Positions 1 to 61,296 of a stretch of 61,296 nt of DNA are shown here, one piece after another. The translations under genes were made by a program, and so were the position numbers. Within the stretch, counting starts at the first letter, position 1. Every line of letters starts with the position of its first letter. The notes beneath the pieces were generated by a model. That model was not told the DNA's origin. It made no database searches and saw only the letters and a program-made list of their open reading frames with translations. This DNA comes from a virus (taxonomy: Duplodnaviria > Caudoviricetes): the IMG/VR virus record IMGVR_UViG_3300046836_000468, positions 1 through 61,296 of that record. The stretch is one strand, 5' to 3'.

Positions 1-127
1 GGCGTACGACCACGAGATTGACGGCGTCGTGAAGCTGGCGATGAGCGAGGCGCCCGTCGACGTGCCCAACACGATCTACTACCGCAAGGCGCTGTCGTGC
101 GGCGACCTCGACGACGCGACGGGCGAG
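1..127. repeat. Terminal direct repeat (assembly overlap), left copy
   Basis: Bases 1-127 are identical to 61170-61296. 127 is a common assembler k-mer length, and an ORF reads through the junction. Confidence 0.95.
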
Positions 128-784
128 GTCATCCCGCCGCCGCCTGGCGAGACTGGCGGCGAGGGCGAAGGCGAAGACGAAGGTCCCATCGGCGGCACGC
201 TGCCCACGCTCCCTGGCGTCGACAACGCGCTACCTGGCCCGCAGCCCGGCATCGACAACGAGCTGCCGCCTGAGCGTCCGCCGCTCGGCAGCACGCTGCC
301 CGAGGGACCGGCCATCGACAACGAGCTGCCGCGTCCGAACTTGCCGCCTATCGGCTCGACGCTGCCCGAGGGGCCGCGCCCCGACAACGAGCTGCCTCTC
401 CCCGAGGAGCTGCCGCCGTTTGGCACGACGCTGCCGACGCGCCCCGGCGTCGACAACGAGCTGCCCCCCGAGCGTCCGCCCATCGGCTCGACGCTTCCCG
501 AGGGACCTGCGCCCGACAACGAGCTGCCGCGCCCTGGCCTGCCGCCTATCGGCTCGACGCTTCCCGAGGGGCCGCGCCCCGGCAACGAGCTGCCGCGCCC
601 TGAGCTGCCGCCAGGGAACACCACGCTGCCCGAGAGTCCTGGCCCCGACAACGAGCTGCCTTACCCCGAGCTGCCCGAGGAGCTGCCGCCCATCGGCGTC
701 AACCTGCCGACGCGCCCCGGCATCGACAACGAGCTGCCCCCCGAGCCGCCGCCCGCGTCTGACGACGCAGAACAGGAGCGCTGA
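2..784 (+). CDS. 3' part of Mu gp38/DUF2635-like tail protein with Pro-rich DNELP repeat extension (true start at 61066 across the junction)
   Basis: Motif VDVPNTIYYRKALSCGDL resembles DUF2635. The gene lies immediately upstream of the sheath gene and carries about 9 DNxLP repeats. Confidence 0.7.
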   Translation, partial: AYDHEIDGVVKLAMSEAPVDVPNTIYYRKALSCGDLDDATGEVIPPPPGETGGEGEGEDEGPIGGTLPTLPGVDNALPGPQPGIDNELPPERPPLGSTLPEGPAIDNELPRPNLPPIGSTLPEGPRPDNELPLPEELPPFGTTLPTRPGVDNELPPERPPIGSTLPEGPAPDNELPRPGLPPIGSTLPEGPRPGNELPRPELPPGNTTLPESPGPDNELPYPELPEELPPIGVNLPTRPGIDNELPPEPPPASDDAEQER

Positions 785-787
785 CCC

Positions 788-2266
788 ATGGCCCTGCAGA
801 GCATCATCAGCGACTCCAACCGCGTGCCTGGCACGTACACGCTCGTCTCGCTCGGCGTCGGCGTGCGCTCGGCAGGCGGCGTCACGCGCCACGTCGTGCT
901 GTTCGGGAACATGACCGCAGGCGGCTCGGCGCTGCCGCTGACCGAGTACGACATCTTTTCCGAGGACGACGCGCGCACGTACTTCGGCCCGGGCTCGGAG
1001 CTCTTCCTGATGGCCAAGGCGGCGCTCGACGGCTGGGCGGGCATCTCGCTCAAGGCCATCGCCATCGCCGAGTCCGCAGGCACTGCAGCGACCGGAACCA
1101 TCGTCTACGCAGGCACGGCGACCAGCGCAGGCACGCGCGGCGTGAGCGTGCTGGGCGAGGAGATTCAGGTCGGCGTCAACAGCGGCGACGCTGCAGCGGC
1201 AGTCGGCATCGCCGTCGCTGCCGCCATCAACGCGAAAGGCGACTGGCCCGTCACGGCCGCCGCGAACACCGGCACCGTCACGCTCACGGCCAAGCACAAG
1301 GGCCCGCGCGGCAACTTCATCGCCGTGCGCGAGCGCGCCATCGCCGGGGCGGGCATCACGGCAGTCGCGCCCGTGGGCGGCTACCTGACGACGGGCGCGA
1401 CGAGCGACACGCCGCAGGCTGCGCTCGATGCCATCGCGGCGGTGCGTCGGCGCTACCTGGTCGCGCCCTACTCCGACGCCACCAACCTCGCGCTGTTCCG
1501 CGCGCACATCGATGCCGAGCAGCAGCCCGAGGTCGGCCATCGCAAGCGCTGCATCTTCGGCTCGCTCGACACGCTCGCCCTGACCACCACGCTCGTCACC
1601 GGGCTGAACAAGGCGCGCATGCAGGCCGCCTGGCAGTACCTCGCCGACCAGCCTCCGGGCGTCATCGCAGCGGGCCTGGCGGCGCGCATCGCCGCGCGCG
1701 AGAGCGCGGGCGCGAGCGGCACCGCCTACAACTTCGATGGCGAGATCCTGCCGAGCGTCAAGCCGCACTACCTCGTCACCAGCCGCCCCATCAACGCGCA
1801 GCTACAGAGCGCGCTCAACAACGGCATCACGCCGCTGGCGACCGCAGGCGACGGCACGGTGTACGTCGTCCGCAGCATCACGACGCGCAGCCGCGACACG
1901 CTGAGCAACGCGGACTACCGCGTGCTCGACACGACCAAGGTCGCCGTACCGGACGAGGTCGCAGACCGCACCGAGCTGCTCTGCCTCGACCGCTTCGTCG
2001 GCTTCAACGCGTCGCAGGACCCACCCGATGGCCAGGTCGCGCCGAGCGGCGTGCTGACGCCCTCGCTCTACCGCGACGCGCTCTACGAGGTCGCCATCGG
2101 CGCCGAGGAGGACGGCCTGCTCGAGGTCGGCAGCGTCGAGAAGAACAAGGGTCAGATCCTGACCGAGCTGTCCGAGACAGCGCCGGGCAGGTTCAACGGG
2201 GTGCTGCCGCTCGACGTCATCGAGGGCGCGCACCAGTTCGCAAACGACGTTCGGCAGATCGGCTGA
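788..2266 (+). CDS. Contractile tail sheath protein (Mu gpL-like)
   Basis: 492 aa; N-terminal RVPGTY, FGPGSEL, LTAKHKGPRGN, LNNGITPL and VRSITT motifs typical of Mu-like sheaths. Confidence 0.92.
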   Translation: MALQSIISDSNRVPGTYTLVSLGVGVRSAGGVTRHVVLFGNMTAGGSALPLTEYDIFSEDDARTYFGPGSELFLMAKAALDGWAGISLKAIAIAESAGTAATGTIVYAGTATSAGTRGVSVLGEEIQVGVNSGDAAAAVGIAVAAAINAKGDWPVTAAANTGTVTLTAKHKGPRGNFIAVRERAIAGAGITAVAPVGGYLTTGATSDTPQAALDAIAAVRRRYLVAPYSDATNLALFRAHIDAEQQPEVGHRKRCIFGSLDTLALTTTLVTGLNKARMQAAWQYLADQPPGVIAAGLAARIAARESAGASGTAYNFDGEILPSVKPHYLVTSRPINAQLQSALNNGITPLATAGDGTVYVVRSITTRSRDTLSNADYRVLDTTKVAVPDEVADRTELLCLDRFVGFNASQDPPDGQVAPSGVLTPSLYRDALYEVAIGAEEDGLLEVGSVEKNKGQILTELSETAPGRFNGVLPLDVIEGAHQFANDVRQIG

Positions 2267-2294
2267 GCCTCTCAGCGCCAACAGGAGGTGACAC

Positions 2295-2669
2295 GTGGAC
2301 GCGTACGAGGGCCCAGCTGAAATCTACATCGAGGCGCGCCTATTGGCCGAGGCCAACAAGGCGAGCTTCTCGATCAAGGGCAACAACAACCAGGTCTTCA
2401 CCATGCGCAAGGGCCTCGCCGGCAAGTCTGACGGCGCGACCACGAGCGAGGCCACCATCGAGAGCGCCATCCCGCGCAAGGGCATGGAGTTCGACTTCAG
2501 GACGGCGGTGCTGCAAAAGCGCATCTTCACGATCGTCGTCAAGAGCGGCAACCAGCGCGTGCAGTTTCAGGGCTGGTTCGAGAGTGCAGACTGGGCCAAC
2601 GCGGTCGACGCCGCGACGATGCAGAGCGCGCAGTTCATCGCGGGCGCGCCCAAGATCCTGGGCGCCTGA
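2295..2669 (+). CDS. Tail tube protein
   Basis: 124 aa beta-rich protein directly after the sheath gene, with a strong AGGAGG RBS. Confidence 0.75.
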   Translation: MDAYEGPAEIYIEARLLAEANKASFSIKGNNNQVFTMRKGLAGKSDGATTSEATIESAIPRKGMEFDFRTAVLQKRIFTIVVKSGNQRVQFQGWFESADWANAVDAATMQSAQFIAGAPKILGA

Positions 2670-3193
2670 TGCCCAAGTTCTCGGACGAGTCGGTGCGTGC
2701 GGCGCTGCGTGGCAGACAAGCCATGCAGCGCTACCCGTTTCCGGGGCAGCCCGGCATCGAGGTCGGGGTCAAGCTGCTCACGGACGCGGAGCTTGACAGC
2801 GTGCGCCTCGAGGCGGTCGAGCTGTGCAAGCGCGCCAAGGCCGAGCTCGTCGCGGACCCCGAGTTCCTCGACCGCATGATTCACCGCGAGACCATCTCGC
2901 GTGCGTTCGTCGACGTCGATGCGCCGACGCAGCCTTTCTTCAGCTCGCAGAAGGAGGTCGCCGAGCTCGACAGCCTGACGGTGCGCACGCTGTTCGAGCT
3001 GTACAAAGCGCATCACGAGGCGATGGACCCGTACACGCATTGCCCGCCCGAGGAGGTCGGAGCGCTCGTCGAGTCGCTAAAAAAATCAGCGCAGCCACTG
3101 GCGGTCTTGAGCCTCTACGACTCGTCCACGCTGAGGCACTGCGTCACTTCTATGGCGTCGATGCTGCGCGGGACGTCACCGCCACCCAGTTGA
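2669..3193 (+). CDS. Tail assembly chaperone; -1 frameshift product extends to 3246
   Basis: Lies between tube and tape measure. A7 slippery run at 3079-3085; the -1 frame stays open to 3246. Confidence 0.75.
   Translation: MPKFSDESVRAALRGRQAMQRYPFPGQPGIEVGVKLLTDAELDSVRLEAVELCKRAKAELVADPEFLDRMIHRETISRAFVDVDAPTQPFFSSQKEVAELDSLTVRTLFELYKAHHEAMDPYTHCPPEEVGALVESLKKSAQPLAVLSLYDSSTLRHCVTSMASMLRGTSPPPS
3077..3086 (+). other. Programmed -1 ribosomal frameshift slippery site (CTA AAA AAA T)
   Basis: A AAA AAA heptamer in a very GC-rich gene, at the canonical G/GT chaperone position. Confidence 0.7.
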
Positions 3194-3242
3194 TCTACTT
3201 CCTGCAAGTGCTGGCCGAAGTGCGCGAGCGAAGGAGTGGACA

Positions 3243-5264
3243 GTGAGCATCGAGGCGACCGCAAAAATCACACTAATCGGCGCGAGCGAAGCTCTTAAAT
3301 CGCTGCAGGGTGTGACGCGCGAGACGGGCGCCGCGGGCAAGGCCGCCAAGAGCGCAGCGGACACGCAGGCCGCAGCGGCCAAGAAAGCCGCCGCTGCGCA
3401 GGAGGCTGCAGCCAAGAAGGCTGCGCAGGCGCAAGAGGCCGCTGCCAAGAAGGCTGCAGACGCGTCTATCAAAGAGGGTGAGCGCTGGGCCAAGGCTGCG
3501 CAGCAGAGCGCGATGGTGCGCATGCGCGCGCAGGAAAAAGAAGCCCAGGCCGCCAAGCGGATACAGGAAGAGGCCGCACGCGTTGCAGCGCGCGAGCTCG
3601 CCAAGGTTACGGAGGCAGCTGCGCGCGAGGCAGCTAAGCAGAAGCGCCTCGCCGAGAAGACTGCGGCAGCCGAGGCCAAGGCCAGGCGCGAGACGCTACG
3701 CCAGGTCGGCGGGCTGATGGTCACGGCAGGGTCGGGCCTCGCGGCCGGCATCGGCGTTGCGGTCTCGACGGCGCGCGGCGGGAGCAAGTCGGTGCAGGAG
3801 CGCATCGCGGCCGGCAATGAGTTTCGCGAGCGGCTGTTCAGCGTCACGGGCGCAGCGGGCCAGACCGCCGAGCAGCGCGAAGCCACGCAGGGCAAGATCA
3901 TCGAGGCGAGCAAGGCAACGGGCAAAGACCAGAGCGAGCTGCTCGGCGTCGTCGAGACGGGGCACGCGCAGTTTGGCGACCTGCAGTTCTTCGCGGACAA
4001 CATCAAGGAGATTGCGACCATCGCGAAGGTCGCCAACGCGGACACGGGCGAGTTCGCCAAGGCGATCGGCTCGGTCAAGCAAGCGTTCAACCTGACAGGC
4101 GAGGAGGCCATCCAGGCCGGCTACCTCATGAGCGCGTCTGCAGACAAGGGCTCGGTCGAGCTCAAGGACTTCGCGCGCGACTTCGCGGCGAGCGCGGGCA
4201 TCTTCTCGATGAACACCGGGCAAAAGGGCATCGGGGGCGTGCGCCAGTTCTTGGGCGCCTCGCAGGGCATCGCGACCGGACAGTTCGGTTCGGCCGAGAG
4301 CGCCACGCGGCTCGAGCGCTTCATCACGGACGTCAACGACGTCAAGGTGCGCAAGGAGCTCAAGGGCATCGGCATCAGCAACGTCGCCGACGCGAGCGGC
4401 AAGGTCGACGTCGGCAGGCTGCTCGACCAGCTCGGCAACAACAGCAAGTTCAAGAGCGCCGCGACGCGGCAAAAGGTCTTCACCGAGACGCGGTCGCTGC
4501 AGGCGGTCGAGTCGCTGCTCGCTGCGCGCGAGCGCGAGAAGACGGGCGGCGTCGGCTTCAAGACCATCGCGGGCGTGAGCGAGGAGGCGGGGCGCGCAGC
4601 GATCAGCGGGGGCTTCGCGTCGCTCTCCCAGGAGGGTTTCTTCAAGAACCAGGTCGCGGCCGCCGAGATGCAGGCCGACACGATGAGCCACCTGGACGAG
4701 ATGAACACGCAGCTCGGCGCCGTCAGTGGCGCAGCGGACACGCTCGAGAAGAGCTTCGGCGCGCTGTCCATCTGGGCGAGCAGCATCGCCGCGATGGGCG
4801 TGACGTCGGTCTTGTCCGCTGCCATCCAGGGCAAGCTGTTCGGCGGCGCAGCGGCAGAGTCGGGCGGGCTGCTGGGCAAGGCGGCCGGCGCAGTCGGCGG
4901 CGCGGCAGGCGCGTCGGCGAGCGCGCTCAGCGCGACCGCAGCGGCGGGCGGGCTCGCAGGCGGCGCCGTGATGGCAGGCGGGGCGCTCGTCGCAGGCGCG
5001 GCCGGCTACGCGCTCGGCGAGGGCATCAACGCGGGGACAAGCGCCCTGCGCGACGACAAGCAGAGCCTGAGCGACCTGCTCGCGGGCGTGCTCGAGCAGC
5101 TCGCGAGCGGCGGCCTGGGCGACGCCAAGAGCCGCATCGGCGCGACCATCGTCAACTCGGACGGCGGCTCGCGCACGATCGTGGCCGAGCTCAAGGAGAT
5201 CAACGCAGGGCTGAAAGCAGCAGCAGCCAAGCCAACGGCCGGCGCGCCGAGGGAGCCGCGCTGA
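3243..5264 (+). CDS. Tail tape measure protein
   Basis: 673 aa, Ala/Lys-rich and helical, with GSVELKD motif and Gly/Ala-rich hydrophobic C-terminus; follows the chaperones. Confidence 0.88.
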   Translation: MSIEATAKITLIGASEALKSLQGVTRETGAAGKAAKSAADTQAAAAKKAAAAQEAAAKKAAQAQEAAAKKAADASIKEGERWAKAAQQSAMVRMRAQEKEAQAAKRIQEEAARVAARELAKVTEAAAREAAKQKRLAEKTAAAEAKARRETLRQVGGLMVTAGSGLAAGIGVAVSTARGGSKSVQERIAAGNEFRERLFSVTGAAGQTAEQREATQGKIIEASKATGKDQSELLGVVETGHAQFGDLQFFADNIKEIATIAKVANADTGEFAKAIGSVKQAFNLTGEEAIQAGYLMSASADKGSVELKDFARDFAASAGIFSMNTGQKGIGGVRQFLGASQGIATGQFGSAESATRLERFITDVNDVKVRKELKGIGISNVADASGKVDVGRLLDQLGNNSKFKSAATRQKVFTETRSLQAVESLLAAREREKTGGVGFKTIAGVSEEAGRAAISGGFASLSQEGFFKNQVAAAEMQADTMSHLDEMNTQLGAVSGAADTLEKSFGALSIWASSIAAMGVTSVLSAAIQGKLFGGAAAESGGLLGKAAGAVGGAAGASASALSATAAAGGLAGGAVMAGGALVAGAAGYALGEGINAGTSALRDDKQSLSDLLAGVLEQLASGGLGDAKSRIGATIVNSDGGSRTIVAELKEINAGLKAAAAKPTAGAPREPR

Positions 5265-6202
5265 TGGCTGACTACTTCGAGCAGACGATTCTCGAGGCGA
5301 GCCTCGCGTACGTCGAGTTTCCGGTCAGCGATCGCAAGGTCGCCACCGGCCGACGCGTCAGCCGCACCGAGTACCCGTATCGCGACGGCCAGGGCGTCGA
5401 GGAGCTCGGGCGCAAGCCCTACGTCTTCAACCTGACTGTGCCGCTCTTTCGTGGGCTCGACGTCTCGTACTACCCCGACACGTACCAGCTCTTGCTCGCG
5501 GTCATCGAGGACCCGGAGCAGCGCGGCTCGGTCGAGTACGTCGACCCGGAGTTCGGCCCGGTGCAGGTGCAGATTCTCGACTACGACGTGATGACGTCGG
5601 GCGAGCGCCGCGACGGCGTCATGCTCTCGCTGGTGCTCGAGGAGCGGGGGCTTGACCAGTCGCTGCTCAGTAACCTCACCAAGCCCGAGCTCGCAGGCGC
5701 AGCGCGCGCGAGTCTGTTCGCCACGCAGGTCGATCAGGAGGTCGCGTTCATCGACCTGCCGGACGAGGACAAGCCGCCCTTCCGGCTGTCGGACACCTGG
5801 GGCAAGTTCCAGGACGCGCTCAACACGGCGGCGATGACGGCCGACGAGGTCGCGGCGCTGCTCGACGAGGTGTACTTCGTGGTCTCGCGCTTCCTCAACT
5901 TCAGCGCCAAGGACGAGCTCGAGCGCTGGAGCCTGTTCAACACGCTGATCGACTTCGCAGGCGCAGCCGAGGACGCTGCCAACCAGAACGACCTGGTGCA
6001 GACCATCGAGGTCGTGCTGCAGGCAGACATGAGCGCCTACGACATCGCGACGCACTACCACAACGACGCCGACCGCGCCGACGAGGTCATCCACAACAAC
6101 CCGACCGCCAACCCCATGCGCTACCCACGCGGCACGACCGTCCGCATCGTCACGGACGCGCAGACGCCGGCCGAGCGGCCCGGCTACGGAGCCCAACGAT
6201 GA
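5264..6202 (+). CDS. Mu gpN-like DNA circularisation / tube initiator protein with C-terminal gpX/LysM-like domain
   Basis: EASLAYVEFPV, GRRVSRTEYPYRDGQGVEELGRK and DPEFG motifs; C-terminal DIATHYHNDADRADEVIHNNP. Confidence 0.85.
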   Translation: MADYFEQTILEASLAYVEFPVSDRKVATGRRVSRTEYPYRDGQGVEELGRKPYVFNLTVPLFRGLDVSYYPDTYQLLLAVIEDPEQRGSVEYVDPEFGPVQVQILDYDVMTSGERRDGVMLSLVLEERGLDQSLLSNLTKPELAGAARASLFATQVDQEVAFIDLPDEDKPPFRLSDTWGKFQDALNTAAMTADEVAALLDEVYFVVSRFLNFSAKDELERWSLFNTLIDFAGAAEDAANQNDLVQTIEVVLQADMSAYDIATHYHNDADRADEVIHNNPTANPMRYPRGTTVRIVTDAQTPAERPGYGAQR

Positions 6203-7692
6203 CCCGCGCAAGCGCGAGCGAGGACCACGCGGAGCTCGAGTGCGAGTCGAGCCTGCTGACCAGCTGGACGAGCTACTCGTTTCAGAGCGACCTGTTCACG
6301 CCGGCCGACGCGTGCCGGCTGAGCATCGGCCTCGGCAGCTCGAGCGCGCGCGACATCCGGCGCACCATCACGCAAGCGCAGGCGCTGCTCGCCCCCGGCA
6401 AGCTCGTCAAGGTGTACGTGACGGCGGGCGGCAGGCGCGCGCTACAGGGCGCGTTCCTCATCGACAGCTGCGAGATTGCCAACGACGCGGACGGCGGCAC
6501 GCAGATGACGCTGTCGCTGCGTGACCGGGCGCTACAGCTCATCGGCTCGGCAGCGGACCCGAAGCTGTACGCGGCGCACGACACGCTCGTGTCGGTCGCG
6601 CGCCGCGCCGTCAAGCCATGGGGCATCGAGGTGACGGCCGACCACGTCGCGGCGCGTGACCTGCGCCAGGCGCGCGTCAGCAAGGACAAGCTCAAGCGCC
6701 TGCAGCAAAAGGCGCGCAGCTGGGGCATTCAGCCGAGCCTGATGAGCGAGAAGATCGCCGCGTCCATCGACCACGGCACCATCACGTTCGACGACTTCGC
6801 AGGCGCGCAGGCCGGGCGCATCGACGACGCGTCCATCACGCAGACGGCCGGCACGTTTCCGTACGCGGGCCCGTACGCGCGGCCCAAAGTCGAGCGCTCG
6901 GTCGTGCCGCTCGACCGGCCGCTCACCTTCCCGTTCCGCAACGGCATCACGCGCGACGGCAACCTCATGGTGGTGCATCAGGGCATTCCGTGGTCGGGCG
7001 CGACCGGGCTCAGCTCGCTGCAGATCTACCAGCTCAAGGTCAAGGACATCCGCCCGCAGTCGGGCGAGACGGTCTGGGAGTTTCTCGACCGCTCGGCCAA
7101 GCGCAACGGCCTCTTGATGAGCATGACCCCGGACGGCAAGCTGCTCTTCTGCGGGCTGCTCTACGACCAGCACCCGAGCTACCACCTGACGCGCCGTGTC
7201 GAGGGCGACCGCACGCAGAACAACATCGTCAGCGGCGGCTCGCGCCTCGACATCTCGGACGTGTGCGGAGACGTCATCGTGTACGGGCGCGTCAAGGGCA
7301 AGGACGTGTCGCGCTCTGCGTTCAAGGGCCATGCGGTCTCGACGGCGACCGACCTCGTGCGCGTGCCGTACGTCAAGACGCTGGTCGTGCACGATAATGC
7401 GATAAAAACCGGGGCCGACGCGCAGCACCGCGCCGCGTACGAGCTCGGCAAGAGCAAGCAAGGCGCGTTCGCAATTTCGTACACGATGCGCGGACACTCC
7501 GACAGCGGGCTGTTCTACGCGCCCGACACCATCGCTCAGATTGACGACGAGGTCTGCGGCATCCACGGCGCGTACTACGTGACGGCGCGGACGTTCGCAC
7601 GCTCGGCGCGGCAGGGCCCGACGACCGAGCTCAAGCTCGTGCCCAAGGGCGCCATCGTGCTCAGCGCGAACGCGTCAGGAGACCTCGCATGA
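6199..7692 (+). CDS. Baseplate hub (Mu gp44-like)
   Basis: WTSYSFQSDLFTPAD, GETVWEFLDRSAKRNG and C-terminal TTELKL motifs; synteny with Mu tail genes. Confidence 0.85.
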   Translation: MTRASASEDHAELECESSLLTSWTSYSFQSDLFTPADACRLSIGLGSSSARDIRRTITQAQALLAPGKLVKVYVTAGGRRALQGAFLIDSCEIANDADGGTQMTLSLRDRALQLIGSAADPKLYAAHDTLVSVARRAVKPWGIEVTADHVAARDLRQARVSKDKLKRLQQKARSWGIQPSLMSEKIAASIDHGTITFDDFAGAQAGRIDDASITQTAGTFPYAGPYARPKVERSVVPLDRPLTFPFRNGITRDGNLMVVHQGIPWSGATGLSSLQIYQLKVKDIRPQSGETVWEFLDRSAKRNGLLMSMTPDGKLLFCGLLYDQHPSYHLTRRVEGDRTQNNIVSGGSRLDISDVCGDVIVYGRVKGKDVSRSAFKGHAVSTATDLVRVPYVKTLVVHDNAIKTGADAQHRAAYELGKSKQGAFAISYTMRGHSDSGLFYAPDTIAQIDDEVCGIHGAYYVTARTFARSARQGPTTELKLVPKGAIVLSANASGDLA

Positions 7693-8240
7693 GACGCATG
7701 GACGTCGGCCAGTTCCTGCAGGACGTAATCGGCTTTGCCAAGGTCGTGCGCGCGAGCGTGGGCAAGAGCGGCTCGGTCGAGCTCGGCATCGAGGCGCACG
7801 CCGACGACGCAAGCAAGGACAGCTGCGAGTGGTGGGGCCACCCGGCCATCAGCTGCCAGCCTGCAGCGGGCTCGGAGTCGCTGTTCGTCGACCTGGGCTC
7901 GGAGCGCATTGTGCTCGGCGTCAAAGAGCGGCGCTGGCAGGTGTCGGTCGAGGCAGGCGAGTGCGTCGTGCGCGCGCTCGGGCCGAGCCCGGCAGCCTAC
8001 CTCAAGCTCAAACCGGACGGCACGGTGGAGCTACACGCGACGCGCATCGACCTTGGCGGCGAGGCGCTCACGACGTTCATGGCGCGCGCCGACCGCGTCG
8101 ACGTGGCGCTGACCAAGCTGCAGTCGACGTTCGACGTGCACACGCATCTGTCGGCCGCGCCGAGCTCGCCCACGTCGCCGCCTGCCGTGCCGATCGGGGC
8201 GCTCGGCAGCTCGGCAGCAGACAAGGTTTACGGCTCGTAA
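7689..8240 (+). CDS. Baseplate spike (Mu gp45/gpV-like)
   Basis: N-terminal OB-like region and C-terminal HxH iron-binding motif (DVHTHL); synteny. Confidence 0.8.
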   Translation: MRRMDVGQFLQDVIGFAKVVRASVGKSGSVELGIEAHADDASKDSCEWWGHPAISCQPAAGSESLFVDLGSERIVLGVKERRWQVSVEAGECVVRALGPSPAAYLKLKPDGTVELHATRIDLGGEALTTFMARADRVDVALTKLQSTFDVHTHLSAAPSSPTSPPAVPIGALGSSAADKVYGS

Positions 8241-8254
8241 AGGAGCAGACTCCC

Positions 8255-9289
8255 ATGGCGTATACCGTTCCCAACCCCAACGTCTTGCTCGTCAAGGTAG
8301 AAGACAAGCTCGGCCACCAGCTGGTCGAGCTCAAGACGCGGCTAGTTGCGACTGGATTGTGGCGCGTGACTGGCAGTGGCGACGGCTTCACGGTTCAGCT
8401 GCGAGGGCAGACAGCAGGCGTTGGCGGCAGCTACGATGTGTTCACCAACGCGGTGCAGTGGGCTCCGTACATAACCTATACGTCCTCGCCGGGTTGGAAT
8501 AATGGACCGGCAGGCTCTATGAGTCGGCTCGCTGCGTGGTTCATTCTCGAAGAGGTCGGCACCGGTCGCTGCTTTTTGTTCCAGCGGCATACTGGCGGCG
8601 GCGCGAACGATTCGCCGGGCAATTACACAGTCAAGCTGGCCCCGGGAGGCTTTGCCACGACAGGGGCGACGAGCACTGTGCCGCCAGCTGCCGTGGGCGC
8701 AGTCGGCACGTGGGCGGTCAACCCAGGCATCGCGTACTCCACCTTCCAGCCCCCCGAGAATGGGTACGACTTGTGGATGCAGTTCGGCGTTGCCGCTGCT
8801 CCCGATGTTGGCGGCGTGTGCCCGTTCTGGATGGCGATTTATAACCGCACAACCGCCGTGCCCGTGTGGGGGATGCTCTATGAGAGCCTCGATCTAACTG
8901 TCTCGGGTGACGTGCACCCGTTTGTCTTTGGGACGGGCGCCTGGAACGCCTCTAGCGGTTTTTTCAATCTCTTTGACAGCGCCGTGCTCTACGGCGGGCC
9001 TACTGTCGTCACGACGCGCCGGCTTTCGGCACTGTCTATCAACGGAAGCGCGCAGCCCTACCCTGGCGCCGCGCAGCCGCTAGGGCCTGACGGCAAGTGG
9101 CGCGCGATCCGACCGCCCGTCAACGACTCTTCCGGCGTCTGGGTAGGCCGCTGCAAGAACATTCTCGCGCACCCCATCAACCGGCAGTACCCGACCACGT
9201 ACAACGTTTCGACAGCCACGCCGTACGTGGTGCTGGGGCAAGTGCTGCTTCCGTGGGCGACAGGCGTTGCCCCGCAGTCGAGTCCATGA
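8255..9289 (+). CDS. Hypothetical virion / receptor-binding protein with atypical codon usage
   Basis: AAGGAG RBS then ATG at 8255; Gly/Thr/Trp-rich beta protein, visibly more AT at third codon positions. Confidence 0.6.
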   Translation: MAYTVPNPNVLLVKVEDKLGHQLVELKTRLVATGLWRVTGSGDGFTVQLRGQTAGVGGSYDVFTNAVQWAPYITYTSSPGWNNGPAGSMSRLAAWFILEEVGTGRCFLFQRHTGGGANDSPGNYTVKLAPGGFATTGATSTVPPAAVGAVGTWAVNPGIAYSTFQPPENGYDLWMQFGVAAAPDVGGVCPFWMAIYNRTTAVPVWGMLYESLDLTVSGDVHPFVFGTGAWNASSGFFNLFDSAVLYGGPTVVTTRRLSALSINGSAQPYPGAAQPLGPDGKWRAIRPPVNDSSGVWVGRCKNILAHPINRQYPTTYNVSTATPYVVLGQVLLPWATGVAPQSSP

Positions 9290-9292
9290 ACC

Positions 9293-10084
9293 ATGGCTGA
9301 CTTTGCAGACTTCGTGATTGTGGACGTCGAGGCGGTGGCGATGCCACCGCCCGATCAGGCGTTGGGCGCGACCGACGGCGTCCCGCCGCTGCTCACGCTC
9401 ACGCCTGCAGGCGGCGCCATCCAGCCGCACGACGCCATCACGGTAGAGGCGACAGACAACCTGGCGCTCGCCCTCGTGACGGTCTACGCGGGCGACCGCG
9501 TCGTCTACGACGGCACGAGCTTCACGGCGGACTACCGGACGAGCACCAAGACGCTCACCGCCAGCGGCGTCAAGCTGGACGTGCGGCGCTCGCCGAGCTG
9601 GCCGGTCGGCGCGTCGTTCGTCCTCGACGCGGCGGCGCTCGACGAGGGCGGCAACCTTGCGCGCGTCACGAGCATGTTCGTGGCGCTCGACGCCTCGGCG
9701 CCCATGCTGCCTGCAGGCGGCCTGCAACAGCGCCGCCCGCGTCGCTGGATTGACGCGCAGACGCTCGACTACGTCGTCGAAGCGGGCGGGCTCAAGCAGG
9801 ACGACGGCTTCACGAGCCAGGTCGTGCTCGCGCTCGCGACGCGCCTCGGCAGCTGCCAGGTCTACCCGGCGTTCGGCTCGAGGCTGCACCAGGTCAAGCG
9901 CGCCGACGAGACCGGACGCCGTCTGTCCGAGGCGTATGCGAAGCTTGCGATCGCGCACCTGAGCATCAAGGACCTGCGCGTAGTCGCGACGCTGAGCAAG
10001 AGCGCGCCCGGCCGCATCAGCCTCTTGGTCGCCGGCAAGAAGTCCGGCCTCCCCGTCAACGTCCCCTACAACGTGGAGCTCTGA
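9293..10084 (+). CDS. Baseplate wedge protein (Mu gp46/gp25-like) with N-terminal Ig-like domain
   Basis: C-terminal LALATRLGS..PAFGSRLHQVKR motif; N-terminal ITVEATDN and AALDEGGN Ig-like motifs. Confidence 0.72.
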   Translation: MADFADFVIVDVEAVAMPPPDQALGATDGVPPLLTLTPAGGAIQPHDAITVEATDNLALALVTVYAGDRVVYDGTSFTADYRTSTKTLTASGVKLDVRRSPSWPVGASFVLDAAALDEGGNLARVTSMFVALDASAPMLPAGGLQQRRPRRWIDAQTLDYVVEAGGLKQDDGFTSQVVLALATRLGSCQVYPAFGSRLHQVKRADETGRRLSEAYAKLAIAHLSIKDLRVVATLSKSAPGRISLLVAGKKSGLPVNVPYNVEL

Positions 10085-10088
10085 CCCG

Positions 10089-11984
10089 ATGCCGCCCTAC
10101 TCGATCGACGAGCTGCTCGATGCTGCCAAGGCGGTGCTGCGCGGCAGCGTGGCGGGCGTCGGCACCGAGGAGGGCACCGACTTCGACCTGACCGTCAACG
10201 CGGCCGCGCGCCTCTTTCACGGCACGCAGGTCGCGGGCGCGCACGTGCTGGCGCAGCTCGACCCGGAGCGCGCGGACGCCGACAGGAGAGACCAGCTCGT
10301 CGGCATGCTGGGGCTGAACTTCACGCGCGCTGCGACGCCTGCGCGCGGGCTCATTGCGGTCGCGCCAGGCGGCATCCTCAACGACATCTTCACGCTCAAG
10401 GCGGGCACGGAGATCGTGTTTCCGGGCGCGCTGTTTGCGGACGGCGCCGAGCGCACCTACCGGATACTGTCGGACATCGGGCATAGCTTGCGGATCAACA
10501 GCGTGTACTTCGCGCTCGGCACGGGCATCTGGAAGCTCGTGCCGAAGGTAGGCCCGACGTCGGGCACCGGCCGGGGCTGGCTCGGCGCGCGCATGGCGCT
10601 GATTCTCACGACAGGCGACCCGGCAGCCCTCGAGAGTCAGTACGTCTTTGTTCGCTCGGTCAGCAAGGACGACCAGTCGGTCGACCTGCTCGTCGCCGTG
10701 CGCGCCGCCATCAACCTGGACACCAGCAACCGGATGATCGGCTACGTGCCCGACCTTGTGGTCGAGGCCGAGTGCACGACGCCGGGCGCGGCCGGCAATG
10801 CGCCCTACGCGGTCCATGCGTACGTCGACGAGACCGTCGGCGTTCAGGAGGGCAAGCTCGTCGCGACGCTGATCGAGATGAGCGGCGGCGGCGATGCCGT
10901 AGGCGACATCGACGTGGACAGCGCGCGCGTCTCGGCGCGCATCGAGGACACGCTCGCGATGCCGCCCGGCTACGGCAACGCGCAGCACTGGCGCGAGCTC
11001 GCGCTGTCGTGCCCCGACGTCGACCTCGACGACGTGCTGGTCTATCAGCACGTGCGGGGGCCCGGCACGATCGACCTGGTCTGCATCGGTCGCCGGGGCA
11101 GCCTGCGCGCGGATGCGTACCCGGCTGTCAACTCAAGCTTCTGCGGCTGGGGCAACAACAGCCGGCGCATCGGCGAGGCGCAGGCCGCGCGCGTCACCAA
11201 CTGGTGCAGGTCGCAGGCGAGCTACTTCGACGACATCCTGGCGCGCTCGGTCGAGTGGGACTGGCGCGGCAACAGCTACCCGTTCGAGAGCTACGCGCGC
11301 GGCTTTCGCGAGGCGACCAGCGCGCTCGAGCTGTCCATCGAGGCGCAGCCGGGCTTCGGCCCAGACTGCGGCAAGGCGCTCGACGTGACGCCCCACGCGC
11401 GCCACCAGACGCGCCTCTACGCCGCCGTGCTCGACACGCAGGTCGACCCGAGCCTGCGCGTCGGGCAGCGCGTCTGGGCGACCGTGGGGCACCTCGGCGC
11501 GGACGGGCGGCACGCGTTCGCGACCGTCGTCACGCCCATCGTGAACATCGCGGGCGACCGGACCTACGTCGAGATCGCGGACGTGACGGTGCTCGGACCG
11601 GGCGGCGAGTTTGTGCTGCACGTGCTGCGCTGGGGGTCGGCCGGTCCGCTGACGCAGGCGTGCGTCGATGCGGTGTTTGCGTACTACGACGCGCTCGGGC
11701 CGGGCAGCTACCTCGAGCCGCCGCACAGCGCCAACTACGTCGCGCACTACTCGAGCGACATCGCCCCGATCGAGACCGGGCAGGCGGTCACGCGCTGGCC
11801 GCCCGAGGGCAGGCGCTGGGCGTCGAGCCTGCGCGCGAGCGAGCTGCGCGCCGAGCTGCTGCGCATCGAGGGCGTGAGCGACGTGCAGCTCTACCCGGTC
11901 GGCGACCCGGGCGGGCTCGTCGACTTCGACCCGGTCGTGTTTTGCACGCTGGCCCTAACCGGCGTCGTGCCGAGGAGCGCTTAG
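10089..11984 (+). CDS. Baseplate J-like protein (Mu gp47-like), copy 1
   Basis: QLDPERAD, VEAECTTPGAAGN, GNAQHWRELAL and RGPGTIDL motifs of gpJ/gp47. Confidence 0.82.
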   Translation: MPPYSIDELLDAAKAVLRGSVAGVGTEEGTDFDLTVNAAARLFHGTQVAGAHVLAQLDPERADADRRDQLVGMLGLNFTRAATPARGLIAVAPGGILNDIFTLKAGTEIVFPGALFADGAERTYRILSDIGHSLRINSVYFALGTGIWKLVPKVGPTSGTGRGWLGARMALILTTGDPAALESQYVFVRSVSKDDQSVDLLVAVRAAINLDTSNRMIGYVPDLVVEAECTTPGAAGNAPYAVHAYVDETVGVQEGKLVATLIEMSGGGDAVGDIDVDSARVSARIEDTLAMPPGYGNAQHWRELALSCPDVDLDDVLVYQHVRGPGTIDLVCIGRRGSLRADAYPAVNSSFCGWGNNSRRIGEAQAARVTNWCRSQASYFDDILARSVEWDWRGNSYPFESYARGFREATSALELSIEAQPGFGPDCGKALDVTPHARHQTRLYAAVLDTQVDPSLRVGQRVWATVGHLGADGRHAFATVVTPIVNIAGDRTYVEIADVTVLGPGGEFVLHVLRWGSAGPLTQACVDAVFAYYDALGPGSYLEPPHSANYVAHYSSDIAPIETGQAVTRWPPEGRRWASSLRASELRAELLRIEGVSDVQLYPVGDPGGLVDFDPVVFCTLALTGVVPRSA

Positions 11985-11987
11985 CCC

Positions 11988-13601
11988 ATGGCAATCGAGT
12001 TTCCAGCGTACGACCGCGGCGAGCTCGAGCAGCGCGGGCGCGACCTCATCAGGACGCGCCGGCGCGGCGCCGACGTCTCGGACAAGAGCGATTTTGACAT
12101 TACTGCGCGCCTGCTCGCGGCGCTTGCCTGGGGCATGCAGGAGCAGGGGCGCGTCGCGCGTAACCTGCTTGACCCGCGCCGCGCGTTCGGCCCCTACCTG
12201 GCCGAGTTCATGGCCGAGCGCGGGCTCGGGCGTGACCTCACCGAGACGACGACGACCGCCGTCAAGAGCACGGGCCGCGTCATCCTGCGCTCGACGACGG
12301 CAAGCCAGACGCAGCCGGCCGGCTCGGTGCTCAGGCACGCGGACGGCACGACGTACACGCTCGACGCGGCCGTCACGACGCCCGCAGCGGCTACGAAAGT
12401 GCTGCGCTCGGGGCAGCGCAGCGGGCGACGCAGGCTCTACCAGGGGCACCTCGGCGCGGGCTTTGTCGCAGCGGCGGTCGGCGAGGTGTACCTGAGCGCA
12501 GGCGGCGAGCTGTGCGCGCTGCTCGACGTCGAGAACGGCGTCGCGCTCAAGCGCTGGCTGTTTGACCTCTACAACGAGCTCGACGCGCTGCCGGCGATGC
12601 ACACGACGTTCACGCAGCAGCTCGGCGCGGTCGGCTCCATCACGGCGCAGGTTGCCGGCCAGCGCGGCAACAAGGACCCGAAGGACGTGCTGACGCTCGT
12701 GTCGCCCGCAGGCACGATGCTCGCCGAGGCCAGCATCCTGCGCCTGTCGGGGGGCCTTGACGCGATGGACTCAGCGTCGCAGCAGGGCGCGCTGACGGCG
12801 CTCTACGGCGCGCGCACGGGGGTCGGCACGCTCGAGGACATCCGGCGCATCGCGCTGAGCTACCCGCGCCTATCGCTGCGCGAGTGCTACGTCGTGCCCG
12901 CGACGAGCGGCCTTGGCACGTACACGATCCTTCCGGTGCTGGTCGAGGGGCAGTACGTCGGCGCGGCGCAGCTCGGCGACCTGCTCTCGTACGTCTCGGC
13001 GCGGCTGTCGCCGGTCGACAAGGTCTCGGGCGCGCTCGTGTACGAGGTGCTCGACACGTCCATCGACTACCTGAACATCGCGTGCGCGGAGATCTACGCG
13101 CCCGACTGGAGGCTGCCCGACCAGGGCGCGCGCGGCGTGACGGTGACGACGACTGGCTCGAGCTCGCTCGCGCTCAGCGCCGTGTCGGACCTCGCGGTCG
13201 GCGACCGCATCATCGTGCACGCCGCGACCTCGGCCGGCGCGTACATCTGCCAGCGGCGCGTGAGCTCGCTCGTGGGGCTGAGCGTGGGGCTCGAGACGCC
13301 CCTGCCCTTTCCGCCTGCGCTCGGCGCGTACGTGACGCCGGGCGGGCCGCTCGCCGATGCCATCATCGAGGCCGCGTCGAGCGCGTACGAGCTGCGCGCG
13401 CCGAGCGTGAGCGACACGGGGCCGCAGGTGCGGCTGCCCGCGAGCATCGTCTCGAGCGACCCGGACGCCATCGCGGCAGCCGTCTCGCGCGTGCCGGGCG
13501 TCGTCGACGTCGCGCGCATGCCAGGCCCCGTGCCGGCGCTCGTGCAGGCAGGCGGCGTGCTCGTGCCCAGCTTCATCATCCGCATGTACACGGAGGTCTG
13601 A
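11988..13601 (+). CDS. Baseplate J-like protein (Mu gp47-like), copy 2
   Basis: SDFDITAR, LDPRRA, ITAQVAGQRGN, GTLEDIRRIAL and GLGTYTI motifs; paralogous to the upstream gene. Confidence 0.78.
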   Translation: MAIEFPAYDRGELEQRGRDLIRTRRRGADVSDKSDFDITARLLAALAWGMQEQGRVARNLLDPRRAFGPYLAEFMAERGLGRDLTETTTTAVKSTGRVILRSTTASQTQPAGSVLRHADGTTYTLDAAVTTPAAATKVLRSGQRSGRRRLYQGHLGAGFVAAAVGEVYLSAGGELCALLDVENGVALKRWLFDLYNELDALPAMHTTFTQQLGAVGSITAQVAGQRGNKDPKDVLTLVSPAGTMLAEASILRLSGGLDAMDSASQQGALTALYGARTGVGTLEDIRRIALSYPRLSLRECYVVPATSGLGTYTILPVLVEGQYVGAAQLGDLLSYVSARLSPVDKVSGALVYEVLDTSIDYLNIACAEIYAPDWRLPDQGARGVTVTTTGSSSLALSAVSDLAVGDRIIVHAATSAGAYICQRRVSSLVGLSVGLETPLPFPPALGAYVTPGGPLADAIIEAASSAYELRAPSVSDTGPQVRLPASIVSSDPDAIAAAVSRVPGVVDVARMPGPVPALVQAGGVLVPSFIIRMYTEV

Positions 13602-13603
13602 GC

Positions 13604-16000
13604 ATGGACCTGGGAACACTCGACGCGCAGGGGTACTTCGAGCTGCTGCAGCGGCTCGAGGGCAGCGGGTATGCGAAGGACGAAGACGGCGTGCGCGCGA
13701 GCGAGCTGCGTGCGTGGGCCGAGATTGCGGCGCGCGCGACCGAGGCGCTCAACGACGCCACCAACAACCTGTTCTTGCAGTCGGCGACCACGACGCTCGA
13801 CCTGATGGAGCGGACCTTGTTCTTGCTGCAGGGCTCGAGCCTGCCGGTGGCGCAGCGGCGGGCGCGCCTCCTCGCGTACAAGCGCGCCTCGCCGCTCAAC
13901 GAGGTGCGCATGCGCGCGTCGTTCGGCACGCACCTGGCGTCGTTCACGGGCGTGACACAGCGCCCGAGCAATCCGCAGGCGGTGCCGCACGGCGCAGCGC
14001 CTGCGACGGGGCTGCTCGTCGGCTCGCTCGAGCCGCTGGCGATGCAGCCCCAGCAGCAGCAGGACCTGTCGCTCGTGCTCGGGCGGGGGCTGCCTGCGCG
14101 CGCCATCTCGGGTGGCGTGGCGCAGCGCGACGCGGTCTGGGGCGACGCGCTCTTGCCCGCTGCCATCAAGCTCGTGCCGGCCGTGACGGTGCCGACGCAG
14201 ACCAAGCATCGCAGCGCGCCGCTCGAGTTTCTGCCCGGGCAGCGGGTCACGCGCGAGGACTGGCTCGAGCTGCAGAGCATGCTCTGCCACAAGAGCTACG
14301 GCTTCACGCTCGACCAGCACAAGCAGGGCCGCACGTTCATGTGCTTCATCCCGGCGCTCGGAGCCGGCGCGGCGTACGAGTTTCCCGAGCGGGCGATCGG
14401 AATGCAGAACCGCTTTGTGCAGGCGTGCGGGCTGGTCAGCAACGCCATGCTGAGCGACCCGACGCTGGCTGCTGACGCAGAGCGCGTCTGGCTGCCGACG
14501 AGCAAGCTCGGGCCGGCAGGCGGCGGCTACAGTCCTGCGCTGCTGACCGTCGAGCAGCCGCCCGTGGTGACGGGCATCGTGCTGCGTGTGAACGCGAGCG
14601 GCGGGCTCGAGGTCGCCAACACGGGCGGCGCTGCCAAGGCCGTCGTGCTGATGGTGCGCGTCACGGCGGCCTACGTGCCCGGCTCGGGGATAAGCACGCA
14701 GCCGTGGATCGACGCAGTGCAGCCGAGAAGCGCGGACGTGAGCGAGCTGTACCTCGCGCAGGTCATCGCGGACCTCGACCCGGGCGAGTTCGACGACGCG
14801 CCTGCAGGCGCGCTGCGCCGCGTCGTGTCGAGCGGGCCGCTCTTTCACGCAGCCGGCTACGTCGTGCCGCAGTGCGTCGTGCTCGACACGTCCGAGGACT
14901 GGCGCAACCGCTATGTGCAAGTGGCGTCGACCGGGCACTACGACGCGCTTGCTGCCGACTTTCCGGCGCCGAGCATCTGGGGGCAGATTGCCGGCGAGTC
15001 GCAGGCTGCGTTCGCGCCGCGTCTGTTTTACACCGGGCCGGGCAGCGCCTCGGGGTCGGGCGTGCAGGAGCCCTTTCAGCAGCCGCTGACGCACGCGCTG
15101 AAGAACACGGGCAGCGGCAACGGCAAGGCCCCGTCTGACATCTGGCTATTTGCGCGCGACACGGACGGCGCGCTGATGTGCGAGATGAAGCAAGGGGTCA
15201 GCGCCAACCAGGCCGCGTCGATGCTTGCGCTCGTGACCGCGACCGAGCGCAAGGAGACCGGCATCAGCGTGGTCACGCGCGTGCCGGTGCACGCGACGCA
15301 GGTGCAGACCATCGACCTCGAGCAGCCCCAGAACTGCGGCGTGTACGCGCAAGGCCAGCAGGGCAACGTGCCGCGCTACCGACTGGCAGACCCAGCGCCG
15401 CGCGCGCTGCCGACGTGCCCGCCGCTCGGCGTCATCGCGGACGGGGCCTCGCCCGTGCGCCCGGTGCGCTGGCTGGTGCGCGAGCGCCTGGGCGCGGCAG
15501 ACGACGGCCTCTACGAGGTGCGGCAGAAGCTGCTCGGGCAGCGGCGGCGGCTCACGTCGCTCTGGTGCCTGGCGGGCACGACGACGCCGCTTGACGACTT
15601 CAACATGCCGGCGCAGCTCGCGGCGGGCGCCATCGACCAGGCGGACTATCGCGACCGCTTCGTGTGGGTCGAGGGCCGGCTCAGCGCGAGCAACATCACC
15701 GTCGCGGCGACGACGCAGATCAGCGACGCGGCGGCGACGCCGTTTCTGGCGCTGCTCTACACGGGGCCGAGCACCATCGAGAGCGAGCTCGCGCTGACCT
15801 CGCAGGGGACCTACAGCGTGCTCATCGCGCCGCAGGTCTGGCTGCAGTTCGAGTTCACGCGCGGCAAGCCTGGCCAGGGCTTCCACTCGCGGCTCGTCGT
15901 GCAGAACAAGTCCGCCGCCGACGTCTATGTCAACTGCAGCATCGAGGCGTCCGGGTTCTTGGGCCTGACCGATCGGCGCGCCGCGGGGCAGCCCGTCTAA
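13604..16000 (+). CDS. Baseplate protein with Mu gp48/YmfQ-like N-terminus and long C-terminal extension
   Basis: GGAGG RBS, ATG at 13604; ATTTLDLMERTL..LPVAQRRARLLA motif; internal WRNRYV/YRDRFV-type repeats. Confidence 0.65.
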   Translation: MDLGTLDAQGYFELLQRLEGSGYAKDEDGVRASELRAWAEIAARATEALNDATNNLFLQSATTTLDLMERTLFLLQGSSLPVAQRRARLLAYKRASPLNEVRMRASFGTHLASFTGVTQRPSNPQAVPHGAAPATGLLVGSLEPLAMQPQQQQDLSLVLGRGLPARAISGGVAQRDAVWGDALLPAAIKLVPAVTVPTQTKHRSAPLEFLPGQRVTREDWLELQSMLCHKSYGFTLDQHKQGRTFMCFIPALGAGAAYEFPERAIGMQNRFVQACGLVSNAMLSDPTLAADAERVWLPTSKLGPAGGGYSPALLTVEQPPVVTGIVLRVNASGGLEVANTGGAAKAVVLMVRVTAAYVPGSGISTQPWIDAVQPRSADVSELYLAQVIADLDPGEFDDAPAGALRRVVSSGPLFHAAGYVVPQCVVLDTSEDWRNRYVQVASTGHYDALAADFPAPSIWGQIAGESQAAFAPRLFYTGPGSASGSGVQEPFQQPLTHALKNTGSGNGKAPSDIWLFARDTDGALMCEMKQGVSANQAASMLALVTATERKETGISVVTRVPVHATQVQTIDLEQPQNCGVYAQGQQGNVPRYRLADPAPRALPTCPPLGVIADGASPVRPVRWLVRERLGAADDGLYEVRQKLLGQRRRLTSLWCLAGTTTPLDDFNMPAQLAAGAIDQADYRDRFVWVEGRLSASNITVAATTQISDAAATPFLALLYTGPSTIESELALTSQGTYSVLIAPQVWLQFEFTRGKPGQGFHSRLVVQNKSAADVYVNCSIEASGFLGLTDRRAAGQPV

Positions 16001-16006
16001 GCCGCG

Positions 16007-16034
16007 AGGTCGCACGCCCGGCGCCCTTGTTATA
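16007..16034 (+). promoter_or_regulatory. Candidate late promoter motif AGGTCGCACGC...TTGTTAT
   Basis: The same two boxes recur at 56297-56332 upstream of the scaffold gene, with different spacing (9 vs 18 nt). Confidence 0.35.
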
Positions 16035-16080
16035 GGCGCGCTGCGTCTTGTGGGCATGCTGCTCGGCGAAGGAGCGGCCC

Positions 16081-16491
16081 ATGACCACGACTGCGCAGCG
16101 GCGCCAGGACTCGTACGGCCCGGACCAAGCGCCCTACGCTGCAGCGTGCATGCGCGGCGCCGTGCGCGGCGAGCTGTATCCCATCACCGTCGCGACAGGC
16201 AGCAAGACCTTCGTCGTGCCCGCCGAGTGGAAGGGCGCGTTCGTGCGCATCCAGGCCGAGGGCGGCGACGTGTTCTACGCCATCAGCTTCGACGCGACGC
16301 TGGCCGTCGTCGACAAGGCCGCGCTCGCGACCGTGGCGGGCGACCCGGCCGTGCTCACGCCTGCTGTCAACGGTGCTGGCCGCATCGCCAAGGACCAGTG
16401 GCAGGACATTCCGTTCCCGCCGAACGCGACGACGTTTGCGCTCGCGGGCAGCGTGGCCGGCGTCGCGCGCTGTCACCTCGCGGAGAGCTGA
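16081..16491 (+). CDS. Small beta-rich virion / tail-associated protein
   Basis: AAGGAG RBS before ATG at 16081; lies in the tail operon. Confidence 0.6.
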   Translation: MTTTAQRRQDSYGPDQAPYAAACMRGAVRGELYPITVATGSKTFVVPAEWKGAFVRIQAEGGDVFYAISFDATLAVVDKAALATVAGDPAVLTPAVNGAGRIAKDQWQDIPFPPNATTFALAGSVAGVARCHLAES

Positions 16492-16494
16492 CCC

Positions 16495-18774
16495 GTGAGC
16501 ATGCAGCGCACTCGCACGCGCGCGCGCTTCCGGCGCATCCCGGAGCTCGCGCGGCGCACGCCTGGTGGACGCAGCGGCGGCACGGGCGGCGGCGGCGGGT
16601 CGAGCGGCAGCAGCGGCGACGTGGGGATGGTCGGTCTGAGCAACTTCTCGGCGGCCAACTTCATGATGACTGCGGCGGGGGGTGGCGAGGCGGGGGTGGC
16701 GAGTGGGTTTCTTGTGGCTGCGCTGGTTCGTCTGCTAGCGATTCCGGGCTCGCTTCCCCATGTCATTACTGCGCGAACGGGGCCAGGAATCGCTTCTGGC
16801 AACTACCTGCGGTTTGACGGCAACGGGAAGTTTACCTCTCTGTTTGCGATCGATGGCGTCACCAAAGGGCCGTCCGGCCCGCAACTCCTCACGAGCGACA
16901 TTGGCCGCATTCATTTGGTTCTGGCGTACCTCGACGCCGCGAGCGCTGGTCTGTGGGTTGATCGCGTAAAAGCCACGCCTATCCCCGTCAATCCGGCAAC
17001 GTATTTGCCCGCGTCTGCTGGAAGCAAACAGACTGTTGGAACGTGGGAGCATGACCTGTCCCAATGCGCTACGGCAGTCTCGATCCTCGACGTCGCGGCC
17101 TATCGTGGCTTGCCGAGCGATGCGCAGGTGCTGGCGTTCTTCGATGCTGCGCGCTCGCTAGGCGGCCTGCCCGACTCGCTAGGCAGCGCAGGGGCGCACC
17201 GCTGGTCTGCACGCGACGAGCTACGCGGCACCGTCGTCGTCGACGGGCAGACTGCACCGGCGCAGCTGACCGACACGGTCACGCGCGCGCCTGTCGATGC
17301 GCTTGTGCGGCAGGGGTCACCTGTGGTGCGGGTGATTGACCAGTCTGCAGACGGGCGGCGGTTGTTGGGGGCGATGGGGTTTAGCGCCAGCAACTATCTG
17401 CAAGCGCCACCAGGCAAGGGCATCATCGGTGCGCCCAACGCGCTGACAGTGCAGGCGCTTGTCATTCCGCCAGCGACGGGCGGCAGTGGCTACGCCGTCG
17501 CCACGCTGACGACGGGCCTTACTGGTTACCAGCTACAGGTCACGCCTACGTCCATCACGTTCTCGATTGCCGATGCCGCAGGCGCTGCAAGTACGATTGT
17601 CTACACGGTCGACAACCAGCGGTCATTCTTGGCAACGGGGACGTGGGACGGCACGAACATCCGGATCTACAAGGACGACGTGTTGGGCGGTACGCAAGCG
17701 GTTGCCGGGTTTACGCCCGGCACCACAGCAATGCGTATCGGAGACAGGCCGCACCCTACGGGTTCGCCGTTTGCTGGCGGCGTGTGTGGCGCGCAGGGCG
17801 GCGACTTCGTCGCCTCACTCGCGGACATTCAAGCGAGCTATTCAGCGTGGGTCAAGACGGGCAAGCCCGGTGCACTACCGGGGGCACAGCACTACTACGA
17901 CTTGACCACCGACATCCTCGCCAGCGGCGTCGACGCAGTGCCGGCTGTCGTGCAGGACCGCGTGGGCACGGACCACCTGACGCGCGTCGGCGGCGTGTCG
18001 TGGGCAGGCGGCCTCACCCTCGCCCAGCGCACCGAGCGGCTGTGGAGCTACGAGACGAGTCCGATCTGGTACGCCGTCAACGCGTTCACCGACGCGGACA
18101 GCTACACCTCCACGGACGGCGTCACAGGCAACGCGGCGGGCTGCTGGTTTGGCGTGCCGTTCGTGGTCGAGTCGCAGGTTGTCGCCTCGCAGACGCGCAC
18201 GCTCATCGGCAAGGGCGCTGCCGGCCGGGGCTGGTCGCTGAGCTCGGCCGGCACCAACAGCTCCCTCGGCAGCGTGCTCTTCAGTGGCGTCGGCGCGCCC
18301 ACTAACGGACCCGTCATCGTCGTGGCTGCAGCAGACGTCGGCAAGCTGATGCTGCTCATCGTGAGCTGGGACGGCGCCGGCAAGATTCACGCGTACGTCA
18401 AGCGCACGGAGTCGGGCACCGGCGCCACGATGACAGGCTTCACGCCGGCCGCTCCGGGCGACCCGTTCACGCTGGGGCGCCATCCGTTCAACGCTGCGCA
18501 GAACGCGTCCGGCATTCGCATTCTCGGATGCATGGGCGGCACGGGCGTGCCGAGCCTTGCTGAGGTGCAAGCCGCGCACGATGCGTTTTTGGCGATCGAG
18601 GACCTGGTCGAGATACCCGGCAAGACCGACTACCTCATCTCGATCAAGCAAGACGCCATCGCTGCAGGCGGCGCGCTGCCGACCACGCTCGTCAATCGCA
18701 AGGGAGCAGGCGGCCTGAGTAAGGTCGGCGCCCCGCAGCTCGCACCCATCTACGCACGCGCCGCCGCGTGGTGA
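16495..18774 (+). CDS. Tail fibre / adhesin with three tandem ConA/LamG-like domains
   Basis: Motifs TGTWDGTNIRIYKDD and VSWDGAGKIHAYVK; three repeated modules; Gly-rich linker. Confidence 0.7.
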   Translation: MSMQRTRTRARFRRIPELARRTPGGRSGGTGGGGGSSGSSGDVGMVGLSNFSAANFMMTAAGGGEAGVASGFLVAALVRLLAIPGSLPHVITARTGPGIASGNYLRFDGNGKFTSLFAIDGVTKGPSGPQLLTSDIGRIHLVLAYLDAASAGLWVDRVKATPIPVNPATYLPASAGSKQTVGTWEHDLSQCATAVSILDVAAYRGLPSDAQVLAFFDAARSLGGLPDSLGSAGAHRWSARDELRGTVVVDGQTAPAQLTDTVTRAPVDALVRQGSPVVRVIDQSADGRRLLGAMGFSASNYLQAPPGKGIIGAPNALTVQALVIPPATGGSGYAVATLTTGLTGYQLQVTPTSITFSIADAAGAASTIVYTVDNQRSFLATGTWDGTNIRIYKDDVLGGTQAVAGFTPGTTAMRIGDRPHPTGSPFAGGVCGAQGGDFVASLADIQASYSAWVKTGKPGALPGAQHYYDLTTDILASGVDAVPAVVQDRVGTDHLTRVGGVSWAGGLTLAQRTERLWSYETSPIWYAVNAFTDADSYTSTDGVTGNAAGCWFGVPFVVESQVVASQTRTLIGKGAAGRGWSLSSAGTNSSLGSVLFSGVGAPTNGPVIVVAAADVGKLMLLIVSWDGAGKIHAYVKRTESGTGATMTGFTPAAPGDPFTLGRHPFNAAQNASGIRILGCMGGTGVPSLAEVQAAHDAFLAIEDLVEIPGKTDYLISIKQDAIAAGGALPTTLVNRKGAGGLSKVGAPQLAPIYARAAAW

Positions 18775-18787
18775 CCGGAGGCTCGCG

Positions 18788-19285
18788 ATGGAACGGATTG
18801 TCCTGACGCCCGAAGAGCAGACCACCGTCGACGCGTTCAAGGAGCGCTACCCGTACCTCGATCCTGACGGACTCATCTACGAGGGCAGCAACCTGGTCGT
18901 CGACGACAACCTGCGCGTCGACGACCAGTGGGACTGCTGGGTGCTCGGCGGCGAGGGCGGCCTCGTCTGGAGCTACGTGCCGGCCTGGGCGCTGACCCTG
19001 CCCATCGACCTCGTGCCGTACGTGACCGACCGCATCGGGCCTGCCGGCGAGACGATGCCTATCTTCGACCCGCTCGAGGCCACGCCGCACGACAGCGAGT
19101 GCGAGCCGCTCATCACTGCGCTGCTCGCCCAGCGCGCGCCGCGCCGTCCGTTCGCCGAGGCGCTGCGCGACGCTGTGCGGCGCCTGCCCGAGCACGAGCA
19201 AAGGCACTGCCTCAAGGTCCTCGCCAAGCTGCTCGAGCGGCCCAGGCCCCATCGCTACCCACACCCACGAGGCCCGTGCGAATGA
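18788..19285 (+). CDS. Hypothetical protein
   Basis: GGAGG RBS, typical codon usage, overlaps the next start. Confidence 0.65.
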   Translation: MERIVLTPEEQTTVDAFKERYPYLDPDGLIYEGSNLVVDDNLRVDDQWDCWVLGGEGGLVWSYVPAWALTLPIDLVPYVTDRIGPAGETMPIFDPLEATPHDSECEPLITALLAQRAPRRPFAEALRDAVRRLPEHEQRHCLKVLAKLLERPRPHRYPHPRGPCE

Positions 19286-20595
19286 AACAGCTCCTCACAA
19301 CCTTGCTGGTGCTGCTCGCTGCCACGGTCGCGCGCGCAGAGGCGCAGGAGACCGTGACCCTTACCTGCGTCGTCACGGACGGCAGCGTGCCTGCTGCGCC
19401 GGACGCAGGCGTGCCGCCCGTGGTCGACAGCGGCGTGCCGCCCATCGTCGACGCAGGCCCGCCGCCCATCGGAGGCGCGCGCCCGCCGACCTCTCGCGGC
19501 GAGGGCTTTTACGTGGTCGGCTCGCATCTGTTCGACGCCAACGGGCACGAGCACAGAATGCGCGGAACCAACAAGACCCATCAGGACAACTGGGGGCCGG
19601 GCCTCGGGCACACCGCGAGCAACACGACGCGCTGGCTCGTCTACTTTGCAGACGACCCCGAGCGCACCATCGCGGACATGCAGAGTCCGAACATCGGCGG
19701 CACGACCGAGTTCGGCCGCGCAGTGCAGGTACCGGGCTTCTGGGATGGGACCTGCAAGTCGGACCCCGGCACGTTCGAGACGATGGTCTCGCGCTGGGTG
19801 CGCGACGCGCGCAAGTACCAGGGCTTCGAGCGCTACATGATTCTGAACATCGCCAACGAATGGGGCGACGAGCCTGGCAAGTGGCGCGATGCGTACGTGT
19901 CCGCCATTCCGCGCATCCGCAACGCAGGCTGGCACGGCGCCATCATGGTGGACGCGCCGGGCTGCGGCCAAAACGCGCAGGCCATCGTCGACCATGGGCG
20001 CGCTGTGTTCAACGCGGACCCCGAGCGCAACGTGCTCTTTGACTGGCACATCTACGGCATGGTCTGCGACTCGCAGGGAGGCGTCCCGCCGCAGTGGAAC
20101 GGGCAGCTTGACCTCGTGCCCACGATGGACCGCCTACGCGACACGGGCCTGACGGTCGTCGTCGGGGAGTTCGGACCAGGCCGCGGCATCGGGCCGTCGC
20201 CGACGAACGTCACGCCCGAGCGCATCATTGACGTGAGCGAGAAGCACGGCATCGGCTGGCTCAGCTGGTCGTGGGAGGACAACGACCAGGCCAACGCCAA
20301 GTGCAGCAACACCAGCTTCTGCCACGTGTTCGACACGAGCTCCGCGTCGATCGCGCCGGACAACCTCACCGACTTCGGCAAGGTGATGGTCGCCGAGTGG
20401 ACCGCCTACGCGCAGCCGGCGAGCATCTTTGGGCCGACGCAGCAGGCGTTCAACACGACCCACTACCTGCTCTTGCTGGTCGCGGTGCTGCTCTTTGTCC
20501 TGCTTGTCTGGCAGGTCGTGCAGGCCGTGCAGCGCTATCGCGCGCGACGCAGGCAGCGCGCTGCGACCGACCGCGTCATCGACAGCGACGAGTAG
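19282..20595 (+). CDS. GH5 glycoside hydrolase (beta-mannanase/cellulase-like) with signal peptide and C-terminal TM anchor
   Basis: ILNIANEW (acid/base Glu), DAPGCGQ, HIY, VGEFG (nucleophile Glu), GWLSWSW; MKQLLTTLLVLLAA signal; PDAG linker; hydrophobic C-terminal helix followed by Arg residues. Confidence 0.85.
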   Translation: MKQLLTTLLVLLAATVARAEAQETVTLTCVVTDGSVPAAPDAGVPPVVDSGVPPIVDAGPPPIGGARPPTSRGEGFYVVGSHLFDANGHEHRMRGTNKTHQDNWGPGLGHTASNTTRWLVYFADDPERTIADMQSPNIGGTTEFGRAVQVPGFWDGTCKSDPGTFETMVSRWVRDARKYQGFERYMILNIANEWGDEPGKWRDAYVSAIPRIRNAGWHGAIMVDAPGCGQNAQAIVDHGRAVFNADPERNVLFDWHIYGMVCDSQGGVPPQWNGQLDLVPTMDRLRDTGLTVVVGEFGPGRGIGPSPTNVTPERIIDVSEKHGIGWLSWSWEDNDQANAKCSNTSFCHVFDTSSASIAPDNLTDFGKVMVAEWTAYAQPASIFGPTQQAFNTTHYLLLLVAVLLFVLLVWQVVQAVQRYRARRRQRAATDRVIDSDE

Positions 20596-20597
20596 CA

Positions 20598-20858
20598 GTG
20601 CGCAAGAACCTGCGCGTCTTGTACAGCGACGGCGAGCCGCTTCCTGCGTGGGGCGAAAGCGAGCGCGCTGAGCTGCACGCGTTCGTCGACAATGCCCTGT
20701 GCGCGAGCGACAGCATCGCGGTCGTGGCGCTCGAGCGCGACAAGCGGGGCGTGCGCTTTGCCAAGAGCTACCGGATGCAGCGTGGCGTGCGCACGTCGCT
20801 CTACGAGCTGGTGGGCGCGCTGCAGGGGGCGATTGCAGACTGGTTCGAGGGCGGGTAG
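20598..20858 (+). CDS. Hypothetical protein
   Basis: GTG start right after the GH5 stop; host-like codon usage. Confidence 0.5.
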   Translation: MRKNLRVLYSDGEPLPAWGESERAELHAFVDNALCASDSIAVVALERDKRGVRFAKSYRMQRGVRTSLYELVGALQGAIADWFEGG

Positions 20859-21074
20859 CCGTGCTGGCCGAGGACTTCGAGACGCGTCGCGCCCTGTACG
20901 CCTCGAGCGGTGTGCTGCTCGACTCCGAGCACGGGCGCGTTCGGGTGGTCGAGCCGCTCGACCGACCTGTCGTCGCGCTCGGCGCCGTGAGCGCGTGCGC
21001 CGTCCGCATCGACCTGCTGCTGTGCCTGCGCGCCGTGCGGGGACGAGCTCGGACCTGCGCCGTGCGCCTGGTGC

Positions 21075-21311
21075 GTGAAGTCGCGCGGGTGGCGCTACTG
21101 CCGCGAGCACGAGTTCGTCGAGGCGCTCGAGCGTGCTGCGCGCTGTGTGACCGACCAGGGCCGCGCGTGGGACTGGGCGTATGCACTCGGGTACCTCCAC
21201 TCCGATGCGCGCTACGCGTCAGGTCACTGGGCAGGCGAGCCGGCAGCCTACGTGCGGGGCTGCAGCGACGACGCAGGCGACTACGCGCGCGCTGTCTGGG
21301 AGGCGCTCTGA
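21075..21311 (+). CDS. Hypothetical protein
   Basis: Plausible amino-acid composition; abuts the next gene. Confidence 0.5.
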   Translation: MKSRGWRYCREHEFVEALERAARCVTDQGRAWDWAYALGYLHSDARYASGHWAGEPAAYVRGCSDDAGDYARAVWEAL

Positions 21312-21313
21312 GC

Positions 21314-21631
21314 ATGGGCTTCCGCGACCTCAAAGCCATCGGCGAGATGTTTCGCGAGCTCAGCCAGGGCGCGCTCGAGCAGGCGCACTACGACGCGTAC
21401 CAGCGCAAGCTCGCTTATAAGCGCGAGTGGTATCGCTTCAATCGACAGCGCGTCTGCGCTCACCAGCACGCGTACTACCGCGCCAACAAGCCGCGCATCA
21501 ACGCCTACGACCAGGCGCGCAAGAACACCGACGCTGCGCGCGCGCGACGTCGGCAGCGCTACCGCGCCGACCGCGAGCGCATCCTCGCGAGCCAGCGTGC
21601 GCGCTACCAGAAACAAAGGACCCGACCATGA
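21314..21631 (+). CDS. Basic helical-repeat protein (YYxxNK / RYRxD type), probable DNA binder
   Basis: Repeats resembling those N-terminal to phage HNH proteins; GGAGG RBS. Confidence 0.55.
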   Translation: MGFRDLKAIGEMFRELSQGALEQAHYDAYQRKLAYKREWYRFNRQRVCAHQHAYYRANKPRINAYDQARKNTDAARARRRQRYRADRERILASQRARYQKQRTRP

Positions 21632-22230
21632 GCAAGACGACCGCAGCACGCAAGCAAGAGGCAGAGCCCGCAGGCCCGCTCCAGGTGACGTACAGACCGC
21701 TCGCTGAGCTGATACCATTCGCGAGAAATTCGCGGACCCATAGCGACGCGCAAATCGCCCAAATCGCGGCGTCGATCAGGGAGTTCTCGTTCACCAACCC
21801 AGTGCTGACCGACGAGCTTGGCGGCATCATCGCAGGGCACGGGCGCGTGCTGGCGGCGCGGCAGCTCGGGCTCGCCGAGGTGCCGTGCATCGAGCTGCGC
21901 GGACTGAGCGAGGTGCAGAAGCGCGCCTACGTCATCGCGGACAACAAGCTCGCGCTCAACGCGGGCTGGGACACGGAGCTGCTCGCGGTCGAGCTGCAAG
22001 GGCTGGCGGACGAGGGGTACGACGCGCTGCTGACGGGCTTTGACCAGGGCGAGCTCGACGAGCTGCTCAAGGGCAGCGAGGGCGCCGACAAGGACATGCT
22101 CGGCGACAACGGCTTCGAGCACGAGTCGCAGTACGCCGTCATCGTCACGGCGGCCGACGAGCAGGAGCAGCAGCAGATCTACGAGCGGCTGGTCGAGCTC
22201 GGGTACACCTGCAAGGTGGTGAACGTGTGA
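21628..22230 (+). CDS. ParB/Srx N-terminal-domain protein
   Basis: LIPFARNSRTH, IIAGHGRVLAA and YVIADNKLALNAGWD motifs. Confidence 0.9.
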   Translation: MSKTTAARKQEAEPAGPLQVTYRPLAELIPFARNSRTHSDAQIAQIAASIREFSFTNPVLTDELGGIIAGHGRVLAARQLGLAEVPCIELRGLSEVQKRAYVIADNKLALNAGWDTELLAVELQGLADEGYDALLTGFDQGELDELLKGSEGADKDMLGDNGFEHESQYAVIVTAADEQEQQQIYERLVELGYTCKVVNV

Positions 22231-23333
22231 GGGTCGTCGTCGAGAATCGCTGCAGCGACTATGCGAGCTACCGCGCGGCGCGCGTGAAGTCGCTCTTCAA
22301 CGCAGAGTCCGGCTGCAACTTCGACCTCACCGCCGAGCTGCCCATCGAGGCGCTCGACTGGAAGCTCGGGCTGGTGGTCGGCCCAAGCGGCAGCGGCAAG
22401 ACCTCGCTCGGCCGGCGCATCTTCGGCGAGGGCGCGCTCTACGAGGCCAAGGGCTGGCCGAGCGACAGGCCCATCGTCGACGCGATTGCGCCGAGCGCCG
22501 CGTTCGACGACGTCACCAACGCGCTCGCCGCCGTGGGCCTTGGCTCGGTGCCGACGTGGCTCAGGCCCTACCCGGTGCTGAGCAACGGCGAGAAGTTTCG
22601 CGCCGACCTCGCGCGCATCGTCTGCGAGCAGCCCGCGCAGGTGGTGGTCGACGAGTTCACGAGCGTGGTCGATCGGCAGATTGCGAAGTTCGGCGCGCTC
22701 GCGTTCGCCAAGTCTTGGCGACGTACGCCGGGGCAGTGCGTGCTGCTGTCCTGTCACTACGACATCGTCGACTGGGTCGAGCCGGATTGGATCTTCGATA
22801 CCGCGACGGGACAGTTCGCAGGGAGGTCGGTTCGGCGACGCCCCACGTTCGAGCTCGTTATCCGGCAGACGGACCGCAGTTACTGGAAGCACTTTGAGCC
22901 GCATTACTATCTGAAGCTGCCCTCGATGATCGCAGGCACCTACTACGTCGGCACGGTGGACGACGAGCTCGTGGCGCACGTCTGCTTCGACACGTGCGCC
23001 GGAATGAGGGAGGCGCGCGCGTCGCGCCTGGTGGTGATGCCCGAGTGGCAGGGCGTCGGCATCGGCACGCGCTTCCTCAACGCGGTCTGCCGGATGTGGC
23101 GGGAGGGGCGGAACCGATACCACAGGCCGATGACCACGCGCTTTCACACGACCCATCCCGGCCTCTGCGCCGGGCTGCGCCGTGACAGAAACTGGACGCA
23201 GATCTCGGCCGCGCTGACGGGCTGCAACAAGGCGCGCTCCGCGAGCACGATGAAGCGAGGAGCCGTTCCCGTCGGCTACGGCGGGCACTATCGCGCCATC
23301 CAAGGCTTTCGCTACGTCGGAGAGGGCGCGTGA
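22227..23333 (+). CDS. ABC-type ATPase fused to GNAT acyltransferase
   Basis: Walker A GPSGSGKT, signature LSNGE, Walker B VVVDEF, H-loop SCHYD; GNAT motif A SRLVVMPEWQGVGIG. Confidence 0.88.
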   Translation: MRVVVENRCSDYASYRAARVKSLFNAESGCNFDLTAELPIEALDWKLGLVVGPSGSGKTSLGRRIFGEGALYEAKGWPSDRPIVDAIAPSAAFDDVTNALAAVGLGSVPTWLRPYPVLSNGEKFRADLARIVCEQPAQVVVDEFTSVVDRQIAKFGALAFAKSWRRTPGQCVLLSCHYDIVDWVEPDWIFDTATGQFAGRSVRRRPTFELVIRQTDRSYWKHFEPHYYLKLPSMIAGTYYVGTVDDELVAHVCFDTCAGMREARASRLVVMPEWQGVGIGTRFLNAVCRMWREGRNRYHRPMTTRFHTTHPGLCAGLRRDRNWTQISAALTGCNKARSASTMKRGAVPVGYGGHYRAIQGFRYVGEGA

Positions 23334-24136
23334 GAATCTACCTGTGCGGACAGCGCTCGTTCGGCCGCGCCGTGCTCGCGATACTGCTCGAGCGCGGCCA
23401 CCAGCTCGCGGGCGTGTCGGCGCCGCCCGCGCACGGCGACAGAGAGGACGCGCTCTGGGGGCTTGCCACGGACGAGCGCCTGCCGCGCCTGCCTGCCGGC
23501 GCGCTCAACGCCTCGACGATGCCGCCCGACGTCGACCTGATCGTCTGCGCGCACAGCCACGACTTCGTCGGTCGCGGGACGCGGCTGCGCGCGCGGCACG
23601 GCGCGCTCGGGTACCACCCTTCCCTGCTGCCGCTGCATCGCGGGCGCGACGCGGTGCGCTGGGCAGTCAAGATGGGAGACCGCGTCACGGGCGGCAGCGT
23701 GTACTGGCTGAGCGACACGGTCGACGGCGGGCCCATCGCGGCCCAGGAGTTCGTGTTCGTGCGGCCGGGCGAGACCGCCCCCGAGCTCTGGCGCCGGGCG
23801 CTTCACCCGCTCGGCGTCGCGCTGCTCGCCCGCGTGGTCGACGACGTCAGCGCCGGGCGCGCGGCGCGCGTGCCGCAGGACGAGGCGCTGGCCACCTGGG
23901 AGCCGTCGATGGGCCGGCCGCCGCTGCGCCGGCCGGACCTGACCCTGCTCCGCGCCGACAACCAGGCGCCCGATGAAGGCCCCGCGCTCGCGCCAGGAGC
24001 CGCCGCGCCGGCCGTGCGGTACGGGGAGCTGCCCCTCGTCGGATCGCCCGAGTGGGTCGCTGCTAGCGCCCGACGCGCCGGAAGCTCACGACCCACACCA
24101 GGGGATTGCTCGACCACGGCGCACGGGCCGCGTTGA
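23330..24136 (+). CDS. Formyltransferase (Fmt/PurN N-terminal fold)
   Basis: GYHPSLLPLHRGRDAVRW, TGGSVYWL and DGGPI motifs. Confidence 0.9.
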   Translation: MRIYLCGQRSFGRAVLAILLERGHQLAGVSAPPAHGDREDALWGLATDERLPRLPAGALNASTMPPDVDLIVCAHSHDFVGRGTRLRARHGALGYHPSLLPLHRGRDAVRWAVKMGDRVTGGSVYWLSDTVDGGPIAAQEFVFVRPGETAPELWRRALHPLGVALLARVVDDVSAGRAARVPQDEALATWEPSMGRPPLRRPDLTLLRADNQAPDEGPALAPGAAAPAVRYGELPLVGSPEWVAASARRAGSSRPTPGDCSTTAHGPR

Positions 24137-24557
24137 GCGTGTCCCAGAGCGTCGCGTACGCCTCGGCGCGCGCCCCCCACGGCGGCTCGCCGATGCCCTC
24201 CGCAGTCGCGTCCGGCTCGGTCAGTGCCTGCAGGGGCTCGACGCGCACCGCCGTCACCTCGAGCGACAGGCGCGACGCCCAGCGCGGCATGTGGATCGAC
24301 GGGCGCCAAGGCGAGTCGGGCTGCTCGCCGTCGCCCCGGAAGCTCGGCCACGCGGGATGGTCCGCGCGGAACGCGACGCCCGAGAGGTCGTCGCCGGCCC
24401 ACGACTCGCGGACCCACAGTCCGTCGCCCGGCTCGCCGAAGGGGCACGGGCGGCGGTCGTAGCCGGCGCGCACCGGCCGGCGCGTCTGCGTCTTGTCGCC
24501 GTCGAGCAGAGCGCGGATCAACGCCGGGCCGGCGAACAGGATGGGGCGCTCTTTCAC
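24063..24557 (-). CDS. ASCH/PUA-like phage protein
   Basis: KERPILF..IRALLDGDKTQTRR, PSIHMPRWASR, VEPLQ..DATAEG and WSSNPLVWVVSF motifs. Confidence 0.8.
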   Translation of the reverse strand: MKERPILFAGPALIRALLDGDKTQTRRPVRAGYDRRPCPFGEPGDGLWVRESWAGDDLSGVAFRADHPAWPSFRGDGEQPDSPWRPSIHMPRWASRLSLEVTAVRVEPLQALTEPDATAEGIGEPPWGARAEAYATLWDTLNAARAPWSSNPLVWVVSFRRVGR

Positions 24558-24610
24558 GCGCGGACGAGTAGCCGCCTGCGCGTTGAAAAGCCAGGCGCGG
24601 GCGGGGCCCG

Positions 24611-25000
24611 TCAGTCGACGATGTCGTCGGGGCCGAGGCGCTTGTCGCGTATCTCGGTGCGCGTGAGCGTGTCGAAGTCCAGCTCGATGATGGCGGGCGG
24701 ATGCGCCGGGTGCGCGTCGAGCAGCGCCTGCAGGTGCGCGCGGAACGTCGCCGCGTCCGCGCAGAGCACGTGCACGCAGTCGCCCTCGGCGTACGTGAAG
24801 ACCTCGCGCAGCTCCTTGTGCACCCATATCCCGAAGTACCAGGCATCTTGATCCGTGTCCCACTGGCGCCAGCCGAGCGGCAGCAAGGCGTGGTCCCAGG
24901 GGTAGCGCCCGTCGTCCGAGTGCGCGCTCCATTCGACGATGCGCGCGCCGCTCAGGCCCGTGCGCTCGCGCGCGTCGGCCGGGTGTTTGATCGCGCTCAC
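24611..25000 (-). CDS. Conserved hypothetical mobile-element protein (DTDQDAWYFG motif)
   Basis: GWRQWDTDQDAWYFGIWV and TYAEGD motifs; GTG start overlapping the upstream stop. Confidence 0.6.
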   Translation of the reverse strand: MSAIKHPADARERTGLSGARIVEWSAHSDDGRYPWDHALLPLGWRQWDTDQDAWYFGIWVHKELREVFTYAEGDCVHVLCADAATFRAHLQALLDAHPAHPPAIIELDFDTLTRTEIRDKRLGPDDIVD

Positions 25001-25188
25001 GCGGCCTCCAGGCTGCCCGCAAGCTGCGCAAGCGCGAGGCGCACGACGGTGGCGGTAGTCGCGCGCAAGGCGATCGCGAGCATCTCGAGGCGCTGCGCGT
25101 CCGCGTGGCTGAGGCGCACCACCACGCGCTCGCCGAGGCGCTCGTTGGCGGGCAGCGGGGGCCGCCCTCTGCGGGTGCCGGCGCTCAC
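24997..25188 (-). CDS. Ribbon-helix-helix (CopG/Arc-like) protein 1
   Basis: GRPPLP hook, VVVRL strand, two helices ending in VVRLAL. Confidence 0.7.
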   Translation of the reverse strand: MSAGTRRGRPPLPANERLGERVVVRLSHADAQRLEMLAIALRATTATVVRLALAQLAGSLEAA

Positions 25189-25387
25189 GGGCGCCCCAGC
25201 AGGACGCGCACAAGCGCGGAGCAGCTGCGCACGTACGGCAGCGCAGACATGACGTGGTCGATGTAGCGTTTCACGGGTTGGTCTCCTATCGGCTCGGGGC
25301 AACTTACCCCGCGACTGGGCTCGAGCTCCTGCCGGCTAGAGCACAGTCGCGGCGCAGACGCGCTAGGGTGCGCGTGCGTCGCGACGG

Positions 25388-25816
25388 TCAGCCGTGCAGC
25401 AGCTTCGCGAGGCGGATGCTCGTCTCGAGCATGTCGATGCGCGACTGGTTGCGCGTCGCCCGGTTCATCTCGGTGGCGAGCAAGACCTCGAGACTCGCGA
25501 CGAGCTGCGCCTTGCTGATGCTCATGACCGGCGCGGGCGCGGCGGCGGGCGCGGCGACAGCCGGCGCGGCGCGCACCGTGGCGACCGGCGCGACGCGGGT
25601 CGTAGCGACCGGCGCGACGGGCTTCTGGGCGGCCTCGCGCGCCGCCTTCTTGCGGGCGTAGAAGCGAGCGGCGGCCTGGCGACGCGCCTCCTTGCGGGCC
25701 TCCTCCTTGGCGGCCTCGGCAGCGCGCTTGCTGGCGGCGAGGTCGGCGCGCGAGAGGGTCTTGGCGCGGCTGGAGACGACGACGGGGGCGGACTTCTTGG
25801 TGGTGAGCTTGGTCAT
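25388..25816 (-). CDS. Basic Ala/Lys-rich protein
   Basis: ATG at 25816; K/A/R-rich helical and PVA-rich segments. Confidence 0.6.
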   Translation of the reverse strand: MTKLTTKKSAPVVVSSRAKTLSRADLAASKRAAEAAKEEARKEARRQAAARFYARKKAAREAAQKPVAPVATTRVAPVATVRAAPAVAAPAAAPAPVMSISKAQLVASLEVLLATEMNRATRNQSRIDMLETSIRLAKLLHG

Positions 25817-25902
25817 GGGGGTACTTCTTCTGCGGGCGGGAGAGGGGCGCGGCACCCTGCCGCCCTGCTCAACCACCACGCAAGACCATCATGCGCTTTC
25901 TT

Positions 25903-25935
25903 GGCAGCCAAGTAAACGGACAATAGTTGGCTGCC
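25903..25935. promoter_or_regulatory. Inverted repeat GGCAGCCAA-N15-TTGGCTGCC, candidate operator or terminator
   Basis: Perfect 9-bp arms in an AT-richer intergenic gap inside the RHH cluster. Confidence 0.45.
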
Positions 25936-25978
25936 CGATAATCGCGCGTGGTTACGCGCCCTTGGCGATGCGCTTTTT

Positions 25979-26170
25979 TCAGAGCTTGCGGGCGGCCAGC
26001 TCGGCGACCGCTAGGCGCACGACCTCTACATCGCTGAGCCCGAGCTGCCTGCTCAGCGCGTGAAGCTGCGCGAGCGCGCTCGGCACGAAGCGCACGGTGA
26101 CGCGGTCGGCGCTGCGCTTCGCTGCAGGTAGCGGCGGGCGACCACGGCCCCGCTTTTTCTTGGCGGCCAT
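25979..26170 (-). CDS. Ribbon-helix-helix protein 2
   Basis: RGRGRPPLP, VTVRF and LGLSDVEVVRLAV motifs. Confidence 0.75.
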   Translation of the reverse strand: MAAKKKRGRGRPPLPAAKRSADRVTVRFVPSALAQLHALSRQLGLSDVEVVRLAVAELAARKL

Positions 26171-26174
26171 CTGT

Positions 26175-26672
26175 TTACGGAGCCCGTCGTTCGCGCAGCC
26201 TCGCACGCGCTTGGGGGTCGTCTCTGAGGTGCCTCAGTGCCGCGCGCATGATCGCGGCCTTGCTGAGGCCGCTCTCCTTTGCGATCGCGTCCATCTTGTC
26301 GATGTCGGTCTGCCACAGTCGGAGAGGGAAAATGCGCCCGCTCCGCTCTTCAGCAGGCAATGGCGTGCGTCCGCCATTGCCTCCCGCTGTGTGATTGAGC
26401 AGCGGTTCTCCGCGAGCAGAGACTGTTGCTATCCAACGCATCTCGGACGCGTCACTGTCTGCCTGGTGAACGCGCTCGAGGACTTCAAGCGTAGGCTTGA
26501 GACCTTGCGAGTGAAGCTCCGCAACCCATGCACGGACGTTGGGAAGTTTGGCGCTAGGCCTGCAATGCGATGTGAAACGATCGCGCGGGTTGACCGTCTT
26601 GCCCACGTAGCGGACTGCGCCGCTGCGAGGATCAACCAGTCCATAAATCGTCGTCATTCGGTCGTCAGGCAT
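26175..26672 (-). CDS. GIY-YIG endonuclease fused to C-terminal RHH domain
   Basis: IYGLVDPR..VRYVGKT..RF..H, E..WI and LLN motifs; then GRTPLP..FPLRL..SGLSKAAIMRAAL. Confidence 0.8.
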   Translation of the reverse strand: MPDDRMTTIYGLVDPRSGAVRYVGKTVNPRDRFTSHCRPSAKLPNVRAWVAELHSQGLKPTLEVLERVHQADSDASEMRWIATVSARGEPLLNHTAGGNGGRTPLPAEERSGRIFPLRLWQTDIDKMDAIAKESGLSKAAIMRAALRHLRDDPQARARLRERRAP

Positions 26673-26757
26673 GCGCCGAGCCTAGCCCATTATTCGGCGG
26701 CCAGCTATTCGCACGCGCCCGCGCTTCGCTAGTTCGCGCACGCGCACGTCGAGCGCC

Positions 26758-26955
26758 TCAACGCACGCCCTCGCGCTTGGCCAGCTCACGCAGCGCGCGC
26801 CGTATCACGTCGCCCTCGCCCAGCTCGAGCTGCTCGCACAAGTCCGCGAGCGCGCGCTCGTCCTCAGCGTAGAGGCGCGCCGTGGCGCGTCGCGTCGTGC
26901 GCGCTGCGCTCGCGAGGCTCGGTCGCTCGGCTCTCTTCTTGGGTCCTGCAGGCAA
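26758..26955 (-). CDS. Ribbon-helix-helix protein 4
   Basis: ATARLYAEDERALADLC..GEGDVIRRALREL; close paralog of the neighbouring gene. Confidence 0.7.
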   Translation of the reverse strand: MPAGPKKRAERPSLASAARTTRRATARLYAEDERALADLCEQLELGEGDVIRRALRELAKREGVR

Positions 26956-27030
26956 CGCACATCCTTTAGGTCAGACGCGAACTGGTCGCAGGCTGCAGCC
27001 GCCTCGACAGGCTGTCAACAGCTGCGCCTA

Positions 27031-27255
27031 CTATTCGGCAGGCTGGCGTTGCGCGATGGTCTGCAGGCGCGCGAGCAGCCGTAGCGCCGTGCGGATGATC
27101 TCGCCCTCGTTCGTCTCGAACTTTGCGCAGAGCAGCTCGAGCGCCTGCTCGTCGTCCCGGTAGAGGCGCACGGTCACGCGTCGCGAGGTGCGCAGCTCAG
27201 GCGGCATCGGAGGCCGGCCGATCGCGCCGCGCTTGTGTTGGCTCTTTTTGGGCAA
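27031..27255 (-). CDS. Ribbon-helix-helix protein 5
   Basis: GRPPMP, VTVRLYRDDEQALELLC..NEGEIIRTALRLL. Confidence 0.72.
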   Translation of the reverse strand: MPKKSQHKRGAIGRPPMPPELRTSRRVTVRLYRDDEQALELLCAKFETNEGEIIRTALRLLARLQTIAQRQPAE

Positions 27256-27417
27256 CGGAGTTTGACCTTAGTCAGGCCAGCGTGAAATCGCGTGAAATCC
27301 GCGCCTGACCATCGGTGGGCACGTCTATACACCGAATTGGCCAGCTGGGAAAAATCCTGGCCGCTGCAGGCAGGCGCCGCAAGTGCGCGCGCATCGAGCC
27401 GCCGCAAGCGCCAAGCG

Positions 27418-27672
27418 TTATCGTTCGCGCTCGAGGCGACCCTCCCCAGCGTTGCGTCGATATGCGTACGGCTCGCCGTCGTTGTCGATCGCCCAACCTG
27501 TCGGCCCTGGCCATGCGTCGGCAAGGTCGACGAGCGAGCGCACGACAACGACGTGCGGGTCTCGTACGCCGAGCTCGCGCAGCGTCTCCGCAAGCCCATC
27601 GACCAGGCCCGGTGTTGACAGCACCAGACCGGCGATCTCGCGCGGGTCGGACATGCGCTTGCGGCGCGTCAC
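27418..27672 (-). CDS. Hypothetical protein
   Basis: Overlaps the upstream stop; plausible composition. Confidence 0.5.
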   Translation of the reverse strand: MTRRKRMSDPREIAGLVLSTPGLVDGLAETLRELGVRDPHVVVVRSLVDLADAWPGPTGWAIDNDGEPYAYRRNAGEGRLERER

Positions 27673-27992
27673 TGCTCAGGCTCGGCAGCGCGTCTGCCCT
27701 CCCCCGCGTCGACCATCCGCTCGTGCAAGAGGCGCATGCGCTTGCCGAAGTCGCCCGGCAGGTCGTGCGCGTAGAAGCCTGCGGGCAAGCGGCAGATGAG
27801 CTGGACGACGACGACGGCCTGCGGGTCGAGGCTCCACAGGTCGGCGAAGTCAAAGCCGCCCAGCTCGCCCCCGTTCCACCACGCGCCGAGCAGACTGCGC
27901 GCGCGACGCGAGCCGCCGCTGTGCCCTTCGGCGAGGTCGAAGATGTGCTCGAGCGCGGCGAGCTCGGCATCGGTGGGCGTGAACTTGCTCAT
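27669..27992 (-). CDS. Conserved hypothetical protein (SGGSRRARSLLGAWWNG..FDFADLWSLD)
   Basis: GAGGAG RBS before ATG at 27992; motif seen in plasmid and phage proteins. Confidence 0.6.
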   Translation of the reverse strand: MSKFTPTDAELAALEHIFDLAEGHSGGSRRARSLLGAWWNGGELGGFDFADLWSLDPQAVVVVQLICRLPAGFYAHDLPGDFGKRMRLLHERMVDAGEGRRAAEPEQ

Positions 27993-28234
27993 CGTGGGGT
28001 CTCCTCGGGTTGGTGGATGCGTGCACGCAAGCGCGCAGCGACGCGCGCGAGCTCTCGTCTGCGTAGCCTGAACTGCGCGCCCCAGCAGCGCGCGCAGCTC
28101 GCAGGCGACGCGTCTGCGCCGCCGACGTCCCAGGGCACCCAGCGCCGGCACGACGCGCAGCAGAACAGCTGGCAGCGCTCGCAGCTCGAGGCGCCGCGCG
28201 TGACGAACCGGGCGCAGCGCGGGCAGCGCATCAC
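27989..28234 (-). CDS. Small Zn-finger protein (four CxxC)
   Basis: CPRC, CERC, CASC and CARC motifs. Confidence 0.5.
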   Translation of the reverse strand: MMRCPRCARFVTRGASSCERCQLFCCASCRRWVPWDVGGADASPASCARCWGAQFRLRRRELARVAARLRARIHQPEETPR

Positions 28235-29514
28235 GACGCCTCCTCGGCGCGCTGCGCGCGCAGCACCTGCGCCTCGTACTCGAGCCGCAAGCGCTTGGTG
28301 GGCTCGAGGTCGCGCTCGAGGTCGCGCTCGACCTTGCGCAGCTGCTCAGCGAGCGTCGGTGGCGTCGACGGGAGCGCCATCGACCGAGGTCGGTAGACGG
28401 CCAGCAGCTCGCGCGCGGACAGCGGCGGCGGCGCCGGGGCAGGCTCGCCACGCGCTAGCTCGCAGACGTGCTCGACCGCCTGGTGCTCCGGGTCCTGTCG
28501 CTCGAGCTGGTCGATGTCTGCCCGCCGCTTGCGGCCGGCGCGGTGGGCGAGCTCGCGCAGCTTGGCAGCCTCGGCAAGCGCCCCGCGCTGCTCGGCCTCC
28601 TCGCGCAAGTCCTGCAGTCGGCGCATCGCCCCCCAGCCCGAGCCGTCGCTGCGCAGCGGCACGATGCGCCCCGCGGCGACCTCGCGCGTCGCCCAGCGGT
28701 GAAAGCCCCCGGGGTTTTGGACCTGCCCGCGCGGCTTGTTCACGAGCAGCACGACAGCCTCGAGCGCGGCGCGCGGGGCAGCTCGCGCCTCGTGCTCACG
28801 CAGGTTCGCGACGACGTCGCGCAGCCCATCGGGGCCGTGCTCGCGCGCCACGGCAGCCAGCAGCGCCGGGGGCGCCTCGACCGGGGGCAGCACCGGGCCG
28901 AGCTCGCCCGCGCCGCCAGCGGGTCGCAGGGCCAGCGCGGTTCCCGCTGCCGCAACCGGTTCCCGGAACCGCTTGGGAGGCCGAGAGGGCAAAGCAGGGG
29001 CAGCAGCAGCTGGCGCGTCCTCGCGCGCGCTCTGCTGCTCTCTCTCTTTCTTCTCTCTCTCACGTGAGTCTTCTCTAAGAGGGCGGACGCCCACGTCCAG
29101 GCGGACATCTGTGTGCGGATGTCCTACATCGCTCGTCGGCAGGCAGCAGACGTAGTCGTTCGAGCGCTGCAGCCCTGTGCTCTCGAACCACGAGCCCCAG
29201 CGTTCGAGCAGCCCGGCGTCGGAGAGCTCGGCGAGCACGCGACGCGCGTGGCGCTGGCCGACGCCCAGCTCCTCGCCGAGGGCCGCGACGGTGAAGAATG
29301 CGTGCGGGAAGCTCGGCAGCGAGGCGATGTAGCGCGCTGCGTGCCGCGCGTTGCGCGTCAGCCCAGCAGCCACAACTGCCAGCACCCAGGCGCGGCGGGC
29401 CGGGGGCAGCTTGCGCTCTGCGTCGCCTGCTCGAGCACCGCTCCCAACATGGGACGCGCTACTTCCTTGCGCGCGGCGGTCGTGGCTGATAGCTTCTGCG
29501 TGTCGTGACGGCAT
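28231..29514 (-). CDS. Winged-HTH replication initiator (plasmid-type Rep)
   Basis: FTVAALGEELGVGQRHARRVLAELSDAGLL..QRSNDY HTH; QVQNPGGF motif; divergent from parA. Start is uncertain (alternative 29643). Confidence 0.65.
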   Translation of the reverse strand: MPSRHAEAISHDRRAQGSSASHVGSGARAGDAERKLPPARRAWVLAVVAAGLTRNARHAARYIASLPSFPHAFFTVAALGEELGVGQRHARRVLAELSDAGLLERWGSWFESTGLQRSNDYVCCLPTSDVGHPHTDVRLDVGVRPLREDSREREKKEREQQSAREDAPAAAAPALPSRPPKRFREPVAAAGTALALRPAGGAGELGPVLPPVEAPPALLAAVAREHGPDGLRDVVANLREHEARAAPRAALEAVVLLVNKPRGQVQNPGGFHRWATREVAAGRIVPLRSDGSGWGAMRRLQDLREEAEQRGALAEAAKLRELAHRAGRKRRADIDQLERQDPEHQAVEHVCELARGEPAPAPPPLSARELLAVYRPRSMALPSTPPTLAEQLRKVERDLERDLEPTKRLRLEYEAQVLRAQRAEEAS

Positions 29515-29840
29515 TCGGGTGCCTCGCGAACGCGCCTCGTTTCCTTCCTGCCGCCAAGCAAAGGGGAAACGGGGCGTTCGGCTTTGTGGTGATGAGGTTG
29601 CGCGCCCCGGTTCGGGCGCCACTCGATCGCACATACACTGCATCGCGGCAGTCGGCGCAAGTTTCTGTCCGACGAGAAGCCGAAACGCCCGTCTGCGCGC
29701 AGCGACGCTGCAATCGCGCAGCCGCGCTGCACAGAATCGACCTGCGGTGGCGATCGCGTGGGCGTGATGGGCGATCGCGAGCGCTCTCGAATGCTCGGCG
29801 ATTGCGGTGAGTTGCGGCGACGACGCGCCGAGAACTTGCG

Positions 29841-29898
29841 GTACATTCTGTACGCGATGTACACGGCGTACTGTCTGTACACGACGTACAGCTTGTAC
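29841..29898. repeat. Centromere-like (parC/parS) array 1: 7 x GTAC at exact 9-bp spacing
   Basis: GTAC at 29841, 29850, 29859, 29868, 29877, 29886 and 29895, immediately upstream of the parA RBS. Confidence 0.8.
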
Positions 29899-29912
29899 AC
29901 GAGGGGCAGACG

Positions 29913-30695
29913 ATGATCATCGTGAGCGGCGGACAGAAGGGCGGCACGGGCAAGACGATGCTCGCGACCATGCTCGCGGTCCTGTTCAAATGGATGGGGC
30001 TCGACGTCCTGCTCGTCGACGCCGACCCGTCGCAGGGCTCGAGCAGCGAGTGGGCCAACGAGCGACGCGCAGCGCGCGAGGCCGCGCGCAAGATGGGGGT
30101 CGAGACGCCTATCCCGCACGTCCCGTGCGTGACGCTCGCCGGCATCGTCTACGACGAGCTGCGCGACCTCGAGCGACGCTACGACGTCATCGTCGTCGAC
30201 TGCGGCGGCGCCGAGAGCGAGGAGTTCACCTCGGCCTGCCTCGCAGCAGTCGCTGTTTACACGACCATCCTGCCGAGCGCGTGCGACCTCAAGACCATTC
30301 CCAAGGTCGAGAAGGCCATCAAGCTCTCGCGCGCGGGCGGCAATCGCGAGCTCGTTGCCAAGGTCATCCTCAACCAGTGCTCGAACAACCGGCATGCGAC
30401 CGACAAGCAACGCGCTCGCGAGAAGCTCGCGCAGTACCCGGCGCTCGTCGTCTCTGATCGCTCGATCAACTTCCGCGAGAGCTTCATGGACGCCTACGGA
30501 GAGTGGCTGTCCGTCAACGAGCTCGCCGTCCACGGCTCTAAAGAAGCGCGCAACAAAGCGCGCAAGGCAGCAGCCGAAGCCTGGGCAGTATTCGAGGAAG
30601 TCTGCGCCGACGTGGAGATCCCAGTACACGAGGTACTTGCTGTACCCGGTGTACACGCGGTACACGACGTACACGATGTACAGGAGGTACAGTGA
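29913..30695 (+). CDS. parA: ParA-family partition ATPase (type Ib, no N-terminal HTH)
   Basis: Deviant Walker A QKGGTGKT, LVDADPSQGS and VIVVDCG motifs. Confidence 0.9.
   Translation: MIIVSGGQKGGTGKTMLATMLAVLFKWMGLDVLLVDADPSQGSSSEWANERRAAREAARKMGVETPIPHVPCVTLAGIVYDELRDLERRYDVIVVDCGGAESEEFTSACLAAVAVYTTILPSACDLKTIPKVEKAIKLSRAGGNRELVAKVILNQCSNNRHATDKQRAREKLAQYPALVVSDRSINFRESFMDAYGEWLSVNELAVHGSKEARNKARKAAAEAWAVFEEVCADVEIPVHEVLAVPGVHAVHDVHDVQEVQ
30624..30690. repeat. Centromere-like array 2: 8 x GTAC at 9-bp spacing inside the parA 3' end
   Basis: GTAC at 30624, 30633, 30642, 30651, 30660, 30669, 30678 and 30687; encodes the V-x-x repeat tail of ParA. Confidence 0.8.
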
Positions 30696-30997
30696 AGCAG
30701 TCACCACCCGAGATACCGCGCGCCACCGTGCACGGCCTATCCAGCAAGGCCCCGATCAAGTCGCGGCGAGAGCTGCCGTTCGAGAAGCACGACCCGGACG
30801 CCAAGCCGGACAAGGCGTTCCGCTTCGAGACCAATGCCTACGACCGCGCGCTGTTCAAATACGTGGCTGTGCTGCGCGGGGAGGGCGAGAGCGTGACGGA
30901 TGTGATCCGCAAGTTCGCGCGCGACCGCGCGCAGCGCGAGCTTGGCAAGGCCGCCAAGCCGGGTGCCGCTGCAGAGCAGGTGTCCGATGACCCGTAA
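30692..30997 (+). CDS. Small centromere-binding partner of ParA (ParG/RHH-like)
   Basis: Coupled to parA with GGAGG RBS; AFRFET strand followed by helices (ESVTDVIRKF). Confidence 0.6.
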   Translation: MKQSPPEIPRATVHGLSSKAPIKSRRELPFEKHDPDAKPDKAFRFETNAYDRALFKYVAVLRGEGESVTDVIRKFARDRAQRELGKAAKPGAAAEQVSDDP

Positions 30998-31712
30998 TAG
31001 CCAAGCGACGGCGCTGTCAGCTGCCAACGTGAAGATGCGGCGCATGACGCGCCTGGCGAACCAGGAGTTCGACGCGGCGTTTGCGCAGCGCATCGAGACC
31101 GAGGGGTTCGCCGTGACGTGCAAGGCGGGGTGCTCCGCGTGCTGTGACCAGGCGGTGCTGATCACGGCAGCCGAGGCGGACCTCATCATCTCGCGGCACA
31201 GGGACCTGGTGAGAGCTGCGCTGCCAGAGTTCGCGCGGCAGAAGCGGGTCTTGGTCGAGGCCGGCGCGCACGACGGGCCGCGGGACCTTGCCGCCTTGAT
31301 GAGCGACGATGTCGAGGAGGAGCGCGCGAAGATGCTCGCCAACTGGTACAGGCAGCGCATCGCCTGCGCGTTCTTGGACCCGGAGACGAAGCTCTGCAGG
31401 ATCTACGACGTGCGCCCGCTGGCGTGCCGGTCACACGTCGTCTGGACGCCCGCAGAACTGTGCGACCGTCGCCCAGGCGCTGGCCAGTGGCAGCGCGATT
31501 CCGACGAGGACGGGTACGAGTGCCTTGGGGATGGCCCTGAGTTCGACGCTGCTCGCGCGCAGCACATGCTCGCGACAGCGACTGGCTTTGACGTGGTTGC
31601 CATGGGCCTCATGCCGACCATTCTCAGCGCCTTGTATCGGGCGGACGCGAGCGCAGGGGCGCAGGCCAGCGGCGCTGCAGACCCGCAGACCTGCGGGGCG
31701 CCCCATGCCTAA
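30987..31712 (+). CDS. YkgJ-family cysteine-cluster (CxxxCxxCC) protein 1
   Basis: CKAGCSACC, CAFLD and CRIYDVRPLACR motifs. Confidence 0.85.
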   Translation: MTRNSQATALSAANVKMRRMTRLANQEFDAAFAQRIETEGFAVTCKAGCSACCDQAVLITAAEADLIISRHRDLVRAALPEFARQKRVLVEAGAHDGPRDLAALMSDDVEEERAKMLANWYRQRIACAFLDPETKLCRIYDVRPLACRSHVVWTPAELCDRRPGAGQWQRDSDEDGYECLGDGPEFDAARAQHMLATATGFDVVAMGLMPTILSALYRADASAGAQASGAADPQTCGAPHA

Positions 31713-32067
31713 CCGCGACCCGCGCCGCGCCCTCGCCACGCTCGAGACGTGCGACACGTACATCGAGCACGGCGTCTGCACCTGCTGGCCGAAGTGCGAG
31801 CCCAGTGCGCGCTCTGCGCCGGACATCGACTACTGGGGGCTGACCGACGCCCCGGACCCGGACGACGACGACGACGACGACGTCGCGGTCCTCGACCAGC
31901 TCGCCACGTTCGAGCTGCGCGTCCACGAGCTGCGCTGCCTGGTCGCGGGCTACGACGACGAGCGCCTCGCCAAGCTACCAGCGGCCGAGCGCCGGCTCAT
32001 CGAGGAGACAGCGCTGCACCTCGTCGAGTACGACCGCGCCAAGCGAGGGGAGGGCGGCCATGGCTGA
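31705..32067 (+). CDS. Hypothetical protein (acidic, Cys-containing)
   Basis: ATG at 31705 overlapping the upstream gene. Confidence 0.5.
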   Translation: MPNRDPRRALATLETCDTYIEHGVCTCWPKCEPSARSAPDIDYWGLTDAPDPDDDDDDDVAVLDQLATFELRVHELRCLVAGYDDERLAKLPAAERRLIEETALHLVEYDRAKRGEGGHG

Positions 32068-32431
32068 GCCCGCTGTGCCCAAGACGCCCATCAGCGTTCC
32101 CGAGCTCGCCACGCGTGCCGCCACCTACGGGGCGCTCGCCCTCGTGGGGAGCAGCCTTCTCGTCACTCTGCTGTGGTTCAACGACGCGCAGACCAAGCGC
32201 GTCGAGCACATCAGCGCGGAGCTGGTGGACATTCGTCGCGAGCTTGGCGGGCTGCGGATTGATGGGCAGCGCGACACGCAGGCCCTGCGCGGGGAGCTCA
32301 ATGTCCTGCGCGTGGAGTTTGTCGAGTTCCGGGCAGAGACGCGCGCCGAGTTCAAGGCACTGCGCGTGGAGCTCGACAGCATCCACACGGACCTTGCCGA
32401 GATCAAGGCCCTGCTCAAGGCTCGGCGATGA
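32060..32431 (+). CDS. Single-TM coiled-coil membrane protein
   Basis: N-terminal hydrophobic helix followed by heptad repeats. Confidence 0.65.
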   Translation: MAEPAVPKTPISVPELATRAATYGALALVGSSLLVTLLWFNDAQTKRVEHISAELVDIRRELGGLRIDGQRDTQALRGELNVLRVEFVEFRAETRAEFKALRVELDSIHTDLAEIKALLKARR

Positions 32432-32730
32432 CCGACCCCGCTGACCGCACGCCGTCGAACCTGCGCAGCATCCTGACGCTGGTCGCGCAGGTCACCGCGT
32501 ACGCGGTGCTGTGGTGGCAGCTGGCCAGCCACGGCGTGCAGCTCGCGGTGCAGGGCGAGCAGCTCAACAACCTGCAGCGCAACGTCGAGCGCCTCGAAGC
32601 GCGCGATGAGCTGCGCGCAATTCGAGACGAGCTCCGCGCCATTCACGACGAGCTAGCCGGCATGCGCGCCGAGCAACGCATCAACCACGACGAGCTCAAG
32701 AAGCTGCTCGCAGAGACGAGGCCACGATGA
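32428..32730 (+). CDS. Single-TM coiled-coil membrane protein (paralog-like)
   Basis: Hydrophobic helix followed by DELRAIR heptad repeats. Confidence 0.6.
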   Translation: MTDPADRTPSNLRSILTLVAQVTAYAVLWWQLASHGVQLAVQGEQLNNLQRNVERLEARDELRAIRDELRAIHDELAGMRAEQRINHDELKKLLAETRPR

Positions 32731-33215
32731 CCACCACCGACCGCGAGCACGTCGTCGAGACCACGCTGCTCGACAAGTCCGAGTGGCGCGCAGGCCAGCA
32801 CGAGCCGGACCGCGTCGAGTGGCGCTACCGGGGCGTGCCGTGCCTCTTGCGCAGGTCGCCGATGAGCGGCGCCTGGTGCGGCTACGCGGCGACCTCCGAG
32901 GGCCACCCGTGGTTTGGCAACGTCGACTTGGTCGAGTGCAGCGTCGACGTGCACGGCGGCGTCACGTTCGCGCGGATGTGCGAGGGCGACATCTGCCACG
33001 TGCCGAGGCCGGGCGAGCCGGACCACGTCTTCTGGATAGGCTGGGACGCTGGGCATGCGTTCGACTTCTCGCCCAAGATGGAGTTCGAGCTGCGCAGCGT
33101 GCGGTCACCGTACGCCGACGCGAGCGCGCTGTTTCACGGCACGATCTACTGCGACAAGGCGCGCGCAATGATCGAGACCGAGGAGCTCGCCGAGCAGATT
33201 CTCGCAGCGGCGTGA
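32727..33215 (+). CDS. Conserved phage protein (GAWCGY / VHGGVTF / WIGWDAGH motifs)
   Basis: Recognisable widespread phage hypothetical family with putative metal ligands. Confidence 0.75.
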   Translation: MTTTDREHVVETTLLDKSEWRAGQHEPDRVEWRYRGVPCLLRRSPMSGAWCGYAATSEGHPWFGNVDLVECSVDVHGGVTFARMCEGDICHVPRPGEPDHVFWIGWDAGHAFDFSPKMEFELRSVRSPYADASALFHGTIYCDKARAMIETEELAEQILAAA

Positions 33216-33909
33216 CCGCAGATCTCGCGTCTGTTATCACCCGAGCATCCCACTGCGAGGTCAACACGATGCGCTCCAGCACGCTCAGCAAGCGACAGCT
33301 CACGTCCGCTGCCCTGTTCCCCCAGCGCGGCAAGTTGCTGCGCGCACGCGCCCACCAGCTCGGTCTGGGCGAGGGGTTTACGCGCCGCCTGTCGCGCTGC
33401 GTAGCGTGCGCTGCTGAGCTCGCGGGTCGCTCGAGCTGCGTCGAGTGCGGCGCGTTCACGTGCGTGCGCTGCGACGTCATGACGAGCGCGAACGGCGGCG
33501 ACGGGATGGCGTGTTACCGCTGCCAGGTGCGGTGAACTGGGCCGAGGCGTTCATGGCGGTCGCGTGCATCGCCTGCGTGGCTTGGATGCTGCGCTCGGCG
33601 CGCTGACAACGCGCTGGCAGCAGCTGTTTTGCGGCGACCGCGCATCGCGTGATGTGACACGCTCGCGCGCGGGGCGAGCTCGGCAAAGCGCGCAGGCGTA
33701 GCGCGCCAATCCCCCGGCGTGCGCGTCTTCCCCCAGACCCTGCGCCTGCACCGCGCTGCCGAGCTCGCCCGCTTTTTCGTCGGACATTTAGCCGCGCCGG
33801 TGTTATCAACCGAGAGTGCGCGACCCCCCGCGCACGCTTTCGGGGAAGGGGTTTCCGTCATGTCGCTCCTAAGTGGTAGCGCTGCAACGCGCTGCAATCG
33901 TCGCGCACC

Positions 33910-34539
33910 ATGAAGCCCGCCCAGGAGCGCCGCCGCCAGCGCGTCCACCTGCAGCAGTACCTCGGCGATCTCATCGCCCAGGTCGACGCCGCGCACGTCA
34001 GGGCCGACGCGCTGCCCGAGGCGACGCAGTACCACGTGCAGTGCACCGAGGGCTGCGCGCACGCGGCCGGCTGCTGCAGTCTCATCGTGCTCACCGAGGT
34101 CACCGAGGCCGAGTACATCGTCGCGCGCAATCGCGCAGCGGTCGTGCGCGCCTATCCGAAGCTGGTTGAGCAGGCCCGCCGCATCGACAGCGAGCTCGGC
34201 TTCGAGGTGCTCGAGATGTTCGGCGACCGCGAGGTCGAGCGCCGCGCAGCTCACGCCTACCACGCGATGCGCATGCCGTGCGCGTTCCTCGACGAGCAGC
34301 GGCGCTGCACCATCTACCGCGACCGGCCGCTCGCGTGTCGCACGCACTTCGTGCTGAGCGACCCGGCGCTCTGCGCAAGCGACGTCGAGGAGACTCACCA
34401 CACCATCCTCGATAAGGGCACGCGCACGTCCGCGCCCGCGTACCTTTGCCGCGAGGTCGCGCGCACGCGCGGCGCGCTATCCATGGGCACGCTGCCGCAG
34501 AACGTGCTCGCGGTGCTGAGGCGGGAGCAGTGGCCGTGA
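33910..34539 (+). CDS. YkgJ-family cysteine-cluster protein 2
   Basis: CTEGCAHAAGCC, CAFLD and CTIYRDRPLACR motifs. Confidence 0.85.
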   Translation: MKPAQERRRQRVHLQQYLGDLIAQVDAAHVRADALPEATQYHVQCTEGCAHAAGCCSLIVLTEVTEAEYIVARNRAAVVRAYPKLVEQARRIDSELGFEVLEMFGDREVERRAAHAYHAMRMPCAFLDEQRRCTIYRDRPLACRTHFVLSDPALCASDVEETHHTILDKGTRTSAPAYLCREVARTRGALSMGTLPQNVLAVLRREQWP

Positions 34540-34919
34540 CCCTCACCGACGTCATCGCGCTGCAGTCCGAGGCGGACCCGTATCAGCTGCTCGTGCCGCT
34601 GGCGCGCGCGCACCGGCGCTGGTGCGTCATCGACTACAGCTTGATGGGCGTGCTGGCCGTGCTGGGCCTCGCGCAGATTGTCGCGCTCGCGCTGCGCAGC
34701 ACCTGGGCCACCCGGCCTGGCCAGCTGCACGTGACAAGCGTCTGCCTGCTCGCGCTGTTCGGCGTGTCGACCTGGACGGCGAGCATGCGGCGGCGCGCAT
34801 TCAACGCGCTCTGCGAGACGCACGACGCGATTCTGAGCGCGGAGTTTCTGCGCGCAACGGGCGCGAACTGCGCGCTGCGTGGCGTGCTGCGCGTGCTGCG
34901 CGACAAGGGGGACGGATGA
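34536..34919 (+). CDS. Membrane protein (2 TM)
   Basis: GTG at 34536 overlapping the upstream stop; two hydrophobic segments. Confidence 0.5.
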   Translation: MTLTDVIALQSEADPYQLLVPLARAHRRWCVIDYSLMGVLAVLGLAQIVALALRSTWATRPGQLHVTSVCLLALFGVSTWTASMRRRAFNALCETHDAILSAEFLRATGANCALRGVLRVLRDKGDG

Positions 34920-35500
34920 CAGACAAGACGACACCGCACGAGCCGACGATACGCGCCACGCCTGGCGGCAAGGGCGTGCTCATCGACGACCTGGACGCGT
35001 ACGCGACCGCGATCATCGGGCTGCCGCCCGACCACTTCAACGAGACGCTGCGCGGCGCGCACAAGCTGCTGCAGGCCGCAGGCGCGCTGGTCTACGACGC
35101 GCCCGAGCTCGAGCAGATGACCGACGAGAAGAACGAGCAGCTGCGCGACACGCTGCTCGTTGCTGCGCTCGCCGCCAGTTACGACCTGCTCGGCAAGCGC
35201 GGCGAAAACCCGCTCGCGTTCGTGCAGCGCGCCAAGCAGGTCGTCGCCTGGTGCAAGCGCCCGCTCGCCGCTGCGACGCCGCTGGAAGAGCTGAAAAACA
35301 AGGCCCAGGAGATCGCGCGCCAGGTCGCCAAGCGGCTGTTCCCGAACGAGGGGTTTGTGCTCTTGGTGTTCAACACCGAGGCGCCTGGGCACGTCACCTG
35401 GACGACGAGCGCGACGCGGGCCGAGGCGATCGAGGAGCTCGAGAAGTCGCTCGCCGACATCAAGAGCGACCTGCGTGCGCGCAGGGCGACGTCGTCGTGA
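34916..35500 (+). CDS. Hypothetical protein
   Basis: ATG at 34916; C-terminal GFVLLVF..TSATRAEAI domain. Confidence 0.6.
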   Translation: MTDKTTPHEPTIRATPGGKGVLIDDLDAYATAIIGLPPDHFNETLRGAHKLLQAAGALVYDAPELEQMTDEKNEQLRDTLLVAALAASYDLLGKRGENPLAFVQRAKQVVAWCKRPLAAATPLEELKNKAQEIARQVAKRLFPNEGFVLLVFNTEAPGHVTWTTSATRAEAIEELEKSLADIKSDLRARRATSS

Positions 35501-35904
35501 AGCGCAAGCGCCAGCTGCGCGTGCTCGCGCTGCCCGCGATGGCGTGCGAGCGTGGCTGCGGCGAGTGCTGCGGCGTCGTGCCGGTGACGCGCAGCAAGCT
35601 CGCGGAGGTGCGCGCGTACTGCGACGAGCACGGCATCGCGCCCATGCCGCAGGGCGCGCGCTGCCCGCTCTACCTGCGCAATCAGTGCGCCATCTACGCG
35701 GTACGCCCGCGCGTCTGTCAGGCGTACGGGCATAGCCCCAGGCTCAGCTGCTCGCGCGGGCACGACGTGCTGGTCGACGACCAGGTCGCGCTCATGCGCT
35801 GGGTGCTCAGCGAGGGCGTGCCGGAGACGACGCTGCACGAGCTTGTCGGGCTTGAGGTCGCGATCGCAGACAGCGCAGCGCGCAGAGCAGCGGGCCTGCG
35901 ATGA
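35497..35904 (+). CDS. YkgJ-family cysteine-cluster protein 3
   Basis: CERGCGECCG, CPLY and CAIYAVRPRVCQAYG motifs. Confidence 0.8.
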   Translation: MKRKRQLRVLALPAMACERGCGECCGVVPVTRSKLAEVRAYCDEHGIAPMPQGARCPLYLRNQCAIYAVRPRVCQAYGHSPRLSCSRGHDVLVDDQVALMRWVLSEGVPETTLHELVGLEVAIADSAARRAAGLR

Positions 35905-36086
35905 GCCGCGCACGCAGCCAGCGCGTTGCGCTGAAGACAGGAGACCGCGTGCGGCTGCCGGATGGACGCGAGGGGAAGTTGTGCTGGGTCATTGCGTCTG
36001 GCGAAGAGGCGGCAGTCGCGCTCGATGGGGTCGACGGGACATTCCACATCCACCCGAGCCGGCTGGCTCTGTGCTGCACGCAATGA
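35901..36086 (+). CDS. Small SH3/KOW-like protein
   Basis: LKTGDRVRLPDGREG motif. Confidence 0.5.
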   Translation: MSRARSQRVALKTGDRVRLPDGREGKLCWVIASGEEAAVALDGVDGTFHIHPSRLALCCTQ

Positions 36087-36376
36087 GCCGCGCGCGACGC
36101 AGACGACGCTACCGGCAGCGACGACGCGCGCGCATGGGGCCGCGTGCACGTGCCGAGCGCGTGCTGCGCGAAGTGCTCGCGTGGCGCCTGCGGCTCGCAG
36201 AGTTCCCGCAGCTGGTCAACGAGTCGCCCAGCCTGCGCGCGCTGTCCGAGACGATGCAGCGCGCGGAGCGAGGCGCCGTCGACGAACTGCGCGAGCTCGG
36301 CGTGCGCGTGACGCTCGAGCTGCCCGCCTGGCCGCACACGATGCGCGCCGCCCCGAAATGCGGGGTCGAGGGCTGA
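36083..36376 (+). CDS. Hypothetical protein
   Basis: ATGA overlap with the upstream gene. Confidence 0.4.
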   Translation: MSRARRRRRYRQRRRARMGPRARAERVLREVLAWRLRLAEFPQLVNESPSLRALSETMQRAERGAVDELRELGVRVTLELPAWPHTMRAAPKCGVEG

Positions 36377-36403
36377 AGTCCGCTAAGGATCATTAGCGCT
36401 CAC
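36376..36403. other. Candidate tyrosine-recombinase core site (AAGTCCGCTAA-GGATCA-TTAGCGCTCAC)
   Basis: CGCTAA/TTAGCG inverted arms with a 6-bp spacer (TAA-N6-TTA as in dif/res sites); intergenic, about 310 bp upstream of the recombinase. Confidence 0.55.
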
Positions 36404-36418
36404 GAACCGGAGACGACG

Positions 36419-36721
36419 ATGAACGACGACCAGCCCAGGACCGCGCGCGGCTTTCGCATCTTTCTCGCGGACGAGGATCAACTCTACGGCGACGTGAGCG
36501 TCAACGAGAGCAGCATCGCGTTCAGAGGCGCGCACTGCTGGGTCAGGCAGAAGCTGCCGCACGTCACTGACCCTGAGCGTCAGTACCAGTCTGTGCACCT
36601 GAACGTTGCAGGCGCGATCGCCGTGCGCGACGCTCCGGACGCGTTCATTGCGGCAGCGCGCGCGGGCGAGCTCGTGGAGCCTGTCGAGTCTGCAGAAGAC
36701 GAGGAGCAAGACGATGAGTAG
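36419..36721 (+). CDS. Hypothetical protein
   Basis: GGAG RBS; RTARGF..DLYG..VNESS motif common in phage proteins. Confidence 0.6.
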   Translation: MNDDQPRTARGFRIFLADEDQLYGDVSVNESSIAFRGAHCWVRQKLPHVTDPERQYQSVHLNVAGAIAVRDAPDAFIAAARAGELVEPVESAEDEEQDDE

Positions 36722-37679
36722 TAAGCTGGTCAAAGCACAGGTCGACGCGCAGCTCTCGGTGCTGGTGCCCGCAGCGGAGCTCGCTGTCGGCTACGCACGC
36801 GCCGCCAAGGCCGACCGCACGCGCGAGGAGTACGCCAAGCAGTGGAAAAAGTTTCAGCACTTTTGCGACGCGCAGGAGCTGCCCGCGCTGCCGGCGACGC
36901 CGCAGGCAGTCGCGATGTACCTGAGTGTCCGCGCGGACGCAGGCAAGAAAGTCTCGACGCTCGCCCAGGCGCTCGCCGCGATTCGCCACAAGCACGACGA
37001 GCTCGGCCTCGACGCGCCCAACGATCACCGCATCGTCAAGCTCACGATGGCCGGCATCCGAAAGACACACGGCGTGCGCCCGGACAGAAAGGCGCCCGTG
37101 CTCGCCGAGATGCTCGCGCGCATGAGCGAGGTGCTACCGGACACGCTCATGGGCGCACGCGACCGGGCGCTCTTGCTGGTCTGCTTTTGCGGCGCGTTCC
37201 GGCGCGCCGAGGTCGTCTCGCTCGAGGTGTCAGACCTCGCGTTCGGGAGCGAGGGCATCACCGTCACGCTGCGCAAGAGTAAGACCGACCAGGAGCAGCT
37301 CGGGCGCGACATCGGCCTGCCCTACGAGAGCACCTCGCGCACGTGCCCCGTCCGCTCGATGCGCACCTGGCTCGACCAGGCAGGCGTCACCGAAGGCCCC
37401 GCGTTTCGCAGTGTCGACAGACACGGCAACCTCGGAGAGTCGCTCGGCGCGCAGGAGGTCGCGCGCATCGTCAAGCGCACTGCGGTCGCAGCAGGGCTCG
37501 ACCCGAAGCACCTGTCGGGGCACTCGCTGCGCGCGGGGCTCACGACGTCTGCGGCCAAGGCGGGCAAGAGCATGGCTACGATCATGAAGCAGACCGGGCA
37601 CGGCTCGATCGCGATGGTCATGCGCTACGTGCGCGCCGCCGACCTGTTCACGGACAACGCTGCAGCGGGGCTGCTGTGA
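36714..37679 (+). CDS. Cre-like tyrosine recombinase (resolvase/integrase)
   Basis: RDRALLL..GAFRRAE (R), KSKTDQ (K), SGHSLRAG (HxxR), QTGH (H), MRY (Y). Confidence 0.92.
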   Translation: MSSKLVKAQVDAQLSVLVPAAELAVGYARAAKADRTREEYAKQWKKFQHFCDAQELPALPATPQAVAMYLSVRADAGKKVSTLAQALAAIRHKHDELGLDAPNDHRIVKLTMAGIRKTHGVRPDRKAPVLAEMLARMSEVLPDTLMGARDRALLLVCFCGAFRRAEVVSLEVSDLAFGSEGITVTLRKSKTDQEQLGRDIGLPYESTSRTCPVRSMRTWLDQAGVTEGPAFRSVDRHGNLGESLGAQEVARIVKRTAVAAGLDPKHLSGHSLRAGLTTSAAKAGKSMATIMKQTGHGSIAMVMRYVRAADLFTDNAAAGLL

Positions 37680-37860
37680 CCGACATCGAAAAGTTGATCT
37701 GGTCCGCCGCGTTCGCTGCAGTCGTCACGAACGAGGAGGAGCAGCGCGCAGCTCGGCGCCCGCATCCGGGCGACCCTGTCGGTGCGCAGCGCGAGCTTGC
37801 GAGGTTCGCGAACGAGTCTGCAGACGCCGCTGTCAGCGCCTACCGCGTCAGGCCGGGGCA

Positions 37861-38124
37861 CTAGTTCAGCACCTGCACATCGAGGCTCAGGTCGAGGCTC
37901 CGCACGACCTCGCCCGCGTCCGCGCCCAGCGCTTGCACGCGCAGCCCCGACGCGAGGCGCACCTCCGCGCGCCAGTAGAGCACGCTGTCCTGGTTCTCGA
38001 GCCCGAGCCCGAGCAGCACGGCGCCGTGCGCGCAGCACCAGCTATGCACGACGCGCAGCAGCTGGCCGTGCGTCGGACGCTCGCTGGTCGTGGGGGGCTC
38101 GCTGTCGCGCTCGTCGTCGGGCAT
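37861..38124 (-). CDS. Hypothetical protein
   Basis: GAGAGG RBS; converges on the recombinase operon. Confidence 0.5.
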   Translation of the reverse strand: MPDDERDSEPPTTSERPTHGQLLRVVHSWCCAHGAVLLGLGLENQDSVLYWRAEVRLASGLRVQALGADAGEVVRSLDLSLDVQVLN

Positions 38125-38253
38125 GGCGGGCCTCTCGCCTGTCAGGTAGCCAAAATGCGGTGATCGGCAAGAGCCCTGCAGAGCGCGCTCGCACGCTACA
38201 AAACAGGGCTATTCTGGCGATCGCGAGGGCCGCTGCGCAGCAGCCCAGCTGGG

Positions 38254-38787
38254 TCAGAATGGTATGTCATCGATCGCATCAGGCGGCGCCGCGTAGTCGT
38301 ACGCGCCGTCTGCTGCGCGCGCGCGCGCGCGCGCGCCGAGGTCCTGCTGCCCGCGTGCAGCGGCGCCGCCGCGCGTCTGCTGGCCGGCCAGCTCGTCGCG
38401 GTGCGCGCGCGTCGCTGCGCCCTGCCCGGCCGGCGCGGCCGGTGCGCGCTCGTAGCGCTCTTGTCCGGGCGCGTCGCCGAGTGGCTCGATGTCTTCTGCG
38501 ATGAGCTCGAGCGCGGTCTTCTGGCTGCCGTCGCGCGCCTCGTACGTGCGCAGGCCCAGTCGCCCGTGCGCGCCCACCAAACCGCCCTTGCGCAGCATGC
38601 GCGAGAGCGGCTCGGCGCGTACGCCGAACATCGTCACGTCCACCCACATGGTTTCTTTGGTCCACGCGCCATCGCGCTTGACCCTCTGGTCGACCGCGAC
38701 ACTCAGGTTGAGGACGGCCGTGCCGTCACGCGTCGCGTTCAGGCGCGCGTCGTGGCCGAGGCGCCCGCTGATGCTCCATACATTCAC
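38254..38787 (-). CDS. ssb: Single-stranded DNA-binding protein
   Basis: GRLGHDA, T.WVDVTMFG and G.L..RTY motifs; DDIPF tail. Confidence 0.92.
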   Translation of the reverse strand: MNVWSISGRLGHDARLNATRDGTAVLNLSVAVDQRVKRDGAWTKETMWVDVTMFGVRAEPLSRMLRKGGLVGAHGRLGLRTYEARDGSQKTALELIAEDIEPLGDAPGQERYERAPAAPAGQGAATRAHRDELAGQQTRGGAAARGQQDLGARARARAADGAYDYAAPPDAIDDIPF

Positions 38788-39812
38788 TGGACACCTCCTG
38801 CAGCAAGGGTTTCACCGCGCGAGCTGGGCGCGGAACCAGGCTCGGTAGTAGCGCTCGAGGTCGATGCCAAAGGGCTGTCACCCTGCTCGGCCGCCTCCTG
38901 CAGAGCGAGCGCGCGCTCGGCGGCCTCGGCCTCGGCGGCTTCCTCGGCGAACTGCACGACGCGCCTGCGGGCGATGTTGATCTCCTCAGCCACGATGGGC
39001 CGCTGCGCCTGGGCGAGCTTCGGCCATAGGGCGCGCGCGTCGACCGCGAGCGCTTCGACGACGCTGCTCTCGCGTGCGGCGAGCAGCTTCTCGAGCAGCG
39101 TGTCGAGCGGGTCGACGACCTTGGCGCCGTCCGAGAGCCACATCAGCAGCTCTTGTCCGATCTCCTCGCCGGGGTTGCGAAACACCTTCTTGTCCAGCGC
39201 AGCGCAGCGGCTCTTGCTGATGAGCATCTTGTGCTCGGCATCGATGTCGCCGACCACGTCAAACTCGTATTCAATTTGATCCCGCTGGACGGGGGCCATT
39301 CCGATCTTAGTCGGCGTCTTGGTGCCGTTGGGGCCGGCCTCGAGGATGTACTCGGTCTTCGCGCGCATCGTGCAGATGACGTGCAGGCGAGCAGTCAGGA
39401 TGGCCTCGACCATGGCGTTCTGCTCGGGCGTCACGTCGCGCCACGCCGTAAACGAGTTCTTGCTCTTGCTGCGCGCCGCAGCGTCGTCGACCATCTCCAG
39501 CGCGCCGCCCTTACCGCTCCACGCATGCGAGAGCGAGTCGACGATCAGCACGTCGTACCCCTCCTTTTCAGCAGCGCGGATGGCCTTGACGTACTCGGCC
39601 GGCGCGAAGTGCTCGAGCTCGAGCACGTCGAAGTCCGTCACGTCGCCCGCGTACTTCGAGGCGCTGCCGCGCTCCGTGTCAATGAGCGCGATCTTCTTGC
39701 CGAGGCTCTTGCCGATGCGCAGCGCGGTGTACGTCTTGCCCGCGCCGGACACGCCGACGATAGCGAGGCGCAGCTTGCTCTGACTCTTGGTGGCTTTCTT
39801 GAACATACCCAT
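38784..39812 (-). CDS. Sak4/AAA_24-like ATPase (ssDNA annealing recombinase)
   Basis: GVSGAGKT, IDTERGS, VDSLSHAW and EYEFD motifs. Confidence 0.85.
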   Translation of the reverse strand: MGMFKKATKSQSKLRLAIVGVSGAGKTYTALRIGKSLGKKIALIDTERGSASKYAGDVTDFDVLELEHFAPAEYVKAIRAAEKEGYDVLIVDSLSHAWSGKGGALEMVDDAAARSKSKNSFTAWRDVTPEQNAMVEAILTARLHVICTMRAKTEYILEAGPNGTKTPTKIGMAPVQRDQIEYEFDVVGDIDAEHKMLISKSRCAALDKKVFRNPGEEIGQELLMWLSDGAKVVDPLDTLLEKLLAARESSVVEALAVDARALWPKLAQAQRPIVAEEINIARRRVVQFAEEAAEAEAAERALALQEAAEQGDSPLASTSSATTEPGSAPSSRGETLAAGGVQ

Positions 39813-39833
39813 GGACTCACTCCTTTGATGCAC

Positions 39834-40523
39834 TCACTCACGCCACTGCCGACCGGACAGGATGTATCCGATCTGGTTGTCACTCACTCCGTATTCACGG
39901 CTCAAACTTCGCTTCGTGTGCACGGGCTTCCGCCCCGGCACGTTGAGCGTCCACTTCGCGCGTATCTCTCGAACGAGTTCCCACGTCAGAACCGCGCGCC
40001 CGTTGCCCTCGCCTCGACGCAGCGGCCCGCCGTCGCGCTCGCGCACGGTGCGGTCGCGCGCGTTGTCGCGCTGCGTGCCGACGTAGAGGTGCTCGGGATT
40101 GACACACGGCGGGTTGTCGCAGCGATGGCAGACGACATTGCCGCGAGGCCGGTCAATGCCTGAAAGATGGAGCGCGACGTGCGTTGCCTTGTGAGCCCTG
40201 CCCTCGTGGCGGAACATGCCGTAGCCGAACACGTCCACGCGAGCCGTCCACAACCAGCAGCCGCTGTTCGGCTCTGGGAACGCGCACGCCCAGAAGCGCT
40301 CCTCGAGCGTCTGGTACCCACGGTTTGCGCATCCCAGGCACGCGCCTGCACCAGACCGGAGCACTTCAAAGCGCGTGTCCTGCTCGCCGCCGCAGAGCTC
40401 ACAGCGCACGAGCACGCGCCGCTGACCCAGCTTGCCGCGCTCGAGCTCGCGCACGATGACGCGATGCCCGTAGCGGTCGCCAGGGTTCGCCTCGAACTGC
40501 TTCTGGAAGCGCCCGTCGTTCAC
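39834..40523 (-). CDS. HNH homing endonuclease
   Basis: GCWLW, GYG, VCHRCDNPPCVNPEHL..GTQRDN motifs; C-terminal HTH. Confidence 0.88.
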   Translation of the reverse strand: MNDGRFQKQFEANPGDRYGHRVIVRELERGKLGQRRVLVRCELCGGEQDTRFEVLRSGAGACLGCANRGYQTLEERFWACAFPEPNSGCWLWTARVDVFGYGMFRHEGRAHKATHVALHLSGIDRPRGNVVCHRCDNPPCVNPEHLYVGTQRDNARDRTVRERDGGPLRRGEGNGRAVLTWELVREIRAKWTLNVPGRKPVHTKRSLSREYGVSDNQIGYILSGRQWRE

Positions 40524-41017
40524 TTGATGACCAGCCGCTGGCCGCGCTCGATGCGCGTCCCGACGATGCACTCGCCGTTGCGCTTGTACGCGTCGAGCAC
40601 GGCGCGCTTGTCGACGCTGGTCGTCTCGACGACCTTGGTGCGCTTGTACTCGGCAGGCACGATCGCGAGGTTGTCGACCTCGACGCGCTCGGGGTTCTGC
40701 ACGAGCTTGAACGTGAACGTTTCGCCCTCGATCTTGTCGATGCCGCGCACGAGCATGTTGTGCTGCACGTACGCGCGCAGGTTCTCGGCGTTGCCGACAA
40801 AGCGCCTGGCCTTGGTCTGCAGACGCTCGGCCTCGGACGCGCACGCCGCAGCGTCCGCGTCGAGCTGCGCCAAGACCTTGCCGATGCCGGCGCATTTCTG
40901 CTCGATGGCCTGGGCAGCGTCCTCGAGCGCTGCAGCGAGCAGCGCGTCGCCCGGCTCGTGCTCCTCGGCGAGCTGCAGCAGCTGCTCGAATTGCGCGGTC
41001 AGCTCGTAAAGGCGCAT
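40520..41017 (-). CDS. Siphovirus Gp157-like protein
   Basis: MRLYEL, coiled coil, VPAEYKR..VDKRAV..G..IVG motifs. Confidence 0.8.
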   Translation of the reverse strand: MRLYELTAQFEQLLQLAEEHEPGDALLAAALEDAAQAIEQKCAGIGKVLAQLDADAAACASEAERLQTKARRFVGNAENLRAYVQHNMLVRGIDKIEGETFTFKLVQNPERVEVDNLAIVPAEYKRTKVVETTSVDKRAVLDAYKRNGECIVGTRIERGQRLVIK

Positions 41018-41298
41018 CACGCCACCTGCGTTGCGTAGGCGCGCAGGTCCGCGCAGGTGTCGTCGACGATGGCGCGGTCGAGCTCGGCGATGCGCTGCTC
41101 GCACGCGATCATGGCGAGCGCCACGTTGTCGTAGCGCCCGGTGGGCAGCAGGTCCTCGACCTGGTAGCGCGGCTCAGGCCCGCCGTGCACGCGCTGCGCG
41201 TACGCCGTGCCGTCGTCGTCGACGCCCACGAAGAAGGTCCCGTGCGTCGCGTGCGCGCGCGTCCAGGTGCGAATCTGCCAGCTGTTGTTCGTTGCCAT
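41017..41298 (-). CDS. Hypothetical early protein
   Basis: GGAG RBS; part of the leftward operon. Confidence 0.5.
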   Translation of the reverse strand: MATNNSWQIRTWTRAHATHGTFFVGVDDDGTAYAQRVHGGPEPRYQVEDLLPTGRYDNVALAMIACEQRIAELDRAIVDDTCADLRAYATQVA

Positions 41299-41311
41299 CG
41301 CTCCACGCTCC

Positions 41312-41548
41312 TCACTCACCGAGCCAGCCGAGGACATCCCGGCCGAAGTCACTGATGCCGCCCGCGTGCAGCGCCTCGCGCTCACGGCGCAGGCGTGCGT
41401 AGCGGCTGTTCTCACGCGCGCAGCGCTCGCAGTCGCAGCTCTCGTCGTGCTCGTCGGCGGCGCGCTCGTCGGCGCAGCGCTCGCACAGCTCGCCCTCGTC
41501 GAGCGGTATCGCCTGGCCGCACGGGCAGTGGCGCAGCACGGGCGTCAT
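41312..41548 (-). CDS. Small Zn-binding protein
   Basis: CPCG, CERC and H..CDCERC motifs. Confidence 0.5.
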   Translation of the reverse strand: MTPVLRHCPCGQAIPLDEGELCERCADERAADEHDESCDCERCARENSRYARLRREREALHAGGISDFGRDVLGWLGE

Positions 41549-41844
41549 AGCTGCGCCTCGACGTCCGCCCACGACAGCCCGCGTCGATCGAGCGCGCGCA
41601 GGAGCAGCCCGCTCGGCTGCCAGCGCTGGCCCCAGCGTGCGCGCCCGTCGCGTGCGAGCTCGGCGAAGTGCGCCAGCATCGAGGCGCGTGCGCGTGCGTC
41701 CTCCTCAGCAGCGAGCGCGGGCTCGTCGTAGCAGCCAAGCGCGCGCACCAGGAGCGCGCAGAGGGCGCGCCCGTAGCTCGCGCGCAGCTGGTCCTGGCGG
41801 TAGGCGCGGGGGTCGTCAGCGGTCTCGTGCAGCGGCGTTTCCAT
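41545..41844 (-). CDS. First gene of the leftward early operon, hypothetical
   Basis: ATG abuts the operator palindrome. Confidence 0.55.
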   Translation of the reverse strand: METPLHETADDPRAYRQDQLRASYGRALCALLVRALGCYDEPALAAEEDARARASMLAHFAELARDGRARWGQRWQPSGLLLRALDRRGLSWADVEAQL

Positions 41845-41864
41845 GTATACACGACGTGTATACA
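41844..41864. promoter_or_regulatory. Repressor operator OL: TGTATACACG-A-CGTGTATACA
   Basis: Perfect 10-bp-arm palindrome with a near copy at 42987-43003. Confidence 0.75.
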
Positions 41865-42388
41865 GAGAACGCGCAACGCGCTAGCTGAAATGTCGACGGG
41901 GCGTCATTTCGTGGAGGCCGGGCTGCTCGAACACGCGCGAAACGGGGCGATCGCCGGGGGCGCGCTGCATCGCGACGCGTGGCGGGGGCGATCGCCCTAC
42001 CCGCCAGAACGGCGCGCCTGGCCGTTGCAGCGAGGGCGGCCGGTTACAGCGTCAGCGCAGCGTGACGACGACGAGGTCGTGGCGCGTGTAGTGCCCGCAG
42101 AGCCAGACGGTCGCGCTCCGGCTCGGCCGGTGCTGGCACTTGCGCAGCTGCGCCGCAGGCGTGCGCGTCCAGCCGTGCGCGCGCGCTGCGTCGTCGAGGA
42201 CGCGCGCGAGCTGCGCGCCGAGGTGTGGGGCTGCGAAGCTCGTGCCGGCGTCGTGCGCAGGCGCTGGGGCGGCGCGCGCGGGCAGCGCCGTGTCGTTGGC
42301 GGGCTTGGCGCGCATGCGCTCGCAGTACGCCGTCAGGTGCGCGAGCTGCGCCTCGTCGGCGGGCGCGTCCGCCGATAGCCCGTAGTCG

Positions 42389-42919
42389 TCAGGAGGAATC
42401 GCGAGCAGCGTCCGCGCGACGTCGTCGCTTGTTCGATGTCCCCGTTTGGCGAGATATGTCGCCACTGACCGCCTGTATCCGTCCCCCATCTGAGCCATCA
42501 AGCGAGCTTGCTCGTCGTGTCAGGTTCGCGTCAATCAGCAGTCGGAGCTGGTGCACATCATTTCTGTCAACCGTGCCTGCAGTCAGCAGACTCCACTGGA
42601 TGCGCCGCAGCCGTAGCGCGACAGCGGGTGGACAGTTCGGCCCTTGCTCGGCCAGGTATTGCTCTACAGCGGCCGGCGTGCGCTCCTCCTCGCGCCCGTG
42701 CCACAGGTAGTGCGTCGAGCAGCCGAGCGCCTTGGCGTACGCCTCGAGCATGTCGGGGCGCGGCTCCATGCCGAGCGTGATGTTGCGGTACACGGCCATC
42801 ATGCTCACGCCCATGGCCCGCGCCAGCGCGCGCTGCGACGGGTAGTCTGCCTCAATGCGGAGGCGCTCGAGCCGCTCGGGCAGGCTCTCGGACTCAGGGG
42901 CGGCGGGTCGGTTATACAT
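42389..42919 (-). CDS. CI-like XRE repressor
   Basis: HTH SQRALARAMGVS..EPRPDMLEAYAKALGCSTHYL; divergent from the cro-like gene. Confidence 0.8.
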   Translation of the reverse strand: MYNRPAAPESESLPERLERLRIEADYPSQRALARAMGVSMMAVYRNITLGMEPRPDMLEAYAKALGCSTHYLWHGREEERTPAAVEQYLAEQGPNCPPAVALRLRRIQWSLLTAGTVDRNDVHQLRLLIDANLTRRASSLDGSDGGRIQAVSGDISRQTGTSNKRRRRADAARDSS

Positions 42920-43003
42920 GGCGTGTCGAATAGTACGCGCGGTGACCCGTAAAGCGCACGTCCCGAGTTGCAGGGACTAGATCGCGTCTACACGACGTGT
43001 ATA
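42913..43003. promoter_or_regulatory. OR region: TATACATGGCGTGTCGA (over the cI start) and TCTACACGACGTGTATA
   Basis: Variants of the 41844 palindrome in the cI/cro interval. Confidence 0.65.
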
Positions 43004-43015
43004 TGCTGGCTGGCC

Positions 43016-43291
43016 ATGCGAGGGGACATCGACAAGCGCGTCCGCGCCGCGCGCAAGCTTGAGCGCGCGCGCCTGGTGGAGCTGGGCAAGCGCATCCGCG
43101 AGGCGCGACAGCTTGCCGGCGTGCGCGTCGTCGAGCTCGCCGCGTTCCTCGGCGTCGCCGAGGACACGGTCTACCGCTGGGAGATTGGAAAGCACCGCGC
43201 GCCGGCCGAGCTGCTCGAGGCGCTCGCGGACTTTTTGCGCGTGTCGCGGACCTGGCTGCTCACCGGCCAGGGCGAGGCGCGCGCCGCATGA
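43016..43291 (+). CDS. Cro-like XRE regulator
   Basis: LGKRIREAR..ELAAFLGV..VYRWEIG..LADFLRVSRTWLLTG. Confidence 0.82.
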   Translation: MRGDIDKRVRAARKLERARLVELGKRIREARQLAGVRVVELAAFLGVAEDTVYRWEIGKHRAPAELLEALADFLRVSRTWLLTGQGEARAA

Positions 43292-43749
43292 ACCACAGGA
43301 GCTCGAGCATGCCGGTCGCGGTCTACGTCGCAGGCGCCAGCGCGGAGCGCGAGCGTGTCAGGAAGTGGGCCGCGGCCGTGTCGCGCTCGCGCTCGCTCGA
43401 GCTCGCCGACCGCTGGTTTGACAGCGACGCGCCAGGCCCGAGCAACATGACGCTCACGCACCCGCAGGCGCTCTACCTGCTGCACCAGTATCGCTCGCTG
43501 CGCTGCGCCGCGATCTTCTGGTTGCTCTGGCCGGAGCAACCAGACCACGGCTCGGCGCTGCTCGAGTACGGCTACGCGCTTGCCCATCGCTTCCACGCCA
43601 CGGGCGGCTTTGCCATCCTGGTGAGCGGCCTGACTGCCTCCGCCAGCGCGCTCTCGCTCCAAGCGGACTTCCGCAGCGACAGCGACGCGCTCGGCTTTGA
43701 CGCCGTGCTGGCGCTCGCCGCCACGCGCGCCAGGGAGTCGACGCGGTGA
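43288..43749 (+). CDS. Nucleoside 2-deoxyribosyltransferase-like protein
   Basis: VYVAG N-terminus and GSALLEYGYALA motif. Confidence 0.55.
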   Translation: MNHRSSSMPVAVYVAGASAERERVRKWAAAVSRSRSLELADRWFDSDAPGPSNMTLTHPQALYLLHQYRSLRCAAIFWLLWPEQPDHGSALLEYGYALAHRFHATGGFAILVSGLTASASALSLQADFRSDSDALGFDAVLALAATRARESTR

Positions 43750-44780
43750 GGGACTATGCGCAGGTCAGGCCGACGCTGTGGACCGGCGAGACCGGGCGCC
43801 TACTGCGCGGCAACGCCAACGCGCAGCGCGTGCAGTTCTATCTGCTCACGTGCTCGAGCAGCAACATGGCGGGGCTGTTCTACCTGCCCCTTCCCCTGCT
43901 CTGCCACGACCTCGGGATGCCCTTGGAAGGGGCTCTCGAGGGGCTTCGGAGCCTTTCCGAGGTCGACTTCGCGGTCTACGACGAGCCGACTTCGTACGTC
44001 TGGGTGCTCAACGCAGCGCGCGAGAGCGTCGGGAGCAATCCGAGCCACGCCGACAACCGCGTGCTCGGCATCAGGCGGGAGCTCGAGCGCCACGCCAAGT
44101 GCCCGTTCTACGACGCGTTCGTCGAACGCTACGCAGCCCTGTTTGAGGACAGGCCCGCCCCGGTCGTGCAGGCCAAAACAAGAGCCCGTCCCAAGCCCCT
44201 TCAAAGGGGGTCACAAGGGAGTGCCAATTCAGGATCAGGATCAGGATCAGGATCAGGATCAGGATCAGGAGCAGAATTAAGAGAGAGCGCGGGCGCGCTC
44301 TCCCCGCATGCGCGCGCGCGCTTGACGGCTTCGCCTCCCGAGGAGAGCGAGACCCGGAGCCCAGACGAGACCGAGACCCTGACCGCGACGCAGCTGCGCG
44401 GGCTGTTCCGCTCGACCTGGATGCGCGCCGACCGCGCCGACCCGCCCATGCCTGCCGAGGACAAGCTCGCCGAGCTCGCCGAGCGCGTGACCGACACGGC
44501 GGCGCAGCGGCGCGTCGCGCCGGCCGAGCTGCTCACCACCACGCTCGAGCGCTGGGCGAAGGGCGAGCGCAATGCGCGCGAGCTGCGCGCCCCGGTGCAG
44601 TGCTTTGCGCAGGCGTTCGGCGAGGTGCTCGACCAGACCGAGGGCGGCGTGCCGCGCTTGTCGCCGACCGACGCGCTCTCACGCAAGGGCATGGAGGCGA
44701 TGCGTGCGGGCGACTTCGACCGCTACGACGCCATCCAGGCGGAGCTGCGCGCGCTCAACGGCGGAGGCTCGCATGCGTGA
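43746..44780 (+). CDS. Phage replisome organiser / lytic replication initiator
   Basis: MRDYAQVRPTLW..YLLTC..NMAGLFYLP N-terminus; low-complexity linker; position after cro. Confidence 0.7.
   Translation: MRDYAQVRPTLWTGETGRLLRGNANAQRVQFYLLTCSSSNMAGLFYLPLPLLCHDLGMPLEGALEGLRSLSEVDFAVYDEPTSYVWVLNAARESVGSNPSHADNRVLGIRRELERHAKCPFYDAFVERYAALFEDRPAPVVQAKTRARPKPLQRGSQGSANSGSGSGSGSGSGSGAELRESAGALSPHARARLTASPPEESETRSPDETETLTATQLRGLFRSTWMRADRADPPMPAEDKLAELAERVTDTAAQRRVAPAELLTTTLERWAKGERNARELRAPVQCFAQAFGEVLDQTEGGVPRLSPTDALSRKGMEAMRAGDFDRYDAIQAELRALNGGGSHA
44229..44270. repeat. (TCAGGA)7 perfect tandem repeat
   Basis: Seven exact copies encoding (SG)7 inside the initiator gene. Confidence 0.9.
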
Positions 44781-45276
44781 GGACCGCTCCGACCCGATGG
44801 GCCTCGCGTGCGAGCTGGTCAAGAGCACGCACGCCGAGCGCGACCTCGTGCTGTTCAAGCTCGCGCTCGAGCTGTGCGACGTGCTCAGCACCGGCGCGTA
44901 TCACCCGGCCCGCTTCCCAGCGCAGCCGTACGTGCTCGCAGACAAGACGTTCGCGCAGGTCGAGGCGAGTCTGCCCAACGTCGAGTTCGCGAACGTGCTC
45001 GGCGGCTGGCGCGCGCAGGTGACCGAGCTCGAGGCGCTCAGCGCGCAGCGGCTCATCGTGCTCTGCTCGACGGTGCGCACGCTGCTCAAGCTCGGCGACC
45101 GCACGAGCGACCCGTCCACGCTCGAGCGCATCGAGGGCATGCTCGCGCGCCTCGCCTCGCACCTCGCCCTCGCCTGGCGCATCGAGCCGCCTGCGCTCGC
45201 GATCGACCTGCGCACGTGGACTGTGCAGGTCACGCGCCGCTTCGATCTGCTGCCCCGTGCATGGCGGTACGTATGA
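44773..45276 (+). CDS. Hypothetical protein
   Basis: GGAGG RBS, ATG at 44773. Confidence 0.55.
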   Translation: MREDRSDPMGLACELVKSTHAERDLVLFKLALELCDVLSTGAYHPARFPAQPYVLADKTFAQVEASLPNVEFANVLGGWRAQVTELEALSAQRLIVLCSTVRTLLKLGDRTSDPSTLERIEGMLARLASHLALAWRIEPPALAIDLRTWTVQVTRRFDLLPRAWRYV

Positions 45277-45409
45277 AACTTGCCCCGCGCTCGCACGACG
45301 TTGGCGTATACGGCTGCCGGACGGCTCGCCCGTGGTTGGGGAAGGGTCAAGATTTGCGGTCCGCCACGAGGCGCACAGGTGCCTTAGCGGGCACGTTTTG
45401 GGGGGTGCC

Positions 45410-46030
45410 ATGAGCGAGCAGCGCCCCGTCCCGCAGCCCTGGCCGCACGAGCACGGCCCGTCGCGCGAGCGTGCGCGGCACCTGCTCTCGCACGGCACGG
45501 ACGAGCCTTGCTACGTGCTCGGCATCGACCAGGCGCAGCGCAGCGGCTGGGCCGTGCACGACCTGCGGCGCTTCGTGCTGCACGGCTACACGACGACGGC
45601 AGAGCAGCAGCAGGACGCGCTACGCGCCGTGCGCAAGCTGCCCGGCTTCGACGTCAGCCGCCTGCTCGTGCTGTTCGAGGACCACCGCCACATCCCCGCG
45701 CGCCAGGGCGTGAACGTCGAGACCATCCTCGGCATGGGCGACGCGCGCGGCGGCTGGCGCATGCTGCTCGAGATACTCCAGCATCCCAAGTCGCAGCGCA
45801 TGCTGGTCGAGCCCAAGGAATGGCGCCGCGTGATGGGGCTGCGCATCAACCTGCCGACCGCGGCGTGCAAGCAGTCCGCGATGTTCTGGGCGACCGTCGT
45901 CGCAGGCGCGCCCGTCACCGACGACAACGAAGCCGAAGCGATGGCGATTGCGCAGTGGGGCGCCGTCGACGGGCTGTTCCGATGGGCCAAGAAACGCGAG
46001 CTCGAGCTCGGCAAGCGGAGGTCTGCGTGA
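45410..46030 (+). CDS. RuvC-like Holliday junction resolvase
   Basis: VLGID, FED, V.PKEWRR and DDNEAEA acidic motifs. Confidence 0.75.
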   Translation: MSEQRPVPQPWPHEHGPSRERARHLLSHGTDEPCYVLGIDQAQRSGWAVHDLRRFVLHGYTTTAEQQQDALRAVRKLPGFDVSRLLVLFEDHRHIPARQGVNVETILGMGDARGGWRMLLEILQHPKSQRMLVEPKEWRRVMGLRINLPTAACKQSAMFWATVVAGAPVTDDNEAEAMAIAQWGAVDGLFRWAKKRELELGKRRSA

Positions 46031-46296
46031 GCGCCGTCAAAGAAGTCTGCACGCAGCTCGGTCTGGTGATTCGCCAGCGACGCGAAGCGCTGGGGCTGTC
46101 GCAGGGCGAGCTAGCGGCGCTCGTGCAGACGCAGCGCCCGCTCGTGTCGCGCGTCGAGAGTCAGCGGCACGTGCTCTCGCTCGAGACACTCGAGCGCTAC
46201 GCACGCGCGCTCGAGTGCAAGCCCTCCGAGCTGCTCGCCGCTGCCGAGCTGCTCGCCCTTGCAGACTCCGCGTCGCCCTGTCTGGAGGTGGTCTGA
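46027..46296 (+). CDS. XRE-family HTH regulator
   Basis: IRQRREALGLSQGELA..VSRVES..SLETLERYARAL. Confidence 0.8.
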   Translation: MSAVKEVCTQLGLVIRQRREALGLSQGELAALVQTQRPLVSRVESQRHVLSLETLERYARALECKPSELLAAAELLALADSASPCLEVV

Positions 46297-46496
46297 TGCC
46301 ACTGCCACGCGTACCGCTCAGCCAGGCAGACCGGCACGCCGTCGACGTGCTCGCACGCGCAACGAGCAGCGAGCTCGACCTCGCGATGTTCCGCGCGCCG
46401 ACCTACCAGCGCACCGCCGTGCGCGAGCTCGCCCGCATCCTCGAGAGCATCCCGCGCGCCGTACCCAGCGCGGCCGAAACCAAGGGAGACGACTGA
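46296..46496 (+). CDS. Hypothetical protein
   Basis: GGAGG RBS, TGATG coupling. Confidence 0.45.
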   Translation: MPLPRVPLSQADRHAVDVLARATSSELDLAMFRAPTYQRTAVRELARILESIPRAVPSAAETKGDD

Positions 46497-46957
46497 TGCA
46501 AGCCACCGTGTTCACCGAGTCGCTGCAGTGCCTGCTCACGCAAGACGAAAAGCTCATCCGTGGCGAGGAGCTCGCGCAGCTTCTGCTCACCACGCACAAG
46601 CTCGAGCTCGAGAAAAAGACGTTCTGCGACGACATCAAGCAGAAGCTCGCCGAGGCCGAGGAGCGCGCGCAAGACGTCGGCCGGCAGCTGCGCGAGGGCA
46701 AGGAGTGGCGCGAGATCGAGTGCAAGGAGGTGCCCGACTACGAGCACGGCCAGGTCGACACCGTGCGCACCGACATCAACGAGGTCATCCGCTCGCGCCG
46801 CATGCGCCCCGAGGAGCGCCAGGAGACCATCGTCTACCCGGACGGCACCAGCTGCTCGCCTCCCAAGACGCCGCGCTCGAGGCGCCTCGAGCAGACGAAC
46901 AAGGACGACGACGAGGACGAGGCAGACGACGACCTGTTCAAGTCGGGTCTGCAGTAA
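46496..46957 (+). CDS. Hypothetical coiled-coil phage protein
   Basis: AGGGAG RBS; C-terminal VRTD..EVIRSRRM.PEERQ motif. Confidence 0.65.
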   Translation: MQATVFTESLQCLLTQDEKLIRGEELAQLLLTTHKLELEKKTFCDDIKQKLAEAEERAQDVGRQLREGKEWREIECKEVPDYEHGQVDTVRTDINEVIRSRRMRPEERQETIVYPDGTSCSPPKTPRSRRLEQTNKDDDEDEADDDLFKSGLQ

Positions 46958-47008
46958 GCCGCGCACGACGACGCACCGCCCACGAGCAGACGAAAGGAAC
47001 CTGAGCCC

Positions 47009-47308
47009 ATGACCATGACTGACACGCAGCCCATGACACCGCTGGCTGACACGCTCGAGCCCGACCCGCCGCCCGTGACGCTCGCGTCAGCGCCTCCCAA
47101 GCGCGTCCACCGGCGCACGCAGGCCGAGCGCCTCGAGCAGCAGCACCAGAGCAAGCAGAACGTCGTCGACACGTGCAAGGCGCGCGTGCAGACGCGCGAG
47201 GCCGAGCTCGCGGCGGCCCAGCGCGAGCTGCGCGTGACCGAGCAGGAACTCGACCTCATCGGCCGCATGCTCGAGCTCGCCCGCGCCCAGCAGGAGCTTT
47301 CGCAATGA
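47009..47308 (+). CDS. Coiled-coil hypothetical protein
   Basis: AAGGA RBS. Confidence 0.5.
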   Translation: MTMTDTQPMTPLADTLEPDPPPVTLASAPPKRVHRRTQAERLEQQHQSKQNVVDTCKARVQTREAELAAAQRELRVTEQELDLIGRMLELARAQQELSQ

Positions 47309-47477
47309 GCGGCGCGCAGCACTCACACTCTCCCGAAGAGCGCGAGCAGCTGCGCGCCGAGGCGCTTGCGCAGCGTGAGTACGACGCCAAGCAGCGGCGC
47401 CTGGCCGACCAAGCTCGCAAGAGCACCAAGCGCAAAGCACGAAAGCGCGCACGCGACTACCGCAAGCGAGTCTCGCC

Positions 47478-47999
47478 ATGATGGCAGCCTGCCCAGCGCC
47501 GCGACGGCGACCGCCCTCGCGCAAGCTCCGCGCCCTGCGCGAGCATCTGACGGTCGTGCGCGTGCGCGCATCGTACGGCCTGGCGCGGCGCGTGAGCATC
47601 CCGGACGGGCACCCCGGCGCGCTCAGCTGGGAGCGCACGTCGTGGACCGACGACGACGCGGCGTGGTTCGTGACGGCGGCGCATCCGGGCGGGCTGACGC
47701 AGGAGCAGGTCGCGGTCGTCATGGGCCTCACGGCCGGGCGCGTGAGCCAGCTCGAGCAGGCCGCGCTCGAGAAGCTGCGCGTCGGCCTCGAGGCCATCCT
47801 CGCAGCGTTCGCGCCGAGCCAGCTCGAGCAAGAGCTTGGCGAGGCGCTCGAGCCCGAGGACCTCTTGCTCGGCATGTTCGCGCTGTACGACCGGCATCGT
47901 CGCGCTGAGGCGCGTGCTGCTGCGGGACTGATTCACGCAGCCGCGGTGCCTTATGACCCTGCATCACGCACGCAGTCCCACTGCGCACACGAGCCATGA
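47478..47999 (+). CDS. Sigma70 region-4 HTH protein (possible late activator)
   Basis: GLTQEQVAVVMGLTAGRVSQLEQAALEKLR; lies just upstream of terS. Confidence 0.7.
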   Translation: MMAACPAPRRRPPSRKLRALREHLTVVRVRASYGLARRVSIPDGHPGALSWERTSWTDDDAAWFVTAAHPGGLTQEQVAVVMGLTAGRVSQLEQAALEKLRVGLEAILAAFAPSQLEQELGEALEPEDLLLGMFALYDRHRRAEARAAAGLIHAAAVPYDPASRTQSHCAHEP

Positions 48000-48400
48000 G
48001 CAAGAACCTCTACAACGAAGACCTGCGCGCGCGCGTCTGCCAGCTCATCCAGGCAGGCATCGACGAGCTCGATGCCTTCGGCGTCGAAGGCATCTCGCGC
48101 ACGACGTACTTTCGGTGGAAGGCCGAGGGCAAGGAAGGCGTCGAGCCGTACGCGTCGCTCTGGGTCGACGTCGAGCAGGCGGCGTCCAAGCGCAACACGA
48201 CGCTCACGTTCTGGGCGATGCGCGCCGCGAAGGCCGGCAACATCGAGGCGATCTTCAAGCAGCTGCGCGCGCACCGACCTGACCTGTACAACGACAAGCA
48301 GCGCCTCGAGCTGAGCGGCCCCAATGGCGGCCCCATCACGGCGGGCATTCGCTACGTCGTGCACGTACCCGAGGACGAACCCGAGGAGCAGGACCCATGA
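47996..48400 (+). CDS. terS: Terminase small subunit
   Basis: HTH GISRTTYFRW and C-terminal ELSGPNGGPI; precedes terL. Confidence 0.8.
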   Translation: MSKNLYNEDLRARVCQLIQAGIDELDAFGVEGISRTTYFRWKAEGKEGVEPYASLWVDVEQAASKRNTTLTFWAMRAAKAGNIEAIFKQLRAHRPDLYNDKQRLELSGPNGGPITAGIRYVVHVPEDEPEEQDP

Positions 48401-48546
48401 TCAATCTACGCAACGTGCTGGTCGTCCTGCTGCTGCTCGTGCTGCTCGCGCACTTCTGGCACGGCGGCATCCCGCTTGCGTTCAGCGGCTCGCTCGGGTT
48501 TCTGCTCTTGCTGCTGCTCATCCTGGTGCTGGTCGGCGCGCTGTGA
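48397..48546 (+). CDS. 49-aa two-TM protein (DUF3309-like or holin candidate)
   Basis: MINLRNVLVVLLLLVLLAHFWHGGIPLAFSGSLGFLLLLLLILVLVGAL; ATGA and GTGA overlaps on both sides; absent from the ORF track. Confidence 0.6.
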   Translation: MINLRNVLVVLLLLVLLAHFWHGGIPLAFSGSLGFLLLLLLILVLVGAL

Positions 48547-49937
48547 CCAGCGAGGCCACCGTCGAGGAGGTGCACGTTCGACCCAACGCGGGGCCGCAGA
48601 GCGCGGCTATTGCGTCGTCGGCGGACATCACTTTGACGGGTGGGGCAGCCGGGGGAGGCAAGACCTGGTCAACGCTGTTTCGCTTCGGTCTGCACGCTGC
48701 GCGCTATCCGAAATACTACGGCGCGATCTTCCGGCGCGAGATGCCGCAGGTCACGATGGGCGGCGGCATCTGGGAAGAGTCGATGAGCCTCTACCCGATG
48801 TGGTCTGCTCGTCCGAACTTCTCGACGCACGAGTGGCGCTTCCCCGAGACGCGCTCGCTCATCCAGCTGCGCGGTCTGCAGCACGCCAAGGACGTCATCG
48901 ACTACGCAGGCGCGCAGTTCGCGGAGTTCGCGTTCGAGGAGGCGACTCTCTTTGAAGAGCGCCAGTTCTGGTTTCTCTACTCGCGCCTGCGCTCGCAGTG
49001 CGGCATGAGGCCGCGCGCCTTCCTGACGTGCAACCCCGACCCCGACAGCTGGGTCGCCAGGATGGTCGCGTGGTGGATCGGCGAGGACGGCTACGCCATC
49101 GCGGCGCGCGCAGGCGTCAAGAGGTACTTCGTGCGCGACGGCGATGACCTCGTCTGGGGCGACACGGCAGACGAGGTGCGTGACCGCGCCGCGCACGTGC
49201 TGCGCCGACCGCGCGCGACCCGTCCGCAGAGCTTCCGCTTCATCCCTGCGATGCTGGCCGATAACCCCAAGGGCGACCCCGACTACGAGACCAAGCTCAT
49301 GGCGCTGTCGCTCGTCGAGCGCATGCGTCTGCTCGGCGGCAACTGGAAGATACGCGCAGCCGCAGGCACCGTGTTCAAGCGCGTGTGGTTCGAGATCATC
49401 GACCGGCTGCCGAGCGACGTCATCGCGACGAGCCGCGGCTGGGACCTTGCGGCGACGCAGCCAAGCACCGACAACAAAGAGCCGGACTGGACGCGCGGCG
49501 TCAAGATGTCGCGGCACGCGTCGGGGCTGTTCGTCGTGCAGGACGTCAAGAGCCTGCGCGACCGCCCCTACGCCGTCGAGCAGCTGGTGCACAGGACGAC
49601 CCGCGAGGACGGCAGGCACTGTCGCCAAGCGCTGTGGCAGGACCCTGGCGGCGCCGGCAAGAGCGAGGCGCAGCGCTTCCTGCGCGAGCTCGCCGGCTGG
49701 GACGTGCGCATCGTCGCTGCAGCCGAGGATAAGCTCACGTACGCCAAGCCCGTCAGCGCGCAGGCCGAGGGCGGCAACATGAAGCTTCTGCGCGGCGACT
49801 GGAACGAGAGCTACCTCAACGAGCTCGAGGCGTTCCCTGACGGCGCCAAGAAAGACCAGGTCGACGCGACGAGCCGCGCGTTCATCGACCTGACCACGAG
49901 CGTCACGCCGACGCCCTTCTACGTGCCCGGACTCTAG
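48543..49937 (+). CDS. terL: Terminase large subunit
   Basis: GGAAGGGKT Walker A, FEEAT Walker B, TCNP, RGWDLAAT, QDPG and DQVDA nuclease motifs. Confidence 0.93.
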   Translation: MTSEATVEEVHVRPNAGPQSAAIASSADITLTGGAAGGGKTWSTLFRFGLHAARYPKYYGAIFRREMPQVTMGGGIWEESMSLYPMWSARPNFSTHEWRFPETRSLIQLRGLQHAKDVIDYAGAQFAEFAFEEATLFEERQFWFLYSRLRSQCGMRPRAFLTCNPDPDSWVARMVAWWIGEDGYAIAARAGVKRYFVRDGDDLVWGDTADEVRDRAAHVLRRPRATRPQSFRFIPAMLADNPKGDPDYETKLMALSLVERMRLLGGNWKIRAAAGTVFKRVWFEIIDRLPSDVIATSRGWDLAATQPSTDNKEPDWTRGVKMSRHASGLFVVQDVKSLRDRPYAVEQLVHRTTREDGRHCRQALWQDPGGAGKSEAQRFLRELAGWDVRIVAAAEDKLTYAKPVSAQAEGGNMKLLRGDWNESYLNELEAFPDGAKKDQVDATSRAFIDLTTSVTPTPFYVPGL

Positions 49938-49948
49938 GAGACACCGCC

Positions 49949-51529
49949 ATGCCATTCGCATCTACGAAAGACGCCCTCGAAGCCAAACGCGACGGCTACC
50001 TGCTCGAGCTCGAGTGGCATCAGTTCCTGCTCGACAGCTACACCGGCGCAGGCGGCTACCTCGGCCGCATCAAGCAAGACGCCGCGGGCTTCTGGGGCAT
50101 CGTCACGCAGACGTACAGCAAGTTCGCGACGCTCAGCAAGAGCGTGGTCGAGTCGTCGCACAGCTACCTCGACCGCTTCAATGCCGAGGACGCCATCAAG
50201 TACCAGCGCCGCGTCGACGTCGCGCACTACCTGAACTACGTCGAGCCGACCACGGCGATCAAGGTCGGGTACATCGCCCGCAAGCCCCACAAGCGCAACA
50301 ACGTGCCGCCCGAGCTGCTCGAGTGGATCGACCGCACCGGCTACGACAAGGACTTCAGGCGCCGCGTGCTCGTCACGGCAGTGCTCGGGTGGTTCCCGCT
50401 GCAGGTCGACATGCCGAGCGCGCCGCGCGAGGCGCTCACGGCCGAGCAGGCGGGCAAGCTCGACCCGTACGTCGTGCTCAACCTGCCCTGCCACCTGTTC
50501 GACTACGAGCTCGACGACGACGGCAGCTTCATCTGGGCGAAGCTCGGCGTGACGTTCACGCGCAAGCCCTCGTGGGACCAGGAGGCCGAGCGGGTCACGC
50601 GCTACACGATCTGGACGCGCACCGACTGGACGGTCTACGAGGTCTCGGGCGACGTGACGGGCGCGCCGACGAGCGGCACGCACGCGTTCGGCGCGGTGCC
50701 CATCGTATCGTGGCGTGCGGACACGAGCGTCGAGGACAGCGTCAAGGCCAAGAGCGTCAACGCGAACATCGCGCTCGAGTGCCGCAGGCTGTTCAACCTC
50801 ATCAGCGAGATGGACGAGCACATCCGCTGTCAGGTGTTCGCGCAGCTCGTCTGGCCGGGCGCTGCACCGGCTGCGAACAACACGGGCACGGGCGGCGTCT
50901 CGACGGGGCTCGTCATCAGCGACCAGGCCAAGGTGGTGCCGTTCTACCTCGCGCCGCCTGCGAGCATCGCCGCGACGCTCGAGGCGCGCATCGTCGCCAC
51001 CATCATCGAGATTTATCGCATCAGCGGCGTCGAGTACGCCAAGGCCAGCGGCGTCAACACGAGCGCGCAGAGCAAGGAGGTCGAGTTCGAAAAGACCAAC
51101 GTCCAGATCGTGTCGCTCGCGCAGGCGGTGGCGCGCGCCGACCGCGACACGCTCATCATCACGGGGCGCGGGCTCAAGATTGCCGAGGACAAGCTGCAGG
51201 CCATCGAGTGCACCGCGCACGAGAGCTACGCGGACGCCGCGCTCGGCGACGAGCTCGAGCAGGTGACGCAGGCGCTCTCGCTCGGCATCGGTCGGCAGGC
51301 CAAGGTCGAGATGCTGCAGCGGCTCGTCCAGAAGCTGCTGCCCGGCCTTGCGAGCGACACCAAGCAGACCATCGACAGCGAGATCGAGGACGAGGTCGAC
51401 CAGGCGCAGAAGGACAAGGAGGCGCTGACGGCGCAGCTCACCGAGGGCGGCGCGCCCGACGACGAGCCGCCGCCTGACGAGGAGGACGACGACGAGGAGA
51501 CGCCGCCCGAGGACAAGGAGGCTGCCTGA
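49949..51529 (+). CDS. Portal protein
   Basis: 526 aa after terL; YQRRVDVAHYLNY and HAFGAVPIV motifs; acidic tail. Confidence 0.85.
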   Translation: MPFASTKDALEAKRDGYLLELEWHQFLLDSYTGAGGYLGRIKQDAAGFWGIVTQTYSKFATLSKSVVESSHSYLDRFNAEDAIKYQRRVDVAHYLNYVEPTTAIKVGYIARKPHKRNNVPPELLEWIDRTGYDKDFRRRVLVTAVLGWFPLQVDMPSAPREALTAEQAGKLDPYVVLNLPCHLFDYELDDDGSFIWAKLGVTFTRKPSWDQEAERVTRYTIWTRTDWTVYEVSGDVTGAPTSGTHAFGAVPIVSWRADTSVEDSVKAKSVNANIALECRRLFNLISEMDEHIRCQVFAQLVWPGAAPAANNTGTGGVSTGLVISDQAKVVPFYLAPPASIAATLEARIVATIIEIYRISGVEYAKASGVNTSAQSKEVEFEKTNVQIVSLAQAVARADRDTLIITGRGLKIAEDKLQAIECTAHESYADAALGDELEQVTQALSLGIGRQAKVEMLQRLVQKLLPGLASDTKQTIDSEIEDEVDQAQKDKEALTAQLTEGGAPDDEPPPDEEDDDEETPPEDKEAA

Positions 51530-51849
51530 TGCTTACCGCGAACATACCCCTGGCTGACCTCGACCTGCTCGAGGTGCAGGCGCACGCGTCGCAGAGCGTG
51601 ACGCATCAGGGTGTGTACTTCTCGGTGCTGGTGCCGGGCGGGACGCTGCTCAAGCTCATCGCGACGCAGCGCGCGGTCGAGCTGTTGCGCGCGCACGCGG
51701 GCAGCGCGCACATCATTCGCACGCTGCGCACCGACCGCGACGACTGGGCGTACGACGAGCAGCACTACCTCGAGGAGTTCCCCGGCGAGGCTGCGGCGAA
51801 CCGCGCTGCGTACGACCTGCTCTTGCTGCTGCTCGAGGAGACGCCATGA
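51529..51849 (+). CDS. Hypothetical protein
   Basis: AGGAGG RBS, TGATG coupling. Confidence 0.55.
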   Translation: MLTANIPLADLDLLEVQAHASQSVTHQGVYFSVLVPGGTLLKLIATQRAVELLRAHAGSAHIIRTLRTDRDDWAYDEQHYLEEFPGEAAANRAAYDLLLLLLEETP

Positions 51850-52239
51850 GACAGCACAGTCGCGACGACGAGGTCCTGCGCATCGGCTGCGCGTTCGCGC
51901 TGGCGGTGTTCGTGCTGGTGTTCGTGGCGTGCCTGCCGTGGATCGACGACCTGGTCAACGAGGTCGAGCAGCTGCAGCGCGAGAGCGAGGAGTCGCGGTG
52001 AGACTCGCGCGCCTACGCGTCGAGGTGGTCTGGCACGCCGCGTGGGTCGGCGTGTTCTGGGACGTGGCGCCGGTCGCTGGCCAGCTCGTCATCGTCGAGA
52101 CGCGCAACGTGCACGGCGTGCTGGTCGAGCGGCTCGTGCACCCGTGGCACCTGCACATCTACCTGTGCCTGATTCCGTTCGTGGCGCTGCACGCCGAGTT
52201 CGCGCTCGGGCTGCGGCACGAGAAAGAGAGACCCGAGCC

Positions 52240-52479
52240 ATGACAACCACGCATCTCATCTGGGCCCGCGAGCAGGCCGGCGTGTATCGCTCGCAGCGCC
52301 TCGACGGCGAGCGCGTGTCCTACCGCATCAGGCGCAACGGCCGGCGCTGGTGGGACGTGCAGCGCATGCGCCTGCGCAGCAAGGGGCGCGTGACGGTCGA
52401 GCACGTCGCCGAGGCGCCGTCGCTCGCGTATGCGCGCTTCATGGCTGGATGCGACCTCGTGAGCGGAGCTAGACCATGA
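52240..52479 (+). CDS. Hypothetical protein
   Basis: ATGA overlaps at both ends. Confidence 0.45.
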   Translation: MTTTHLIWAREQAGVYRSQRLDGERVSYRIRRNGRRWWDVQRMRLRSKGRVTVEHVAEAPSLAYARFMAGCDLVSGARP

Positions 52480-52982
52480 CGATGACCGACACCGTAGACG
52501 CAGACTTCGACCAGCTCGACCACGCGCTGCTCAGCGGGCAGCTCACCACCGACCGGCTCGCCGCGCTGCAGCCGCGCACGCAGTGGACGCGCATCGAGAC
52601 GCACCCCGAGATACTCGCGCAGCCGTACGTCGTCGCGCTCGGCACGTACCTCGAGCCGCGCAAGGACGGCCTACGCGTCATCGTCACGCTCGACCTGGCG
52701 TCCGACGTGGGCGCGGGCGACTGGCTGCACCTGAGCGTCTCGCGCGAGCGCAGGCTGCCGACCTGGGGCGACCTCGTCTCGACGCGCGACATGCTCGGCT
52801 ACGAGGAGCTGTACTTTCTGCAGCAGCTGCCGCCGCGCAGGTACTGGCTCAACGTGCACCCGTACTGCCTGCACCTCTTGCACAGGCTCGACCAGGACGC
52901 TGTGCCGCGTCTGCTCTGGGAGGGGCAGGAGGGCGGCGACGGATCGAACTACCAGCACAGCAAAACAAGGACAAGGCCATGA
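52476..52982 (+). CDS. Conserved phage protein (WLHLSVSR..RLPTW..NVHPYCLHL)
   Basis: Recognisable His-rich motif family of phage hypotheticals. Confidence 0.7.
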   Translation: MTMTDTVDADFDQLDHALLSGQLTTDRLAALQPRTQWTRIETHPEILAQPYVVALGTYLEPRKDGLRVIVTLDLASDVGAGDWLHLSVSRERRLPTWGDLVSTRDMLGYEELYFLQQLPPRRYWLNVHPYCLHLLHRLDQDAVPRLLWEGQEGGDGSNYQHSKTRTRP

Positions 52983-53542
52983 AGACATACCGAGCAAAGA
53001 TCAAGAGCAAGTCGCCCTACTCTCAGTCTCGTTATCACCAGACCGAGCACCTCGACAAAGAGGGCGACGACGCCTACGAGCGACGAACGTGGCGCGAGCG
53101 CATGCACTACGACGAGAACGGCGAGGTGTTCATCCCGCCGATGAGCCTGAAGAACTGCCTGGCTGAGGCCGCGAAGTTTCTGAGCGTGTCGATCAAGGGC
53201 AAGGGCAAGGCGACGTACACGAAGCACTTCGAGGCTGGCATCATGGTGACGACACCGATCAGCCTCGGCATCAAGGTGCAAGACGTGCCAGTCGAGGCGC
53301 TGTTTGTGCCGAGTAACGGCAGGCGCGGAGGAAGCACTCGCGTCACCCGGTACTTCGGACGCATCCCCAAGTGGTCGGGCGAGTTCGAAATCAACGTGCT
53401 CGACGAGACCATCACCAAGGACGTTCTCGAGCTGCACCTGTGCGAGGCCGGCAGCTTGATCGGCATCGGGCGCTTTCGCCCGCGCAACAACGGCTACTAC
53501 GGTCGCTTCGCTGTCGAGTCGCTAGAGGAGGTGGTGTCATGA
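52979..53542 (+). CDS. Stand-alone RAMP / Cas7-like RNA-binding protein (187 aa)
   Basis: N-terminal strand with SP, FIPPMSLKNCL (cf. Csm3/Cmr4 IPGSSLKG), beta-hairpin thumb, and C-terminal Gly-rich loop GSLIGIGRFRPRNNGYYGRF. Confidence 0.8.
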   Translation: MKTYRAKIKSKSPYSQSRYHQTEHLDKEGDDAYERRTWRERMHYDENGEVFIPPMSLKNCLAEAAKFLSVSIKGKGKATYTKHFEAGIMVTTPISLGIKVQDVPVEALFVPSNGRRGGSTRVTRYFGRIPKWSGEFEINVLDETITKDVLELHLCEAGSLIGIGRFRPRNNGYYGRFAVESLEEVVS

Positions 53543-54051
53543 GCGGGAGCTCTGCCGCACGACGCGTGGCGCTGCTGTCCGAGCCGACTCAGAAGGTGCT
53601 GGAGCGCATGCGGACAGCTGCGGTCGGAGACATGGTGCCATGGGAAGAACTCGAGGCGATCACCGGTCGACCACGTGACGCTGTGCGAGACATGGCGCGC
53701 ACAGCGTCGAAGCGGCTGCAGAACGACGAGAAGATGCACTTCCGCACCTGCATAGCGGTAGGCGTAGAGCGCATCCCATTCACGACTGTCGCGCGCGAGG
53801 AGCTGCCTACGCAGCGTAAGCGCATCGGCGCAGCAGCAGGCCGTATGTTGCGCACAACGGAGAACGTCATCCTCGATGGCATGAGTCGAGACGACTGCGA
53901 CCAGGTATTGCTCCACCAAGCGATTGCTGGTGTGACGCAGATAGCGTGCTCGAACGAGGGGCTCAGACGCCTACGCGCAAGCACTAGCGCTCTCGCGACA
54001 GTCCCACCGTTCTCTCCGAGAGAAGCCGCAGAGATGCTCTTCTCTGAGTGA
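53539..54051 (+). CDS. Accessory protein coupled to the RAMP gene (wHTH-like N-terminus plus helical region)
   Basis: GGAGG RBS, ATGA overlap; GDMVPWEELEAITG..ARTASKRL..GVGV-like wing; atypical codon usage. Confidence 0.65.
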   Translation: MSGSSAARRVALLSEPTQKVLERMRTAAVGDMVPWEELEAITGRPRDAVRDMARTASKRLQNDEKMHFRTCIAVGVERIPFTTVAREELPTQRKRIGAAAGRMLRTTENVILDGMSRDDCDQVLLHQAIAGVTQIACSNEGLRRLRASTSALATVPPFSPREAAEMLFSE

Positions 54052-54310
54052 GCGCAGCATGGATTGACTCGGTTTGGCTGGGCAGGGCAGGACGTGGACG
54101 CAGCATCGCTTGGCGTGGCTAGGCTCGACTCGGCAGGGCAAGACAAGACAAGGGCAGTACCCAAAAGTTTTCGCGCTCGCGCGAGCGGGTGTGTTTCGGT
54201 GACAGGGCAACTCAGGGGCATTGCAAGACGGGACGCGGCATGGCGGGACTCAGCAACGCCGGGCTCAGCAAGACAAGGCAAGGGCAGTACCTAAGCAGCG
54301 AGCAGGCTCG
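54051..54310 (+). ncRNA. Putative guide-RNA array: two units of 5-nt periodic RRC-NN pentamers with shared 3' tail and hairpin
   Basis: Units at 54051-54162 and 54201-54291; both end CAAGACAAG(A/G)CAAGGGCAGTACC; hairpins at 54174-54187 and 54299-54310. Confidence 0.7.
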
Positions 54311-54322
54311 GGAGGGCAGACC

Positions 54323-54577
54323 ATGACTGACGACACAGCAGACAACCTCGCGGCCGCGCACGCGCAAGGCGCCGACGTCATCCGCGCCGTCAACGGGTGG
54401 TGCTTCGAGCGCGGCATGTACGTCGTCGCGATCGGGCGCGTCGCCCACCACGACCGCTACCACTGCCGCGTGCAGCCCGCGTACGGCGCCGACGTGCTGT
54501 GCGTCGAGAGCGACACGCTGTCCGGTCTGCTCGAGCGGCTGAACAGGTGGCACACGACCGGCAAGCCCGATGGCTGA
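54323..54577 (+). CDS. Hypothetical protein
   Basis: GGAGG RBS, ATG at 54323. Confidence 0.55.
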   Translation: MTDDTADNLAAAHAQGADVIRAVNGWCFERGMYVVAIGRVAHHDRYHCRVQPAYGADVLCVESDTLSGLLERLNRWHTTGKPDG

Positions 54578-54782
54578 CCGCGAGCACGATGGCCGCGTGA
54601 CCATCACGGCGAAGCACGAGGGTCCGGCCCAGGCAGACACGATGGTTTTCCTGGCTGGGCAAGAGCAGTCGTTTCACTGCTCTTGCGGCTGCAACGTGTT
54701 CAAGCGCGTGAAGCCGCACGAGCTCCGGTACCGCTGCAACTCATGCAGGGCTGTCTACGAGGGGACTGCACGCCATGGCTGA
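54570..54782 (+). CDS. Zn-ribbon protein
   Basis: FHCSCGCNVF and YRCNSC motifs. Confidence 0.6.
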   Translation: MADREHDGRVTITAKHEGPAQADTMVFLAGQEQSFHCSCGCNVFKRVKPHELRYRCNSCRAVYEGTARHG

Positions 54783-56124
54783 CAAGCCCAAGCTCAAGCC
54801 CAAGCGCCCTCGCCTGCGCGCGCCAGCCGCGCCGCGCGTCGGGCCGACGCCGCTCAGGGTCTACCGCGCCGAGCTCTCGAAGCTGCTCGGTGCTGTGCAG
54901 CGCGGCGAGCTCGAGCTCGAGGCGGCGCACGCGCAGCTCGCCAAGAACGTGCTCGCCCAGCTGCCCGAGGCCGTCAAGGGGCGCCGCTCGACCGCAGAGC
55001 TCGAGGCAATCTTCGACGCCGAGTTTGCGAAGACCTTCCCCGCGCGCGTGCGCATCGTGCGGCAGTCCATCCGCGCAGGCGCAGACGCCGGCCCCGCTGC
55101 CAGTCAGCAGACGTTCCGCGCCGTGATGGGCGACGAGGTGCTCGACGCGCAGGTCCGCGCGACGTCTGCAGCCATGTCCGAAGCTGCAGACCGCATCGCC
55201 GGGCGCATCACCGTCGACAAGGTCGGGCTGACCAAGCGCATGCGGCGCGTCGACCGCGAGGTCTCGCAGCAGATGGCAACCGAGGTGCAGCGCGGCATCA
55301 GGCAGAAGCGCGGCATCCTCGGCGCAGCGCGCAAGATCGAGCGCATCGACCCGCGCGCCGTCGAGCTCCCCCAGTACCTACAGGACCTCGAGGCCGCCGC
55401 ACGCGCAGGCGACAAGGGCGCGGTGCGCGACATTGCGCGCAGCTACGCGGGGCGCATCGCCAAGCTGGGCGAGGCGCAGACAGACGGCACGTTCATCGCG
55501 AGCAAGTACAGCCTCAAGAGCGCGACCAAGAAGTTCGTGCGCGAGGTGCAGACCGCCAGCGACAGCCAGCTCGACAGCGTCGTCAAGCGCTACGTCCAAG
55601 ACAAGCTCGCCTTCCAGGCCAACCGCATCGCACGCTCCGAGACGGTCGAGGCGATGCGCCAGAGCTACGTCAAGCAGACTGCAGACAAGCCCGGCGTGGT
55701 CTGCTTCGAGTGGCGGCTGAGCAACCGGCACGAGGCGGCGTTGCACGGCGGCTCGAAGATGGACGTCTGCGACATCCTCGCGAACCAGAACGCGTACGGC
55801 CTCGGGCCTGGGCGCTACCCGGCTGAGCACGTGCCCGCGATGCCGCACCCGAATTGCCTCTGCACGGTGCACGCCGTCATCGACCGCAAGTTCTTCGACC
55901 GCCCTGCAGACGAGGATGGCCAGGTGCCCGAGGACATGCAAGACCACGAGTCGCCCGACGCGGCCGGCTGGCTCGCTGCGAACCCGGACAAGGCGCGCGC
56001 CATCCTCGGTCCGACGCGGCATGCGCTGCTCGAGAAGGGCGTGCCGGTGCTCGAGCCGACCGGGCAACCCAAGCGCGTCGGCGACCTGCTCAAGCCCGGC
56101 GCCCGCAAGGCAGTCCCGCGGTGA
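54775..56124 (+). CDS. Minor head morphogenesis protein (Mu gpF / SPP1 gp7-like)
   Basis: ANRIARSET, DVCD..A and PHPNCLC motifs. Confidence 0.85.
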   Translation: MADKPKLKPKRPRLRAPAAPRVGPTPLRVYRAELSKLLGAVQRGELELEAAHAQLAKNVLAQLPEAVKGRRSTAELEAIFDAEFAKTFPARVRIVRQSIRAGADAGPAASQQTFRAVMGDEVLDAQVRATSAAMSEAADRIAGRITVDKVGLTKRMRRVDREVSQQMATEVQRGIRQKRGILGAARKIERIDPRAVELPQYLQDLEAAARAGDKGAVRDIARSYAGRIAKLGEAQTDGTFIASKYSLKSATKKFVREVQTASDSQLDSVVKRYVQDKLAFQANRIARSETVEAMRQSYVKQTADKPGVVCFEWRLSNRHEAALHGGSKMDVCDILANQNAYGLGPGRYPAEHVPAMPHPNCLCTVHAVIDRKFFDRPADEDGQVPEDMQDHESPDAAGWLAANPDKARAILGPTRHALLEKGVPVLEPTGQPKRVGDLLKPGARKAVPR

Positions 56125-56296
56125 CCCTGCTCGCGCTCGACCTGCTGGTCGGCGTGCTCATCGTCTGGGGCCACCTGCACGTCGAGTCGCGCTACTGGCC
56201 CGCCGTCGCGCTGTTCTGGGCGCTCGAGTGCGCCGTCGACGCCTGGGCGTACTGCGCGACCCGCGCCCGGCAGCGGCGCCGCTGAGCGTCTGCGCC

Positions 56297-56435
56297 AGGT
56301 CGCACGCGAGATACCTGTGCCGGGCTTGTTATTGCTCGCTCGGGGCGCTGTGAGAGCATCCGCGCCAGCGCTGGCAGCTCCCACCCGTGGGCTGCCGAGA
56401 GCGCGTGTTCGCACGGGGAACACCGGCTCTGCCGG
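56297..56435 (+). promoter_or_regulatory. Candidate promoter and structured leader of the scaffold/capsid operon
   Basis: AGGTCGCACGC..TTGTTAT, then hairpins at 56373-56396, 56405-56423 and 56423-56435. Confidence 0.45.
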
Positions 56436-56451
56436 GGAGACGAGACCACCC

Positions 56452-57300
56452 ATGACCACGCCCTTCAAGCACGCCCGCAGTCACGCGTACGCCGCCAGCG
56501 CCTTCGAGCGCGAGGCGTTCGACCCGCTGTGCATGCGCGAGCCCATCGTCCGCAGCGCGACTGTCTGCAACGCCTCGCCGCTGTTCGCACTGCGCGACGT
56601 GCTGCGCGCACCGGACGGCGACCCTGCCCCAGGCGGGCAGACGTTCTCGCAGGAGCAGGTCAACGCGATCGTGCAGGAGCGCGTGGGCAAGCTCAAGGTG
56701 CAGCTCGACGCGGCGACCGCTGCGCTGAGCGAGCTCGACAGCATCAAGACGCGCCTGGCCGAGGCGGACGCTGCACGCGAGGAGCAGCTCGAGCAGGAGA
56801 AGCTCAAGGGCAAGAGCGAGCTCGAGAAGCTGCAGCACAACCTGCAGAAGAGCACCGAGAAGCAAAAACAGCTCGAGGCGGACTGGCAGGCCAAGGTCCT
56901 CGCCGCCGAGCAGAACGCCGCCAAGGCAGCAGACGCGCACCGGGGCTACGTGCAGCGCCACCTGGTCTCGAGCGCGCTGGTCGACGCGGGCATCGCCAAG
57001 GGCGCGAGCAAGGCCGCAACGCTCACGTTCCTGTCCGAAGCGCAGATCGAGCTCGACGACAACCTCGAGCCGAAGTCCGTAGCCGTCGGCGGCAAGAGCT
57101 TCGCCAAGCTCGCCGAGGCGGCCAAGCAGTACCTCGCAGACAACCCGTTCTTCGCAGGCAAGAGCGACGGCGGCTCGGGCGCACCGCGCTCGCCGCTCCA
57201 CGGCAACGGCGCTCCGCAGAGCGTCGACCAGATCGCCAACCTCGACGGCCTGCTCTCGGCAGGTCTCAGCGCACAAGCAGCAGCAAGCAAGTCCTCGTAA
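56452..57300 (+). CDS. Capsid scaffolding protein
   Basis: TFSQEQVNAIVQERV, KSELEKL coiled coil and YLADNPFF..GGSGA motifs. Confidence 0.85.
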   Translation: MTTPFKHARSHAYAASAFEREAFDPLCMREPIVRSATVCNASPLFALRDVLRAPDGDPAPGGQTFSQEQVNAIVQERVGKLKVQLDAATAALSELDSIKTRLAEADAAREEQLEQEKLKGKSELEKLQHNLQKSTEKQKQLEADWQAKVLAAEQNAAKAADAHRGYVQRHLVSSALVDAGIAKGASKAATLTFLSEAQIELDDNLEPKSVAVGGKSFAKLAEAAKQYLADNPFFAGKSDGGSGAPRSPLHGNGAPQSVDQIANLDGLLSAGLSAQAAASKSS

Positions 57301-57356
57301 CCAGACCCGCGTGATTGCAGGCGGGCAGAAACACTCAGACAGGAGAGTCACCCGCC

Positions 57357-58628
57357 ATGGCATTTACCCTCTACGAGGCGGCGAAGATCGCCCGCAACCC
57401 GCTCACTCGCGGCGTCTTCTTGGGCATCGCGGTCACCAACGAGCTCTTCAGCCGAATGCAGTTCGTGCCGAAGTCGGGCTCCGCGTGGACCTACCCTCGC
57501 GAGAAGGCGCTGCCCACGATCGAGTTCGTCGACCCGGCCAACCCAGTCACCGTCGAGTCGTCCGCGACGTTCGACGACGTGACGGTGCCGCTGCGTCTCA
57601 TCGAGACCGACGTCGACGTGCTCAACACGGTGCTCAACCAGACCGACCCGAACGGCGACCCGCGCGCCATCCAGCTCAAGCAGAAGCTCAAGGCCCTCGG
57701 CATGAAGCTGCAGGACCGCATGCTCGGCGGCGGCTACGTGACGAGCGCAGTCTTCGACCGCCCTGCCGTCTCGCCCGCTCTCGCGCTCGTGTTCGTCAGC
57801 GCCAGCGCGCACACGGACTCGACGCGCTTTGGACCGGGCGACATCAAGTACACGCACGCCGGCACGCTCTGGAGCTACCGCGCGCCTGGCGATCGCACGT
57901 TCGGCACGCCCGTCGCAGTCGCTGCGAACAGCACCAACGTCGTGCTGAGCAGCGACAACCCGAACAAGAAGATCGTCCTCAACATCACGGTCGCCTCGGC
58001 GACTGCAGACGGCGTCGTGTCGGTCAGCTTCGCGACGACCACGCACGAGTTCGACGGCCTGCCCAAGCTCATCCCTGCGTCGCAGACCATCCCGTCGACG
58101 GGCACGGACGGCGACGCGCTGACCTTCGACGTGCTCGACCAGCTGCTGTTCGAGAAGCTCAAGGAGCGCGGCAATGCGGCGTTCTTCATGAACGCCAAGC
58201 TCAAGCGCAAGTTCATGGCGCTCGCACGTAGCGCTGCAGGCGGCATGACGCCCGAGCAGCTCTCCATCGGCGTGCTGGGCATGAACGGGCAGCCCGCGCA
58301 GATTCTGGTGCCGCAGTACAACGGCATCCCGATCTTTCAGGTCGACGACGTGCCGAGCAACGAGGCCAAGGGCGCAAGCACCAACCTCTCGTCGGTCTAC
58401 ATCGCGAGCCTCGAGGCCGAGGTCGGTCTGTACTTCGGCGTGCAGCAGCAGTCCGAGCAGGCGCTCGCGGCGCTCACGCCGTACGACGCGGTCATCGGCG
58501 GCGTCAAGATGTACGACATCGGCCAGCTCGAGGGCAAGGCCGCCTTCCGCACGCGCGTCGAGTGGTACGGGTCGCTTGCGCTCGGCAGCGAGTACGCAGC
58601 GGCGCGCGCCTCCGAAATCAAGACCTGA
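57357..58628 (+). CDS. Major capsid protein with about 100-aa internal insertion
   Basis: MAFTLYEAAK, DVD, EFDGL, YNGIPI, SSVY and RTRVEWY motifs; follows the scaffold gene. Confidence 0.88.
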   Translation: MAFTLYEAAKIARNPLTRGVFLGIAVTNELFSRMQFVPKSGSAWTYPREKALPTIEFVDPANPVTVESSATFDDVTVPLRLIETDVDVLNTVLNQTDPNGDPRAIQLKQKLKALGMKLQDRMLGGGYVTSAVFDRPAVSPALALVFVSASAHTDSTRFGPGDIKYTHAGTLWSYRAPGDRTFGTPVAVAANSTNVVLSSDNPNKKIVLNITVASATADGVVSVSFATTTHEFDGLPKLIPASQTIPSTGTDGDALTFDVLDQLLFEKLKERGNAAFFMNAKLKRKFMALARSAAGGMTPEQLSIGVLGMNGQPAQILVPQYNGIPIFQVDDVPSNEAKGASTNLSSVYIASLEAEVGLYFGVQQQSEQALAALTPYDAVIGGVKMYDIGQLEGKAAFRTRVEWYGSLALGSEYAAARASEIKT

Positions 58629-58676
58629 CCAACCGCAAGCGCTGCGCGCGCTGGCTGCGCAGCTCGGAGCTCGACC

Positions 58677-59567
58677 ATGGGACTAGCGCTAGACGACGTG
58701 CCGTATGAGCCGGCGACCGAGTACACCGATCGCTGGGTGTTCGCGCTCAGCGACACGCTCGAGGGCGAGCACGGCGGCACGTTCTTCGAGGCAGGCGTAG
58801 CGACGCGCCCGGTCGACGTGCGCGGCCTGCGCAAGTTCATCTGCGCGCACATCGTGCTCGGCGCGCTGCGCGTCGAGGGCGCGCCGCTCGAGCTCGGCGA
58901 CACCAGCAAGCTCGTGGGCGATGGCGGCGAGGAGGGCGAGGGCGAGGGCGAGGGCGAGACCGACCCGAACGCGCCCACGGGCGGCACGCTGCCCGCCATC
59001 CCTGGCATCGACAACGCGCTGCCGGGGGAACAGCCCGGCATCGACAACACGCTGCCGCCCGAAGTGCCGCCCATCGGCACGACGCTGCCGACGCGCCCTG
59101 GCGTCGACAACGAGCTGCCAGGCGAGCAGCCCGGCATCGACAACGAGCTCCCGCCTGAGCGTCCGCCCATCGGCGCGACGCTGCCCGAGGGGCCCGGTCC
59201 TGACAACACGCTGCCCAGGCCAGAGCTGCCTGACGAGCTGCCGCCTGTCGGCGTGACGCTGCCTGAGCGCCCCGAGGGCGGCACGCTGCCGTCCATTCCC
59301 GAGGCTGGGCAGGAGCTGCCCGACCCCGAGCCCATCCCGGACAACGAGCTGCCAGGCGAGCGCCCGCCCGTAGGCGCGACGCTGCCGACGCGCCCCGGCA
59401 TCGACAACGAGCTGCCGCCCGAGCCCGATCCTGCGCCCGAGCTCGAGCGCCTGCGCGAGCAGGAGCGCGCCCGCGAGCGCGAGCGTCGGCGCGAGCACGA
59501 GAAGCCCGTCCCGCCGCCCCACACGCCCAGCTGGAGCGAGAAGCTCAAGGGCAAGAAGGGCAAGTGA
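58677..59567 (+). CDS. Post-capsid protein with Pro-rich DNELP repeat cassette
   Basis: Small N-terminal domain (GTFFEAGVAT) plus about 7 DNxLP repeats similar to those at 2-784. Confidence 0.75.
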   Translation: MGLALDDVPYEPATEYTDRWVFALSDTLEGEHGGTFFEAGVATRPVDVRGLRKFICAHIVLGALRVEGAPLELGDTSKLVGDGGEEGEGEGEGETDPNAPTGGTLPAIPGIDNALPGEQPGIDNTLPPEVPPIGTTLPTRPGVDNELPGEQPGIDNELPPERPPIGATLPEGPGPDNTLPRPELPDELPPVGVTLPERPEGGTLPSIPEAGQELPDPEPIPDNELPGERPPVGATLPTRPGIDNELPPEPDPAPELERLREQERARERERRREHEKPVPPPHTPSWSEKLKGKKGK

Positions 59568-59568
59568 C

Positions 59569-59970
59569 GTGATCAGCATCGTCGCCGACTTCGACGCCTT
59601 CCATGCTGCGTTCGCGCAGCTCGAGGGCGCGATGCGCAAGCGCCTCGAGCAGGGTCTTGACCTGACGCTCGAGAGCATCGCCGCGCACGCGAAGCTGACG
59701 ACGACGTTCACCGACCGCACGGGCGCGCTGCGCAACTCCATCCAGTCAGACGGCGTGACGGTGACCGGCAACGGCGAGATGTTCGGCATCGTCAGCTTCG
59801 CCGCGACAAGCCAGGACGGCTACCTGTACGGGCTGGCGCAGGAGTTCGGCACGCGCACCGGCGTGACCGAGAAGCGCTTCATCCGCGACGCCATCGATGC
59901 CGAGGATGGCGACATCCTCGAGAGCGCCATGGGCCGCGCCTTCAAAGACTGCGGCTTCGAGGTGCGCTGA
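59569..59970 (+). CDS. HK97 gp10-like neck / tail-completion protein
   Basis: DRTGALRNSI, YGLAQEFGT and RFIRDA motifs. Confidence 0.78.
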   Translation: MISIVADFDAFHAAFAQLEGAMRKRLEQGLDLTLESIAAHAKLTTTFTDRTGALRNSIQSDGVTVTGNGEMFGIVSFAATSQDGYLYGLAQEFGTRTGVTEKRFIRDAIDAEDGDILESAMGRAFKDCGFEVR

Positions 59971-60362
59971 TGGCACTCGCGGTCGACAGCATCTGCACCG
60001 ACACGGACCTGGCCAACCAGGTCGGCGGGCTGTCCGAGCTCAACCGCATCAACAAGGACCAGCCGACGCGCGACGTGTTCCGGCAGGCCGCGCTCGCAGA
60101 CGCCATCGCAGCGCTCGCCTCGCGCGCGCCGCCCTTGCACGAGACCGACCTCGCCAACCCGGTCGAGCTCAAGCTCGCCGTCTGCTACCGGGCACTGAGC
60201 AAGATCTACTTCGCGGCGATGGCCGCGCAGGACGACCGCAACCACACGCTCGCGCGCAACTACGAGCGCGAGTACCTCGGCGCGATTCACGGACGCTTCA
60301 CGCCCGCAAGCGGCGGCGGCGGCGCGGTCGGCGGCTCCACCTTCCCATTCGAGCGGAGGTGA
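59970..60362 (+). CDS. Head-tail adaptor (Mu gp36 / gp6-like)
   Basis: ICTDTDL N-terminus and LKLAVCYRAL helix; size and position. Confidence 0.6.
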   Translation: MALAVDSICTDTDLANQVGGLSELNRINKDQPTRDVFRQAALADAIAALASRAPPLHETDLANPVELKLAVCYRALSKIYFAAMAAQDDRNHTLARNYEREYLGAIHGRFTPASGGGGAVGGSTFPFERR

Positions 60363-60365
60363 CCC

Positions 60366-61073
60366 GTGGCCGATAACGCGCTCGACGTCATCCCCGACCC
60401 GCTCGTCACGCCCGTGCTGGCGCTGCTCTACGACGCCATCAACGCTGACCTCGCGATCGACATGGCCGCAGCCGGCGTGCCTGTCGAGAACGCCGTCAGC
60501 ACGACGTCGCACGTGCCGTTCACGCTGACCATGGTGGGCGCAGGCGCGCTGCCGGCGCTGCACTGCTATCGCGTCCGGTCGCGCTCGAGCCAGCAGACCG
60601 TGCAGTGGGTCAATCACACGAGCACGCTGCAGTTCGTGTACGCGACGCCGGCGGCGGGGCGCGAGCAGCTCGACGTGCGCTGGCCGCTGCTCGACCGCGT
60701 CTGGCACGCGATGCTGCGCGCGCTCAAGCGCGGCTACCACCCGGCGCACGCGGACGGCGGCGACGTGCTGCTCGAGGCGGGCGTCATCCGCATTGATCTC
60801 TCGACCGCCATCAAGCGCGAGGCGTTCATCGAGGCAGGTCAGCAGACCTTCCCCGGCTTCGTGGCGGAGATCGACGTGGTCTGGCGCGATGCGAACGACG
60901 TCGACCAGGGCCCGTTCTACCCGGCGCTGAGCTTCGACGCGCTGCTCTTCACCGACCGTCCGGTCGACACGGAGACCGAGGCCGACGTGCACGCGCGCGC
61001 CGTGCTGCCTGCGGGCGTACCGCCCGGAAAAGACTTTCCACCACCTGACGACTGGAGTCTCGACAATGGCTGA
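60366..61073 (+). CDS. Tail terminator-like protein
   Basis: LPALHCYR motif; position before the gp38-like and sheath genes. Confidence 0.55.
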   Translation: MADNALDVIPDPLVTPVLALLYDAINADLAIDMAAAGVPVENAVSTTSHVPFTLTMVGAGALPALHCYRVRSRSSQQTVQWVNHTSTLQFVYATPAAGREQLDVRWPLLDRVWHAMLRALKRGYHPAHADGGDVLLEAGVIRIDLSTAIKREAFIEAGQQTFPGFVAEIDVVWRDANDVDQGPFYPALSFDALLFTDRPVDTETEADVHARAVLPAGVPPGKDFPPPDDWSLDNG

Positions 61074-61296
61074 TACGCTCAGAGTCCGCGCCGTCGAAGG
61101 GCGCTTGCTGCAGTGGGAGGGCGACGCGCATCGCGGCTACGTCGGCTGGTCGACTGCGCCTGCGGGCGCGGCGTACGACCACGAGATTGACGGCGTCGTG
61201 AAGCTGGCGATGAGCGAGGCGCCCGTCGACGTGCCCAACACGATCTACTACCGCAAGGCGCTGTCGTGCGGCGACCTCGACGACGCGACGGGCGAG
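61066..61296 (+). CDS. 5' part of the gp38/DUF2635-like gene (continues at 128-784)
   Basis: GGAG RBS; MADTLRVRAVEGRLL.. in frame through the terminal overlap. Confidence 0.7.
   Translation, partial: MADTLRVRAVEGRLLQWEGDAHRGYVGWSTAPAGAAYDHEIDGVVKLAMSEAPVDVPNTIYYRKALSCGDLDDATGE
61170..61296. repeat. Terminal direct repeat (assembly overlap), right copy
   Basis: Identical to 1-127. Confidence 0.95.

What the first reader, a model, noticed from the sequence alone, without database searches (positions are those of the whole stretch)
54051..54310. Two-unit RRC-NN pentamer array that may encode a gapped dinucleotide guide
Seen, unit 1: agcgc agcat ggatt gactc ggttt ggctg ggcag ggcag gacgt (g) gacgc agcat cgctt ggcgt ggcta ggctc gactc ggcag ggcaa gacaa gacaa GGGCAGTACCC, then the palindrome CGCTCGCGCGAGCG (54174-54187). 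Unit 2: gacag ggcaa ctcag (g) ggcat tgcaa gacgg gacgc ggcat ggcgg gactc agcaa cgccg ggctc agcaa gacaa ggcaa GGGCAGTACC, then the hairpin CGAGC-AG-GCTCG (54299-54310). Positions 1-3 are mostly GGC, GAC or AGC, while positions 4-5 vary. Both units end in three AA pentamers and the same tail, and each has one 1-nt register slip. A period of 5 is incompatible with a codon pattern, and a constant scaffold with variable NN is unlike slippage-derived satellites. Inference: the NN strings carry the specificity (unit 1: GC AT TT TC TT TG AG AG GT / GC AT TT GT TA TC TC AG; unit 2: AT AA GG GC AT GG TC AA CG TC), and the tail plus hairpin is a processing or termination handle. I found no self-target by eye, but that search was not exhaustive.
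Basis: partly seen in the sequence, partly recalled or inferred. Interest (0 to 1): 0.9.

Follow-up and report, generated by a model that had tools for sequence, protein, structure and literature searches.

The report
VIPR guide-RNA array in soil phage
The five-base periodic stretch is the guide-RNA array of a VIPR system, a phage-borne relative of CRISPR first described in 2026 preprints, so it is a real new example of a known kind and not a new kind of system.

Summary
The period-5 pattern at 54051-54310 is real. It is the strongest period-5 signal in the 61-kb record. It lies in the intergenic space just downstream of two overlapping genes.

- Gene 52979-53542 encodes a Cas7-like RAMP protein. 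Its family profile hits the solved "SUSP1 Vipr protein" at E 3e-10.
- Gene 53539-54051 encodes a winged-helix accessory protein. Relatives of it lie beside vipr in 48 ORFs of loci L001-L058.
- In 57 of 57 related loci the strongest period-5 window lies within 1 kb of the vipr gene; 22 would be expected at random.
- Pentamer positions 1-3 are conserved and positions 4-5 are near-random (0.44-1.28 versus 1.79-1.98 bits).
- A near-identical phage has 94-97% identical flanking genes. It carries three units with unrelated NN strings and the same tail.

This matches the VIPR systems of bioRxiv 10.64898/2026.04.26.720920: GGY/NN vrRNAs that guide a Vipr filament to DNA by a gapped code.

No natural target was found, and no RNA data exist.

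Verdict: new member of a known kind.

The parts
52979..53542 (+). vipr gene (187 aa): Cas7-like RAMP protein with a glycine-rich loop. Its start overlaps the stop of the upstream DUF7694 gene.
   Evidence: Family profile A1 hits PDB 36pp_D 'SUSP1 Vipr protein' at E 3.3e-10, next hit E 0.53. The single sequence gives E 2.5e-6. AF2 model pLDDT 92.1. Foldseek top hits are type VII Cas7 and Csm3 at E about 4e-7. phrog_4652.
53539..54051 (+). vap-type accessory gene (170 aa): N-terminal winged helix plus long C-terminal helices. Its start overlaps the vipr stop.
   Evidence: jackhmmer finds the family in 48 ORFs of loci L001-L058, next to vipr. AF2 pLDDT 91.9 with a helix-strand-helix-helix-strand-strand order. 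Foldseek gives only weak matches, mostly winged-helix regulators, best E 0.035.
54051..54095 (+). unit 1, upstream tract of 9 pentamers, followed by one extra base at 54096. It is a diverged duplicate of the next tract.
   Evidence: A 44-nt direct repeat, 54048-54091 versus 54094-54137, is 70% identical.
54097..54151 (+). unit 1, tail-anchored tract of 11 pentamers. The last three have NN = AA and are constant among relatives.
54152..54161 (+). tail motif of unit 1 (GGGCAGTACC)
   Evidence: Present in 9 of 9 units of the window, L047 and L001, one with a 1-nt insertion and one with a single base change.
54172..54200 (+). hairpin (54172-54193, containing the palindrome 54174-54187) plus a U-rich run. 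It looks like an intrinsic terminator or a 3' end structure of vrRNA 1.
   Evidence: Terminator-like site. 9-pair hairpin in the fold. 6 of 6 internal units of the three phages have a 7-9 pair hairpin at this place, with different stem sequences.
54201..54216 (+). unit 2, short upstream tract of 3 pentamers plus one extra base
54217..54281 (+). unit 2, tail-anchored tract of 13 pentamers. The last three have NN = AA.
54282..54291 (+). tail motif of unit 2 (GGGCAGTACC)
54292..54322 (+). leader and ribosome-binding region of the next gene (ATG at 54323). It holds the non-conserved inverted repeat 54299-54310. There is no terminator hairpin after the last unit.
   Evidence: no stable fold, z +1.05.

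Best explanation
The stretch is a two-unit vrRNA array of a VIPR (Viral Interference Programmable Repeat) system. The system is carried as a lower-GC insert between the portal and head-morphogenesis genes of a 61-kb temperate tailed phage from soil.

Shown here: a Vipr-type RAMP gene and a conserved winged-helix accessory gene sit directly upstream on the same strand. The array has the vrRNA anatomy, that is 5-nt units with a conserved triplet and a hypervariable dinucleotide, followed by an invariant tail.

Inferred from the characterised SUSP1 and P. fulva systems:
- The array is transcribed into two RNAs of roughly 100-150 nt.
- One Vipr protomer binds each pentamer, hides the triplet and presents the NN pair.
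- The filament reads double-stranded DNA as NN-x-NN-x (one skipped base per unit) and silences transcription of a competing mobile element.

Inferred from anatomy: the hairpin plus U run after unit 1 sets that RNA's 3' end. The constant AA pentamers plus GGGCAGTACC act as the handle from which the filament grows 3' to 5'. The single extra base in each unit breaks the register, so it probably marks the 5' limit of the working guide, leaving 8 and 10 variable NN.
For: Protein. A1 profile versus PDB: SUSP1 Vipr at E 3.3e-10 and nothing else below 0.5. The pairwise alignment covers the G-loop region. The AF2 model has pLDDT 92. There are 138 Foldseek matches at E <= 0.001, led by Cas7 and Csm3 backbone subunits.

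Association. The strongest period-5 window lies within 1 kb of vipr in 57 of 57 loci, against 22.2 expected. A strict GGY caller finds 71 arrays within 1.5 kb of vipr (185 kb searched) in 29 of 57 loci, against 2 arrays in the other 208 kb. By my count from that table, 66 of the 71 are on the vipr strand. Several loci are near-duplicates of one phage, so the counts are not all independent.

RNA anatomy. Per-position entropy is 1.28, 1.08, 0.44, 1.79 and 1.98 bits. The tail is invariant. Hairpins follow 6 of 6 internal units.

Hypervariability. Window versus L047: vipr 97% and vap 94% DNA identity, array 59%, and 2 versus 3 units.

No self-target. The best self or cross matches are 14/18, 14/18 and 16/22, equal to shuffled guides. 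The preprint reports the same for its systems.

Viral setting. Terminase, portal, capsid, sheath and integrase genes.

Literature. Defining features read.
Against: - No natural target was found under the 1-nt skip rule.
- There is no expression evidence, because no RNA run holds the stretch.
- The scaffold is degenerate. The two tail-anchored tracts conform to GGY at only 27 of 33 and 31 of 39 positions (my count), and my strict GGY caller does not call the window's own array.
- Two SUSP1 residues that read the guanines are not matched in the pairwise alignment. D177 aligns with R165 and R138 with F126. W178 aligns with F166 and R179 with R167 (my count along the alignment, residues named).
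- The skip rule has been shown experimentally only for type II systems, and this Vipr is distant from them (31 bits).
- Both units carry a register slip, which could also mean decay.
Confidence: 0.88

Rival explanations
1. A decaying or inactive VIPR locus. The genes and array descend from a VIPR system, but the window's guides are no longer functional because of the loosened scaffold, the register slips and the lack of a target.
For: GGY conformity is only about 0.8 and my strict caller misses the array. There is a +1 slip in both units. No target was found.
Against: Both genes are intact and overlap as in an operon. The Vipr invariant residues are kept. The same loosened scaffold, slips and tail occur in the relatives L001 and L047, with fresh NN content and different unit numbers. 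That argues for turnover under selection and not for decay. Position 3 and the tail are almost invariant.
Confidence: 0.07
2. A cis-acting RNA leader. The periodic triplets bind an oligomeric protein on the nascent transcript and control termination at the 54172-54193 hairpin, and so expression of the downstream genes. This would work like the TRAP-trp leader system (recalled from general knowledge).
For: Triplets spaced by 2 nt and a terminator-like hairpin lie between unit 1 and the downstream gene. Unit 2 runs into the ribosome-binding site of the next gene.
Against: The downstream genes differ between relatives. L047 goes straight into head morphogenesis, and ORFs C and D are found only in L001 or not at all. 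In most loci the arrays sit between vipr and vap or upstream of vipr. No TRAP-family domain appeared in the Pfam scan of the ten neighbouring proteins. Hypervariable NN with a conserved tail has no role in an attenuator. This rival is not exclusive of the main reading.
Confidence: 0.03
3. A double-stranded DNA site array (iterons or a centromere) bound by the winged-helix protein, with no RNA role.
For: A winged-helix gene is always adjacent. A 5-bp period is half a helical turn.
Against: There is strong strand asymmetry: 66 of 71 strict arrays lie on the vipr strand, and the sense strand is G-rich. Each internal unit ends in a hairpin plus U run. The adjacent RAMP protein belongs to an RNA-binding fold whose solved relative binds exactly such repeats. 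A hypervariable dinucleotide in every unit is unlike protein-binding iterons.
Confidence: 0.02

Closest known systems
Type II VIPR systems of Escherichia phage SUSP1 and a Pseudomonas fulva prophage (bioRxiv 10.64898/2026.04.26.720920 and 10.64898/2026.04.26.720927)
   Same: A phage-borne two-gene locus (RAMP-like Vipr plus a DNA-binding-type accessory gene) is flanked by arrays of 5-nt units with a conserved triplet and a hypervariable NN. Each RNA ends in an invariant tail and there is no self-target. The G-loop motif is shared, with an aromatic residue and Arg-Pro-Arg aligned.
   Different: The protein relation is only distant (31 bits, E 2.5e-6). Positions 1-2 of the triplet are loosened here. 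The tail is short: constant AA pentamers plus GGGCAGTACC, followed by a terminator-like hairpin, and I saw no sign of the pseudoknot reported for the SUSP1 clade. Tracts reach 18-19 units in relatives, against the reported 9-16. Here the gene order is vipr-vap-array. Expression, RNP formation and the skip rule are untested. I could not assign the VIPR type because the supplements are closed.
Class 1 CRISPR backbone: Cas7 / Csm3 / Cmr4 filaments on crRNA
   Same: Same protein fold (Foldseek E about 4e-7). One protomer binds per fixed RNA step, and a thumb interrupts guide-target pairing periodically (paper's words).
   Different: There is no repeat-spacer array, no other cas gene and no adaptation module in the record. 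The step is 5 nt with 2 pairing bases, not 6 nt with 5. The locus is phage-encoded.
TRAP and the trp leader of Bacillus (recalled, not tested against a reference)
   Same: Triplets separated by 2-3 nt are bound one per subunit by an oligomeric protein, next to a terminator.
   Different: The protein fold is unrelated, it is a cis regulator with no guide function, and no TRAP domain was found among the ten neighbouring proteins scanned.

Membership tests
VIPR system | A Vipr protein: a minimal RAMP (RRM core, glycine-rich loop, thumb) encoded beside the array | tested here: met
   Profile hit to the solved SUSP1 Vipr at E 3.3e-10. Pairwise E 2.5e-6 over residues 101-184. Confident model whose best fold matches are Cas7-family subunits.
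VIPR system | Residues that read the GGY triplet in SUSP1 Vipr (H17, R138, D177, W178, R179) | tested here: inconclusive
   By my count along the alignment, W178 aligns with F166 and R179 with R167 (both invariant in A1). D177 aligns with R165 and R138 with F126. H17 lies outside the aligned part. Arginines R116 and R121 are invariant in the thumb region.
VIPR system | vrRNA: at least 4 (typically 9-16) tandem 5-nt units of GGY + NN in the intergenic space flanking vipr | tested here: met
   Tracts of 9+11 and 3+13 units on the vipr strand, 0-270 nt after vap. Conformity to GGY is 27/33 and 31/39 in the tail-anchored tracts. The preprint notes frequent internal degeneracy and variant consensus forms.
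VIPR system | NN hypervariable while the triplet is conserved across related arrays | tested here: met
   Entropy 1.79 and 1.98 bits against 1.28, 1.08 and 0.44 bits over 139 pentamers. NN identity between guides is about 0.25 and scaffold identity about 0.7.
VIPR system | Invariant 3' tail after the repeat tract | tested here: met
   The tail motif is present in 9 of 9 units in three phages, one with a 1-nt insertion and one with a single base change. Its structure is not established, because the pairs found are invariant and show no covariation.
VIPR system | A vap accessory gene, in several types a predicted DNA-binding protein | tested here: met
   The family lies next to vipr in 48 ORFs of L001-L058. 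The model shows winged-helix topology. Fold matches are weak, best E 0.035, and sequence matches to PDB are not significant, best 0.056.
VIPR system | Viral or proviral location | tested here: met
   Terminase, portal, capsid, scaffold, tail sheath, baseplate and integrase genes. A 127-nt terminal direct repeat. The record is held as a virus record.
VIPR system | No self-targeting at 80% or more NN match | tested here: met
   The best matches of the window's three guides in the window and two relatives' records are 13/18, 13/18 and 14/22.
VIPR system | Natural target matching the guide by the 1-nt skip rule (at least 80% of NN) | tested here: inconclusive
   Exact 8- or 9-NN seeds in viral and metagenome contigs gave 14, 3, 8, 26 and 16 stretches that do not extend beyond chance. 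In 401 genomes there were 7 hits with 2 mismatches, none with 0-1, and 1 control hit. The searches needed exact seeds and the host is unknown.
VIPR system | vrRNAs are expressed and co-purify with Vipr; reporter silencing | not testable with these tools
   No RNA run holds the stretch.
CRISPR-Cas | Repeat-spacer array and further cas genes (Cas1/Cas2, large subunit, nuclease) | tested here: not met
   No such array appears among the repeats. There were no Cas families in the Pfam, PHROG or PADLOC scans of the neighbours.

The most novel reading that the evidence does not exclude
This sub-clade (window, L001, L047) may be a distinct vrRNA architecture and not just a further copy of the described ones. 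Only position 3 of the triplet is near-invariant. Tracts are composites joined by single-base register slips, seen in 3 of 9 units. The handle is a run of constant AA pentamers plus a 10-nt motif containing a GTAC palindrome, not a pseudoknot. Internal units are closed by terminator-type hairpins. If the slip is functional, one transcript could carry two guides read in different registers, or the slip could set filament length.
Probability: 0.25. Interest if true: 0.5.

Novelty: new member of a known kind. Interest (0 to 1): 0.35.

Why it matters
VIPR is a months-old discovery, in which RNA-guided DNA recognition uses a non-contiguous code. Only two closely related systems from Enterobacteria and Pseudomonas phages have been dissected. 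This locus adds a complete, apparently intact example in a high-GC soil phage.

It belongs to a Vipr clade that is conserved at 45-64% identity (81% in the closest relative) in 49 viral contigs. The same clade occurs in genomes titled as seven different bacterial lineages.

Its looser scaffold, short tail and terminator-delimited units give natural variation for asking three questions. Which parts of the triplet and tail does the protein really need? How are the ends of vrRNAs made? How fast do guides turn over between near-identical phages?

It also shows that a simple period-5 scan next to phrog_4652 genes finds such arrays reliably.

Tried and rejected
Led nowhere:
- Tandem Repeats Finder does not see the array.
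- Rfam at E <= 10 gave only two chance miRNA rows.
- There are no tRNA genes and no sigma-70-like promoter in 52500-55500.
- PADLOC gave nothing for five proteins.
- RNAalifold on six tails gave a weak structure with no useful covariation, because the hairpins were misaligned.

Target search, all negative or at chance level:
- Local scan of 909 kb at skip 0-3 with shuffled guides. The perfect skip-3 matches are the arrays themselves.
- Window plus the whole records of L001 and L047.
- Exact seeds in viral contigs. The best full-guide scores were 22/26 and 21/26, with extensions no better than chance.
- Three 18/18 matches for the 9-NN upstream tract, against 1.6 expected from 26 seeds. They lie in unrelated genes. 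In two of them the skipped base falls on codon position 1.
- One metagenome seed gave 16 stretches. None extended, and no second guide hit the same contig.
- 401 genomes of the phylum of G003 gave 7 two-mismatch hits against 1 control hit.

Host. The capsid protein found only distant relatives in 6 of 301 genomes of that phylum, best 37% identity.

Expression. No RNA holder is listed.

Complex prediction. I did not use complex prediction, since a pass would not have changed my odds.

Ideas considered and dropped:
- A TRAP-like attenuator, my first idea.
- A G-quadruplex.
- A rut site on the opposite strand.
- A coding region. There is no conserved frame, and unit numbers differ between relatives.

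Not seen. Supplementary files of the three preprints are closed.

Full report
Observation. The stretch lies between the stop of an ORF at 54051 and the ATG of the next at 54323. Cut in fives, it gives 9 pentamers, one extra base and 11 pentamers. Then come a 10-nt motif (GGGCAGTACC, 54152) and a hairpin with a U-rich run. After that come 3 pentamers, one extra base, 13 pentamers and the same motif (54282). Period-5 self-identity here is the highest in the 61,296-base record: 0.535 against a mean of 0.274 and sd of 0.038, with all 15 top windows starting at 54026-54106. Tandem Repeats Finder misses it. Contigs of four other public runs reproduce parts of the array without a difference.

Setting. 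The record is a tailed temperate phage. It carries terminase (48315-49937), portal (49841-51529), head morphogenesis (54775-56124), scaffold, major capsid, tail sheath, baseplate, integrase and Sak4-like and DnaD-like genes. A 127-nt exact repeat sits at both ends, and the 'genome' held for it is the window itself. The array sits in a lower-GC insert (0.60-0.65 against 0.69 overall) between portal and head morphogenesis. Directly upstream, with overlapping start and stop codons, are a 187-aa gene (52979-53542, phrog_4652) and a 170-aa gene (53539-54051).

The link between protein and array. The 187-aa protein has relatives in 49 viral contigs with GC from 0.33 to 0.68. Identity is 45-64%, and 81% in the closest relative. 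It also has relatives in 8 genome contigs titled as very different lineages. In 57 of 57 of these loci the strongest period-5 window lies within 1 kb of the gene; 22.2 would be expected at random. A strict GGY-NN caller finds 71 arrays within 1.5 kb of the gene, in 29 of 57 loci, and 2 arrays elsewhere. 66 of the 71 are on the gene's strand (my count). Some loci are near-duplicates, so these are not 57 independent events. Typical arrays have 10-16 clean GGC-NN units and end in two or three units with NN = AA.

Identity. A profile of 28 family members hits one solved structure, 'SUSP1 Vipr protein', at E 3.3e-10; the next hit is at 0.53. The single sequence gives E 2.5e-6 over the C-terminal half, including the glycine-rich loop. 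The AlphaFold model is confident (pLDDT 92.1). Its best fold matches are the Cas7-family backbone subunits of type VII and type III CRISPR complexes (E about 4e-7, 138 matches at E <= 0.001).

A literature search led to three 2026 preprints. I read the Results, two Methods sections and some passages of 10.64898/2026.04.26.720920. I read the abstract and Results of 10.64898/2026.04.26.720927. I read the abstract and one Methods section of 10.64898/2026.10.15.759431. They describe VIPR systems as follows:
- A minimal RAMP protein (Vipr), an accessory gene (vap) and vrRNAs of 9-16 YNNGG units with a conserved GGY, a hypervariable NN and an invariant 3' tail.
- One protomer binds per unit. The NN pairs read double-stranded DNA with one skipped base per unit, on either strand and without a PAM.
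- The outcome is transcriptional silencing of competing phages and satellites.
- There are seven types, variant consensus forms and frequent internal degeneracy.

Tests of membership. Over 139 pentamers from 12 tracts of the window and its two closest relatives, entropy is 1.28, 1.08 and 0.44 bits at positions 1-3 and 1.79 and 1.98 bits at positions 4-5. L047 has vipr and vap DNA 97% and 94% identical to the window. Yet it has three units, not two, the arrays align at 59%, and the NN strings are unrelated (about 25% identity, against about 70% for the scaffold). L001 (Vipr 81%, Vap 57%) has four units. The tail is present in 9 of 9 units, with a 1-nt insertion in one unit and a single base change in another, and the two or three pentamers before it always carry AA. 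All 6 internal units are followed by a 7-9-pair hairpin and a U run with differing stem sequences. The last unit of each phage instead runs into the ribosome-binding site of the next gene. The 170-aa protein belongs to a family found next to vipr in 48 ORFs of L001-L058. Its model (pLDDT 91.9) has a winged-helix N-terminal domain and long C-terminal helices. Fold matches are weak, though mostly winged-helix regulators (best E 0.035). The other neighbours (DUF7694, ORFs C and D) are not conserved partners.

What does not fit neatly.
- The window's scaffold is loose. Position 1 is G in 99 of 139 pentamers, position 2 is G in 101 of 139, and position 3 is a pyrimidine in 136 of 139. My strict caller misses the window and L001.
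- Both units contain a one-base slip, as does one unit of L001. In the tail's register the upstream tracts no longer present the triplet. I therefore infer that the working guides are the tail-anchored tracts (8 and 10 variable NN). The upstream tracts would be either a second guide or a remnant of a 46-nt duplication.
- Of the SUSP1 residues named as reading the triplet, two align with like residues and two do not.
- The inverted repeat at 54299-54310 is not conserved and not predicted to fold.

Targets. I applied the 1-nt skip rule. I found nothing above shuffled controls in any of the following:
- the record itself, the two relatives' whole records, or 909 kb of held loci;
- exact 8-NN seeds in viral contigs and a 9-NN seed in metagenome contigs, whose hits do not extend and do not attract a second guide;
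- 401 genomes of one phylum, which gave seven 2-mismatch hits against one control hit and none better.

Absence of self-targets agrees with the preprint. Absence of a foreign target is uninformative, because the searches needed exact seeds and the host is unknown. No RNA data exist.

Verdict. This is a vrRNA array of a VIPR system, in a Vipr clade distant from the two characterised systems. It is therefore a new member of a known, very recently described kind. What remains open is whether the loosened scaffold, the slips, the short tail and the terminator hairpins amount to a distinct architecture, and what the guides aim at.

Noticed in passing
window 1-127 and 61170-61296: Exact 127-nt direct repeat at the two ends of the record. 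This suggests a complete circularly assembled or terminally redundant phage genome of about 61.2 kb.
   Followed up: partly
window 29841-29909 and 30615-30701: Two arrays of 9-nt units that each begin with GTAC (about 7 units each), 770 nt apart, in the region between the tail and replication modules. They could be operator or iteron sites.
   Followed up: no
window 146-760 and 58935-59436: The same proline-rich 33/66/96-nt tandem repeat family occurs in two ORFs, one at the start of the record and one just after the major capsid gene.
   Followed up: no
window 44229-44274: Hexamer TCAGGA repeated 7.7 times (97% matches) inside the DnaD-like ORF 43701-44780.
   Followed up: no
L025 about 4575-4700; L032 about 4580-4650: Period-5 arrays right after the vipr homologue whose conserved triplet is not GGY on the vipr strand (C-G-C-like in L025, C-T-C in L032). 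They may be variant scaffolds or arrays on the opposite strand.
   Followed up: partly
window 53713 to 54417 (runs X6 and X8): A low-depth record joins 53713 to 54417 with 29 other letters in between. That would be a form lacking the end of vap, the whole array and the start of the next gene. At 80% likeness it may equally come from another organism (table 5c).
   Followed up: no
window 52850-54350: The vipr-vap-array module has GC 0.60-0.65 against 0.69 for the record. It is inserted between the portal and head-morphogenesis genes, and in other phages the same module sits in other contexts. It behaves like a mobile moron.
   Followed up: partly
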